Origin: Narcine bancroftii
Lineage: Eukaryota
Direction of reading: 5' to 3'
Assembly (NCBI RefSeq): GCF_036971445.1
Contig: NC_091472.1
Location: 89,714,001 to 89,778,000, forward strand
Length of the DNA stretch: 64,000 bases
Below, one piece after another: positions 1-64,000 of the stretch (its first letter is position 1; each line of letters begins with the position of its first letter). The notes beneath the pieces were generated by a model. The model searched no databases. It had not been told where the DNA came from and saw nothing but the letters and a program-made list of their open reading frames with translations. A program made the translations under genes and the position numbers.

Positions 1-226
1 AATAAGAATTGCCTGCAACCAGTGAACTTGGAGGAATGAGAAGTGAGACTAAATCAAAACTTTTCTGAACTTACACATTACATACAAGTGCATTTAGAAT
101 TAGAAGGGGGTTAAAGTGTGATTCTGTTTTCATGTTTTATAGATAATTAAAAGCAACTTTAAGTAACCATTTGTCTTGGTGAATATCTATTGCTGCTGGG
201 CTTATGGGTCCTCTGGGCTCGTAACA
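1..226 (+). mobile_element. 3' part of a ~1 kb solo-LTR-like repeat (family A), cut by the window edge
   Basis: Matches the 3' ends of the copies at 20712-21785, 37605-37849 and 62304-63297, and ends in ...GGGCTCGTAACA. Confidence 0.85.
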
Positions 227-1163
227 GTACCAATGACAGACATAGCAAAACTGGTAAGGTCCTGAAGGTGATTATAGGAGGTAAGGAAAGAAGCTAAAGA
301 ACAGTACCTCAAGGGTGTTAATCTCTAAATTGCTGCCTGTACCACATGCTAGTGAGAAAAATAGGAAATTAAGGCAGATGAATGTGGTTGAAGAGTTGGT
401 GTGGGGGTTCAGATTTGTGGATTCTATTGCCCATTGTTATTGATGGGAACAGTCATAGAGAGTACCCTGTACTGACTTCCTGCATGTATTCTGATCTTCA
501 TGTGAGCCAATTATTCCTAAACCTCTCCAACATCACCACTGTTGGAACCTCATGTTCACTTTTACAGCATCTAAAGTTTGGAGCCATAATATCAGCAATT
601 GGCCCATGAGGTCAAATTAATTTTTATTTAATTAGAGGGCTGCAAATCTTTGGAAATTTGAATACCAGTGTCTTGAAGACTGAGGGATTTTCTTTAAAAA
701 TTGAAGGGAACCAAGAGACATGGAATTGATAGGCTCACAGTTCTGATTTCTATTTATGTTTTGATACTATTGTTCAGTTAAAAAAATCCTGAGAGCCTTT
801 CAGTTTGAGATTTAGTTCAATGTCTGTGACATGGCCTTGAATACAGCACTTGTTAGGATTCACTGAAATGATGTTCAAATAAATTGGTAACTAGTGCACA
901 ATATTGAACAAAGAAAATAAACTAACAAGATGTGTAGTTCCGATAACCTGTGAAATGGAATTCTAAATGTAGCAGTGGTTTTAATGTGGAAAGTAGCTCG
1001 GCAGAGAAAAACATTATCCCTGACCTTATCTAGATTTCAATTCCTGATGGCTAGACCACAAGTAATCACCAACAGGAATCTTATTTCCTTGAACTAAATG
1101 TAAACTTGGGAGAAAAGTCAGATTAATTATCTAAGAATTTCTGGGTTGAAAACATGTTTACAG

Positions 1164-1338
1164 GGTATTCCATCAGCCAAGTGGCAGACTGCTGGAAGTT
1201 GAGACAACACAGCCAGGAATTCAGTTTTACACTGCCAATTTTCTTGATGGAAGCTTGAAGGGCAAAGAAGGAGCAACTTATCCTAAGCATTCAGCTTTTT
1301 GCCTGGAAACCCAGAACTGGCCCAATGCTGTCAACAAG
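1164..1338 (+). CDS. GALM: Galactose mutarotase (aldose 1-epimerase), penultimate coding exon
   Basis: tttacAG acceptor and AAG|GTTGGT donor, 175 nt. Translates VFHQPSGRLLEVETTQPGIQFYTANFLDGSLKGKEGATYPKHSAFCLETQNWPNAVNK, with the GALM motifs QPGxQFYT and FCLETQ. Confidence 0.95.
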
Positions 1339-1602
1339 GTTGGTTTCTTGGGCATGGTGGGGAAGATAAAGGTAAAAGGGGGTGATGATGAATTATAATT
1401 TTGTTTGACCATTTTATTGTCCAAAACCATCATTTGTTTTCATTGTTTTAAAATTTCACTGCACAAAAATGAAAAAAAAACTGTAGCAATGGTATACTTG
1501 CATAGTAGCAGCTTTATGCAATAAAAGATTCTCTTCATAAATGGGAGTTTTAAAAGGAAGCACAACAGGAGGCTAACTCAACTAAATGTTTATGTATTGC
1601 AG

Positions 1603-1683
1603 AAGAATTTCCCAGATGCATTGCTGAGACCTGGTGAAGAATATAATCATACAACCTGGTTTAAATTCTCAGTGAGACAATAA
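1603..1683 (+). CDS. GALM: Galactose mutarotase, last coding exon
   Basis: ttgcAG acceptor, then KNFPDALLRPGEEYNHTTWFKFSVRQ* (TAA 1681-1683), matching the GALM C-terminus. In phase with the previous exon. Confidence 0.95.
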   Translation, partial: KNFPDALLRPGEEYNHTTWFKFSVRQ

Positions 1684-1734
1684 TACAGCAGCTCCGTATC
1701 TGCTGCCATATATGAATGAAGATATTCAGTAAAA

Positions 1735-1740
1735 AATAAA
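1735..1740 (+). terminator. Candidate GALM polyadenylation signal
   Basis: AATAAA about 50 nt after the stop codon, followed by a GT/T-rich tract. Confidence 0.55.
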
Positions 1741-1759
1741 TCACACTTGGGTGGTTTGG

Positions 1760-2236
1760 GTTTTTTTTTCAAATTTTATTTTATTGGCGAATGTAAAAAG
1801 TATATACATAGCCAAATTATCGATCAAAATCAATACATGTGTTTTATCATTTTTTTCTCCCCCCTCCACCTACTCCCTCAGAAAAAAAACCAAGAAAAGC
1901 GAGAAAAAAGCACAGTAAAATAAATAAATTGTGTAAACAATACTGGATATTACCTTATAAATTATGAGCTAATAATGTTAACCTCTACAACTATAAATAT
2001 AAAATATATAATGAATTAATAAACTACTATAAATATAGGATATAGAAAACTTGGTCAAAATCTAAGCATATCAAAAAAATACATAAAAAACATCAAATAA
2101 TAATAAAAGTTAAAAATTTAAAAATTATTAAGGTGAGATGAGGCCAGGGAGTGACAAAGCTCGAATCATAGCTACCATAAGTAATATAAATACTTATAAA
2201 GTTATAACACCAATCTTTTGCATATATGGAAACCAA
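1760..2236 (-). mobile_element. L1-like 3' tail fragment
   Basis: T-run plus tttatt at the left end, then a C-rich/A-rich segment resembling the other L1 3' UTRs in the window. Confidence 0.5.
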
Positions 2237-3149
2237 GGGTAGTTTGGGTTTGATGGTGTGAGGAAATTAAATACATTAGGAAATATAATACAGTTCCCCT
2301 ATTTACTGATATGTCAATAAGAGGGCAATTTATTCAAGGTGTCCAGATTAAGTAATGATATCTCTTTAGGTCATTTCCCAGGGAAGGTTTCTATAAAAAT
2401 CCATTAGGACATCAGTGGCCACAGGAAAGCCAATACTGTGTGCCTGAAACTCAAGCGATTACATTTCCCTTGAACCAAATAAATGACAATTTTAGCCTTT
2501 AAGTTGTGCCCAAAACACAAAAGTACATATCAATAACTTCACAGTTTGAAGATTCTAATAGTTACTACTAGTTAAATCAACTCATATAATTGCCTTTTGT
2601 AACATAATAGTCTTTAAATGGCTTAAAACTGACATTTTTAAAGAATACGACACTATATTGTACAGAACATTTTCCTGTATCACCTCAGTACCTAATATAC
2701 ATAACTGTTTGAACAAGTGACAGAAAAGAATGAAATGGCTTAAAATTTAACTCTCTCCTGTAATGTTTTAAATGATCGACTCCAAACATTTTTTTTCCAA
2801 CCAAGAACAAGAGCTTCACCTCCTGTTATTTTGCCAGTTTAAATGATAAACCCTTAACCTTTGCAGATGAGCTACAAATACTGACATTGCAAACATTTAT
2901 TTCCCCATTCCCTTTTGAAAATTACAGTAAACCCCTGGTACCTATGGGGATTGGTAGATGCCACTAAGTATTTTCTGGTTGCTTGAGACACTCTTACAAT
3001 GCAAGAATAAACCATTTAAAAGACAAAAATATGACATGTGGGCCCTATGAACCACTTTGAATTGCAACAGACAGCAGTGAGCACACAAAGACATAGCGTT
3101 AATCAGTTTGAAGTCCCAAACCTCATTAGACAGTGAAAGGTTCAAATCC

Positions 3150-3800
3150 TGTCCCCATGTGCCTTAGACCAGTCAACTTGTAATAAATAACAGATATTAA
3201 TCCTTTACCAGAAGGTTGTAATCCAAAAAATGTATCAAGAACATTCAGCTCAGAGCTCTGGAAAATCAGGGATCTGAGATTGAATAAAATGCCTAATTTG
3301 TCAAGGCAAATTTATGGGAGTGATAAATATCTGGTAAACTGAATTTTCCAATTGTTTAAAAGATGCAAAATGGTTATCAATAAAAAGGTCTTTAATACCA
3401 ATCATTAAAAGTAGAATCCTACAAGGCTGTAAAAGGTGATTGGACAAAATGAGGTTTGCAAGAGAAAAGCCATGAAATCCAAAATACCTTCTAAACTGCA
3501 CCCATATTCTCAAAATGTATTTAACAATCAAATGGTCAATTAGTTTATATGAAACAAAAGAAAGTAATGACCCAAGAAATACCGAGATAGAAACATTTTT
3601 GGTGGAATTTAATTCCATTTTTACCAAAGCAGGATAGTCAACTTGATTATAAAATTGTAACAAGAACATAAGGTTACATAAATTGACCGCACAGTAATGG
3701 AATCTCAAATTAGGAATCATCAATTCTTTTAAACTTTTGAATATGAGCTTTATTTAAATAGGGGCACTTTCCTTGCCATATGTAAGACAATATACTGGTC
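3150..3800 (-). mobile_element. Degenerate L1 ORF2 fragment
   Basis: ORF 3301-3723 (PNLRFHY...IVKYILRIWVQFRRYFG) resembles the L1 ORF2 segment at 30470-30900. Confidence 0.8.
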
Positions 3801-4764
3801 AGGTCATTCATTTGAGTGCTACTGGTACCATGTTACCCAGTACTACCTGTCGCATGGTTGGGGGTTGGCAACTAAACTGGCTTAGAGTCGGGGTTATGTA
3901 AATTTTAAATTTATTTTGAGCAACTTATTATAGCTGTGCTTTGGGAATTCATATGCATGATTATTCTCAGTGCTTTTATCTATTTTTCTGCACCACATTC
4001 CATAATTGTTCTGTACAAACTTATTACTCAAAAATTAATAAAAATATTTTAAAGATAAATGATATTGTACTTACAATGAACAAACTTCATTTGATGAACA
4101 TGTTAATTGTAAAGCATTTTACTTCATTTTCAATCACATTCTTTGAAAAAATTTAATTGTTACACCTATCTGCAGGTGCCTCTCCCTCCTCCAAGTTTAC
4201 AGATAAAGCCTTTGACCAGGGCAACTCTTACTAAGCAGGGATAAGGAAATGGCGAGCAGCATCAACCAGCTCTTCATCCTGCTTCACACAACTTTATTCA
4301 AACAGCTGCTACAAGTAATGCTCGACCAAGGCAGTCTGCTAACTGAATATTTGCTTCCATCTTTACCCAAGGTTTATATGTTACTTCAGAGATCATTTAT
4401 TTTTACAATTTCAAATGCATATTTTTTTTAACCCATGAAATTTTATTTAATTTGTTTATTTTCCTTTTTTCCTGGTTGCTTAAATTCTGGATATCAGGGG
4501 TTTGCTGTAATTCAATTTCAGTGCATTCCACACTGTAATTTGCTTCCTATTTTTTCTACTCCAATTATCTTCATTTCCAATTACAAGAGGCCTCTAATAC
4601 AAAGTGCTTAAATAATCACTAGTGATTAAAATTTATAGATTAAAAGCTCAATATATTTTCAATTTTATTTATTATGGAGCCTTTGATTGCTCTGTAAGTT
4701 AAGAAATTTCTAACACTTAGTGGTGGGTGAATGGATTCAAATGTTATCAAACGTCATTACTAAT

Positions 4765-4960
4765 ATTTAGGTGGAGTGATTAACACAATGCTATTACAGC
4801 GCCAATGACCCAGGTTAGAATCTGGCCAACAGGGAGTTTTGTACATTGGTGGTGGGTTTCATCCTGGTGCTCCAGTTTCCACCCACCCTTTGAAAAAAAA
4901 GTATGGGGTTTGTAGGTTAATTGGTGTATTAGAGCAGCATGGGCTCTTGCTGTATACATC
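4765..4960 (+). mobile_element. tRNA-derived SINE
   Basis: Shares the gctattacagcgcc...ggagtttgtac...tgtaggttaattgg core with the copies at 9325, 13920, 42883 and 46375. Confidence 0.7.
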
Positions 4961-5388
4961 CATGAAGGATTACTGTAGGAAAGGATCGGAGAATCTACCT
5001 TTGGTTTTGAGCTCCAATATAATATACATGTATTGGGACTCAAAACCAAAAGTGGATTCACTGATCCTCTCCTACGCTGATCCCTCCACGGATTAGTGCT
5101 GAAAGAAAAGTAGGCTTCATTCTCCAGTGGTCACAAGCCCAAAGATTATCACTGTTACTATACCAAAGCTTCCATATTCTAAGATTAATCTTTGCAGATG
5201 TGTGATCCTACAAACTGTACTTGTTTTTCAAGAGCTCCCTTGTGTAGTGATGAGATGACGATCCCATTCCCGAGCTACTCCCAATTATGTTATTCTTCCA
5301 TTTTCACCAGAGGTAACAATAAATTCAACTAAGTGCAATGATTTTGTACTGGTCCAATTAAAAAAGACATTCACACTTCTCAAGACAA

Positions 5389-5398
5389 TTTATTTATT
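5389..5398 (-). terminator. Candidate SRSF7 polyadenylation signal (two overlapping AATAAA)
   Basis: Plus-strand tttatttatt reads AATAAATAAA on -, about 320 nt after the stop codon, followed by a GT-rich tract. Confidence 0.55.
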
Positions 5399-5719
5399 TC
5401 TATCTCCAGATACAAAAATGTGATACATCAAATGGCTTGCTGAATCTGATATTACAACATAAGAATACAACACTTATGTAGGGGAAAATGCAGATCACTC
5501 AATTTAGTCTCCAGGATGTGCAATCTTTTTAAAAAACATCCTACTCATGCTAATATTTTCTCCACAAAAGGGGGAAAAAAAAGCATGACAATTAAATTAG
5601 AAACAAGCCCTTTCATTTAAAATTAAATCAAAACCCCCACAAAGAACCAAAAGATTCCCATATAACTTCAAAGAATGTAAACCAAAAAAAATTCTAAAGT
5701 TTAGCTTTGCAAACTGGAC

Positions 5720-5774
5720 TTAGTCATTTCCATCAGGACTTGCACTTCTACGAGAATTTTCAGATGGTGTGCGA
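5720..5774 (-). CDS. SRSF7: SRSF7 last coding exon (exon 9)
   Basis: Polypyrimidine tract ending ccctcAG, then (S)RTPSENSRRSASPDGND*, 55 nt. Resembles the SRSF7 C-terminus RRSASPERMD. Confidence 0.92.
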
Positions 5775-6282
5775 CTGAGGGAGGAAAAAGATAATTAGAA
5801 CAAAATTTCAAGAACAAAATTTATTTACATCAATACACATTTCAGCAGACTATCAATAACATATCCCCATTCTGAATAAATTGTGATCCAGCACTTTGCT
5901 GATGCAGATTTAGAATTTCTCAGGCCATAATGTTTTAAGAAATAACGAGTTTATTTTAAATATACTAGTCCATTTTGAATAAAAGCAACAAGCCAAGATT
6001 CATTACCTAAGACATTCAGGTTATTAACTACCAATATACAATTCAAAGACCATGCTTTTTCATCAATCCTGTTTATATTATTGCATGACTATGTCTGACC
6101 AAAACAAACTGGAGATGTATTAACAATTTATGGTAGAATAAAAAAATAAGAAATTTCTTAAATCTAAATTAGTTTTGCAGGTATAGACTCAGACATTTTA
6201 ATGAATATTCTTACAAATATAATTAAGTAGAGAAAAATCCATTTCTCTTGTGCATAAATTGTTAGTTTCGGTGATTCCTTAC

Positions 6283-6318
6283 CTTCCCTTTGGTGAATGT
6301 GATCTGGACTTTGAGCAA
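6283..6318 (-). CDS. SRSF7: SRSF7 exon 8 (36 nt)
   Basis: cAG acceptor and AAG|GTAAGG donor; (S)CSKSRSHSPKG; phase 2-2. Confidence 0.85.
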
Positions 6319-6850
6319 CTGTTTTTGGAATAGAATATAGAAGTTAATTAAATATCCAAAGGATAACAGACAGGCAAGGGCAAGTGCAAGGTTTCACTCC
6401 ACAAATTAACAGTAACAAACTAAAGCTTTCAACTTAATCTGAACAACAAACCTCAATTCCAAAGCTATTCTACCAAGGATAGGCCATTCATAGTGTGTTA
6501 TTAGGATCTGGATTCAAAAGTTTAAATGGTAGAAAACAAAGGTGAATATGTATCCAACCCAAAATGAAACAATATTCAATAGGGACCTGAAATTTTCAGG
6601 AAACATACATTCCAACTTCTATAACTAAATCTACACAATCGTAAACCCATCAGAGTACTTTAATCCCCAAGAATCATAAAATCAGAATTAACCAAAATAG
6701 CTCAATGCTAATTCTAGATCGTTAACAGATCAACCATTTAAGGCTTTTCCCAGGGGACATGCAATTTAAAAATTAAACTGACTGGGAGAGGAAAGAAAGT
6801 ATAGAAAAAGGATTTGAACAAAGTAAACAATTACTGTGATTTCCTCTCAC

Positions 6851-6898
6851 CTTCGAACAAGAGAGCGAGATTTAGATCTTCGTAGAGGAGACAGAGAT
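6851..6898 (-). CDS. SRSF7: SRSF7 exon 7 (48 nt RS exon)
   Basis: tacAG acceptor and AAG|GTGAGA donor; (R)SLSPLRRSKSRSLVR; phase 2-2. Confidence 0.8.
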
Positions 6899-8399
6899 CT
6901 GTATTTAAAAAATGTTTAACCAAATTGCATTAAATTCAATACCCAAGATAAATTGTACAACTACACAAGTTTCAAAAATAATTTACCATGTTTATTAGCA
7001 TAAATAAGAGGATTTAACTTCCAGTCTGCAGAAGGTGTGTATTCAAGATAACTACAGATAAGGAAAATACACCACCACGAAGCAGCCTGTATCTGGTTTA
7101 TAGATCTCATTAGCCAGTCCCTCAATAAGTCAGTTGAATTGTTATTGCAAATCTTAATTCAGTTTTCTGCAAACTCAAGACACATTTAAATAGTTTAATT
7201 GAATTCAAACACAAATTGCCACATCCAAACCTTAGCTCAAGTTTTCCCAACACCAGAATGGTGCAGCACTTACAAGACAGCAATAGCAAGAGAACACCTC
7301 AGGAAAACAGTGATAAGTGCAGAAAGTCAAACCAGTAGAGGATAGCAAGGGAAAGGGAAGAGATGGAACTGGAGTACTTGCTATCACCAGAACTTGCTCT
7401 TAAACCAACAGGACTGAGGAAACATAATAATTTCTTAAACTATCATTTTTAAGCAAGCTTCCGTTAGCGTTAAATAGCCATTCCCTGGCAGTCAATGTTG
7501 TGGCATCCCAAGATTATGAAACTACTAGTTCTTTGCTATTTAAAATTTCATATAAAACAAGTTCAATTCCTCCTGAACTACCAATAAATTGCCATTGCAT
7601 GGAAATTCTGTTCCGATCAATGGTCAGCTGCATATTAATTTTCTGCACATTTTATCTGAAGTGTTATCAAGTCATTTCACAGACCAAGGTTTTTTAGCTC
7701 CTTAAACTCTCTTGTACTGATCAAAAACATGGGAGTGAGAAAGTGGGAATAGTCACTTCCAAGGTCTTTCCTCAGTTTTTTTTTCATTCAACCAGCCAAA
7801 ACAGTAATTAGCAAAATAAATGCACACCTTCTCAATAACAAATTTATCTTGATTTCAACCCAAAAAGTACTATTAATATTGAAATGAAGTTCTTTGTGCC
7901 CCTGCCCTCCAGTGAAATGCAGAAGTGTAACAGACACTACTTTGTGCTAGTATTTTAAAAAAGACAGGGTTGAATTAATAAAGAGAACCAGCAACTCAAA
8001 CTGGGGGATGGGGAGAGGAGCAAGTTTTGCACATGTGCATAGAAAGAAATTAATTAGAGTTTCTCTCTCTCTCACTCTATCCAATGAAGGGATTCACTAA
8101 TTTCAATCAAGAGCACAAAAAAAGGATCAACTTAAAACCAAATCTAAGACGTTGTAAATAGTTGAAAAACAAAGTACGAATCAAATAAATTTGGACAGAC
8201 ATGTGGCTATATCATGTATAAACTCTGCAGCCAGATCTGTAGCAAGTGACTGCAGATCTTGTTGAACTTCACTTCATTTCAGAGTCAATGAAGTGAACTC
8301 AATACTTCAGAAGAACAGAAATGACCGAATGACTACAAGTAAGGCAGGTATGAGTGATTAATAGGGAGCAAGGCAGGAGCCTAAGCCATTGCCACCAAT

Positions 8400-9305
8400 A
8401 AAGGTGTTGTTTGACATCTGTATCAATGATTCAAATGATAACGTGGTAAATTGGATCGGCAAGTTTGCAGATACAATAAGATTGGAGGTGTTGACAACAA
8501 AGAATGTTTTTTTAAAGTTTCCAGAGGTATCAGGACCAGCTCGAAAAGTGGGTTGAAAAATGTCGGATGGAATTTAATGCAAACAAGTGTGAAGTGTTGC
8601 ATTTTGGAAGGACAAGCCAAGAAAGGCCGTACACAGTAAATAGTAGGGTGCAAGGAGTGCAGTAGAACAGAGGGACCTGGGAATACAGATACATAATTCC
8701 CTGAAAGTGGCAACACAGGTAGACAGGGTTGTTAAGACAGCTTTTGGTATATTGGCCTTCATAAATCAAAATATTGAGTATAGGAGTTGGGATTTTTATG
8801 GTAAAGTTGTACAAGACATTGGTGAGGCCAAATTTGGAATATTGTGTACACTTTTGGTCACCTAATTACAGGAAAGATATTAGGAAAACAGAGAATATTT
8901 ACTGGGATGTTGCCCGGACTTTAGGAACTGAGTTACAGGAAAAGTTTAAACAGGACAGGACTTTATTCCTTGGAATATAGAAGAATGTGGGGAAATTTGA
9001 TAGAGGTATTTAAAATTATGAAGGGTTGCTCAGATTAAATGTAGGTAAGCTCTTCCCACTGAGGGTAGGTGAGATACAAACCAGAGGACATGGGTTAAGG
9101 GTGAAAAGTTGAGGTGGAACTTCGCACAGAGTGGTGGAAGTGCGGAATGCAGACTCATTTTTAACATTTGGGGACAGGTACATGGATGGCAGTGTATGGA
9201 GGGCAATGGACTGGGTGCAGGTCAGTGGGACTAGGCACAAAGGTAATTCGGCGCAGACTAAGGGCTGCAGGGGCCTGTTTCTGTGCTGTAATATTCTCTG
9301 GTTCG
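8400..9305 (+). mobile_element. CR1 LINE, degenerate 3' part
   Basis: KLYKTLVRPNLEYCVHFWSPNYRKDI motif of the CR1 ORF2 C-terminus, followed by a typical CR1 3' tail. Confidence 0.9.
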
Positions 9306-9324
9306 TTCTAAATTTAAATTTTAA

Positions 9325-9548
9325 CAGAGCACCGTAACAGGACCTTCTGGCTCACGAGCCCAAGTATCCTAATTAACCTACAACCCCTGTTCATTTTGAA
9401 GGGTGAGAAGAAACTTGAGCACCCGGAGGAAACCAATGCAGACACTGGAAAACATACAAACCCCTCCTTACAGACAGTGCCAAATTCAAAACCAGGTTGC
9501 TGGCATAGTAATAGCATTGTGCTAACTGCTGCATTAACTGTGCCGCCC
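9325..9548 (-). mobile_element. tRNA-derived SINE
   Basis: Minus strand begins gggcggcacagtt... (tRNA-like head) and carries the shared SINE core. Confidence 0.8.
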
Positions 9549-10707
9549 TCTACTGAGGGAGAATGAACACTTAGGTTTTAAATGAAAAAAAAAGCAATGG
9601 TAATAATCTCTAAATTCTTACCTTAAGTGCATGCAAACTGGCATAGGATCAACAAAAATCAATAAGTTAAATTTATGCCTCAAAGAATGATGTGGGGAAA
9701 AATGGGTGACACTGGCCACTTTAGTAGAGAGCCATTCCACAATGACAGACTGCCTTTGATTTGAGCTGCGAATTGTGTCCCAGCAAATCCAATAACCAAG
9801 TTTGTATAAAGCTCTTTAAATAGTTGAGGGAAAATGGACTTTAAAAGAAGGAAATTCAGAATATGAAAACACGAGGCAAATAGTAGTAAGGGTAATAACC
9901 AGCTATGACAGGAAAGAATAGAGCATGCAAACACAAGTGCACCTGCAAAACAAGGTCAGTGGGGCAACTTAGTGTTATGGTTGTTGTTGATGTTGTCTCA
10001 GCTCCAGAAACAGATTTAAACGTAACCTTTGCTGCTGCGTGCAGAGCATGGATATCCTACATGCGATCAGGAAGGATTCCCCTCTAGTTTCCTCTCACAT
10101 TCCAAAGGTATGAGCATTGTCCCCAATCTAGATCAGGAGCTAGAAGGGGGGAATGTGTATGAGGATGTAACAAAAAAAGTGGGATTAGAGTAGATATAAC
10201 GTGATTTATGGTGTGAAAAATAAAAAATTTAAAAAAAAAAGCCCTGTGCTACTGAAAAAAAAAAGTAGATGGATTATTCCTCCTGCTTAATATAGATGTG
10301 GTTGGTCAAAGGACCTACGTCCATACTGTATGACTCAAAGAAATAGTAAAACAAAACAAAAGCTCTGAATAGATGTAATATTTGTAACAGGGTAAATTGA
10401 TGATACAAAACAGAATTGGCTGTATTCCAGTGGAGACAAGTGGTTTCAAAGTAACCAAGGCGGAGAACAATGTTCCACAGTACCAAAAAGAATTTTAGAA
10501 AGATAATAAAAAGGATGATGTTGATAAGGACAAGATCAGTACAATAGTGGAAAACTAAGTTTGGGCAAGTAAAAGAATTGCTGGTGGAGGTAATCCATAC
10601 AAAAGCCTACACTGTAAGAGTAAAATGTAGAAATTATGAGGCTTGTAAGCATGGCAATAATCGTGCGACTTTAATCTTCACTGAATCTAGGCAAATCAAT
10701 TTCAGAA

Positions 10708-12680
10708 CAGTACAACTCTAATTTTCTGAAATCCTCATTTATCCAATTTTCTTTGGTCCCAGAAGTGACATTGGTTCACTGCCAAAAATATTTGGATAAC
10801 TGAGGATATCCCAAACAATCAGAAATCCTCAGTTATCCAAATTTTTTTTTTGGGAGCTGAAATGAGCGCACAGGTTGAAAAAAAAATTCACCTGACATGA
10901 AATTAGAATGACGATAGTCCTAGTTTCAGGTAACTCCCTACCATCTCTCCTTCCATTTCTTCTTCACCTACTTCTATTGACTTCTCTCTCCAACTGCGTG
11001 CCACTGTCTCCCAGCCACAAGTGGTTGGGAGAATCCCTTGTCCCAGCGTCATCAAGGAGAGTGGCCTCCTGAGCAGGAACTTCAGGCTCCCAGGCAGGAG
11101 TCAGTGATTGGTGGCAGCAGTTGGGAAGGGGGAGTGCGCACGTGAAGATTAGGAATGTGTTGAACTCAAACATGGAGTACCAGGACTTGAAGCCGGAACA
11201 GCCCCTGCTGGAACGAGCCTATGAGGAGACAGGAGCCCACCGACTCGTCAAATGAGTGTTCAACCGGCCTGGGAAACCTCCTCGGGGATTGGCGGCAGCA
11301 GTTGGGACATGTCAGGGATCAGTAGCAGGAACGTATTGGGGATTAGCAGCAGCCAGCTGTTTTTTTGGTGAGAATTAAAAATTATTTTAATGCTTATGTT
11401 TGTTGTGGTTTATTATACATGATTTCCTATTGCTACTGGCTGCTTTTTTAAAAAAATGACCAGTCATCCGAAATAGGTCCGGTCCCAACCTTTTTTTTGT
11501 GGAAACCTTTTGTTTTTTTTATATATGTATTTTAAGATTATAAATAAACAAGACAAACTAAAATAAACAACACCACCATCCACCCCCCCCCACCCACAAC
11601 AGACCCTCCTCAAGGGGAGCAAAAAAAACCATATCAGTTAATTACATTTGCTGTGTGGTCAAACTTACAATAAAAAAAATTAAGATATTTCCAAACCCAT
11701 AAATTTCAAATAAGGTGACCACATCTGAACAAGAATATTATGCAAATTATATGCTATTTTCTCCATATAAATACAAGATCTCAACTCATTATGCCAGTGG
11801 GCTATAATTTAATTCCACATTATCTTTCCATGTAATCGCAATACATTTCTGTGCTATCGCTAATGCTAAACAAACAAACACCATCTGAAACTTGTCCAAC
11901 CCTAAACCAGTGACTAAAGATATGGTATAACCCAACAAAAAAATTTAATGGATCCAATGGTAATTTAATCTTAAATAATTCTTCCAAAAAGACTAATTTT
12001 TTCCCAGAATGGTTGAACCTTATCACAAGACCAAACTGCATGTACAAGTGTTCCAGTATGAAGTCCACACCTAAAGCATAAATCTGAATTACTAAAACCA
12101 TCTTTTTAAGTTCTCGGGAGTCAAGTATAGCTGATGTAAAATAATTATAATTAACTAAACTATATCTTACATTAAGTAATTTATTCACACTATCTTGACA
12201 CATAACTTCCCATTCCTCTTGAGATGTATCAAAAGAGGAATCTTCTTCCCATTTAATTCTGGATTGACTTAAATTTGGTTTATTCACCTTATCTTGTAAC
12301 AAGGCATACATGTCTGAAATAAATTCCTTTTGTAATGTATCTAAAATCAAAAGCTCAGTTAATTTAGGTAGCGTCATTTCTCTTCCAAAATTATCCATCA
12401 CCAAATCTTGCACTTGATAATATACAAATAAAGAATTAGATGGTATCCAAAATTTTTTCCTAAGTCTAGTAAAAGAAAAACAGTCCGTCTTCAAAACAAT
12501 CATCGATCACCTTTATACCTTTAGAATTCCAAATATTTAAATACGAATTATTCATCAAAAAAGGAATAACTTTATTTTGATATTACGGGGTTTGGGTCGT
12601 AATCTTACCAGTTATCCGAAAAATTCAGTCATTTGAAATAGGTCCGGTCCCAACCCTTTCTGATAATCAGCATTGTACTG
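10708..12680. mobile_element. Non-autonomous DNA transposon interrupted by an L1 fragment
   Basis: Inverted termini CAGTACAA...TTGTACTG, subterminal tcctcaNttatccaa repeats in both orientations, and 8-bp flanks tttcagaa / attcagaa. Confidence 0.7.
11491..12607 (-). mobile_element. 5'-truncated L1, same family as 31780-37604
   Basis: ORF 11820-12503 (KLLNVRYSLVNYNY) matches the region at 36500-37400. T-rich tail at the left end. Confidence 0.9.
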
Positions 12681-12999
12681 ATTCAGAACAATCATGTGGG
12701 ATTTTCCCAGCAGTTGGGGGGGGGGGGGGGGGGGGGGCGGGGAAGGAGACAGACTATTTTAGGTCTAGCGATGTACAAGACAAGATTAATTATTTAAATA
12801 ATATTTCATATTTAACATTTAGTTTGACAGCAGGAAACCTGGGTCTGAAACTTGTATTTTAACCATGATGGAAGAGATCACCAGGTGATATGCTGTCAAA
12901 ATCGACTGCTTGAGTCACTCCAATGTGTTGTGTGGATATCACATATGAAAGCCAATCAACAAAGGTGAAGTGAATGGATGCTCAGAATTAGATCCTTCA

Positions 13000-14690
13000 A
13001 CCCATGTCCATGCCAACCATCAAGTATTAATACCATTTACTACCATCTAGTCTGTAGTCTTCCAATGCTTTAATAATTTAAATGCTCCTCTAAATACTTA
13101 AATGTTGCAAGAGACTGTTCCAAATTCTAACCAAATAGCGGTGTGAATTATTTTTGTTCAGATTAATCTAAATCTCATCTCTTGGTCCCTCAGGCTTCTC
13201 CTTCTAAAAATCAACTGCTCCATGGTCTTTGTGACATTGACAGCAAGATTGTTGTTCTGGCACCACCCAACCAGATTCTTGATCTCTATCCTTGTACCCT
13301 AACCTCATTGTTCTTTTATTCTATGCTCTGGGTAAAGAAAGCAAGAATCTTGTACGCCTTCTTCATTATCTTATCTACCCATGCTGATATCTTCAAGGTC
13401 TTGGACTTGCAAAATGAGGTCCTTTAATACTCCAAGGCCAACCATTATGCATATCCTATCCTTATTAGTCCTTTAAAACATCACCTCATGCATATTTAAA
13501 CAAGATTTAATCAATCTTATCCTGTAACAAATGTCCTCCTCAAGATCAACATTAATTTTCTTGTCATATGCAAACTTCTAATCATATCTTCTCGATAATA
13601 TACAGACCATTAATGTACATGATGAGCAATGAGGTTCCTGGCACCAATCCATGTCATATACTACTGGTCATTTGACTCCCAAACATAACCTTCTACCATC
13701 AGCCCTGCCATTATTACAAAGCCAATTTTGTAACTATTTGCCAACTTGCTCAAGGTCAAATGAACTAACATTCTGGACCAGTCTCCTCTACAGAATCTTG
13801 TCCAAGACGTTAGTGAAGTCAATGTAGACTTCATCAATGACATTACTTTCCAGCTGCCTTATTATGTCTTGAAAAAATTCAATCAAATTGGTAAGACTTT
13901 TTTTATTGAAAACATGGTAAGCAGATTCTGGCCATTGAAACCAATGATACCCAATTAACATAAAAGCATGTACGTTTTGGACGGTGGGAGGAAACTGGAG
14001 CATCCAGGGAAAACCCACACAGGTTACATGGAGAACATACTTACAGACGGTGCTGGATTCAAATCTGGGTCACTGGCGCTGTAATAGCCATGCCACCTCT
14101 AACTAAACAAATGTTGACCATCTTTGATTAACCCTAGGCAATCCAAGTGCCAATCAATCCAGTTCCTAATTTTTAAATATCTTTCCTACCAATGAATTAC
14201 ATCCATAGCCTGTAATTAATTACCTGGCTTATTCCTGCTGATATTCAATGGTACATGTTCTGACCCTACCTGTGGCCTAAGATTTTTAAAAAATCTGCTA
14301 ATATTGCAGCAATCTTTCCCCTGCTTTCCAATGGAACCTACAGCACACCTGTTTCTTCCCAATGTAGCCTGCAACATCCCTCATTGTGTCCTGTAGATCT
14401 GCCAACTTTAAATAAGCCAATGTCACCCTTTTGATAATGTTTTAGAATTTCACTGCCTAAATTCTCCAATACAAAGCTCTCCCTTTTAAGTGAATATGAT
14501 GAGAATATTTATTTAAGACCTTACTCCTGCCATAGATCACTATTTTGACCCTAATAAGCCCTTTCCTTTCTCCCTGGTAATCTTCTTGCCCTTAATCATT
14601 ATCCTGTCCACTGATGATATTTCAGGTCCCTCTTTGCCCTCCCAATTTCTTAAGTATCCATATTCTTTAAGGACCTTCCCTATTTTCTAT
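13000..14690 (-). mobile_element. Degenerate CR1 LINE segments, interrupted by a SINE at 13920-14097
   Basis: SLTNLIEFF...VIDEVYIDFTNVLDKI (CR1 reverse transcriptase) on -. Confidence 0.75.
13920..14097 (-). mobile_element. tRNA-derived SINE
   Basis: Shared SINE core (gctattacagcgccagtgacccag...gtctgtaag). Confidence 0.75.
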
Positions 14691-14989
14691 GCAAAAATTG
14701 GCAGTTTGGTGGACATGGAAGCAGGATGTCTAAGGTTACAAAAAATTTAGAATACAAAAGGATCCTGATTAATCTTGATCAGGAGGATTAGAAGATTAAA
14801 TTTAATGGACTCAAGTGCAAAGTAATACAGAAAGTTAAATCAGTTTAGGACATACAGTAAATGGTAGTGCCCTGGGGAGAGTCGATACGTCGATGGATAC
14901 AAATACTTAGCTCATTGAAATTGGCAACACAGGCATGGTGGCATAAGGATTGGTATGCAAGAGCATGTGCCAAAGTGCTGAAGATGCAT

Positions 14990-15560
14990 GGACCTAGAAC
15001 ACTGCAGTGATAACCTGGGACTGCAAGGATTGACATACATTTACCAGAACCTATGTGAGAAAAATGACTCCATCTACTGAAGTACTTTCCCTTCAATGCC
15101 ATTAATTTCACTGTTACTTGGGTGTTTTGATACCACATTTGGTCAAATTCTGCCTTGACATCAAGAATGGTCACTTTCACTGTACAATTCAGCTCTTTTG
15201 TCTAAGTTTGAACCAAGGCTGTGAAGGTCTAGAACTGAGCAGTCCTGGCAAACCCAAACTGCACACCAGAGTTAATGCTGCTTGATAGCTTGTCACTACC
15301 ATTCTGTTGATGATTGACAGGGAATAATTAGCTGCACTGCATTAGTCCTACTCTGTGAATAGGACATACTTAGGCACATTGTCAGGTTCCAGGGTTGTAA
15401 ACATTTAGTTCTGGGGCACAAGGTTTTTGGTATTTTAGCTAGGATGTTGTTTTATTCCATAGTCTTTGTTTTATCCAGTGCTTTGAACCATTTCTTGTAA
15501 TCAAGTGGAGCAAATTGAATTAACTGAAACACAGCTTTTGGAATGCTGGGGATTTCAGGA
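14990..15560 (-). mobile_element. Non-LTR retrotransposon RT fragment
   Basis: LDVKAEFDQMWYQ resembles the RT LDxxxAFDxV motif; degenerate. Confidence 0.6.
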
Positions 15561-15899
15561 AGCAGCAAGATAGGTTGCACATCCTTCAAATCTCTTTCCA
15601 TTTCCCCCTGGCATTTGTGAAGGTGGAGAGTTTCTGGAGCTGCATCCTTGCAGGTATGGTAGGAACTTGCTATGAAAATAAAAAACAATGCTGTGAATTG
15701 ATATGGTTAATGCTAAGAGGATGTTTTTCCAGCAGGTTAGGAAGTATCTGAAAAATATGGAGAACAGGATTAAACATGAAAGTCTGCATATGCTAGGATT
15801 GTAAAGCAATACACTAAAGAGCTGGAGGAACTCAGGAGGTCAGACAGCATCTATAGGAAATAGAGGGTAACCGGAAACATTGGATACTCTTCCTTATGA

Positions 15900-17830
15900 A
15901 TGCTACATCACTTGAGTTTCCAGCACGTATGGGCATTGCAGTACAGTTCAAAAGTAAGGATTTGCACATTTAGAGGGAAATTAGGATTTTTGATTCTCAG
16001 GGGTGAATCACTTAAAAGGATGGTTTATACCTGTACTGGGGAGGGACCAATATTATTGTGGGCAGATTTACTGGAGAAGTTACAGAGCGTTTAAACTAAG
16101 TAGGGGGATGGGAACCAGAGTGTTAGGTCAGATGATGGAGCAGTTGGTGAAAAGATATATAGGATGCACAGTGAGGTTGTGATGAAGAATGGAGCATAAA
16201 GGTAGTCTGTGTTCTTTAATGAACTTAAGAGTATGGATCAGTACATGGGATGCAAGTTCATGGGTTTAGACATTTCAAAAGGGATAGCAAAGGAGTTGAG
16301 AGGAGAGCAGCATTACTAATCAGGGAAATTATCACAGCTGCTGAAAGGGAGGACATTGTAGAAGGATCACCTACTGAATTATAGTCAGAAACAGGTAGGC
16401 AGCGATCACTATTGGAAATATTCTTTGGGCCTCAAATTGCCACCAGGACATTGAGGAGCAAATAAGAACAATTTTGGAAAGGAGAACAGGGCTGTTGAAA
16501 TGGAAGACTTCAACTTCCCCAAGAGTGCAAAAAGGTTCAGATGTAGCCAAAGATACCTGTCACAGTATTTGGACAGGCCAACTGAAGAGGCCATACTGGA
16601 TCTAATATTCAGTAATGAATCAATTCTGAAATCTCGGTGGGGAAGCAGGATTATGGACAAGGATTGTAAACAAAATGGGAACATGTTCAATTGGGAATTA
16701 GGGAGGAATTGAGAGTGTAAATTTGGAACAGATGTTCTCAGGGAAATGCACAGCAGAAATATGGAGGATGTTTTGGAACCACATGCATGGGTTCCTGGAT
16801 AGGTTTGCCCGACTGAGACAGGGAAAAGATGATAGGATAAGGGAACCATGGTTGACAAAATGGGTAGGCAGCTAGTCAAGAGGAAGAAGGTTGCACAAGG
16901 ACAAGAAAGCAAATGTTAGGAAGGGCTCGAGAATTGTATGGTAGCCAGAAAGGAAAAAGGACTCAGGAGAACAAGAAGGCTCAATAAGATCCTGGCAAAG
17001 TCAAAGAAAAACCTAATATGTTCTTCACATACATGAAGAACAGAAGGATGACTAGAGAGGACCAATTGGGGATAAAGAGATGAACAAGTGCCTGGAGGCA
17101 GAAGAGGTCCTAAATTAATACTCTGCTGCAGTGTTCATGAGGGAGAAGAATCTTGGTGAATGCAAGGTCAGTGTAGAACAGGCTAATGTGCTGGAGTACA
17201 CGGAGGTCAAGAGAAAGTACTAGATCTTCAAAAAATTATTCAGATAGATAAGACCTCGGGACCATACGAGATATACTACGAGATATACTGGAGGAGTCCT
17301 AGGTGTGCTCGCATATGTCACTGGAGGCTAGAGGTATTTTAGCCTTTATCACAAAAAAATTTGTTTATAAAAATCTTACTGCAACTGCATGGAGGCTCGG
17401 CAAGATGTCAACTGGTGCATGTTTATATCTTCCTTATGAGGAGTGATTGAATGGACTAGATCTACATTTGAGTTTAGAAGAATGAGCAACCACATCAAAA
17501 TTTATGTAATTCTTAAAGTGCTTGAAAGACTAGATGCAAGGAGAATCTTTCCACTAATTTGGGGACTACACCAAGGTGTACAGTCTGAGTACAAGACTAA
17601 GCTCTTTTGGACTGAAGATTACCGTAATTTCTTCACTCAGATGTCTGTCAACTTTGGAATTCTCTATCTCACCACACCAGGTAGAGATCAATAGATTTTT
17701 GGGAATTAAGGAAATCAAGAGACATTATACATAATGCTGGAAAACGATCCCAAGATAGAAAACCAGCCGTATCAATGGCAGAGCAGGCTAGAAGTGAAAG
17801 ATGGCCTATTTTTGATCCTATGTTAAGCAT
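15900..17830 (+). mobile_element. Degenerate CR1 LINE (endonuclease region and 3' end)
   Basis: DFNFP...YLDRPTEEAILDLIFSNE (APE domain), with a CR1 3' tail at about 17400-17830. Confidence 0.75.
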
Positions 17831-17964
17831 TCAATACTCAATGAACTGGTTTCCAAATTTTACTGCAGCTAATAATAAGCTTTCTCAAATGGTATTAAAA
17901 CCATCTCCACGTATATGGAGCAGATTAATTAACAGAAAAAATATTACATGAAAATTAAACTGAC

Positions 17965-18018
17965 CTGCTTCTCTGCCTTGACAGAGACCTGGATCTGGAT
18001 CGTGACCTTGATCGAGAT
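17965..18018 (-). CDS. SRSF7: SRSF7 exon 6 (54 nt)
   Basis: ttttgtatAG acceptor and CAG|GTCAGT donor; (R)SRSRSRSRSRSLSRQRS. Confidence 0.92.
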
Positions 18019-19120
18019 CTATACAAAAGAGCAATACCAAATTAAAATGACAGCAATACGAGATGGGGTAAACAAACTACAACTTACAGGTACTTAACTT
18101 AGAAAAAACATTTACCAATCCTCCATAAGTGCTTTGATGTCATCTACAATTGATTCAGTTATCCAGAGTAATGAAGGGGTGAACCACAATAGATAAGGCA
18201 AAAATACATTAAAATGGCAATGGAAGCTCTTGCATAGTACTTTGTTTAAAGTACTTTATCCTGCTGCTTAATTGACTTTCTTTTCTAATAATTACCTGAA
18301 TTGTTCCAAAATCAATTAATTATTCAAGAGTGCAGCATCTTGCTGCTCTACATAATCAAACAAGCACAGTAGTGCCCAATATTTTGTCTGAAAGTACAAG
18401 CTTTTAAACCAAAGAATACAAGGTTCCCCCTCACACACACTCAAGTTAATTTGCAAATTGGGGTAAATCAGCCACTGGATAAGCTAGTCAACTGAACTTC
18501 TTTCATAAACTAACTGAATTCCAGAGAAGCCTCCACCATTGAATTTCTGTTGGCTCTCACAATTGCTTAAACTATCTGACTGCAAATATATGTTTATTAG
18601 GAAAGTTTATGTTTGCAAATAGAAATGATCAAAATGTACATTCCTTCAGGCACTTTTGTGATTACTGTTTATACTCGTGTAACAGTCAAGTTTTTTGGAC
18701 CAATTTATCGGTCAAATTTTGGGGGGGGGGGGGCCTCGACTTTTACAGTAGCCATATTTTTGACTGCGGTCAGTACCTGCGCTGGGAGCTTGGATAGCTG
18801 GGACTGCATGGTAAGTCCACATTCTAGGAGTCAGGAGCTCGAGTGGATGTGCGGCCAGGGCCTAGCAGTGTCGCAGGGCGCGCACAGCCGAAGATTTATA
18901 GTCGAGGCTTCAGGAGGTCAGGGCCAAGAATTTTGCGGGGGGGGGGGGGGGGGGAGGAGAAAAAATTGACTATTACACTGGTATACATGATAATTCCAAA
19001 CATATTTATTAATCTTCTGCAGTTTTCATGAAGCTCATTCTAAATACCTACATTTTCTTCCATTTTAACATACTTAAAATTGAAGCCATTTGTCACAATA
19101 TAACAATTCCATTTTACCAC

Positions 19121-19351
19121 TGTAGTGCGTGTCGAAAGAACCAAAGACTTGTTGATCCAAACCAAAGCTTTTATTAACTAAAAGACTGGAGCATATCACA
19201 AGTAGGTCGACCAGTCCAGAATGACCTGGTCTGGCTAGGAGCAATCCTTTAAGACCTGCCAGTAGGTGTGGCTACACTCTCAACCAATCACAGTCATCCT
19301 ACACTACAATCTGTACATATACACATTGGTGATAGAATCTGTACTATAACA
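19121..19351. mobile_element. Short solo LTR (about 230 bp)
   Basis: TGTAGTG...TATAACA termini, flanks accac / aacac, internal poly(A)-like tttatt. Confidence 0.55.
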
Positions 19352-20153
19352 AACACAAAGACCAAAAGCCAATCAATACAGAAGGGAATAAAATTATTCA
19401 AAAAGGATACATTTAAATAAACAAGATCGCCATTATTTAGCAGTTATATTACAGTTGCAGTGAGTGCAACGCACCAAAGCCATTAACAAGATAGACAATT
19501 GACAAAATAAGAGGATATAGAAGCAGGACGCGTGGAATAAATCAGAGTATCATATCAGACTAGAGTCAAACTACCTGCTTTATGTTGCAACTTCTTAGAA
19601 AATTTTTGTACTGTCAACTGTAACCATTTCAAGAATTAATTTTAAAATTTATAAAAAATTCACACTCTAGCAGTCAATAAGATCTTAAAACATTGTACTT
19701 GCTTTCAAGCGCAAACTCATTATCAGCTGTAAACAACCCTGCAGTTCTCAAAAAAAAACCTGATGCTGGAAACCTCAGCTCTTTGCTCAGAAAGATTAAC
19801 TTAGGTTCTCTCCACATTTGCAGCCTGACCCACTGAGCACTTAGAACATTTTGCTTTAATTTTCGATCACTGCAGTTTTTTTTGTTTACTAATTAACTGC
19901 ATTAATGTTATCACAGGCATCTAAATACAGTCACTGCTCAAAAATTCAATTCGGCACCAATTACAAACAAAGCACCAATAATATCTAATATCTTCTCAAG
20001 ATGGTAACTCCTCAGGCCTCTCCTTGATATTAACTTTCAAACAATTGTCAAGAAAGAATGAAAACATGCAATCAGTAGAATATAAACAATTATCAAATGA
20101 TTCAGAGTTCAATATACTTTAAAGGAGAGTGAATAATGTTATGTTGTACTCAC

Positions 20154-20231
20154 CTCGACCTTTTAGGAGAGAAAGATCTGGACCTCCGAGGAGAAAATGA
20201 TCTGGACCTCCGAGGAGAAAATGACCTGGAC
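20154..20231 (-). CDS. SRSF7: SRSF7 exon 5 (78 nt)
   Basis: tttgtcaAG acceptor and GAG|GTGAGT donor; (R)SRSFSPRRSRSFSPRRSRSFSPKRS. Confidence 0.92.
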
Positions 20232-20322
20232 CTTGACAAAATTTGAATATAGTTATTGTTACATTATACAATACATTTTAGAACCCAAGGTACCAATTCT
20301 TGATACTAAACTTCCCTTAAAG

Positions 20323-20697
20323 TAGTGGTTCCCAACCTTTTACTTTCCACTCACATACCACTTTAAGTATTCCCTATGCCATAAGTGTTTTGTGATTAGT
20401 AAGTGATTGCTTAAGGTGGTATGTGAGTAGGAAGGGAAGGTTGAGAATTATTGCTCTAGACCCAATTATTACTGAAATATTTTGCTTGAAAAAAATTGTC
20501 ATTGGTCCATTTCCTTTGGAGTTATGCAACTGTGCACATAACGAATCAATTTGGAATGATTAAATCAGTGATTTTCAAACTTTTTCTTTCCACCCACATA
20601 CCACCTTAAGCAATCCCTTATTAATCAGAGAACATTTATGGCATAGGGAATACTTAAAGTGGTATGTGAGTGGAAAGTAAAAGGTTGGGAACCATTG
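20323..20697. mobile_element. hAT-type MITE, a composite palindrome
   Basis: Termini tagtggttcccaacc...ggttgggaaccattg, ~130-bp inverted arms, 8-bp TSD ccttaaag / acttaaag. Confidence 0.85.
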
Positions 20698-20711
20698 ACT
20701 TAAAGGAATAC

Positions 20712-21785
20712 TGTTACAGGTTATATTATATATTATGAATAAATATGTCCTTAAAAAGAGATAGATTATGGGGGTATAGTGTAGATTGTGACAGAATATG
20801 TTGTTTTATATTGTTTACAGATAGGATTTTGGGAGGTAAAGTGTGGCAGGAAGTTTATGGCACATACAAACACCAAAACAGATCTCATTTAAAATACTGG
20901 AGCCCTGCTCAAGCTAGTCATTCTGGCTCAGAATACCTTTGCAAAAGCTTTGGGGAGAGCCCAAGGCACTTCACTAATGGATTGTTGTTTTGAAAAGCAA
21001 CAGATAAAAGAAGTCGGAGGATTAGATTCAGAGCCACAGTCTGTCTGGAAGTTGCTGTTCTAAGAGGGCCATGTGGTTTTGCAAGCAGAGAGAATAAAAC
21101 AGGCTTTTCTCAGAGAGAAAGAAAATTCAGTTCTACAGTTCAGCAGCTGGGACTGGAACAGGACAAGCTAGCAAGCTTGTGGAAAAACCCCATTTTGAAG
21201 ATGGGTTGTGAGTGCTTAGTTCAGTTTGGTCAAAGCCCTTGTGGTCCATACATGAGTAGAGGACTGGCTGTCTCATGTTTCACTTGAAATAAGGGAAATA
21301 AAAACTCTGTGGTGACATGAAAGAAAGAGGTCATCATCTGGAAAACCCTGATGAGGCAAGTTTCTTCAGCAAGACACTGAAGTGGCTGATTGAAAGGGAT
21401 CAGTTTGTGTCCAGCAAACAACAAATCTCTCTCTGAAAACTGAGAAGAACCCTCCTGAGTGGTAACCATTTACCTTTCAAGCACCAAAGCCTGGTGAAAT
21501 TCATAAATGTTAAACTCTGTGCACAGTGTAAGTATTACCTGCAACCAGTGAACTTGGTGGAATGAGAAGTGAGATTGGACAGTGAATTAAAGAACTTTTC
21601 TGAACTTACATAAAACATTACATACACATGTGCTTAGAATTAGAAGGGGGTTAAGTAAGTAAGAAGTTAACGTTTGATTCTGTTTTCATGTTTAAAGAAA
21701 ATGAAAAGTGACTTTTGTTTAAGTAACCATTGTCTTGGTGAATTTCTATTGCTTCTGGGTTTTGGAGTCCTCTGGGCTTGTAACA
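20712..21785 (+). mobile_element. Complete solo LTR (family A, 1074 bp)
   Basis: TGTTACA...TGTAACA termini, 4-bp TSD ATAC at 20708-20711 and 21786-21789, three other copies in the window. Confidence 0.85.
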
Positions 21786-21789
21786 ATAC

Positions 21790-21864
21790 CTTCTGCCACG
21801 GCTACGGCTGTGTGAACGAGTATATCTTCTTCCACGTGATCTTGAACGTGATCTAGTCCTGGAC
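21790..21864 (-). CDS. SRSF7: SRSF7 exon 4 (75 nt)
   Basis: aaccAG acceptor and AAG|GTATTG donor; (R)SRTRSRSRSRGRRYTRSHSRSRGR. Confidence 0.93.
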
Positions 21865-22112
21865 CTGGTTTAACAAAGGAGAGGAAGGTTAAATTTAGTC
21901 GTTTCAGAATAATATTCAAGGAATATCTCTGCTGGAATCTAAACAAAAATTGCTACAATACAGTATTTGTGTCAGTTTGAAGACAATGTGGGGACCTATA
22001 TACATCTTTTTAGTTAAAATCTACATAACGTAGATCCAGTTTAAAAATTACATTTCTCTTAGCATTTTGTGCATTGTAAAAAAAAAACTTGTAAGTGGTA
22101 CATAAAGTAAAC

Positions 22113-22572
22113 CTTGCAAGTTTGCAGGTCAGTCGACCCCCTCTTTGGACCAAGCTCAAGCAGATCTAGTCGATCTAGAAGTATCTATCAGATCATCGCA
22201 GCATCTAGATGTTCTTCAATCTAACGACGATCAAATTGACAGCCAAATGAGCCAATGTGAGGCTTGATTGACGCAGGATGGTTTGTCTACGAGGGAATGC
22301 GGTCAATCTGGTGTTCCTCTAGAAAGGGGCCCAATTGAAAGCCAATTTACAGCATAACGGCGATCACCTTGTCTCATTCTCAAACATTTTCTGCCCTCAA
22401 AAGAATCTTAAAGGTGAAGCTAGTTGTAGCAGGCTCTCGAGGGGATCTGGCCTCATGCCAATCACTGTATGCTCTAGGCGCATCAAAACTGTTGGATTTG
22501 CTAGATGCCTTAGCCTGATATCATGAGGCTCACGACATTCTGAATCGCGGTGACTGACTCAAACGAAGAAAC
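22113..22572 (-). promoter_or_regulatory. SRSF7: SRSF7 poison cassette exon (460 nt, NMD-inducing autoregulatory exon)
   Basis: cctttcAG|GTTTCTTCGTTTGAGTCAGTC start and TGCAAACTTGCAAG|GTTT end match the conserved vertebrate SRSF7 intron-3 exon as I recall it. In-frame TGA at 22530-22532. Confidence 0.88.
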
Positions 22573-22794
22573 CTGAAAGGTTTGGACCAGGCGGATCATT
22601 AATATTCAAAACATTCACATTGAAACTCAAAAGTCAAACAAATAAAAATGCCACAAGACCAATTAACACTTAAATGTAAATCAGCAAACAATGATAAAGC
22701 AGTGCATTTCTTTATTTAGATGAAAATAATACTGCTTTCATATACTTAAAATGCTTTGAAGCAATATTAAGTCACTGAGACTGGTATCCCATAC

Positions 22795-22971
22795 CTGCTC
22801 CTCCTGCGTCGACTATAGCGGTGACAATCATATGCATAATGACCCTTTTCTCCACATTCATAGCATCGATCATTTGGGTCAAAGGGCCTTCGTGCTGGTG
22901 GCCGCTCAAAACGTGAACGCCGTGGCATTCCTGTTGATAATTCCACTCGAACACGTGAACCACAAATTACC
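22795..22971 (-). CDS. SRSF7: SRSF7 exon 3 (177 nt; RRM end and zinc knuckle)
   Basis: [58 protein letters not shown], with AG and GT boundaries. Confidence 0.98.
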
Positions 22972-25900
22972 CTTAAGTTAAAGAAATGACTGTTTACACA
23001 ACATTCCCACAATGCACAAGTTAAAATGTTCAAGTACAACAATGCTGTCATTATTGGAATTTTAAAGCTTCAGTAGTAATCTGTACATTATTTCATATTG
23101 CATTCAATGAGATATACTAATTGAGATTCTACCACCTTTGTTTCTGCACACAACCATGCTTTTCGGATTCCTTTACTGAAAGCCACCTTCATGCAGCAAT
23201 GATGTAAACACCACTAGATCCCAACTAAAATTTCAGAAAAATATACTTCTCTCATTAGTCCAAAAATGCAAGTTCAAAACCATCATTTGGATTCGTTGGG
23301 GGGGGGGGGGGGGGGGAGCACAAAGAATGAGTACCTACCTCCCTTAAACTCAGTGAAAAAACAAACAGGAACATGGCTGAGACAAAATTTAAAAAAATAT
23401 TTTTATTGAAAGAAGGCACATTTAAGCTATTATACTGTTCATTCAAATAAGCAATAAACAATTTTCACCAGGATGGATGAAGCTATAACAGAACACAGAA
23501 CTACAAGTATATGGGGAGCAAAGAATTAAACATCAACAAAAGTTTTCAAAACATGACATAACAGGGGAGCACTTGGAAATTGCAGAACCCCAATTTTCAA
23601 TTACAGTTTAAAAGACCTGGTATATAAGCATAGAAAAAAAGTGAATAAACTCACCAGTAGCAGTTTGACTACCACCTGGGCCCTAGGCTAAGCGTTAGCA
23701 AGGCCACCCCCCCCCCCACAACCTAGCCCTGCCATGGGCCCAGGATGCCCCTCGCTCCCCATCGAGGGTCTGGCCACCCAGGCGCCACTCTCTACTGGCC
23801 TCTCATTTAGCTGTACTGGCCACCTGTCACACACACACCCCTCCTGTTGTTCACTTACCGCAGGTGACAGGCCACCTTAGAGCCCCCTCCTCAAAAATGC
23901 CGCAAATCTTCATGCCACCGTTACCAGCTCCCAAAAGCCACCGCGCACGTCACCCTGGCAATGGTGCCAACTCTGGCCCACAGGCACCAGCTTCATCCGC
24001 ACAGTTGGGGCATTGGAGAACAATGTGCATGCTCCTTAGTCACTTCCAAGTCGCGACTGCACCCTCAGCTCCTTCGGCAGAGAAAAGGTGCATTCTCGCC
24101 ATGGGATTTCTGGCAGCCATGAAACTGGCCGCTGTGCTGTTTGGTGTTCTGTCATATTTGCCCATCACTTTTCAAGCACCCCAGGTTTCCAGAGTCTGGT
24201 TTGGCTCCCCCTTCCTCCCCCCACAGCCATGGTTGCTATTGTACCTCGCCAACCCCCCTGAAACAAATGGAATTAAAGACAGAGGTAAAAAGCAATTTAA
24301 AGAAGAACAGGTAAATCATTATTACCGGTACTCCCTATCATTTCTTCCACAGAACCCCTACACCTTTCCATGGAACCCAGTTTGGGAAATGTGGCCTTAT
24401 AGGATTCCTTCCAAAAAAGATTAATTACAGCAATTAATCTCCACTTTCCTGTCATCTCATTGGACAAGAGTTGTTCATCTCAGTTTGTTATTCAGGGACT
24501 TAAAAAGAAAAAGCAGTCATGAGCAGGCTCAGGTGATAGAAGCTGAAAGATTTGCACTGAAAATAAAATTCAACTGAGACTGATGACACCACCACAGTGA
24601 AATAGAAGAAATCCAAAATTGTTCTTTAAGAACAATGGTTTAATAACATTTACCACTTAATGATTTAAAAAAAAAGGCAATTATCTGGGAGAGGAAAGAG
24701 ATGAAAGAAAATGGTAAGCATTGTCCAGTATAAGTATATTTATACAACTTTAGTTCAAGAGTTGAGTGATTCTCTCGTAGTAAATCAGTGATACTGCAGA
24801 ATTGCCAAGGCCATTAAATCACGATTTCTGGATGACTCATTTAAATTACCTATTAATAGTTGACAAAAGGTAGAGAGCAAAGCAAAAAAAAAAAATTCAA
24901 ACAATCGACAATTCACAAATTGCTGTGGAACCATTGTAAATGCAAATAACTATTATTACCTCCATGCATAATGCACCTTGTGATATCTAGGTAGAAACTT
25001 TCAGGTATTAAAAAAAATTAATTGTTCATTATGCACTGCTGCCAAAGGCACTGTAATAAGTATTTGGCCAGATGAACTTGATCCTTGCAAGAAAGTGTCT
25101 TGTTGATTTGAAGTTTCAAACTCCAATTCCTCAATCGATTCCAACTTTTTCATCCATGAGCATTAAAGTATCTCAGCATAAAGTGTAAACTGAACAACTT
25201 TGATGGAAGAATTCTGGGACGAATGCACAAACCTATATTTTCATTAACCTCCAAAATTCATGCCAGGCATTCAAAAAAAGCCTGGGGGTTTATACAGATA
25301 ATCAAAATTCAGAGGAACCATGTCAAAAAAAACTTCAGACCTTAACACAAATTAGCAGATCTGCCCTGCAAAAGTGACAAAATGAAATAGAAAATTAACA
25401 GAAGGAAATAGGTCACCAAGTCCAAAAGCGTTTTCAAAAGCAAGCAGACTTGCAGCACAGCAAGCATGGACCAGTTATATGGATAGCCACAAGGGGAAGA
25501 AGTTGAGAAGGTAAATCACCAACGATCTCTAAGCAACAAGAAATGCATCAAAAGATTTTATTTAAACTTAAGTGAAGCAAATAAATTCCAATTCCTGGAC
25601 AAAATATAAACTGATGTTTACAGTGGCACCAATTTCTGAAAACAAAGTTGACCTAATAGAGTGTTTTGCCCCATAATCAGTTATACTGCCAAGGCAATAT
25701 ACTCCCAATATTATCATTACCATTAGAGATTGAAAAATGTCAATTCTAGATTTTAAAAAGCGCAAATCTGGATTATGCCACATTTAGAATATTTGTCTAA
25801 GAAGCAATGAATTACATACTTTTCTTGATTACAGTCCTTTTAAAAGGACTTTGTAGCAAAGCCCAAGATTGGCAAGTTGATCAACGAGGATAGTAAGACT

Positions 25901-27079
25901 ATTTTGAAGTGCCACTTTTTGATCAGTTCCAGCTCTCAATTTTAACTGGGATCTTCCTTTCCCCATATGCAAATCAACATGTTTCCTTTCATTTACATAA
26001 TTAAGAATCAGATTGATTGGAGACTGATTTGTCACGAAAGCTCTCCAAAACATAACCAAAGTTCCACAAAATGCAGAAGAACAAAGGCTCACCCAAAGGT
26101 CCTAGTTGAGGGCGAGTCATGAGGTATCGTTTTATATTCAAGTTTGCTGAAGTGTACAGCTCTTTACTGTACTATTTATGAGGATTTCTTTCTCTAGCAA
26201 TGCAACATGCAAAAAGAATAAAATCTGCAAAGAGAGATTGGGAAGAGGTGATTTGATTTTTCACCAATGGTGTCAACAAAAGCAAACCATTTTACAGCAG
26301 GCTTGCATTCCTTTCATGCTGACTTCAGTGGAAATTATGAATAATACAAAAATTATTATTGCTTAATTTGTTTAACTAATGACACTCTTGAATAAGAGTT
26401 GCTCATGAGTCTAGAGAAAGTTTGGAACCTTGAAACAAACATCAATGCTTCAAATTTCAGCCACCCAGCTAACAGAACTGTCATTCTCATTACTGAATGC
26501 CTACTTTACAGAATAAAATGTACAGACAGAAATTTGTTTACCTAGCATTTATGCACATGGAATTCCCACGCATTTTGCAAAAATGTTCACAAATATACAC
26601 AAGCCTATCATGGCTTAAAATAAAATGTTCATTTTATGTTCAATGTATTTTAATTCAAGCACCGTGTAAACCAAATGCAATAAAAACATTTTATATTGAT
26701 GTTTGCACAAAGGGCACTACAATTATAGGCAATTAACAGCAACACACACAGAAAATTTGGCCCTTCATGTGATGGTGTGTACACTTATTCAATTGATTTA
26801 TTGTTGTTTCACCAAAATATAAAATTGGAGTGCAAAACGTTAAAAAGCCAAGGAGATAAAATGTGATTTGGAAATTTCAAGGTTTAGAATACTAGCGTGC
26901 GAGACACATCAATTTTTTTTGAGCAATTATCATGCAAACAGCATGCCTTCCCCATTCTCCGTGGATGCTGATGGCATAATGAATCCTGACCAGAAGTTTT
27001 CAATATAACTGAAAGCATACATCTTCTGCAAGAATAACACTAAAAGGATGAGTTTAGTTCTCCTTTAAAGTTTACTTAC

Positions 27080-27260
27080 TTGCCATCCAAACCACGAACA
27101 GCATCTTCAGCATCTCGAGGCTCCTCAAACTCCACAAAAGCAAAACCAGGGGGATTCCGTGCTATCCAGACAGTCCTCAATGGTCCGTAGTAGCTGAATG
27201 CACGCTCTAGTTCCCCTTTACCGGCACCTGTTCCCAAGTTACCTACATAGACCTTGGTTT
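27080..27260 (-). CDS. SRSF7: SRSF7 exon 2 (181 nt; RRM)
   Basis: [59 protein letters not shown], with caacAG acceptor and GTAAGT donor. Confidence 0.98.
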
Positions 27261-28449
27261 CTGTTGAGATGCACATCAGACATCATTAGAGTCTGCAAAA
27301 CAGAACCCTAACTAAAATTACTTCAATAAAAAAATAACTATCATAATTTCAAATGGAATTGGATTTTAGAACAGAACAAATGTACCTCTTTATTACAATA
27401 TATGCAGAGATTGGATCCATGCAAAATTATCAGTGAATAGAATATTTAATAAAATAACATGCAAAGATATACTAACATACATTAAAGGGGTGGTAATTTA
27501 AAAAAAACTTGCATCTTAATTTAACATTTATTACTTTTAAAAATTCATAAACAATTAAATAATCACAAATATCAGTAGTAAAGTGCAATGTCACTGAGAA
27601 ATATATTTATATTACACATTTACCTGCCTTGATGGTGGCATCAAATTTATTTGGCACAAGGCACATACAGAAACAGTTCAATTTCACACAATTAAAAAAA
27701 AATTGATAGTTATTAGAACTGATCATTAGAAAGGGACATATTCTTCTACTGAAAAATTCAGACACTAATGTCAAGAAATGTATAGCCTACTTTTATGAAC
27801 TGGAAAATGAAGATTCCAGGAGCAAAAGGATGAGGGTGGGAAACTTGGGGAAAAGAAACTAAAGCTAACAGAGGCAGGTTAGTGAGCAATATGGCAGCTC
27901 TATGCATTGATACAGAAGTGATTCTCTGTACTCACATGCCGAGCACTATCCTATCCAATCATGACTGTCATTTGGTTCCACTGTCACCACTCACCCAAAG
28001 CACCAGGTCTGAGGATGCATTTAGTCTTGGGATATATTTTAGTACTGTATCTATAGTACTTGGAAAATTCCTTGATGGTTGTCTCAGTTAAATGAGACAT
28101 TAAACATCTTCCAAAAATTCATCAAACAGAAACATAACACTCTTTATCAGATGTTCCCCAAGAACTCAACCAACATTCCTTCTTCAATCATTATAAAAAG
28201 TAACATTACCTTTTTTACTACACTGCTGCTTAGGAGATAAAGTGGAAAAATCTAAGGGTTTAAATGTAGATTTTTTGATCAACAATGGCTATTATGAACT
28301 CTAGCTGCATAGTAATTAGTTTTAATTCACTTGAACATGGCTGCCTCCAGTAAACAACCATGAAGTTATAGAAAGTACAAGCACAATGAAAATCGTAAGA
28401 CAATAATGTAGGAAATGTACTATATGGCCCATCATTCGCATTTCGACAT

Positions 28450-31344
28450 CACTGCTTTGGCAAAGAATGTACACATTTTCAGAATTAATATTTTTTCGCA
28501 GATAAACAAATTAATTCCACTCATTGATTCTTGTAAATACGAGAGCATTTTAATTTCTGACCACTCTGATGGTACTATCAGTTAATATTCCGATCTACCC
28601 AGAGCTTCTAAACAATTGAGTTTGAATCCTATTTTATTGTCAGATCCCGATTTTTTTGAATTTATTAAAAATCAAATTGCTTTCTTTTTTAAAAATAAAT
28701 CCTCTTTGGATTCATAATATGGGACTCTTTTAATGCTTATATCAATTTATTAAAAATCAAATTGCTTTCTTTTTTAAAAGAGTCCTCTTCAAGGTCTCTG
28801 GATTGGTAATAAGGGACTCTTTTAAAGCTTATATTAGAGGTAAAATTATTTTATTTAAGGCCAACGAGAAAAAAAATCTAACTTTGAGAGAGACTAAATG
28901 GCCAATTGAATGAAGGTCATAGATCAACAATATGCTGCAACTTTGAAGCCTGAGCTTTACAAAAAGGGTCAAACTAAAAACTGAAGATTTACTTCTTACA
29001 TATCCTATTCAGACTCAACTTTTTCCAGAGTAAATCCAAATTTTATACTCATGGTGATAAAGCAAGAAAGCTTCCAGCTAATCAAATGAAAGGCTATATT
29101 GCTAAGCAACTTATTTCAGAAATTCCTAAAGATAATGATTACTATTGATCATGTAGAGATAAATTAAGCGTTTCAACATTTTATTCTAACCTTTATAACT
29201 CAATCTTCTAAAGATTCAATTTTGATAAATTTTTTTTAAGATAATTTGAATATTTCTTCATTCTCTTTAGAAGACTAGTTACTGTTGGAAAAGCTCATCT
29301 CTACTGAGGAGATTACTGTAGTAATTGACTCTTTACAAGCTGGCAAAGTTCCCAGTCCCGACAATTTTCCAGCCGAGTTTTATAAAACTTATTCACAATC
29401 ATTGGTACCCTATTAGATTCAGCGTTTTTCTGAACCTTTTACTGTTGGGAAACTATCTGATAATTTTTATGAAACTTCAATTTCAAAAAATAAGGATCTG
29501 TCTAATTGTTTCTCTTATTGGCTGATTTCTCTCATGAATGCCAATGCTGAGGCCTGTAGGTTAGAAAACATTATGCCTTTTATTATTTCTGAAGATCAAA
29601 CCGGATTTCTTAAAGGTCATAATTCACAATTTAACAATCATTGCTTATTGAATATTCTCCTCCTGTCTCATCCTCTGAGTATGTTACTTCTTTAGATGCT
29701 GAAAAAGCTTTTGACAGGGTGGATTGGGACCATTTATTTTAAAATGCTAGGAAAATTGAATTTTTAAAATTGATATATTTTTCTCCTGCTGACTCAATTC
29801 TTACCAACTCTTAAATCCAAACCTTTTAATTTTTACCGAACTAGAGAATGCTGTCCTCTCAGACCTTTGCTATTTAATCTGGGGCTAGAAACATTAGCTA
29901 TGGACTTTTGCCAATCTAATGATATTTTTGGGATCTCAAGAGATGGAAGTGTTCATAAGGTTTCCTTGTATGCGGATGATCTGTATATTTTTCAGATGTT
30001 GATCATTCAATTCCATCCATTCTGTTATTACTCCATCAATTCGATCAATTTTCAGGTTACACAACAAATCATCAGAAAGGTGTGTTGTTTGTATTGAAAT
30101 TTCTGGCTTTCTAGATACTGCCCCTCCCTTTAAAATAACTAAAAATTAATTATTTAGGTGTTACTATTACAAAAATGCTATAACAATTTATTTAAAGAGA
30201 ATTTTCTTACATTACCGAATTATGTTAAATCTTTATCTCAGTGGTTTCCCCTTTCGATGTCCTTAATTGGGCAAATTAATGCTATTAAGATGAATATTTT
30301 ACCTAATTATTTTTGAACATCTTTCAAGCTGTTCTGTTTTTGTTCCAAAAAACCTCTTTTTTAAAAAAAATTCAATTTACTCGAATTTTTTTCTCATATT
30401 TGGAAAAATAAGCATCCAATAAATTTTTTCTTTAAAAACCTTAAAAAAAAAGGTGGTTTGGCCTTACCTAATTTTAGATTTTATTATTGGGCAGCTAATA
30501 TCAGATGTATAATTTTTTTGATTCATTATTAGAATGAACAACTAAAACTGGATTCATTTAGAAATTAATTCTACTAAAAAATATTTTCTTATTTCGTTAC
30601 TTGGAGCACCATACCTTTTTCTGCTTCTAGATTAATGGATAATTTTATTGTCAAACATACATTGAGAATTTGGTTTCAATTTAGAAAATGTTTTGGGTAT
30701 CAGATTTTTTACTTGCTAGCCCTATATTACACAATTCTTCTTTCACCTTCCTTCCAAGATTCTGCTTTTCTTGAATGGTTTAACTTGAGTATCCAATCTA
30801 TTCAAGATTTATTTATTGAAAATAATGTAGCTTAATTTGAACAGCTATCTTTAAATTTAAATTACCCAAAACATCATTTATTTAGATATTTATAAATTAG
30901 GAGCTTTAGGAACTCTTTATTGTTGAGACTCCCTCAAGACCTTGTTATAAATATAAGGATAATTTATAGTTTTAAAAGGAGTAAAAAGAAATGTAATCAG
31001 CTATATGATTTACTATTAAAATCTAGGGATAATATCTAGATAAGTTTTTTAAAAAAATAACAGGAGCAAGACTTTCAGTTCACATTCTTGTACACTATAT
31101 GAGATTCTATTTTTTTTTTTAAATGGTAAATTCCTGTCATTCACTTTTACAATTTAAGATAGTACATCAATCTTATTTTTCCAAAGTTCAATTGGTTAAA
31201 TTTTATCCTAATATTTCCCAGAATTGTGACAGATGTAGGAAGGAGGAAGGTACATTGTTAAATATGTTTTGGTCTTGTTCTTTGCTTTACAAATTTTTGG
31301 GAAGATATTTTTCGCACCCTATCTTTAGTTCTTAATTTAAAGCT
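28450..31344 (+). mobile_element. Old L1 LINE ORF2, left part (continues at 37850)
   Basis: LDAEKAFDRV-encoding sequence near 29690, KVSLYADDL at about 29960, and a CDRC...MFWSC C-terminal region; many stops and frameshifts. Confidence 0.88.
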
Positions 31345-31779
31345 ATGTTTTTTTGGGAGATAAATTGGGGCAGGTTTTTTAAAAATTATAAACAGGACAA
31401 GCTGGTAAGCTTGTGCAAAACCTCATTTGGAAGACAGGTTGTGAGTGCTTCATTCAGCCTGGTCAAAGCCCTTGTGGTTCATGCAAGAGGAGAGGACTGG
31501 CTGTCTAATGTTTCACTTGGAATAAGAGAAACTAAAAGGCACTGTGGTGACCTGAAAGAAAGAGGTTATCATCTGAAAAATCCTGAGGGGCAAGTTTCTT
31601 CAGCAAGACACTGAAGTGGCTCATTTTAAAAAAGTATCAGTTGTGGATATCAGTGTACAACTAATGTCTCTGAAAATTGACAAGAACCTTACTGAGCAGT
31701 AACCATTTACCTTTCAAGCACCAAAGCCTGGTGAGCTTTATAAATGTTAAATTCTGTGCTCAGTACAAGAATTGCCTGC
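31345..31779 (+). mobile_element. Solo LTR family A, left part (5' end missing)
   Basis: Aligns with 62335-63050 with an internal deletion; interrupted at aagaattgcctgc. Confidence 0.85.
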
Positions 31780-34700
31780 TGGGGGGTGCGGGGGGGGGGG
31801 GGCGCGTGGCGGGATGGCATCGGAAGAAATTGTGTAATTCACCTCTTCCCAGTTGAACTATTTAATGCCCAAATTGAAAAGTTTTTTTTAAAGTTTCTGA
31901 AGGTGTCTGAAGATTGAAGATAGACGATGGCTACAAATGTGAAGAAACCAAAAGTTCAATTGCAAAAGAAATTACCTTATAAAAGTGCTGAAGAACTGAG
32001 GCCTACTTACCAGAGTGAAGCCACGGAGTTGATTGATCCTGCTCCTAAATCTCAACAAACTCTTGGATGGATAAGTACAATGCTGACGCCTGTCCTGCAA
32101 CCGCAAGATGGCGCTGGCATTGCTACCCACCAGGCCAAGTAAGGCGGCCAAGTGGCATCTCCCGACGTCAACACACAGTCCCGCTATTGTGCCTGGCGGT
32201 CCCGAGACGCGCAGTGGTGCGACGGAAGATGCGCCTGCGCGGTTGACAGCACCGTCAGGCACATACAGGACGGCACGTGTGCGAGAACTGCTAGAAAGGG
32301 TCTGGGGAGCAGGGGGGCCCAACCAACACCGGACTGAAGAAGTCGGCCCAGCATTGGCAGGGGTCCAAACCCGCAGTCGAACGACCCAACCGGCAGCAAG
32401 TGCAGGTGAAGAGGAGGAAGTCCTGCCTTGTTAGAAACACAGAAATATGAAGAATTTACTACAGCGACTGCAGTTAAAGAAGGTAGGCCTCAAGGAGGTG
32501 GAATGGGGGAACCAGAATTAGAAACTGCCTTAGAAAGTATTGCCCAACCAATAGACAATAGGAGCTGGAGTAGGCCCTTCGGCCCGTCGAGCCAGCACCA
32601 CCATTTTACAGATCATGGCTGATCACTACCATCAGTACTCCTTTCCAGCCTTATCCCCATAACCCTTTAAAGACATCACAGATGTCTTCTCAGATGAATC
32701 AGGGATTTATGGACATGAAAGTTAAAATGAATAATATCAGTGGATACAGTACAAGGTAATTTTTTTTTAAAAATTGAAGAGGCATTTCATGAATGTAGAG
32801 ATCAAGTGGAGTGGAATAGAGGAAAAATAGAAAAAGTGGAAGACTCATTTGTTGGATGGGAGATTCAGAAGAGAGTTGTTGAAAAATATTGATTCCTTGG
32901 AAAATCAAGGTCGACGGAATAATGTGAAAATAGTAGGACTTCCAGAAGACATTGAAGGCTCAGATCTGGTGAAGTTTTTCAAAAAGTGGATTCCAGATGT
33001 GCTTGGAATTGGGACAGAGCACATAAGGCGTTGAGAAAGAAACCTTACCCGGGTCAGCCGCCTCAAGCAGTTTTAATTCGATGTTTGAGATATCAGGACA
33101 GAGATGATTTTGCGGATTGTTGTCCAGAAAGCTCGACAAAATCAAGCTCCAATGATGGTTCAAGACAGTAGGGTGTTTTTTTATGCTGACCTTAGACAGG
33201 AGATTATTAAGAGTCGTAAGGAATTTAATTCAGCTAAAGAGATGTTGTTGAGAAAGTGGTTTAAGTTTACTTTTCGATATCCTGCCGTGTTGAAAGGTTT
33301 CCAAGGGAATTATCAATCTTAGTTTTTTGAGAGTGATCATGTTGCATTAACCTTTGCCAGACATGCGGGGATCTGTTTGACCATTGTCACCCAAGAGGAA
33401 AGCATCTGATAAGAGGAATGGGAATGGAAAGAAGGGAGAATTAACACAAGGTCTGCTTGATATTGAGGATCCAGAACAATCTTTGGGACTGGAGTCAGTG
33501 GGATGAATTTGATTGAAATTAATAATTTTTGAGAAGTTCAGATGGGGGGGGGGGGGTGGGTGGGGGGAGGGGGATGACTGATGCTTTTGAAAGTCATCTG
33601 CCACTATGTAGTTTTGGGGAATTTTTTCTTTGTGTTTTTTTGTATTTTATTTAAGGGAATTTTTTTTAATTGTTTAAGCAAGGGAAGCTTTTTTTAATAT
33701 AATTGTTAACTGTGTGGGTAGAAGATTTTTTTTAGTAAAGTATGACTAATTTGAATTTTCCAACTTTTAATGTTCAGGGTTTGAATAATCCATTCAAGTG
33801 TAAGCATGTGTTAGCTTGTATTAAAAAGATGAAGGTTGATATTGCTTTTTTTTACAAGAATTCCATTTAAAATTAAAAAGAGATTGGGTAGGTCATGTAG
33901 TTGCTTCTTCTTTTAATTCTAGTGCGCAAGGAGTAGCAATTCTGGTTCACAAGAAGATATTGTTTGAATTGGAATCATTTTCTGAAACAGCTGGTAGAGT
34001 TTTAACGATGAATTGTAAGATTTTTGAAGAATCGTGAATGTTTATGCACCTAACGTAGATGACAAGCAATTTATATCTTAAGCTTTTTTAACATTAAACC
34101 AGGCTAATGAAAATATTTTAATTGGAGGAGATTTTAACTGTTTTGGACCCGTTATTGGATAAATCTTTGAAAAACAAAGAAATCTAAGATGGCTGTACAG
34201 ATGGCATCTATGATGAAAGACCTGAATTTGGTAGAAATTTGGAGAAGATTAAATTCAACAGAAAAAGAATTATTTTTTTAAAGTATCGGCACATCTTCAA
34301 GCTCGAATTATTCAGGCTGAATATAAGAGCAGGATTGTGTCCAATCATTCTATGTTATTTATATCTTGTGTTGGTTCTGAGGTTATGCAATCAACTTACC
34401 GGTGGAGATTTAACGCAATGTTATTGAAAAAAACTGAGTTCATTATCTATATTAAGGAACAAATTGCTTCTTTAAGTATAAACACTAATTCGTACAGAGT
34501 AATTTTATTTTGTGGGATGCTTTGAAGCATATTTACAGGGTCAAATTATTAGTTGTTCAGCAAAAGTTAAAAACAATATTTGGCAGAAAGTTTGTCGTTG
34601 GAGAAACAGATAACGGAGTTGGAAAAAGACTTTCAGAAGAAGACTATAGTGGATAAAAAAAGCAGCATTGATTAAGTTGAAACTTTGTTATAATACATTA

Positions 34701-37604
34701 CAAGCATATCAATATGAGCGGTTAATTCAAAGCTCTAAACAGCATTATTATGAATTAGGAGACAGAGCTCATAAGGTATTAGCTTGGCAATTGAAGACTG
34801 AACAAGTTTCAAGAACTATTAATGCTGTTAAAAAAATTCAATAGTTACCAATTAAACCTCAGGAAATTAATGATCAATTTTGTTCATTTTAATCAGAAAT
34901 TATATACTTCCAAAAGGGTTCAGGATAATGATTCTATTGAACCATTTTTATCTGCTTTGGATTTGCCAGTCTTAGAAGATGAAATGGAAGAATTGGAGTC
35001 TCCATTTACAGATTTTGAAATTAAGGAAGCTATACAGGCGATGCCAAATGGGAAATCTCCAGGAGATGATGGATTTACTGTAGAGTTTTATTAGGTGTTT
35101 TATGAAGATTTGTCTCCTATATTTATGGACTTGCTTCAACAAATAACAGATGAACAATCATTACCAGAATATTTTTCAAGAGTGACAATTACAGTAATTC
35201 CAAAGAAAGACAGAGACCCTTTGAATGTAGCTTCATATCGGCCAATTTCTTTATTAAATGTAGATTATAAAATATTACCTAAAATATTGGCAAATAGACT
35301 TGCTAAATATTTACCTCAATTGGTACATGGTGACCAAGTAGGTTTTATTAAGAAGATATGCTTTGGACAATATTCTTAGACTTATTACGTTGATCAATGC
35401 GTCGAAGCAGCAGCCCAACCAACCAATGGTTGTCGCACTTTATGCGGAAAAAGCATTAGATCTGGTTGAATGGATTTTTTTTAATTTAAAGTGTTTATTT
35501 TTTTAATTTAAAGTGTTAGAAAATTTTAATTTTGGACCATTTTTTACTGGTTGGGTTAAGACATTATATAAAAATCCAGTTGCTAAGGTGAAAATGGCCA
35601 AGCTTCTTCTTCATTTAAGTTAGCACGATCAATGCATCAGGGCTGTCCATTGTCACCAGCCTTATTTGCATTGGTCATGGAGCCATTAGCTCAAGCAATT
35701 AGACCAAATGACAACATTAAAGGGATAAAAATTGCAGAAGATGAATACAAGATTAATTTATTTGCTGATGATGTATTGATATATTTAACACATCCAAAAT
35801 AATCTTTGAAACATTTGCAAAAGTGTTTGGAGAAATATTGAGTATTATCCCAATTTACTTTATACCCAGATAAGAGTGAAATATTACCAATTTCAGATGG
35901 GGATTACACCAAGTATAAAAAGATTACAAGATTGCGATGGTCTGATAAAATTAAATATTATGGAGTAATTGTTGATGCAGATTATCAATCTTTATATAAA
36001 TTATGTACCATTATTGAAAAAGATTACACTGGATTTGAATAAATAGAAATTTCTTCCATTAACATTAATAGGCCGGGTAAATTGTATCAAGATGAATATA
36101 TTTCCACGTATTTAATATCTTTTTCAATCAATTCCATGATTACTTCCAAAAGTATTTTTTTCAAGATTTGAATACGGCAGTAAGGAAATTTTTTATGGAG
36201 GGGAAAGTTAGCTAGGGTAGCATTACAGAAATTGACTTGGAAATATGCTTTAAGAGGACTTCAATTGCCTCATTTTAAAAACTATTATGAAGCTGCACAA
36301 TTAAAATTTGTTAATAGGATGTTAGATATTACACAACCTCCTGGTTGAGCTAAAATGGAGTTAGCCTGAGTTTCATGTTCAAGTGGAATTCTTGTTTATT
36401 ACAGGGATATAATATGCCTGTTTTAAAACATTTATTATGGATTTGAAATAAAAGGAATTTTATTATAGGTTCAAGGGGCAAGATATCATCTCAAACTCCA
36501 TTATATCAAGATAGGGTTATCCCTTTGTCAATGAATATGCATTTAAAGATTTGGGATTCTGAATGTATAAAGGTGCTTGTGGATTGTTTTGAAGAAGGGC
36601 AATTTCTCTCTTAATCGACTAAGGGAAAAACTCAGAATACTATTAAATTCTTTATTTGTGTATTAACAACTTCATGCTTTGTTAAGAGACATTTTTGGAA
36701 GAGAAATGAAGCTACCTGAATTAACAAAGTTTGAGTTTTTAATTTTGCATATATTTATAAAGGGTTTTATTTCTGATTTTTTTTTGCCCTGTTACAAGAC
36801 GGTATGAATAAATTTAATTTAAATAAATCTAGAAATAAATGTGAAGATAATTTATCTTATGATACACCTCAGGAGGATTGGGAGGTTATGTGTCAAGTTG
36901 GGGATGACTAAATTACTTAATGTAAGATATAATTTAGTTAATTATAATTTCTTACATCAATTGTATTTGACTCCTGAGAAATTGAAGAGATATGGATTTA
37001 GTCATTCAGATTTATGTTTTAGATATGGATTACATACTGGAATATTTTTACATGTAGGTTGGCTTTGTGATAAAGTTCAATCCTTTTGGGAAAAAATTAA
37101 GAGTATTTTTTGAAAGATTAAATTGCCATTAGACCAGAATTTTTTTTTGCTGGGTTATACTGTATCTTTGACTGGTTTGGGGTTGGACAAGTTTCAGATA
37201 TTTTTTTTTTCGTCTAGCATTGGCAGTAGCGCGGAAATGTATTGCGATTACTTGGAAAGATAATGTAGAAGTGAATATAGACCGCTGGCATAATGAATTG
37301 AGATCTTGTATTTATATGGAAAAAATAACGTACAATTTGCATGATAATTATTCTTTTTTTTCCAGATGTGGTCACCTTATTTGGAATATATGGGTTTAGA
37401 AATATCTTAAATCTTTTTGTTATAAGTTTGAGATATTACACAGTTTATGTATGTAATTAATTGATTTTTTTTTTGCTCCCCTTGCGGGGCTTGCTGTGGG
37501 TGGGAGGGGGGGGGGGTTGGGCTTATATTTTTTCAGTTTATTTTGTTATTATCTTTATGTATTTTTTTTAATGTAATTTGAAAATCTTAAAAGTTTTTTT
37601 TAAA
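31780..37604 (+). mobile_element. Near full-length L1 LINE (5.8 kb, ORF1 and ORF2, inactivated)
   Basis: G-rich 5' end, ORF1 from 31927 (LENQGRRNNVKIVGLPE), APE start near 33742, NGKSPGDDG and SYRPISLLNVDYKIL motifs, FADD at 35761. 13-bp TSD aagaattgcctgc at 31767-31779 and 37605-37617. Confidence 0.93.
32558..32670 (-). mobile_element. Short CR1-type 3' tail inserted in the L1 ORF1
   Basis: Minus strand reads gatcagccatgatc...gctggctcgacgggccgaagggcctactcc; flanked by agaca direct repeats. Confidence 0.7.
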
Positions 37605-37849
37605 AAGAATTGCCTGCAGCCAGTGAACTTCGAGGAATGAGAAGTGAGATTGGACTGTGAACCAAAGAACCTTTCTGAACTTTCACACACATTACATACA
37701 TATATGCTTAGAATTAGAAGGGGGTTAAGTTAGGTTAGTTAAGTTTAAATGTGATTCGGTTTTCATAATTAAAAGCAACTTTTAAGTAACCATTTGTCTT
37801 AGTGAATATCTTTTCCTGCTGGGTTTATGGGTCCTCTGGGCTCATAACA
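37605..37849 (+). mobile_element. Solo LTR family A, right part
   Basis: Continues the LTR from the TSD and ends ...GGGCTCATAACA. Confidence 0.88.
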
Positions 37850-38445
37850 AAGCTTACACCTAATCCTTTAATTGCTCTTTTTGGAGCAATTGAGGTATCT
37901 GATTTGAAATTATCTATGTCTCAATCCCATATAGTTTCTTTTGCTTCTCTTATTGCTGTACGAACAATATTGATGATGGAAAGATACTGTCCCTCCTACT
38001 CTTACTCAATGGCTATATGACATGATGGCATGCTTTGGGGGGTGGGGGGGGGTAAAAGGAAATTGGATGGTCTTCCAATGTAATGGATTTAAAATTTAAG
38101 TTTTGGGGTCCTTTAATACATTTTTTTCATAATTTATAAAATCAGATCCTGCCTTATGATTTTTTTAATGGCAGCAGATTTGAATGTATCGAACCAATAA
38201 CTTTGGAAAAAGGGGATAGAATTTGTAAACTTTTTAAAATCTTTTTTAATTATCCATATATTATTACTGTTTAAATGATTACTTGATCTTTTTTTCTGTT
38301 TGACTGTTTATGATATCTACTTCATATGCAATAGTTTTTCCTATATTAGATTTTCTTTGTATATTTCCTATTTCATATTACTTTTGATTTATGGCTTCTA
38401 TTTGTGCATTACTGAAAAATTTAATAAAAAACATTGAAAAAGAAA
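37850..38445 (+). mobile_element. Old L1, 3' end (continuation of 28450-31344)
   Basis: PNPLIALFG... ORF2 C-terminus, then AATAAA and an A-rich tail at 38420-38445. Confidence 0.8.
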
Positions 38446-38479
38446 GTGAAACAGTATCATCTGTAAGCAGACCAACAGG

Positions 38480-40290
38480 TTACCTCTAGTCATGTATAGA
38501 ACACAATTTACAGAGTAAGGATTACAATGAAAAGGAAAATCGATTAGCATCAAGCAAAGGCAACACGAGAACACAGTTGTGGTTCATTCAGGAGCCTGAT
38601 GACTGAAGGGAAGAAAAACTGTATACAAGTCTGTTGACGTTTTAACCCTTCTCCTTAATGGAAGGAGGGAAAAGTCATTCAGTACATTGGCTGCTTTTCC
38701 TTGGCAGCCAGAGATGTAGATGGAGTCCATGAAGGGGAGGGAAGTGTTTTTTATTACAATCTAGGCAGCATTTACTACCTCTGTAGTTTCTTCCCATCTT
38801 GAGCTAAATGGGTCCTGTACTGTGATGCATCCAGTAAGAACACTTTTGCTGGTGCACCTGTAGACATTGTTGAGGAACAGGGGTCACGCTGAACTTCCCT
38901 AGTCTTCTAAGAAAGTAGAAGTGTTGACCTTTCTTGACCATTGAGTTAATGAGCTTTTTCCAGGTCAAGTCATCAGAGACATTTATCCCAAGAACTTAAG
39001 TCATCTATTCTTTAAACTTCAGCACCATCAATGTGGAGAGGGCCATGGACTCTGCTATCTCTTCTGAAGTCAATGATTATCTCTTTTGATTTATTGACAT
39101 TATTGTCTTGTCATCAAGCCATTGGACTTTCAATCTCTTTTCTGTATTCCAACTCATTTGTTATTGGATACCCAGCCCACTAATATGGAGTCTGTGGCAA
39201 ATTTCAAGATGTATTTTGGAATGGTTATTTAAGTATACACGAAAGCCTTAAAAATCAACAGAGTGCTAGGAGGATACGCTAGGTGACTGCAACAAATGGC
39301 GAGGTACTCTTCATCAGCACCTAGACTAAGGCGAGGGAGTGATCTTGAGTCAGTTTGAGGAGTGGCGAGCACAGCGGACAGCAACAACAATTTCCTACAC
39401 ATGCAGTAACTGTAGCCATTCCAGGATCGGCCTCAATAGCCAGTTGACGCTGTTCAACAAACCAGTGACTACTAAAGGCCACACATGTGTATAGTAGTGG
39501 GCTGAGAACACATCCTTGAGGAGCACCAACGTTAATTGGAATCATAGAGGAGTTGTTACCCATTTTCATCAATTGCTGTCTGTCAAAGAGAAAGTCAAGG
39601 ATCCTGTTTCAGAAGAAGCACTGTGACAAAGAAATTAAAGATTGTGAATTGGTTGGTTAGGGACTATGGCATTGAAGTTAGAGCCTATCCTTTTCATCCA
39701 GGTGTTCTACAGTCAAATGGAGAGCTAGGGAGATGGTGGAGGATCTGTTTGGCTGATAAATTGGATGTGAGCCATGACCAACTGCTCAAAGCACATCATG
39801 ATGGTGGATGTCAAAACCACTGGCCAGAAGATATTTAGGCAAGTTACGACTTCCTTTAGTATTGCTAGGACGATGGCCTTTGGGAAGCCAGTGAGAAGTT
39901 CAACCTCTTGCAACGTGAGATTAAAGATGTCCATAAATACTTCTGCCAGTTGATCTGTGTAGACTCTCAGAACAAGTCCTGGGATTCCATATGGACAAGT
40001 TGCTTTCCATAGGTTCACCAACTGGAAGGCCATCTTGATTTTAGCAATGACTATGGGTGTAGCATCATTTGTAATAATTGATGTGGTTGTCACCAACCTG
40101 TTCAATGTAAGCATAGACCATGTTTAACTCATCAGGGAGCATTGCACTGTTATATTCTGCGTTGCTGGGCAGAAAGTCTCGTAATTCTCTTATTTTTGTC
40201 TTTATTGGAGCTTTTTTTTTAAAATAAAATAGTTCATTTGTGCTTTTTGTATACCTCATTAACTACATTGGGAGGGCCATATAGCCTTGG
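38480..40290 (-). mobile_element. Rex1/Babar-like LINE, degenerate
   Basis: GAPQGCVLSPLLY and KATCPYGIPGLVLR..DQLAEVFMDIFNL..CFEQLV motifs. Confidence 0.85.
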
Positions 40291-40829
40291 CTGGGTCCAC
40301 TTTAGATTGATGAACAATCTTGCAACGTTACTCCATTTTACATTTCACAGGACACCATCAGGTAGATGAAGCAATAATCCGTGAAAAAAATGGAAGTCTC
40401 TGCAGAATTCACATCTAACCACAAAATTCCAATCTATGGTGCCAACTTTGTCTTTTCCAATCAATCAGATGTTGAAGATTATCAGGATAACTGACAATCA
40501 GACAGTTATTTCAACAGGATGACTGAATAGCTAGTCAAAAAACAATCCAGGACATTAAAGGAATCAAGGGACATGAGAATAGTGCTGTACATTATGTTGA
40601 GATAAAAGATCACTTGTGACCTTGATGAATGTCAAGAGGCTTGAAGTGGACTACCGATAACATCACTAGTTTAGAAAAAACTTCTGGGTCCAAATTGCAC
40701 CAGAATATTTCAGACAAGAAACAGCAGGTGCTGGAAGCTGAACATTTTAAAGGCTGGGTTGCAAGATACAACTTCCTGAAAATGATAACAGTGGATTAAA
40801 ATGCGCCTTAATTGTATCATCCTTGCCAG

Positions 40830-42100
40830 AGAGAATAAATGCACAAGAACACAAGAAGTAAAAGCAGGAATGGACCTGTCAAACCTGCTCTGCCTTTCCA
40901 CATATACATGGCTGATCTTGACATGGACTCAGCTCAACTTACCTGCCTGTTCCCCATAACCCTTAACTCCCCTATTACTCAAAAATCTACCTGGTCTTAA
41001 ATACATAAAACAATTTCTGCTGCTTCATTGAGCAGCATTCACTACTCTCTGGGAGAAGCAGTTCCTTCCCATGTTGACCTTGAATCTACTCCCTGAAAGG
41101 CGACTTATCTTAGTTCTAGTGTCAGCTGCCAATGGAAACAACTCCCTGTTCCTATCTTATCTATTGCATTCATAATTTTAAGTCTCTATAAAATCCCCCT
41201 CATCCTTCTAAACACCAAGAGTATTGTCCTAGGCTATTCAATTTTTCTTCTTAAAAGATACCCCTTTCAATTCCAGAATCAACAACAACTTCTACACCAC
41301 CTCCAAAGCCAGTACAGCCTTTCATATGCAAGGACTCCAGTAGGTACAGTCTCAAACGCCTATAAAGTTGCAGTTGAACATCCCTGCTCTTAAATTAACT
41401 TCCTCCAGCAATGAAGGCCAACATCCCATTAGCCTCTTGATTACCTGCTGCACTTGCAAACCAACTTTTAGCAATTCATACAGTAAATCATACAGGTGTC
41501 TGTACACAACAGCCTGCTGCAATTTTTACACCTTTAAATGGTCTGATTTACTTTCTTTTTCTTTTCATAAAAGATGACCTCACATTTACAAACTTTAAAC
41601 TCCATTTGCCTGATCCTTGTCCACTTAGTTAACCTACCTATATCTCTCAGCAAACTGCATCCTCTACAGAATTTGCTCTTCTACTCAATTTAGTGCCATC
41701 AGCAAACTTAAATACTGTACACTTGGTCCCCTCCTCCAAATCATTTGTGTACTGTGAATAGTTTTGGAGCCCAATCCCTGCAGCACCCATAAACTGGCAA
41801 CCAGAAAAACATCCATTTACCCCAACTCACCATATTTGTTTACCAATGTTCTCTCCATGTCAGCACACATTAACCACAACTCCATGCACCCTGATCTAAT
41901 GCACAAGTCTTGTGTGGCATCTTAAACACTTTTCTGAAATTCAAATATACCATATGCACCTGCTCCCCATATTCCATTGCACTCATTAGATCCTCAAAGA
42001 ACTCTAGTTAAACAGGACCTGGCCCTAATGAATCCATGATACATTTGCCTGATGAATAATTTCTACTCACATGCTTTGCTATTTCTTCCTCAATGATACA
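40830..42100 (-). mobile_element. CR1 LINE, 3' part
   Basis: CR1 tail (gatcagccatg) at about 40900 and degenerate RT sequence on -. Confidence 0.8.
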
Positions 42101-42882
42101 GGAGAGATCATAGGCTTATCCACACCATACTTAAGAAATATCAAATGAAATGGGCAATTTGATAATGTAGCACTGAATATGAAATTGTTACATCAGATGG
42201 ATAGAACAAATCCAAATGCATTTAGGTATATTTGAACCACAGTAAGGCAGCATTAAAAGCATTAGCCAGTTATGGCTTCAAATTACAGGGCTGTCTCTGG
42301 GTTTCCTTCACCACATCAAGTCTATACTGAAAAATGCCATCTTGAATGAATACTCAATGAAGAGAGTGAAGGTAGGGCCACTTAACAATAAAGTAGCCAA
42401 AATGTGCCTGGAACCTGGGGTTTGGGAAGTCCTAAATCAATATTTTGCTTCAGTATTCACCAAGAAAAGGACTTTGGTCAAGGAACGATCCATGCTAGAT
42501 TTTCTTCAAGTCGCAGATCCAGATGAGATATGCCTCAGGTTATTAATGGAAGGGGAGGGAAGAGATTGCTGAGAGGCTATGACTATTTATCTTACCTATA
42601 GCTCTATTTTATAAACCTCTATTAGATTACCCTTTAGTCTCCTATGCTCCAGGGAGAAAAATCGCAGCCTAGAGCAAAACACAAAAGTGTGCAAACACCG
42701 CGATGAAGGGCTAAAGACAAAAACATTCGATATGTATCTTTGCTATATTAAGTACAGATTGTACCTCTAATCTAGTGATTGCCTGACCACAGAAAATGCC
42801 AGGAAAATGGCCCCAAAGGGAACCTCCTACGTAAAAAAAAAATCAAAGGTAGAACAAAGTTTAAAGCAGGAAATAATACCAT

Positions 42883-43080
42883 GGGGTGGCATGGTTAGTG
42901 TAGCAGTTAGCGTGATGTCTTTATAGCACCAGTGATTGGGACATCAGTACCAACTCCTTACAGACGGTGTGGGACTCAAACACCTGTCCCGATCGCAGCA
43001 GGTTCAACCTTTTCAGCGCCAGCTATCAGGACCAGGGTTCAAGTTCCGTGTTGTCCGTAAGGAGTTTGTATTAACGACGG
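42883..43080. mobile_element. Rearranged tRNA-SINE with an internal inversion
   Basis: SINE head on +, then an inverted core segment, then a direct core segment. Confidence 0.7.
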
Positions 43081-43099
43081 CAGACTCAAATGTGCCAGA

Positions 43100-43655
43100 C
43101 AGACCATCGGAATAGCTGGACCATAGAGTGTCAGATAAGAGAAGTACAACCTATACATATATTTGTCCTGCTGAATTTCTCCGCCATTGTTTTTACTAAG
43201 ATCCCACCCTATCCAGCCTCTGCTTATAATTCAAGACACCCCCCCCCCCCACCCTTCCCAGCAACATTCTTGTGAATCTTTTCTGCCTTTCCAGCTAATC
43301 CCTTTCCTATAGCTGGATCACCAAAACTGCACTCAATAAGTGTAGTATAACCAAAGTCTAACTGCACAACCTCCTTGCTACTGTACTCCATACCCTGACA
43401 GATGAAGACAAACATCTTCACCACCCTGTGACTAGCTGGGATGCTACTTTCTTGGAACTATATACCATCAAATCTCTGTTCTACAACACTTCCCAGGGCT
43501 CCTACATTCATCATGCAAGTCCTGCTTTAACCCACCAAAATGCAACACCTTGCAATTGTCAAAATTCCATCTGTTATTCCTTGGCCTACTTTTCCAGTTA
43601 ATCGAGATCCTGTTGTAATTTTAGATAACCTTTTTTCACTGTCAACCATACCACT
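43100..43655 (-). mobile_element. CR1 fragments
   Basis: FICQGMEYSSKEVVQL resembles the CR1 ORF2 C-terminal region. Confidence 0.65.
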
Positions 43656-46374
43656 AGTACAATGGGCAAGATGTTTTGGATCTTAAAATAGCAAGCTATA
43701 AAATCTAAGCAAATGAAAAGCTGTGGAAAGTGAAGAAAACTGAATGTTTTGCAAAATTTTGAAGGATACTCCTGCATGAGAACTGAGAATTAACAATTCT
43801 GTGAGAAAACAAAATTCTTTCAAGTTCTTGCAAGATCTTTAAAACTTCAACTAATGGAAACACACTTGGACAAGTCTCCCAGGAACTCTCCCTGACTTAG
43901 ACCTCCACATAATAATGGCTTAAACTAAAAAACAGTTTTTTAAAAAACCTATACGATAAAGACATACCGATATAAAGATATTCCCATTCAACCGCACTTC
44001 CAACTATCACCCTCGTGGTACCAATCTGCACAAATGAGATTTAAAAAAAATCACTGGAAGTTAACAATAAGGCACAAGGTCCTATTTTCTACATCCTAGG
44101 TTTCACTTTTAACATAAAATCCCAGTTCAACTTTACAGTGACCTTTGCTCAAATATTTTAACAGAAAATTCATCTGGGAAGCAATACTAGAGGCAAAAGT
44201 TACTTTGCCTTCCCGAAAAAGTTACAAATATTCTAAATAACCTCAATTTCTGACCAAACCCGGGGAGGGGGGGGGGGGGGTGGGGGGGTGGGGTTTGGTG
44301 AAACGGGGAAAAAAAAACATTTTAGTGTTACTGGATCCACATGGATAATAAAGCACAATATTTTGTTGTTTTATATGACAAGTACTTTGAATATCTAGAA
44401 GTCCAGCTCAAACTATTTTATATTTACATTAATTCAACTAAACTATATGACCAGTTTAAATTTACCCCACATTTATTCAAAAAGGACAGATGTTTTTGGT
44501 CAAACAGAAGTGTGGGATTGGCATCCATCTCCAAATTCCAATTCCTATGGATATGTAAAACTACAGAACACCCAAAATCAAAAACACAAAGACTTTAAAT
44601 GCAGAGTTAAAGAATGCTCAGATACAATGCAACTATGTTTTACATTGAAAGAGATGAAGTGCAGAGTAGCCATCATTTACTTATTTCTATATTAAATGCA
44701 CATTATTTGAAAGCCAAATTAAAGTTTTCCAATAGCATGTATACACTCAAACACCTGCAACAGCAGATGTTTAAATGTAAATCATCGACAGAAATGCATT
44801 TTTCAATTGGCACAAATGTATCTTTGTCATAAGTAACACATATTTAATGTTAAAATATGCAACTACAGTATAAAAAACATTAAACACATTAACTGAACAG
44901 AAACATCTTTTCAAAGTGGTAAACTAATCTGCTTTCCAGGATTGAAATTTCAAAAACCTTAATTTAAAAAAAAATCAATTGCAGTATCAAACCTTAATCT
45001 ACAAATCCAAGATTCACATGAACTAGAATCATATTCAATTTAAAACATGAATTCAACATACCACATTTAATTTGATGTGGCTTAATTATAGATTAAAGGC
45101 CATACCTGGGTCATGAATTTTTTTTAAAACAGATTTTTACGTCCATTTTGTCTACAAGTCAGTAAATATACAGGAATCATTCAATATGGTAACAATGAGA
45201 TGAAAACACTGAAAGGGAGATATAAAATTCTGGTAGTCATAAAAACATACTTATGTGCGAATGTCAAACTTTTTCATTTGATATCATAGACGCTCATTTG
45301 TACACATCTCCATAGGTCAAGCATCCATATCCTGGGGATGATCAGAAACGGTGAGACTGCAATGCAGCAATAAACCGATTTTTCATCTGAAGGATTTCAT
45401 TGTACTTCCTCTCAGAATATTATTAGCTTCCTCATTCAAAAACAGAATTGCAGTTTCTACTGCAAGATTACAAGAATGCAATATGCAGCTACTTACTGAA
45501 AAATAATGCAACAAACTAACCACATAAAAATTTCAACATGGAGGCTTCCATTCAGTTCTGCAGGGAATTCAGTTCAGCGGAGAATTCTGCTTTTCAGAAA
45601 AGGCTGAATGTTGCCCAAGGAGAGAGAGAATAAAATTACAAACTCTAAAAGTGATCTTAAGATTTAAAAGCAAATCCAATGATAGAAATAATTAAGCCAT
45701 GCAAAGCGACTTTCACCAAATCTGGCCTAACTTAAGAATTCATATAATGTCTATGCTGCCTCAGGATGCTCCAAACAGCATTGCCTAGAATTATACAAAA
45801 GTTGTCATTTGAGGCCATCAGCATATCCATGTCAAGCAAGATTGTAATGTCATAGTATAGAACATGTAATATTACACAAAATTGCCATTTCAACCAGAAG
45901 ACTACTTAACAATTTCACATTCTAGCCATAACTCCAGTTACTCAAAATTCTTTTTAAAGTTTCTATCTCAACTACTCTTAGACAGACATTTCCTGGTCTC
46001 CATGCTAATTCCATCATCAATTGCTTAGATTTTTTTGCCACCCAGTTTTTCAACCCTCTTTGGGAAACCGTTTTAAGCACCCTCTTAGGGAAACTGTCTT
46101 TAATCTTTCAAATTTAATTATACTCAAATATACTTTATATTGTCCAAAAGCAATAGTTTCTCAAAGCTATAATTCTCCAGTCCTGGCAAGACTCCTCTGC
46201 AAACCAAGTGAAATCAATGTTCCTGTTGTGCGATTTGTTAAAATGTTGCAACATAATTCTAGCATAACTTTGTAATCTATACTTCAGCTAATATATCGAA
46301 ATATATTTTTATTCATTTCATTGATCCATCAAGTTACTCACTATCCTTTCCATTATTTCATTTTTTTTTAATTT

Positions 46375-46608
46375 TAAATTTAGACACATAGCACGGTAAT
46401 AGAGACCATTTTGGCCCACAAGTCCCTGCCGCCCAATTAATTTACACCTCGGATAAGTTTCAAACAGCGGGAGAAAACCGGAGCCCCGGGGAAAACCCAC
46501 GTAGGCATAGAAAGAACATACAAATTCCTACGCGGGATTCAAACCAAAGTTCCAATCACTTGCACTCTAAAGACGTTGCGCTAACCACTACGCCAAATGT
46601 GCTGCCCC
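46375..46608 (-). mobile_element. tRNA-derived SINE
   Basis: Minus-strand head ggggcagcacatttggcgtagtggttagcgc (A-box-like) and gtttgaatccc (B-box-like), plus the shared core and tail. Confidence 0.85.
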
Positions 46609-47019
46609 TTTACAGTTGCACCTCCCCAAATTCATTTTCTCTGCCTGAATGAGAAAATCTAGCAGTTTATTTCTCCTATATATTTTATTTAGAACCCAAG
46701 TCCTGAAACTATCAACCAAGTAGCTAATTTTTATTTAATCCCCATTTTTCCAACTTTTAGTTTAAATCATTATATTTCAAGAGGAACACCATACTCTGGA
46801 AAGCCAATGGTAACAGCCAACCATTACCCTCCACTTGCTGCCAGAGCCAATTTTGGATCTCGTTTGCTATTCTACCTTGAATTCAATAGGACTTTATATT
46901 TTGACCAACCAATGACAGTGGATCTTATCAAAAGCCTTGCAAAAATCCAAGTGAACATTAAATGCACTGCCCTGTCAACCCACAAGATTTCCTTTAAAAA
47001 TCCAGTTAAGTTAGTCTGC

Positions 47020-47438
47020 AGATGCTGTAATAAAACTGTTGGAAGAACTCAAAGCAGCATCAGTGAAAGAAAACAAGTAGTCACAGTTCAGGATGTGACT
47101 GCATTAAGACTGACTGAAGAGGGAAGACCACCTACATGAAGAGATGAGGGAGGGGTGATACAGGGCCTGGCAGAAATGAGTTGAGTAAAAACAGACAGAA
47201 ATGCTGGAAGAACTCAGCCAGTCTTTGGATAAGCTTATTCTTCTGGCTAAAGGCAGGTCAATGACACCCCCCCCCCCCACCCATTCTGTGTTTGTATGTT
47301 TTACACTGAACGGTATGGCGCAAAATTCCCTCCTTGAAGAGGCTGTGTAAAAGGAGCTGTAGTGATGGGCAGATGGACCTAGGAAAGCTGGGCAAAGGGA
47401 GAGAGAACCAAGGTGGACCAGGAGTGGGAAAGAACAGG

Positions 47439-47522
<84 letters not shown>

Positions 47523-47990
47523 TTGAAATTGGAGAATTCAATGTTCATTCCATTGTGTTTAAGAATACAAGGTGCATTTCGCCTCAGTGGAGAATCCCAA
47601 AGATAGACAAATTGGTGCAGGAATGAGAATTGAAGTAACATGCCACTAGAAGTATTGATGGTCACAATGTCGAACTTCTCCAAAATGGTTCCAGTCTACA
47701 CTTGGCCTCACCAATGTATTGGAGGCCATATTGAGAGCATCAAATTCAATAGACAAGGTGCAAGTGAATCTCTGCCACACTTAGAAGAGCTGTTTAGGCC
47801 CCATGGATAGTGGTGAAAAGGAGAGGGGAAGGGTGTGGGGACAAGTGCTGCACCACCTACAGTTGTGGCAGAGAATGCCAAGGGACCAGGAAGTCACAGA
47901 TAGAATAATCCCTGGTGGTCTAGTCCAATTGAAGTGGTTAGAAATGGCAGAGAATGATTTGCTAAATGCAAAGGATAGAAGGTTGCAGAG
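47020..47990. mobile_element. Penelope-like retroelement fragments
   Basis: Repeated gaaatgctggaagaactcagc-type motif, with related pieces at 15810-15930 and 50490-50700. Family assignment is from memory. Confidence 0.45.
47442..47521. repeat. (GT)40 microsatellite
   Basis: Perfect dinucleotide run of 80 nt. Confidence 0.98.
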
Positions 47991-49349
47991 GTCTGACATA
48001 ATGTTCCTTTCTGCAACAAATACTGACTGCCCCTCGATTCATCTCACCTGATAATGGATTCCAATAATTTATCTATGAAAGTTATAACTCATCTATAATT
48101 TAGATTCCTTTCTAAACAGTACAATGACTAGTATTTTCTTTTACTTTTAAGAGCCGAGGATATTCTTGTACACACATAGAAATTTATCAATTTAAAATGA
48201 TAATCTCAATACATCAACCCCTCAAGATATTACCTGCAACATACTTTTGAAATGTAGCCATTTACAGCACAAGACCTTTTCATCAAAAATAAGAGCACAT
48301 TTTACTACATGGAAACAAACTGATCAGGTCATTTAAACAGTAGAATGTGAGAGTGCCATCAAGGTTTAGTTTTAATGTCTCATCCAAAAGACAGTACCTT
48401 CAAAGTGCACACTGTTGCACTTACAAATCCAACTGGTCTATCTCTTAAATCAGAAGCATGACGTCTCATTTTAACAGGAATATGTTATTGTGGGATCAAG
48501 GTTGGCACATTTTTGTATTTAATTAGCATGAAAAATTGTGGGAAATTAGTATAAAACTCTTTAATAAGAGGGATAAATATTTAGGAGGGTAATAAAACTT
48601 TGAATTTTGTTTTAAAAATGAAGTTAATGAAGAATCACAAGTGAGTTGTTAGAATCTACTCGACTGGTTAAAATAGTTCATACAAAAATTTCTGTTGGGT
48701 ATACAAATCAATGACAGTCTGAATTCTTCAAGATCATTTTGCAATTAGTATTTTACACAATGATTTATTAAAAAGCCTTACCATAAAGCAACTGAAGTTC
48801 CTCATGAACGGTCATAAACTCAAATAAAAGTCACAATTCGATTGCCAGATTATAAACAATATACAACGGTTACGTCAGGAAGTATACATTTTACAACATA
48901 ACATTTTTAAAATTGAAGCATTCGTATAAAACAAAGTTTGGTACTCTTGTGATTTCTCACATTTAGGACAGAAATGTTCTTACAGAAATTATAACAGCAG
49001 TCATACAGCAAATCCTACAAAGATGCCATAATTAGACATCACAAGACGAAAGAGTTACTGGCCAACAATTATAATGTTGTTTTAAGGGGAACAATCGTCT
49101 GGCGCGTGTTCAATCCATTTGATCCCCTGGCCCCAAACCCAGCATTGCCACAAAACGGTCAGAAGAGCTAGTGGGTTCACAATTCGGATACAATCTCCAT
49201 CAAAACCCCGAGCATCCCCCAAATTTTAACCACGAACTGAAAAAGGGATCAGCTCCCTGGAAATAAGGAAGGCATTGGCCAGAACTCATCAGCCCCTCAG
49301 CCTTTTACCCAAAAAGGAGGTGGGGGGGAGAATGTCAGGCCCCCGGAAA

Positions 49350-50450
49350 CAGGGAAGACATCGGCCAGGGCCCGCCAAAGAGCGCGCGCAACACAACGGC
49401 TTTCCTTTTCAGGGACTCACTCCCTCCAACCCAGCAGCCTGATGCTGCACATCGTCCTTCCAGTTCAACCAAACCAATTTCCCCTGAAAGAAAACCTCAC
49501 ATTAAAATAACAAGGGCCACATAAATGACGTGAGGGAAGAGAAAAAGCGGCCGCCATTTCGCGGCTTCGACCCCCGCCATGCTGGAGGTTGGCGTACCAC
49601 CATCGCGCCGATGGCAGCTTCCGCACCTTTAGGGATCGCTCAGAAGCATCCTACTTCAGAGGGATGGGGGTGGGAACAAGACGTTGGCTTGCATCGATGT
49701 TCTTATGTTCTGTTTGGGTATCCCTTCAGTACTAAACGGGGGGAATCCTCACCTCCACCGCACCGGTTGTATCGGGACATAATAACACACTCACTCTTCC
49801 CTCTGCCTGGTCTCCATTAACTGAGAGCGAATCCCAACCAGCTTCTGCCGTTTGCGCGTGCGCACTGGGAGCACGGCACATACGGGCACTCAGCAGAAGC
49901 CCCGCCTGGCATGACGGCTTTGGAAAGGACAGCAGTTCGGGATGGAGTTTGAAGGGAGGTCACGTGCGCCGCACCCCCCCCCAACGCTTCTGACGTGAGG
50001 AATCTCCGACCTCCATATTGATCGTTGTGTTTGCTTTGGAATAAGAGAGTTCCTGATTTCAAAATGGCGTCTGCAACGCTACAAAAAGCCGCGACGAAGT
50101 CGTACGCATCCTAATTTAGAGGCAGTGAGGGGTGAGGTACCCATTGCTGAATAACTCTAGAACATAGCGACCGGTTTATTGGGGCTTGCATCGCGATGTT
50201 TGCACGGATTTGATTGTAATCTTTGGTTCTTTAAGATGTCTTTTGTACGGCACCTTGCAAACACCCAATTAAACATTTTAAAAGCCATTTTAAGTAAAAA
50301 TGACGAAAACCGAAGATCTGCACGGCGTCATGTTTGAGAAAATACCCACGTTTCCCTCCAATTAATTCATATTTATTGCAAAGCTCTTACCCACGAGGTG
50401 ATCCCACGAGCGACACCGAGAGTAACGAATGCCGATTAATTTCTCCTCCT
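49350..50450. promoter_or_regulatory. CpG-island promoter of SRSF7, possibly bidirectional
   Basis: High CpG density. NRF1-like TGCGCGTGCGCA (~49853), E-box GGTCACGTG (~49958), CRE-like TGACGTGA (~49991), YY1-like AAATGGCG on - (~49552) and on + (~50062). Confidence 0.85.
49753..49780 (-). CDS. SRSF7: SRSF7 exon 1, coding part (28 nt)
   Basis: ATG TCC CGA TAC AAC CGG TGC GGT GGA G|GTGAGG encodes MSRYNRCGG(E), joins exon 2 in frame, and lies in a CpG island. Confidence 0.95.
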
Positions 50451-51689
50451 ATCAATGATTCTGAACAGCCTGCGATACACCACAGGGTAACTTAAAAACA
50501 GAAAATACTCGAAACACTTAAGGGGTCAGGCAGCATCAGTGGAAAGAGTAACAGGGTCAATGTTTCCAAAGACCCAAAGTGACAGCTCAAAAGATTTGCC
50601 TGTATTTGAACTGTTTTAATATATAATATCACAGATGTTGGAAATCGGAAATAAAAACAGAAAATACTCCATAGGCTCAAAGAACTGAATTGCAGAAGTA
50701 AGGTGTAAGCACTTAGTCAAGATCTGCATACTTTGCAGAGAGGGGTTGCAAAATTCAAGGTAACTTTTCAAGTGTGGTCTCAAGGGCAAAACATTCCAAT
50801 AGATGAAGTCATATTCTGCATAAAGGAAGTGTTGTGGTTGTTGAAAGTCATCCCAGCCATCGAACCTCTGGTGCAGTATCCATGGCCCAACAATTTTCAG
50901 TTACTTTATCAATAGCCTTTCTTCCATTGTGATGTTTGTAAATGAATCCATTCACCACACCTCCACAAATGAAGCAATCATTTCTTGAATGCAGCAAGAC
51001 TTGAACATCATTCAAGTACGAGCTGAGGAGTTGCAAGTAACATTCACAACAGAAAATGCCCAAAAATGACCATTGACAACAAAATACTTTTTATCCAAAT
51101 TAAATTGTATTATTATTGCCAAGCCCCCACTTTCATTATCCGATTGAACATGGATCCGCCTGGAATAACCGTGATGAAATTTTAATACAGAAAAGGTCAA
51201 AGCAGGCTAGGAAATTATTCACTTCCCACAGTACTAAAAATATTGTAAAACATTTGAACAGGGACATCTCAGTGTTTCAGACATCAGGATGTATTCTGAA
51301 AACTGTTTTCGAGTGGTGAGTGTTACACTGCAGGCCTTGTGAGTTTTAGGAAAAGTAGCTGAAGATTTCAAGATGGGGATGGTGATTGGGGTGGGGGGGG
51401 GGTGGTTTAATGACACTGAAGAGTTGTCCAAATTAACTGGATTATAATACTGTTTTACCAGTGCTTGCTGCAGATCTTTATCATAAGCCCAAGAAAGGAT
51501 TCAGTGACTCTGAAGGGACTTTTGCTTATATTTCTCTTACTGTAAGGGATGCCAGGCAACACTAATGGCAACTCTTTGTCTTCCTTGTGGCTGGCAGAAG
51601 GCAATTTTATTCAATATTCTGTACAATAAAGTAATCTGAAATCTGATTGGTTTGTGTGATATTGAAGTGAACTGGAAATTCACAACTGG

Positions 51690-52465
51690 TGTGATGTTCT
51701 AAGGACTAGCTCCCTCCCCGACTCCGCCCCCACATAGCCCACAATGAACGCTGGATCCCCTGCCAAAACCAAAAGTGCGTGGTACTCTCTCTGGTCTTGT
51801 GTACACTCTCACGCTGCAATTTTATTCATTAAGAGTAGGATGGAAGCTCTGTTGAAGCCTGCGATGCTCCTAATCAACTCTCTGTCCCCAGAGGCCCCAG
51901 AAGAGTTCGCGTACTGGCTGGAGTGCTTCCAAATGTACTTGACGGCAACACAAATGGCCTACTCAACAGATGAGCTCAAGAGGTCCGCGCTCCTCTCTCT
52001 TGTTGGACCTAAAGGATTCATGATCATCAGGGACTGTACAACTTATGAGTCGGCAGTCAAAAGGCTGAAGGCTCACTACATGAGGCCCCAGAATGTCGTC
52101 CTCGTGAGGCATCAGCTCTTGTAACAGAAGCAGTGGCCTGGTGAATTCACTGAAGATTTTGACCTCATCCTACAAGCACTCGCAAGAAACTGTGGGTACG
52201 AGTACAGCATGGCCTGAGAACGGGAAGAAGAGCAGATCTGGGGCACTCTTGTTGGTGGCATGAGGTCCAAGTACATAAGGCAGCGGTTGCTAGAGCAAGG
52301 CAGTGCGGCGCAGTCTGACAACGTACAGCTGGCCAAGTCGCTAGAGATGGCCCAACTGGGAGCTGATAACTTGGAAGGCAGCAGCAGCATCCTCCAGGAT
52401 GATCTGGTTCCCAGAGCAGCTCCACAGGCTACATCAGCCATGAAGGCGGCAGCCTCCAGCATATT
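51690..52465 (+). mobile_element. Gypsy-like LTR retrotransposon relic: short 5' LTR and degenerate gag
   Basis: TGTGATG...GCTGCA (51690-51818), then ATG 51840 MEALLKP...FAYWLECFQMYL...PQNVVLVRHQLL and VGGMRSKYIRQRLLE, a gag-like pattern. Stops present and no pol. Confidence 0.75.
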
Positions 52466-54169
52466 TTAACACAGGTTCCAACTGCAAAGCATCCTAATCC
52501 TTTATAATGGATTTTTGGCCAATTTTGCAAAAAAAGCATTGTTTCTAAGGAAAACTGATATATTAGAGACAAAATGCAGTCATAATTGAACACACCAAAG
52601 CATCTGAAATCTGTTTTTTCGACATTTATTTTTTATTCATCGGGAGGCTTACGAAAGGATCAATGTATCTGATTTCTACCAAAGCCTGTTATGAAGTAGT
52701 AACTGTGAAGTGAATAAAAAGTCAGAAATGAATGCCTGATCACTACAAGGTAACACATAATTTTGTACATATCATAATTAATGTTTTTAAAAGGAATGGC
52801 AAAATAGAATAGGTAAAAACATCTGTAAATGTAACTGATCAGACTGAATATAAATGTTCCTAATATTGATGTGGTAAAGTTTGGCAAACAGTATGGTCAT
52901 AACAAGATCCATCAAGTTCAATGAGTAAAATGATCCATATACTGTTTAGGGATTAATCTTACCCAGAAGAATTTCCCTTCATTTATCTGCAATTTAATAT
53001 TGACTTGAAAGGACAGATGGGAGTCCCAGTTTAGTGATTCTTGTCTGACAGAGCAATGTTCCTCAGCAGAATGGAGTGTCAAACTAGATTAATTAAAGGA
53101 GATGAGAAAGATGGGGAACAGAGTTATTCTAGAAGGTTATGCAAGTAATGATGGATCATCAGGGGGAAAATTGCAAAGCAGGGATCCAGAAGACCACAAT
53201 TTGTTGTTGGAGGATGTAAATGGAGAAAAAAATGTTTCAGAAATATGGTGACATGGGCCCAGGGGGAAGGTTCCAAACAAGAATAGGGATTTTAAATGTA
53301 GTGCATTGAGAAATTTTAAGTGAAACAAATGATCAAGAAGGGGAATGGCATGTGCAGCAGTATATTGCTGGCAGTGATTTTGATCTTTTGTCTACTGAGT
53401 CTTGTGGATTGGGAGAGATCATTCACACATTCAATTATACAATATTAACTTGCAATTTATAATGTGAATGTTAGGGAAATGTCTTTGTAACATCTAACAA
53501 TGATTCATACAACCTGGGGAGGTGACATTTTAATAAATTACAGAGCCAGAAATGTGTTTTTTAAGCAATTTACATTCTTTAAGATTACATAAAACAAAAA
53601 ATAAATCTGCAAATGGTTTTAAATGCAAGATCAAGTTTGGAGTATATTTGGAACAAATCTTTTTAGCACACAGTTTTAATCTCTTAAAAGCAATCAATGT
53701 TGGAGTGTAGAGTGATTCCAAATGAAAAGGAAAAAACTATCAGAAAAATAGAAAACGCTGCACATTTTGTGTTTGCTTTGGATTTGTGGCTTTCAAATTT
53801 ATTGTTTGATTATGCCATGAGTGAAGCTCAGACAATGAATAAAAGGACATGTGAGTAATATAAGATAAATTAAGTTTTAAAGAAAATGAAGTTGGGGTAG
53901 ATGACTTAATTTGTTTTTCACAATATTAAATTTATCAAAAAGACTCTTTGAGTCTGTTTGGTTACCAAAGGAGTGAATTTCAATGGATTGAATATTCTTT
54001 ATTTGCCTTGACTACTTTTAAGGAACAATACATTTGAATAAGGAACTTTCTTGATATCTTTACTTGGGGTCTATCACAAAGTTTTTTAATAACTTATCGA
54101 TAGCAGTTTTTATTGAATTGCTGTCAATATATTTAGCTAAAGAGATTAATTAGATCTAAAAAAGTAACA

Positions 54170-54850
54170 TCTTCTCCCTGACAATTAACATAGGGGCACT
54201 CTCTATTACACCCATAACTGTATGGCTAGGCATAATTCAAATGCCATCTATAAATTTGCCGGTGACACCATGGTCGTCGGCAGAATCACAGATGGCAATG
54301 AGGAAGCGTACAGGAGCGAGATAGATCAGTTAGTTGTCTGGTTACACAACAACCTTGCACACAATGTTAGCAAAACTAAGGAATTAATTGTGGACTTCAG
54401 GAAGGGGAAAACAGAAGAACATAAACCAGTCGTCATTGAGGGGTCAGCAAAAGAAAGAGTAAAGAACTTCAAACTCCTGAATGTTAATATCTCTGAAGAT
54501 CTATTCTTCATGTTAATGCAATATATTTCATGAGGATTTTGAGGAAATTTGTTATGTCATCAAAGACTCTTGCAAATTTCCTCAGCCAATGCACAGGACA
54601 GGAAAATACTAGAGGGTTGTGAATTCAGCCAGCGCCATGAAGGAGATTATTCATCTCTCCATTAAGGACATCTTTAAGAGATGGTGTCTCAAGAAAGCAG
54701 CTTCTATCATCAAGGACCCTCATCACCCAGGCTATGTCTTTTTCTCACTGCTACCATCATGAAGGAGGTGCAGGACCCTGAAGATGCAGACCCAGTGTTA
54801 CAAAAACAGCCTCTTCCCCTCTGCCATCAGATTTCTGAATGGACACAAGT
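54170..54850 (+). mobile_element. Rex1/Babar-like LINE, 3' fragment
   Basis: IYKFAGDTMVVGRI...NVSKTKELIVDFRK. Confidence 0.85.
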
Positions 54851-55525
54851 TCGAGTTTATTTATCATACAATTGAAACAGTGTTCTCAGTGCAAAAGCAC
54901 ACCACCAGACATAATACAGACAAGTGATTCCTATGCACAAGCTCACTTTTCACACTAATGATCTATTTTTAAAAATCTTGCCTCTAGGCAACAAAGCAAC
55001 ACATTTCAAGCCACATGTTCATGACAATAAACCTTATTCTGATTCCAAACAATTTTCAATCTTCTCCAGCAGGTGGCTTTTATAGGCCTGAGTAAGGCCT
55101 CAACCCATATATAGAGGATGAGTGAGTTATTCTAAGCCATTTACAGTCTACACTTGTTTAAAATCTGTACTGTTACTTTCGAGTCGTTAACTATAAAATG
55201 TGAAAGTCCTTCAGAAGCAGCAAGGCCAATGGATTTCAGAAGACTTCCTTTTGTAGAAACAGAGATTAACTGCTGCAAACTGAGCTGTTAGGTCAGGAAG
55301 AAAACTTTTCCTTTGTCAACATTTGCTTTGGTCTGGACACAGTCGAAGGAAGTGACAAAACGGCAAGAAGTCTTTCTTCAGTGTTGCCTTTGCCGCAGCT
55401 GGAAAACCTTCTCTGAACCAAGTTCCTTTGGTCTTTTATTCGTCATTCTGAGAAGTTGGGGTTTTTCAGATTTACCACTTGAAGTTGTGGTTTCCAGGAA
55501 CCTATTTGATGTTGATTCGACAAAA

Positions 55526-56056
55526 ATGGGTAAATACCTTTCAAAGATTTTTGGAAACAAAGAAATGCGGATTCTGATGTTGGGCCTAGATGCGGCCGGG
55601 AAGACCACTGTCCTGTTCAAACTCAAGCTGGGCCAGCCCACCAGCACCATCCCGACCGTGGGCTTTAATGTCGAGACGGTCACGTACAGGAATGTGCGGT
55701 TCAATATCTGGGATGTAGGCGGCCAGGACAAGATCCGACCTCTTTGGAGACACTATTACACAGGCACGCAGGGGCTGATCTTTGTGGTGGACTGCGCCGA
55801 CCGCGATCGCATTGATGAAGCTCGGCAAGAGCTGTACCGCATCATTAATGACAGAGAAATGCGTGATGCCGTCATTCTGGTCCTTGCAAATAAGCAAGAC
55901 CTGCCCCAGGCCATGAAACCTCACGAGATTCAGGAGAAATTGGGCCTGACTCGAATACGAGATCGCAACTGGTATGTTCAACCTTCCTCGGCAACCACTG
56001 GTGATGGACTTTATGAAGGGTTGACCTGGTTAACTTCCAATTATAAGGCAACTTGA
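55526..56056 (+). CDS. ARF6: ADP-ribosylation factor 6-like small GTPase (176 aa, divergent paralogue)
   Basis: Uninterrupted [31 protein letters not shown]...WDVGGQ...NKQD...TSNYKAT with the Gly2 myristoylation site and short class III N-terminus; context aaaATGG. Confidence 0.95.
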
Positions 56057-56853
56057 GAAGAAAGTTCCAACTGGCGGAGTGAAGATTCCAAGCTCATTGC
56101 TCTCAGCGTAGAAGAGTGGACGTGGAATTGATTCAAATAAAGAAAAGCTACTTCTGAAGATGTAGCAGGAATGATACAAGTAGATTTGTTTCTCCCTTGT
56201 ACTTGATTTATTAGGAATTGCACTAAAATCCAGCACTCCAATGAAAGTTGCTTAATTGTAGTCTAAAGATAAGATATAGGATAAAAACGTTTTACTAATT
56301 AATTTTAAGGTGGTTACTAATTATAGAGTTCATTGGAAGATTGCTAAAAAGCACCCATGTACTAACCTGCTTTTTTATTTATCTCTCTTCAAACAATTAG
56401 ATAAAACACTGCTGAATTCAATTCTGAACACTACTGTTGATTTATTATTGATCTGGTGCTTTTTGTGCAGGTTTGGAGAACAGATTTGATGTCTTTATTT
56501 GATCATGATGACAGTAGGAATATTTATGTTCTTATGATGTGATTTTCTAAAATTAATTATTTTGCTGTTTTGCCATAGTGTGTTGGAAGAGGTTTGTTTC
56601 CCTGCTGTATAATTCAATTACTCCAAAAAATGCCACGGTAACACTTATGTTTTGCTCTACTCTAGTTACTTAATTGCAAAGTGTTAAAATATTTAACAAA
56701 GGCTATAGATATATATATATATTCCAATATTCTTTTTGCAAATAATGAGTGAAAACAGAATTAGTATACCTCATTTCTGAAACCTGGGACTATTTCTGAG
56801 TTTCATGTCAATTATGAATGTGTCCTGGAGTACAAAGTTAACAAGCTCAGGGG

Positions 56854-56859
56854 AATAAA
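56854..56859 (+). terminator. Candidate ARF6-like polyadenylation signal
   Basis: AATAAA at the end of about 800 nt of AU-rich, repeat-free sequence; another AATAAA lies at 56136-56141. Confidence 0.4.
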
Positions 56860-58036
56860 TGTACACTTTTTTAAAAAAAAAAATTAAGCAATGTGCTTGA
56901 ATACATCCTAAACTAATTCTGTTGGTGTTGCCTAACAACTGTTGTCATTTTGAAAATTTGCAATCATCAGGTTAAGCTGCTGCAAAGGTTACTGAAGTAG
57001 TGTTTGTCCAGTTTACACTATGCAACTGTAATGACAAAAAGGGACAATGCATACTTGGAGAATAGATTCAACACCACAGTTTCATAATTGTGATTTAAAT
57101 AATAGTGTTCTTTCATTCCAAGTCTTGTTTGACAAATGCACCACAGGCCAACAATTTCTATTTTGCACTTCAAATTCAAAAAGGATCCTTCCACAGCTTA
57201 CCAAACTTGGTTTGTTAAAGATTTAATGGATATGGAGGATGCTAAGAAAATATTGTCTATTTGTGTGAAGTTACTAAAATGGAAGCAGAAAAGGTTTAAT
57301 AGGGAAGAGTACTGGTGTGGAGAACCTGGGATGCTTGGCTTTAGAGCAGAGAAGGTGAAGAGGTTGAATAAAACTAGCAAATACTCACCAGGCCAGGCAT
57401 GAGAAACAGTTAACATTTAAGGAGGATCCTGAACCTGGATTGTTTACAGTGTCTGTTGCCCATATGCTACCTAACCTGCCTAGTGTTTCCAGCATTTTCT
57501 ATTTTTAATCACAGATTTCCAGCATCTGCAATTTTTAATTTTTAGGTTGAACAAAAATGGTCAAGTCATGAAACTGTCCCCATTGCCTGATGGGTCAAGA
57601 AGCAGGGAACAAAATCTGAATGTAACACTGGGGGAGGAGGGGAGAGGATGGTGGAAGAGTAGGGGATTCAAGAAAATAAAATCCATGCAGCAAGTAATCA
57701 GGGTCTGGGATTGAGTAGCTGAAAGATGATGGAAGCAGTCATTTGTTGCTTAAAACAGAGGATATGAGAGAAAAGAAAAATCACAGAGCTCCTAAGAAAA
57801 GTGTAGGTTATGGGATGGTGTAAATTCTCTGGGATGTTTCTAATGGGTTGATTCACCTTCTATTATGCTTCTGTGGTTCTTGTTGAATGGTGCATTGAAG
57901 CAATAATTTGCATTTCGAGGCAATCACTTTCCAGCTCTACTGATCTCCTAATTTTGTAATTTGAGGAAATCAAAGATGCAGAAATGTGCAAAATGGGAAG
58001 GAGGAAAACCTCAGGATGTTGGTGTACTAATAAACT

Positions 58037-58248
58037 CCACCCCACCCCACCTCACCTCACCTCACTGACAAAAGACAAAGGAGGAAAAACCCAACACCAA
58101 CCCCAACCAACCAATTTTCCCTTGCAACCGCTGCAATCGTGTCTGCCTGTCCCGCATCGGACTTGTCAGCCACAAACAAGGCTGCAGCTAACGTGGACAT
58201 TACCCCTCCATTAATCTTCGTCTGCGAAGCCAAGCCAAAGAAAGAAAG
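58037..58248 (+). mobile_element. RTE-clade LINE, short 3' end
   Basis: Near-identical to the 3' end of the 58620-59530 copy; (AAAG)n tail; TSD AATAAACT at 58029-58036 and 58249-58256. Confidence 0.92.
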
Positions 58249-58619
58249 AATAAACTGTCAGCATGCTTTTCTGTTCTACTGTGAGTTAATTGAATCCATC
58301 ACCAGATTTTCATATTTGCATGTTGAATTTTGAGAGTTTTCATTTTGTGGTTTGGAAGAGCAGTGTCCACATTCAAATTTGGCATCAGGAGACTTTTATG
58401 AGCATTTTACACCAAAATATACATTAATCAAGATCATTTATAACTTGATACGTTCTGAATTTGTGCATTGACTGGCTTGTCATCTTTGAGACCTGAAGTC
58501 AGTTGCAGCCAGACTAACGTAACAAGTTAATCTTGTCAATTAGCTGAAAACTTTCTCTATGGGATGATCTTGAAGGAGACATTGGACCATAAGCTTCAAA
58601 GTGAAATTTTGGAAAATAT

Positions 58620-59530
58620 CTTCTTTGCTTGGCTTCGCGGACGAAGATTTATGGAAGGGGTAAAAGTCCACGTCAGCTGCAGGCTTGTTTGTGGCTGACA
58701 AGTCCGATGCGGGACAGGCAGACACGGTTGCAGCGGCTGCAGGGGAAAATTGGTTGGTTGGGGTTGGGTGTTGGGTTTTTCCTCCTTTGCCTTTTGTCAG
58801 TGAGGTGGGCTCTGCAGTCTTCTTCAAAGGAGGTTGCTGCCCGCCAAACTGTGAGGCGCCAAGATGCACGGTTTGAGGCGATATCAGCCCACTGGCGGCG
58901 GTCAATGTGGCAGGCACCAAGAGATTTCTTTAGGCAGTCCTTGTACCTTTTCTTTGGTGCACCTCTGTCACGGTGGCCAGTGGAGAGCTCGCCATATAAC
59001 ACGATCTTGGGAAGGCGATGGTCCTCCATTCTGGAGACGTGACCCACCCAGCGCAGCTGGATCTTCAGCAGCGTGGACTCGATGCTGTCGACCTCTGCCA
59101 TCTCGAGTACTTCGACGTTAGGGATGAAAGCGCTCCAATGGATGTTGAGGATGGAGCGGAGACAACGCTGGTGGAAGCGTTCTAGGAGCCGTAGGTGATG
59201 CCGGTAGAGGACCCATGATTCTGAGCCGAACAGGAGTGTGGGTATGACAACGGCTCTGTATACGCTTATCTTTGTGAGGTTTTTCAGTTGGTTGTTTTTC
59301 CAGACTCTTTTGTGTAGTCTTCCAAAGGCGCTATTTGCCTTGGCGAGTCTGTTGTCTATCTCATTGTCGATCCTTGCATCTGATGAAATGGTGCAGCCGA
59401 GATAGGTAAACTGGTTGACCGTTTTGAGTTTTGTGTGCCCAATGGAGATGTGGGGGGGCTGGTAGTCATGGTGGGGAGCTGGCTGATGGAGGACCTCAGT
59501 TTTCTTCAGGCTGACTTCCAGGCCAAACAT
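58620..59530 (-). mobile_element. RTE-clade LINE, 5'-truncated, ORF still open
   Basis: FGLEVSLKKTEVL...FTYLG...KISVYRAVVIPTLLFGSESW...QLRWVGHVSRMEDHRLPK...CSRCNRVCLSRIGLVSH (RT C-terminus and zinc finger). Confidence 0.95.
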
Positions 59531-60993
59531 ATACATGTAAGTTAAATGCTTCTTTGAGAATGGATGAGGGACCGCTTTACTTGACATTGTTATATCTTGA
59601 AGTTTTATTGATATTTGAGTCTAATATTAATTAGGGTTATGATGAACCACAAAACTGAGAAAAAAATTCTCATTCAAATAATTAAACTAAGTATTTAAAT
59701 TTACTCTTGCTACTGCTGTATCTAAGTATTTGATACAATATTTAAAAATTACAAATGAAAATTTTGTAGTGAAAAGATTATAAAGGGCGTTGCCACTTTA
59801 GGGACTTTGTCATACTCTTAACAGTCAGCATGGAAAAACATTGGTCAAGTCCTGGCACCGTGCTAGCAGGAAAAGTCTAGATTTTAACTGACTCCACATC
59901 TGCATTCAGTATCAATCTTTCTCTCTGCAATTGCTCTATTTTAATAATAAAAATATATAATTTGTGCTGGCTGACATCTTAACATGGAATTGCATTTTTT
60001 CTGCATATATAGCAATAGAAATGTTTAACCCTGACAATAGTTCTATTTTTAAAGCTGCATCTTGAAAACCTAACCCTTTACCTTGACAATGGCCTTTATT
60101 TCAATTATCTGCAGGTTTTTTTGTTTGGCTTATTTAATTATTTATACAGAAATAAAGTGTTAATAAATAAAGTAAAGTGTTAATGAAGGGAAAATGTTAA
60201 CGTGGGGTTTGGCTCACCAGTACCTACACTGTGAGTCTGAGGTCAAGACTTCATTGTCCTCTCAGTGGGCAGAGCTCATGGAATAGACAGATACTGAGGT
60301 CTTGTAACGGACTGTTACTAGCAAAGACTGAATAATCAGGATAGCATCTTAACAGCAGGAAACAAGCTGTTTGAATCCCATGACAACTGACATCATTCAG
60401 GATGTACTGATTACAGGCACACAATATTTAGACATAAACAACTCAGAAAATAATCGCATAACCAAGCAGATTTAGAAAGGGGGATTGAATTAATTGAATC
60501 AACTGATTTTTAAGAAAAAAAGTATGGAACAAAATCTACAATGTAAATTATTGGGGAGAAAAAAGACACAAAATTCAACCCTTGCATGACATTTCAATAA
60601 ATACAGCAACGTTTCAATATCATGTGTAGTTCAGCACTATCTTGCACTTATTTTCTTAGTTATATTTTAGTTCAACATATTGAGCTCACTGTAATATTAG
60701 GAGACGTGTTTGTGCTGGTTTGCATGTGCTGTAACATTTATCATGCTTCTGCTGAAGTACCAGTTTGGAAACAAATGTGTGTGCTTTTTTAAAAAAAATA
60801 CAACCAAATAATTTCTTCCACTATTTATTGTTGTATTTTGCTGCTAATTTCATTTCTTCCTGTCTCATAACTTTAGGCCTGCTATCCAGATAAGGTCAAG
60901 CATTAATTCTGCACCGTACACCAGTTAATTGGGAAAATATAATTTAATTTTATTTCACAACAAATTTAGACATACAGCACGGTAATAGGGCCT

Positions 60994-61555
60994 TTGTTGT
61001 GAGCGAAGGTTCATGTGGGTCCCACAGGTTAAGAACCAGACAGAGATCGAAGTACAAAGCACAAGTTTATTTTATTATCAGGGGATGCAGATGGAACAAC
61101 GGGATCTAAATGCTAAATTAACCTAAATGCACGATACACAAGGGGAATGAGGTGGAAATCAAAAGAACTTAGGAAATAACACAAATACACAAAATAAACA
61201 ATCAGATCAAGGTGATACTACATGCCCCCACCCTTTGACTTATATGGACATGGCTCTGACTAACTGACCTGGGGACTCAGCCCAACCCATTACGAAAGGT
61301 GATACTCACAGGCCACGAGGAGTCAAAAAGAGAGAAAACAAAGGAAAGCAAGTATTGGGGAGCCAATTGCTCGGGGGCAGGCTGGGCCCCGTTGGCTGCT
61401 GTGACCGATGGCTCGAAGCCAAAGGTAGGGGTTCAGCAGGGGCCAGCCCAGGTGCTTCACCTGGGCCAATTAGGTGAAGGTCAGGGCTAAGTCTAGACAG
61501 GCTGCCTGGAGTCCAGTCCCTGATAACTTAAATAGGCCATTTGCGAAGGTCACCT
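60994..61555 (-). mobile_element. Probable LTR-type repeat
   Basis: Starts TGTTGTG right after a SINE tail fragment, with minus-strand poly(A) signals at about 61066-61077. The right boundary is uncertain. Confidence 0.35.
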
Positions 61556-61575
61556 TTTATTACTTATTTATCAAT

Positions 61576-62024
61576 GATCAAACTGCGCTGGGTAGGTCAC
61601 ATCTACAGAATGGAGGACCATCGCCTTCCCAAGATCGTGTTATATGGCGAGCTCTCCACTGGCCACCGAGACAGAGGTGCACCAAAGAAGAGGTACAAGG
61701 ACTGCCTAAAGAAATCTCTTGGTGCCTGCCACATTGACCACCGCCAGTAGGCTGATATCGCCTCAAACCGTGCATCTTGGCGCCTCACAGTTCGGCAGGC
61801 AGCAACCTTTGAAGAAGACCACAGAGGTCACCTCACTGACAAAAGACAAAGGAGGAAAAACCCAACACCCAACCCCAACCCACCAATTTTCCCTTGCAAC
61901 CGCTGCAACCGTGTCTGCCTGTCCCGCATCGGACTTGTCAGCCACAAATGAGCCTGCAGCTGACATGGACATTACCCCTCCATAACTCTTCGTCCGTGAA
62001 GCCAAGCCAAAGAAGAAAAAGACA
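61576..62024 (+). mobile_element. RTE-clade LINE, 3' fragment
   Basis: Near-identical to the reverse complement of 58620-59062; possible TSD ATCAAT. Confidence 0.92.
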
Positions 62025-62303
62025 ATCAATTACATTATATACATTTCATTCACGATTAATCATACATGATTTTTACAAGTTTGAAAAGAAAGATAGAAAG
62101 AAAAGAAGCCTCCAACCAAGCCCCCAAAGAACCCTAGAAAAAAAGTAGTGATGATACTCCTTCCCCCCCCCCCACCATTGGCACTAAAGAATATAGTGCC
62201 ACCCCCCTCTATCATGCGGGATTTAGCACAATGAGCTTATGGACTTCAACACCCTTCACTTCCCAGGTGATGCATCAAAACAAAGTCACTAATTTATTAG
62301 TCC

Positions 62304-63297
62304 TGTGACAGAGTATATAGAGATATTTATAGTTATGTTTTTGGGAGAAAAATTGGGGAAGGTTTGTTAGAATGGGTCACATTACAAACACTTTAAAACA
62401 GATCTTATTTAAAATACTGGAGTTCTGCCCCATGGTAGACATATCGGCTCCAGATCTTTTGCAAGAGCTTTTGAAGAGTGCTAAAGAGACTTTACTAATG
62501 GATTGTTTACAAAAGGTAACAAATGAAAGAACATGTCAGAGCCACTATGTCTGGAGGAGAGCTTGCTGTAAGAGGGTCATGTGGTTTTGCAAGCAGAGAG
62601 AGTCAAACAGGCTTTTCTCAGAGAGCGAGAGGCACACACAGATCACTTGAACAATGTTACAGACAGCAGCTGGGACTGGAACAGGACAAGCTAGGAAGCT
62701 TATGAAAAGTCTATTTGGAAGACAGCCTGGTCAAAGCCCTTGTGGTTCATGCAAGAGGGGAGGACTGGCTATCTAATGTTTCATTTGGAATAAGGGAAAC
62801 AAAAAGGAACTCTGTGGTGACCTGAAAGAAAGAGGTTATCATCTGGAGAACCCTGAAGGGGCAAGTTTCATCAGCAAGACAATGGAGTGGCTGATGGAAG
62901 TACATCAGTTATGGATGTCCTGAAACAACAAATCTCTCTCTGAAAATGAACAGGAACCTTCCTGAGTGGTAACCATTTACCTTTCAAGCACCAAAGCCTG
63001 GTGAACTTTGTATATGTTAAATTCTGTGCACAGTATAAGAATTGCCTGCAACCAGTGAACTTGGAGGAATGAGAAGTGAGATTGGACTGTGAACCAAATA
63101 ACTTTTCTAAACGTACACAAATATTACATACACGTGCGCTTAGAATTAGAAGGGGATTATATTAAGTAAGTAAGAAGTTAACGTTTGATTCTGTTTTCAT
63201 GTTTAAAGATAATTAAAAGTAACTTTTGTTTAAGTCACTATTTGTCTTGGTGACTATCTATTGCTGCTGGGTTTATGGGTCCGCTGGGCTCGTAACA
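62304..63297 (+). mobile_element. Solo LTR family A
   Basis: TGTGACA...CGTAACA termini, collinear with 20712-21785; no clear TSD. Confidence 0.88.
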
Positions 63298-63474
63298 AGC
63301 TACCTATTGCATGCATTATTTCCCATTGTCTAATGTTTCAGTGTTGTCTGGGAATGGTTACTTCCACAACGTTTGGGGACAGAGATGAAACAGCAAGCCC
63401 TTCTCAAAATTATTCCTGTGTGGCACTTTGACTGCTTTCTCCTCTTATTTCTAATTGATTCAATAAGAAGGAAG

Positions 63475-63890
63475 AAACGCCCAGTCGCTAAATCTAAATT
63501 TCAACCCAAAGGCGTCCTCGAGCTCTGCAACACCCAGATCCACACGTCACCGCGTCGTGTCGTTAACGACCTGCCCCTGGAAACGTCATTCACGTGCGCC
63601 GATCGCCAAGATGGTCGAATGAAGGCCGCCGTCGGGACGAGTGAGTGGATCCCGGGACGTTCAGAGGAGTCCGAGTCTCGGCTGGAGGGCTCAGGCCTGC
63701 TGTGCGAGGGGAACCAGAGGGGCCACCTGCGGACACAATTGGGTGAGGCTTCCCCCATCGACCCTCCCGTAGCACCGAGCTCCTTGCCCTCCATTCTCCC
63801 ACTCCGCCAACGAAATTCAGGACAGAATCGTACCGTAAGATCAGTTATCCGCAGGACACTGCTTTCACGTGAGATTTCACGCACCAGAAT
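63475..63890 (+). promoter_or_regulatory. CpG island with a probable first exon of a downstream + strand gene
   Basis: CpG-rich. CRE-like CACGTCA and AACGTCA, E-box TCACGTG, YY1-like AAGATGG at 63608, and a donor-like GA|GTGAGT at 63641. Confidence 0.65.
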
Positions 63891-64000
63891 AACGTTAGTG
63901 GTGGAATTATTGAAAGACCTGAGGGACCTGATTAATTTGCACTTGGGGGAGGCTCGGATGAATCAAGGATAGTTGGCATTCATTTCCTGACATGTATGAC

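Follow-up and report, generated by a model that had tools for sequence, protein, structure and literature searches.

An intact, divergent ARF6 gene beside SRSF7 in the ray Narcine bancroftii: one of three ARF6 genes and a likely whole-genome duplication copy retained in cartilaginous fishes

ARF6 is regarded as a nearly invariant gene that occurs in a single copy. In the window analyzed here, a stretch of 64,000 nucleotides from the ray Narcine bancroftii (NC_091472.1, positions 89,714,001 to 89,778,000 of the forward strand), a divergent reading frame of the ARF6 class lies beside SRSF7, which raises the questions of how this copy arose and what it might do. The original prediction regarded it as the second copy from a whole-genome duplication, with altered effector or GEF specificity. 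We put a probability of roughly 0.8 on a related reading, in which the gene is one of three ARF6 genes, likely a whole-genome duplication copy retained in cartilaginous fishes, partly redundant and altered in its exchange control.

The reading frame (55526..56056, + strand) runs from ATG to TGA without a stop or frameshift and forms the single-exon CDS of a small GTPase of 176 aa (P0001). Among solved structures the best match of the protein was ARF6 (367.8 bits, E 6.7e-110; ARF1, 264.9 bits, E 2.6e-78), the Pfam Arf family was matched at E 5e-76, and in the tree the protein was placed among vertebrate ARF6. The N-terminus, MGKYLS, is ungapped against ARF6 and makes a short helix with Gly2, the putative myristoylation site. 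Gly2, Lys3, the P-loop GLDAAGKT, Thr44, WDVGGQ, and NKQD are all kept, the G1–G4 motifs and the catalytic Gln67 are present, and the Phe47/Trp62/Tyr77 effector triad, Asn48, and the whole of switch II are unchanged; G5 reads SAT, not CAT. The intact 176-aa ORF that had been predicted was borne out, as was its distance of about 5.7 kb from SRSF7, the ATG of which (49780, − strand) lies 5,746 bases from the ORF start. There is a high probability that this is a working gene, and entries for its protein have already been deposited in NCBI and UniRef.

A search of the ray genome found three full-length, intact ARF6 genes among the 40 matches listed (87 candidates scored), i.e., the window copy on C9, one on C5 at 47.73 Mb, and one on C27 at 86.68 Mb. 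The window copy is thus not the only ARF6 in the genome, and the second, near-invariant ARF6 looked for near SOS2 was found on C5, beside SOS2 and ATL1. The prediction was right in taking the window gene for an ancient duplicate in a paralogous block but not in counting it as the second of two, as it is one of three. Against the mammalian type, the C5 protein has 4 differences and is identical to the deposited N. bancroftii ARF6, and the C27 protein has 8, of which 5 fall within the first 11 residues, and is identical to Chiloscyllium and Scyliorhinus proteins. All three copies have a single coding exon. Their nucleotide identity is 75–80%, and only the coding sequences align, with no shared flanks or UTR similarity; the approximately 1.1-kb 3′ flank of the window copy is single-copy in the genome. 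Synonymous sites are saturated (pS 0.79, 0.72, and 0.73 vs. pN 0.078, 0.092, and 0.043 for the three copy pairs), and therefore the between-copy dN/dS ratios are upper guides only. Between ray and shark, the window type shows 15/175 and 21/172 differences, the C5 type 4/175, and the C27 type none; the window copy changes faster than both sister copies (Fisher p 0.016 and 4e-5), and 85–91% identity is retained within its type across cartilaginous fishes. The C27 copy (1501–2028 of the fetched piece; GC3 0.92), whose identical protein occurs in several sharks, has a divergent N-terminus without Lys3, a residue described as a second myristoylation site (PMC7044312).

The surroundings of the three genes were compared. 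The C9 block consists of atlastin (−, 89.30–89.33 Mb), an hnRNPL-family gene (−, 89.52 Mb), GALM (+), SRSF7 (−), ARF6 (+, 89.77 Mb), GEMIN6 (+), and SOS (−, 90.10 Mb); the C5 block of ARF6 (+, 47.73 Mb), SOS (−, 47.88 Mb), CDKL (−, 48.07 Mb), and atlastin (+, 48.28 Mb); and the C27 block of CDKL (+, 86.61 Mb), ARF6 (+, 86.68 Mb), hnRNPL (+, 86.76 Mb), and RasGEF (+, 87.71 Mb). SOS and atlastin are common to C9 and C5, the hnRNPL family to C9 and C27, and CDKL to C5 and C27. On both C9 and C5, the 3′ end of SOS and ARF6 face each other in a convergent arrangement, and on both C9 and C27 ARF6 has hnRNPL to one side and the CDKL/SOS end of the block to the other. One C9 SOS exon matched SOS1 narrowly best (128.8 vs. 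126.4 bits for SOS2), and one C5 SOS exon matched SOS2 best (131.3 vs. 115.2 bits); SOS1 and SOS2 beside the C9 and C5 ARF6 genes match the human pair. The C5 atlastin exon is an ATL1 match, and C27 exons match hnRNP L and CDKL1. No structure match was obtained for the C27 RasGEF exon, and an ATL2 chain was not among the structure matches listed for the atlastin exon; we take these genes to be RASGRP on C27 and ATL2 on C9, and the C9 hnRNPL-family gene to be HNRNPLL. By human gene order, the C9, C5, and C27 blocks presumably correspond to human 2p22, 14q21-22, and 19q13. No MAP4K (CNH) gene appeared near any of the three ARF6 copies among the 12 matches listed of 33 candidates. A CDKL1-like gene adjoins the C27 ARF6 (86.61 Mb) and no CDKL match was found on C9, although the equivalent human block presumably holds CDKL4; the missing MAP4K and CDKL matches both speak against the block assignment. 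Two tandem hnRNP L-like genes, 74% alike in the exon tested, are located at C27:86760152 and 86809248. Within the window, a GALM (aldose 1-epimerase) exon was matched by sequence at 1135..1350 (+), and SRSF7 exon 1 (49753..49780, −, start codon at 49780) and exon 2 (RRM; 27080..27260, −) were located. Later exons of the latter gene gave RRM and zinc-knuckle matches; the name SRSF7 is our assumption from the expected sequence of the protein alongside these matches. Gemin6 coding exons are at C9:89789155 and 89800039, outside the window and approximately 19 kb downstream of the ARF6 ORF.

Four public runs from one study, none registered as RNA and their RNA status a guess, give a weak indication that the window ARF6 is transcribed. 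In all four, one contig per run covers 54816..57146 (+) unbroken with identical ORF letters, the start at 54816 being set by a repeat edge, and 0–3 of the 30 bins of the examined stretch are empty per run. The covered stretch includes TATAAAA at 55192 and approximately 1.1 kb of 3′ flank with AATAAA at 56136 and 56854. Candidate transcript starts are this TATAAAA or a shared CpG island (49500..50250), which holds SRSF7 exon 1 and a candidate non-coding exon on the opposite strand, with a GT donor at 50131/50132, that may belong to ARF6 or to GEMIN6. Contigs of two of the four runs begin at 50103, which would fit a splice branch there; the contigs run without a break through every candidate acceptor (55069/55072, 55256, 55398, and 55497). 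In one run, a contig passes from SRSF7 exon 1 to window sequence that follows a canonical acceptor at 45603, suggesting that this run contains spliced RNA. The sequence it enters from 49753 (approximately 45499–45603, −) is a candidate extra exon in SRSF7 intron 1, seen in this one run of the four; it would introduce a stop after 11 codons, as a poison exon does, and its 3′ end is guessed from a GTAAGT donor. A second CpG island (63250..64000, +) probably contains the GEMIN6 promoter and first exon. Retroelement fragments lie between the SRSF7 promoter and ARF6 at 51738–52465, which we take to be gag-like, and at approximately 54190–54850, where the contig depth of a LINE-like repeat is very high.

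In the protein tree (32 rows, 175 slowly changing columns, bootstrap not fully settled), the window protein formed a clade at 97/90 with three proteins automatically named "ADP-ribosylation factor 6-like" in RefSeq/GenBank, i.e., XP_078086329 of Mustelus asterias (P0158), XP_072353916 of Scyliorhinus torazame (P0163), and XP_007892562 of the chimaera Callorhinchus milii (P0033). P0184 was left out for a motif mismatch and P0111 because it is a superseded model of the P0163 gene. Only this protein tree links the proteins of the two sharks and the chimaera to the window locus, and all of them share P38, R55, Y104, S155, and T158 with the window protein. The 18 vertebrate rows group at 94/83 (drawn open), within which the order of the three copies is not resolved. 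A forced pairing of the window copy with the C5 copy of the ray was rejected (p-AU 0.0005); its union with the second copies of frog and lizard was not (p-AU 0.48). No bony-vertebrate protein with the marker set appeared among the matches listed in the protein searches, including the best 120 of 4,642 from a profile search, and cluster look-ups gave no further protein of this type among up to 15 listed members per cluster, clusters at 90% identity being able to hide members. Similarly, fused models joining ARF6 to SRSF7, GALM, or GEMIN6 domains in other species were absent among 107 matches, a weak test. Mammals have one ARF6 (PMC13273671); the window type appears to be missing from them, and its loss or divergence may be far older than mammals. 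The S. torazame copy lacks 3 residues of the last helix, carries R71Q, D109Y, and M112L at sites invariant in 178 other ARF6-like sequences, and may be decaying or mis-assembled.

The window ARF6 is very likely a copy from the early vertebrate whole-genome duplications and not a recent retrocopy, because it lies in one of a set of paralogous blocks, its synonymous sites are saturated, and it forms a clade with sharks and a chimaera. The chimaera and the saturation also show that the duplication predates the split of the cartilaginous fish lineages. It is improbable that the gene is an old retrocopy, or a transposed duplicate, whose insertion next to SRSF7 was a chance event predating the chimaera–shark split. 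Such an event would fit the single-exon CDS, the lack of a splice joint into ARF6 among the 15 of 27 joints listed, and a tree that leaves the order of the three copies open. However, the canonical C5 ARF6 likewise has a single coding exon, so an intronless coding sequence does not point to retroposition. Moreover, the gene occupies a paralogous position relative to SOS, the hnRNPL family, and atlastin, and the atlastin–SOS1 interval on C9 is only 0.81 Mb, or 0.024% of the assembly, which makes a chance insertion beside SRSF7 unlikely. Other hallmarks of a retrocopy are also wanting: there is no UTR similarity, and no poly(A) tract follows the 3′ flank except an 11-A run at 56873, which is inside the covered sequence. 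A recent lineage-specific duplicate or pseudogene, for which it may be said that no transcript structure is shown, is very improbable in view of the saturated synonymous sites, the p-AU of 0.0005, the relatives in three other genera, and the intact frame; a likely processed ARF pseudogene found elsewhere in this genome (C24:27.90 Mb) has stops and a frameshift. The recent retrocopy against which the tree was to be a check is likewise not what the 97/90 clade of cartilaginous fishes indicates.

The replacements were considered in comparison with mammalian ARF6 (a class III ARF; PDB 2A5D chain A), which also has a single coding exon and lies near SOS2, whereas the window copy adjoins SRSF7 and SOS1. 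The two share 158 of 175 residues, the length class, Gly2, Lys3, G1–G4, and the triad; they differ at 17 positions, among them Pro38, Arg55, Arg58, and Ser155, and the window protein has one extra C-terminal residue. The changes are V4Y, I29V, Y31F, S38P, V39T, T40S, K55R, K58R, V61I, H104Y, I116V, I119V, F120L, D128Q, C155S, S158T, and S175A; about 17 had been predicted against human ARF6, and all ten examples given were correct. The BLOSUM62 score is at least 0 for 14 of them. Residue counts covered proteins no longer than 330 aa that aligned over at least 165 columns and were at least 76% identical. At codon 38 (55637..55639, +), in switch I, Pro replaces the ARF6-typical Ser in all four species with this copy type, so that the Gln37-Ser38 signature becomes Gln37-Pro38. 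Pro38 also occurs in 15 of 178 other ARF6-like sequences, including those of limpet, tunicate, and lizards, and therefore Gln37-Ser38 is typical but not universal of ARF6; Pro38, Arg55, Arg58, and Tyr104 are each found in 5–15 of the 178. At codon 155 (55988..55990, +), Ser replaces the cysteine of the G5 CAT motif in 4/4 species of this type and in none of 177 other ARF6-like sequences, of which 165 have Cys. Cys155Ser is thus the most clade-specific change; the original prediction had listed it correctly, without giving it this weight. Ser at G5 occurred in 14 of 194 motif matches, 10 of which, beyond those of this type, came from non-ARF6 ARF proteins, and the residue is therefore tolerated. 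Among the four species, 46 positions are changed in at least one, several of the interswitch changes are private to this ray, and V39T is private to N. bancroftii.

Residues 36–61 hold 6 of the 17 changes (p 0.03 against a uniform distribution and 0.004 against 178 other ARF6-like sequences, for a range chosen post hoc), and switch I with the interswitch alone reaches only p 0.05–0.06. The predicted clustering at Gln37-Ser38 and the interswitch was thus present but modest, made up partly of conservative changes (K55R, K58R, and V61I), and variable among species. The JIP4 determinants of ARF6, Thr53, Lys58, Asn60, and Thr79 (PMC10547916), read T, R, N, and T in the window protein, i.e., three of the four are kept and one is changed conservatively.

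Since G1–G4, Gly2, Lys3, Asn48, the triad, and switch II are kept, the window ARF6 should cycle and bind most ARF6 effectors. It would be expressed, be myristoylated on Gly2, bind GDP and GTP, and, as ARF6 does, serve as a switch on membranes in endocytic recycling and for the cortical actin. Our proposal is a partly redundant ARF6 that would have altered nucleotide-exchange control rather than new effectors. In ARF6, Ser38 is reported to govern the release of GDP (review PMC10547916); with Pro38 in its place, the contact reported to speed this release would be lost. The CAT motif is named in Arf6, and in ARF1, whose Cys159 aligns with ARF6 Cys155, C159S abolishes the redox response, i.e., oxidant-driven GDP release (PMC12192700); in addition, ARF1 with C159A is no longer palmitoylated and its GTP-bound form is raised (PMC13273671). 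Without Cys155, the equivalent redox and palmitoylation site would be gone, and the window copy, lacking this regulatory cysteine, may be controlled differently. The two ARF1 reports point in opposite directions as to how activation would change. In the ARF1 and ARF6 literature consulted, no demonstration of redox control or of palmitoylation at Cys155 was found for ARF6 itself. That Cys155Ser and Ser38Pro alter regulation in vivo is a tentative suggestion, with the odds somewhat against it. A wider scheme is doubtful, in which at least three early jawed-vertebrate ARF6 genes split lipid and redox controls among them, the window copy being blind to oxidant and palmitate with its own exchange rate and the C27 copy being without Lys3; if it held, mutants that are otherwise engineered in cell biology would exist naturally in cartilaginous fishes.

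The differences could equally be caused by drift under relaxed constraint, i.e., a redundant ARF6 of the same ancient origin that is slowly decaying and already lost elsewhere. For the function only, this explanation falls just short of an even chance and is about as likely as a new function, because the window copy is faster than its sisters (Fisher p as given above) and the Scyliorhinus protein, with its deletion and unusual changes, looks eroded. The mild BLOSUM62 scores, the many positions that vary among the four species, and the presence of Pro38, Arg55, Arg58, and Tyr104 in other ARF6-like sequences point the same way. On the other hand, five changes are fixed in all four species, in holocephalans and elasmobranchs alike, Ser155 is in no other ARF6 examined, and the retained identity and intact G1–G4 do not suggest decay. 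The functional part of the original prediction, a new specificity for effectors or GEFs brought about by switch I and the interswitch, fared less well and is unlikely. It could draw on the excess in residues 36–61, on residue 58, which differs from ARF6 in 4/4 species and is a JIP4 determinant (PMC10547916), and on the loss of actin remodelling in the ARF6 Q37E/S38I mutant (PMC3207291). Nevertheless, K58R is conservative, this ray retains Thr53, Asn60, Thr79, the triad, and all of switch II, V39T is private, and Pro38 is not exclusive to this type; moreover, there is no fixed new surface, because residues 53, 56, 58, and 60 vary between the species, and the p values for switch I and the interswitch alone are marginal.

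Searches of the literature for ARF6 with shark, paralogue, ohnologue, duplication, synteny, or paralogon found no paper on a triplication; most subscription papers were outside their scope, and supplements of shark genomes (e.g., PMC8455134) may list the copies. Whole-genome duplication expansions have been described for ARF1-3 and ARF4-5 (Vargova et al. 2021, PMC8358228), the same kind of event in the same family. In the available text of that paper, Arf6 duplicates only sporadically and no vertebrate Arf6 expansion is given; a term search of its supplement, as available, gave no match for Callorhinchus, Xenopus, Danio, or Gallus, and of the three Takifugu Arf6 proteins there, the two given in full are without the marker residues of the window copy. 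The window ARF6 is thus newly described here yet belongs to a well-known kind, with its orthologues already annotated as "ARF6-like", and the evolutionary surprise is modest because retained extra duplicates are common in sharks. The three copies in paralogous blocks correct the single-copy view of ARF6 for jawed vertebrates, and genes labelled "ARF6" in fish, frog, and lizard are possibly not orthologous. With a natural, long-retained Cys155Ser/Ser38Pro variant, it can also be tested directly whether ARF6 is subject to the redox and palmitoylation controls reported for ARF1 Cys159.

Other genomes and other parts of this one hold further ARF-related sequences. The pseudogene on C24 (27902200–27902700) is an intronless, broken, class II-like ARF that is likely processed. 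A Danionella model (P0013) fuses FAU to an ARF6, which hints at a FAU-linked copy in cyprinids; FAU of the ray is at C5:38.01 Mb, which puts 9.7 Mb between it and the C5 ARF6, and the 30 kb examined at FAU contained no ARF6. Lizards and snakes (P0149–P0162, P0251) carry a second ARF6 with Pro38, often on contigs of 27–30 Mb, and a fused lizard model joins it to a SMOC gene, the exons of which mostly match C27 better than C5. This squamate "ARF6-like" protein (P0149 group) and that of Xenopus tropicalis (P0028) are likewise extra vertebrate ARF6 proteins; the squamate one shares Pro38, and in some cases Arg58, with the window copy, but both keep Cys155, Lys55, and His104 and form a separate clade (89/86). 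The X. tropicalis protein naturally carries Asn157, the same change as in T157N, a laboratory fast-cycling mutant of ARF6 (PMC4370635).
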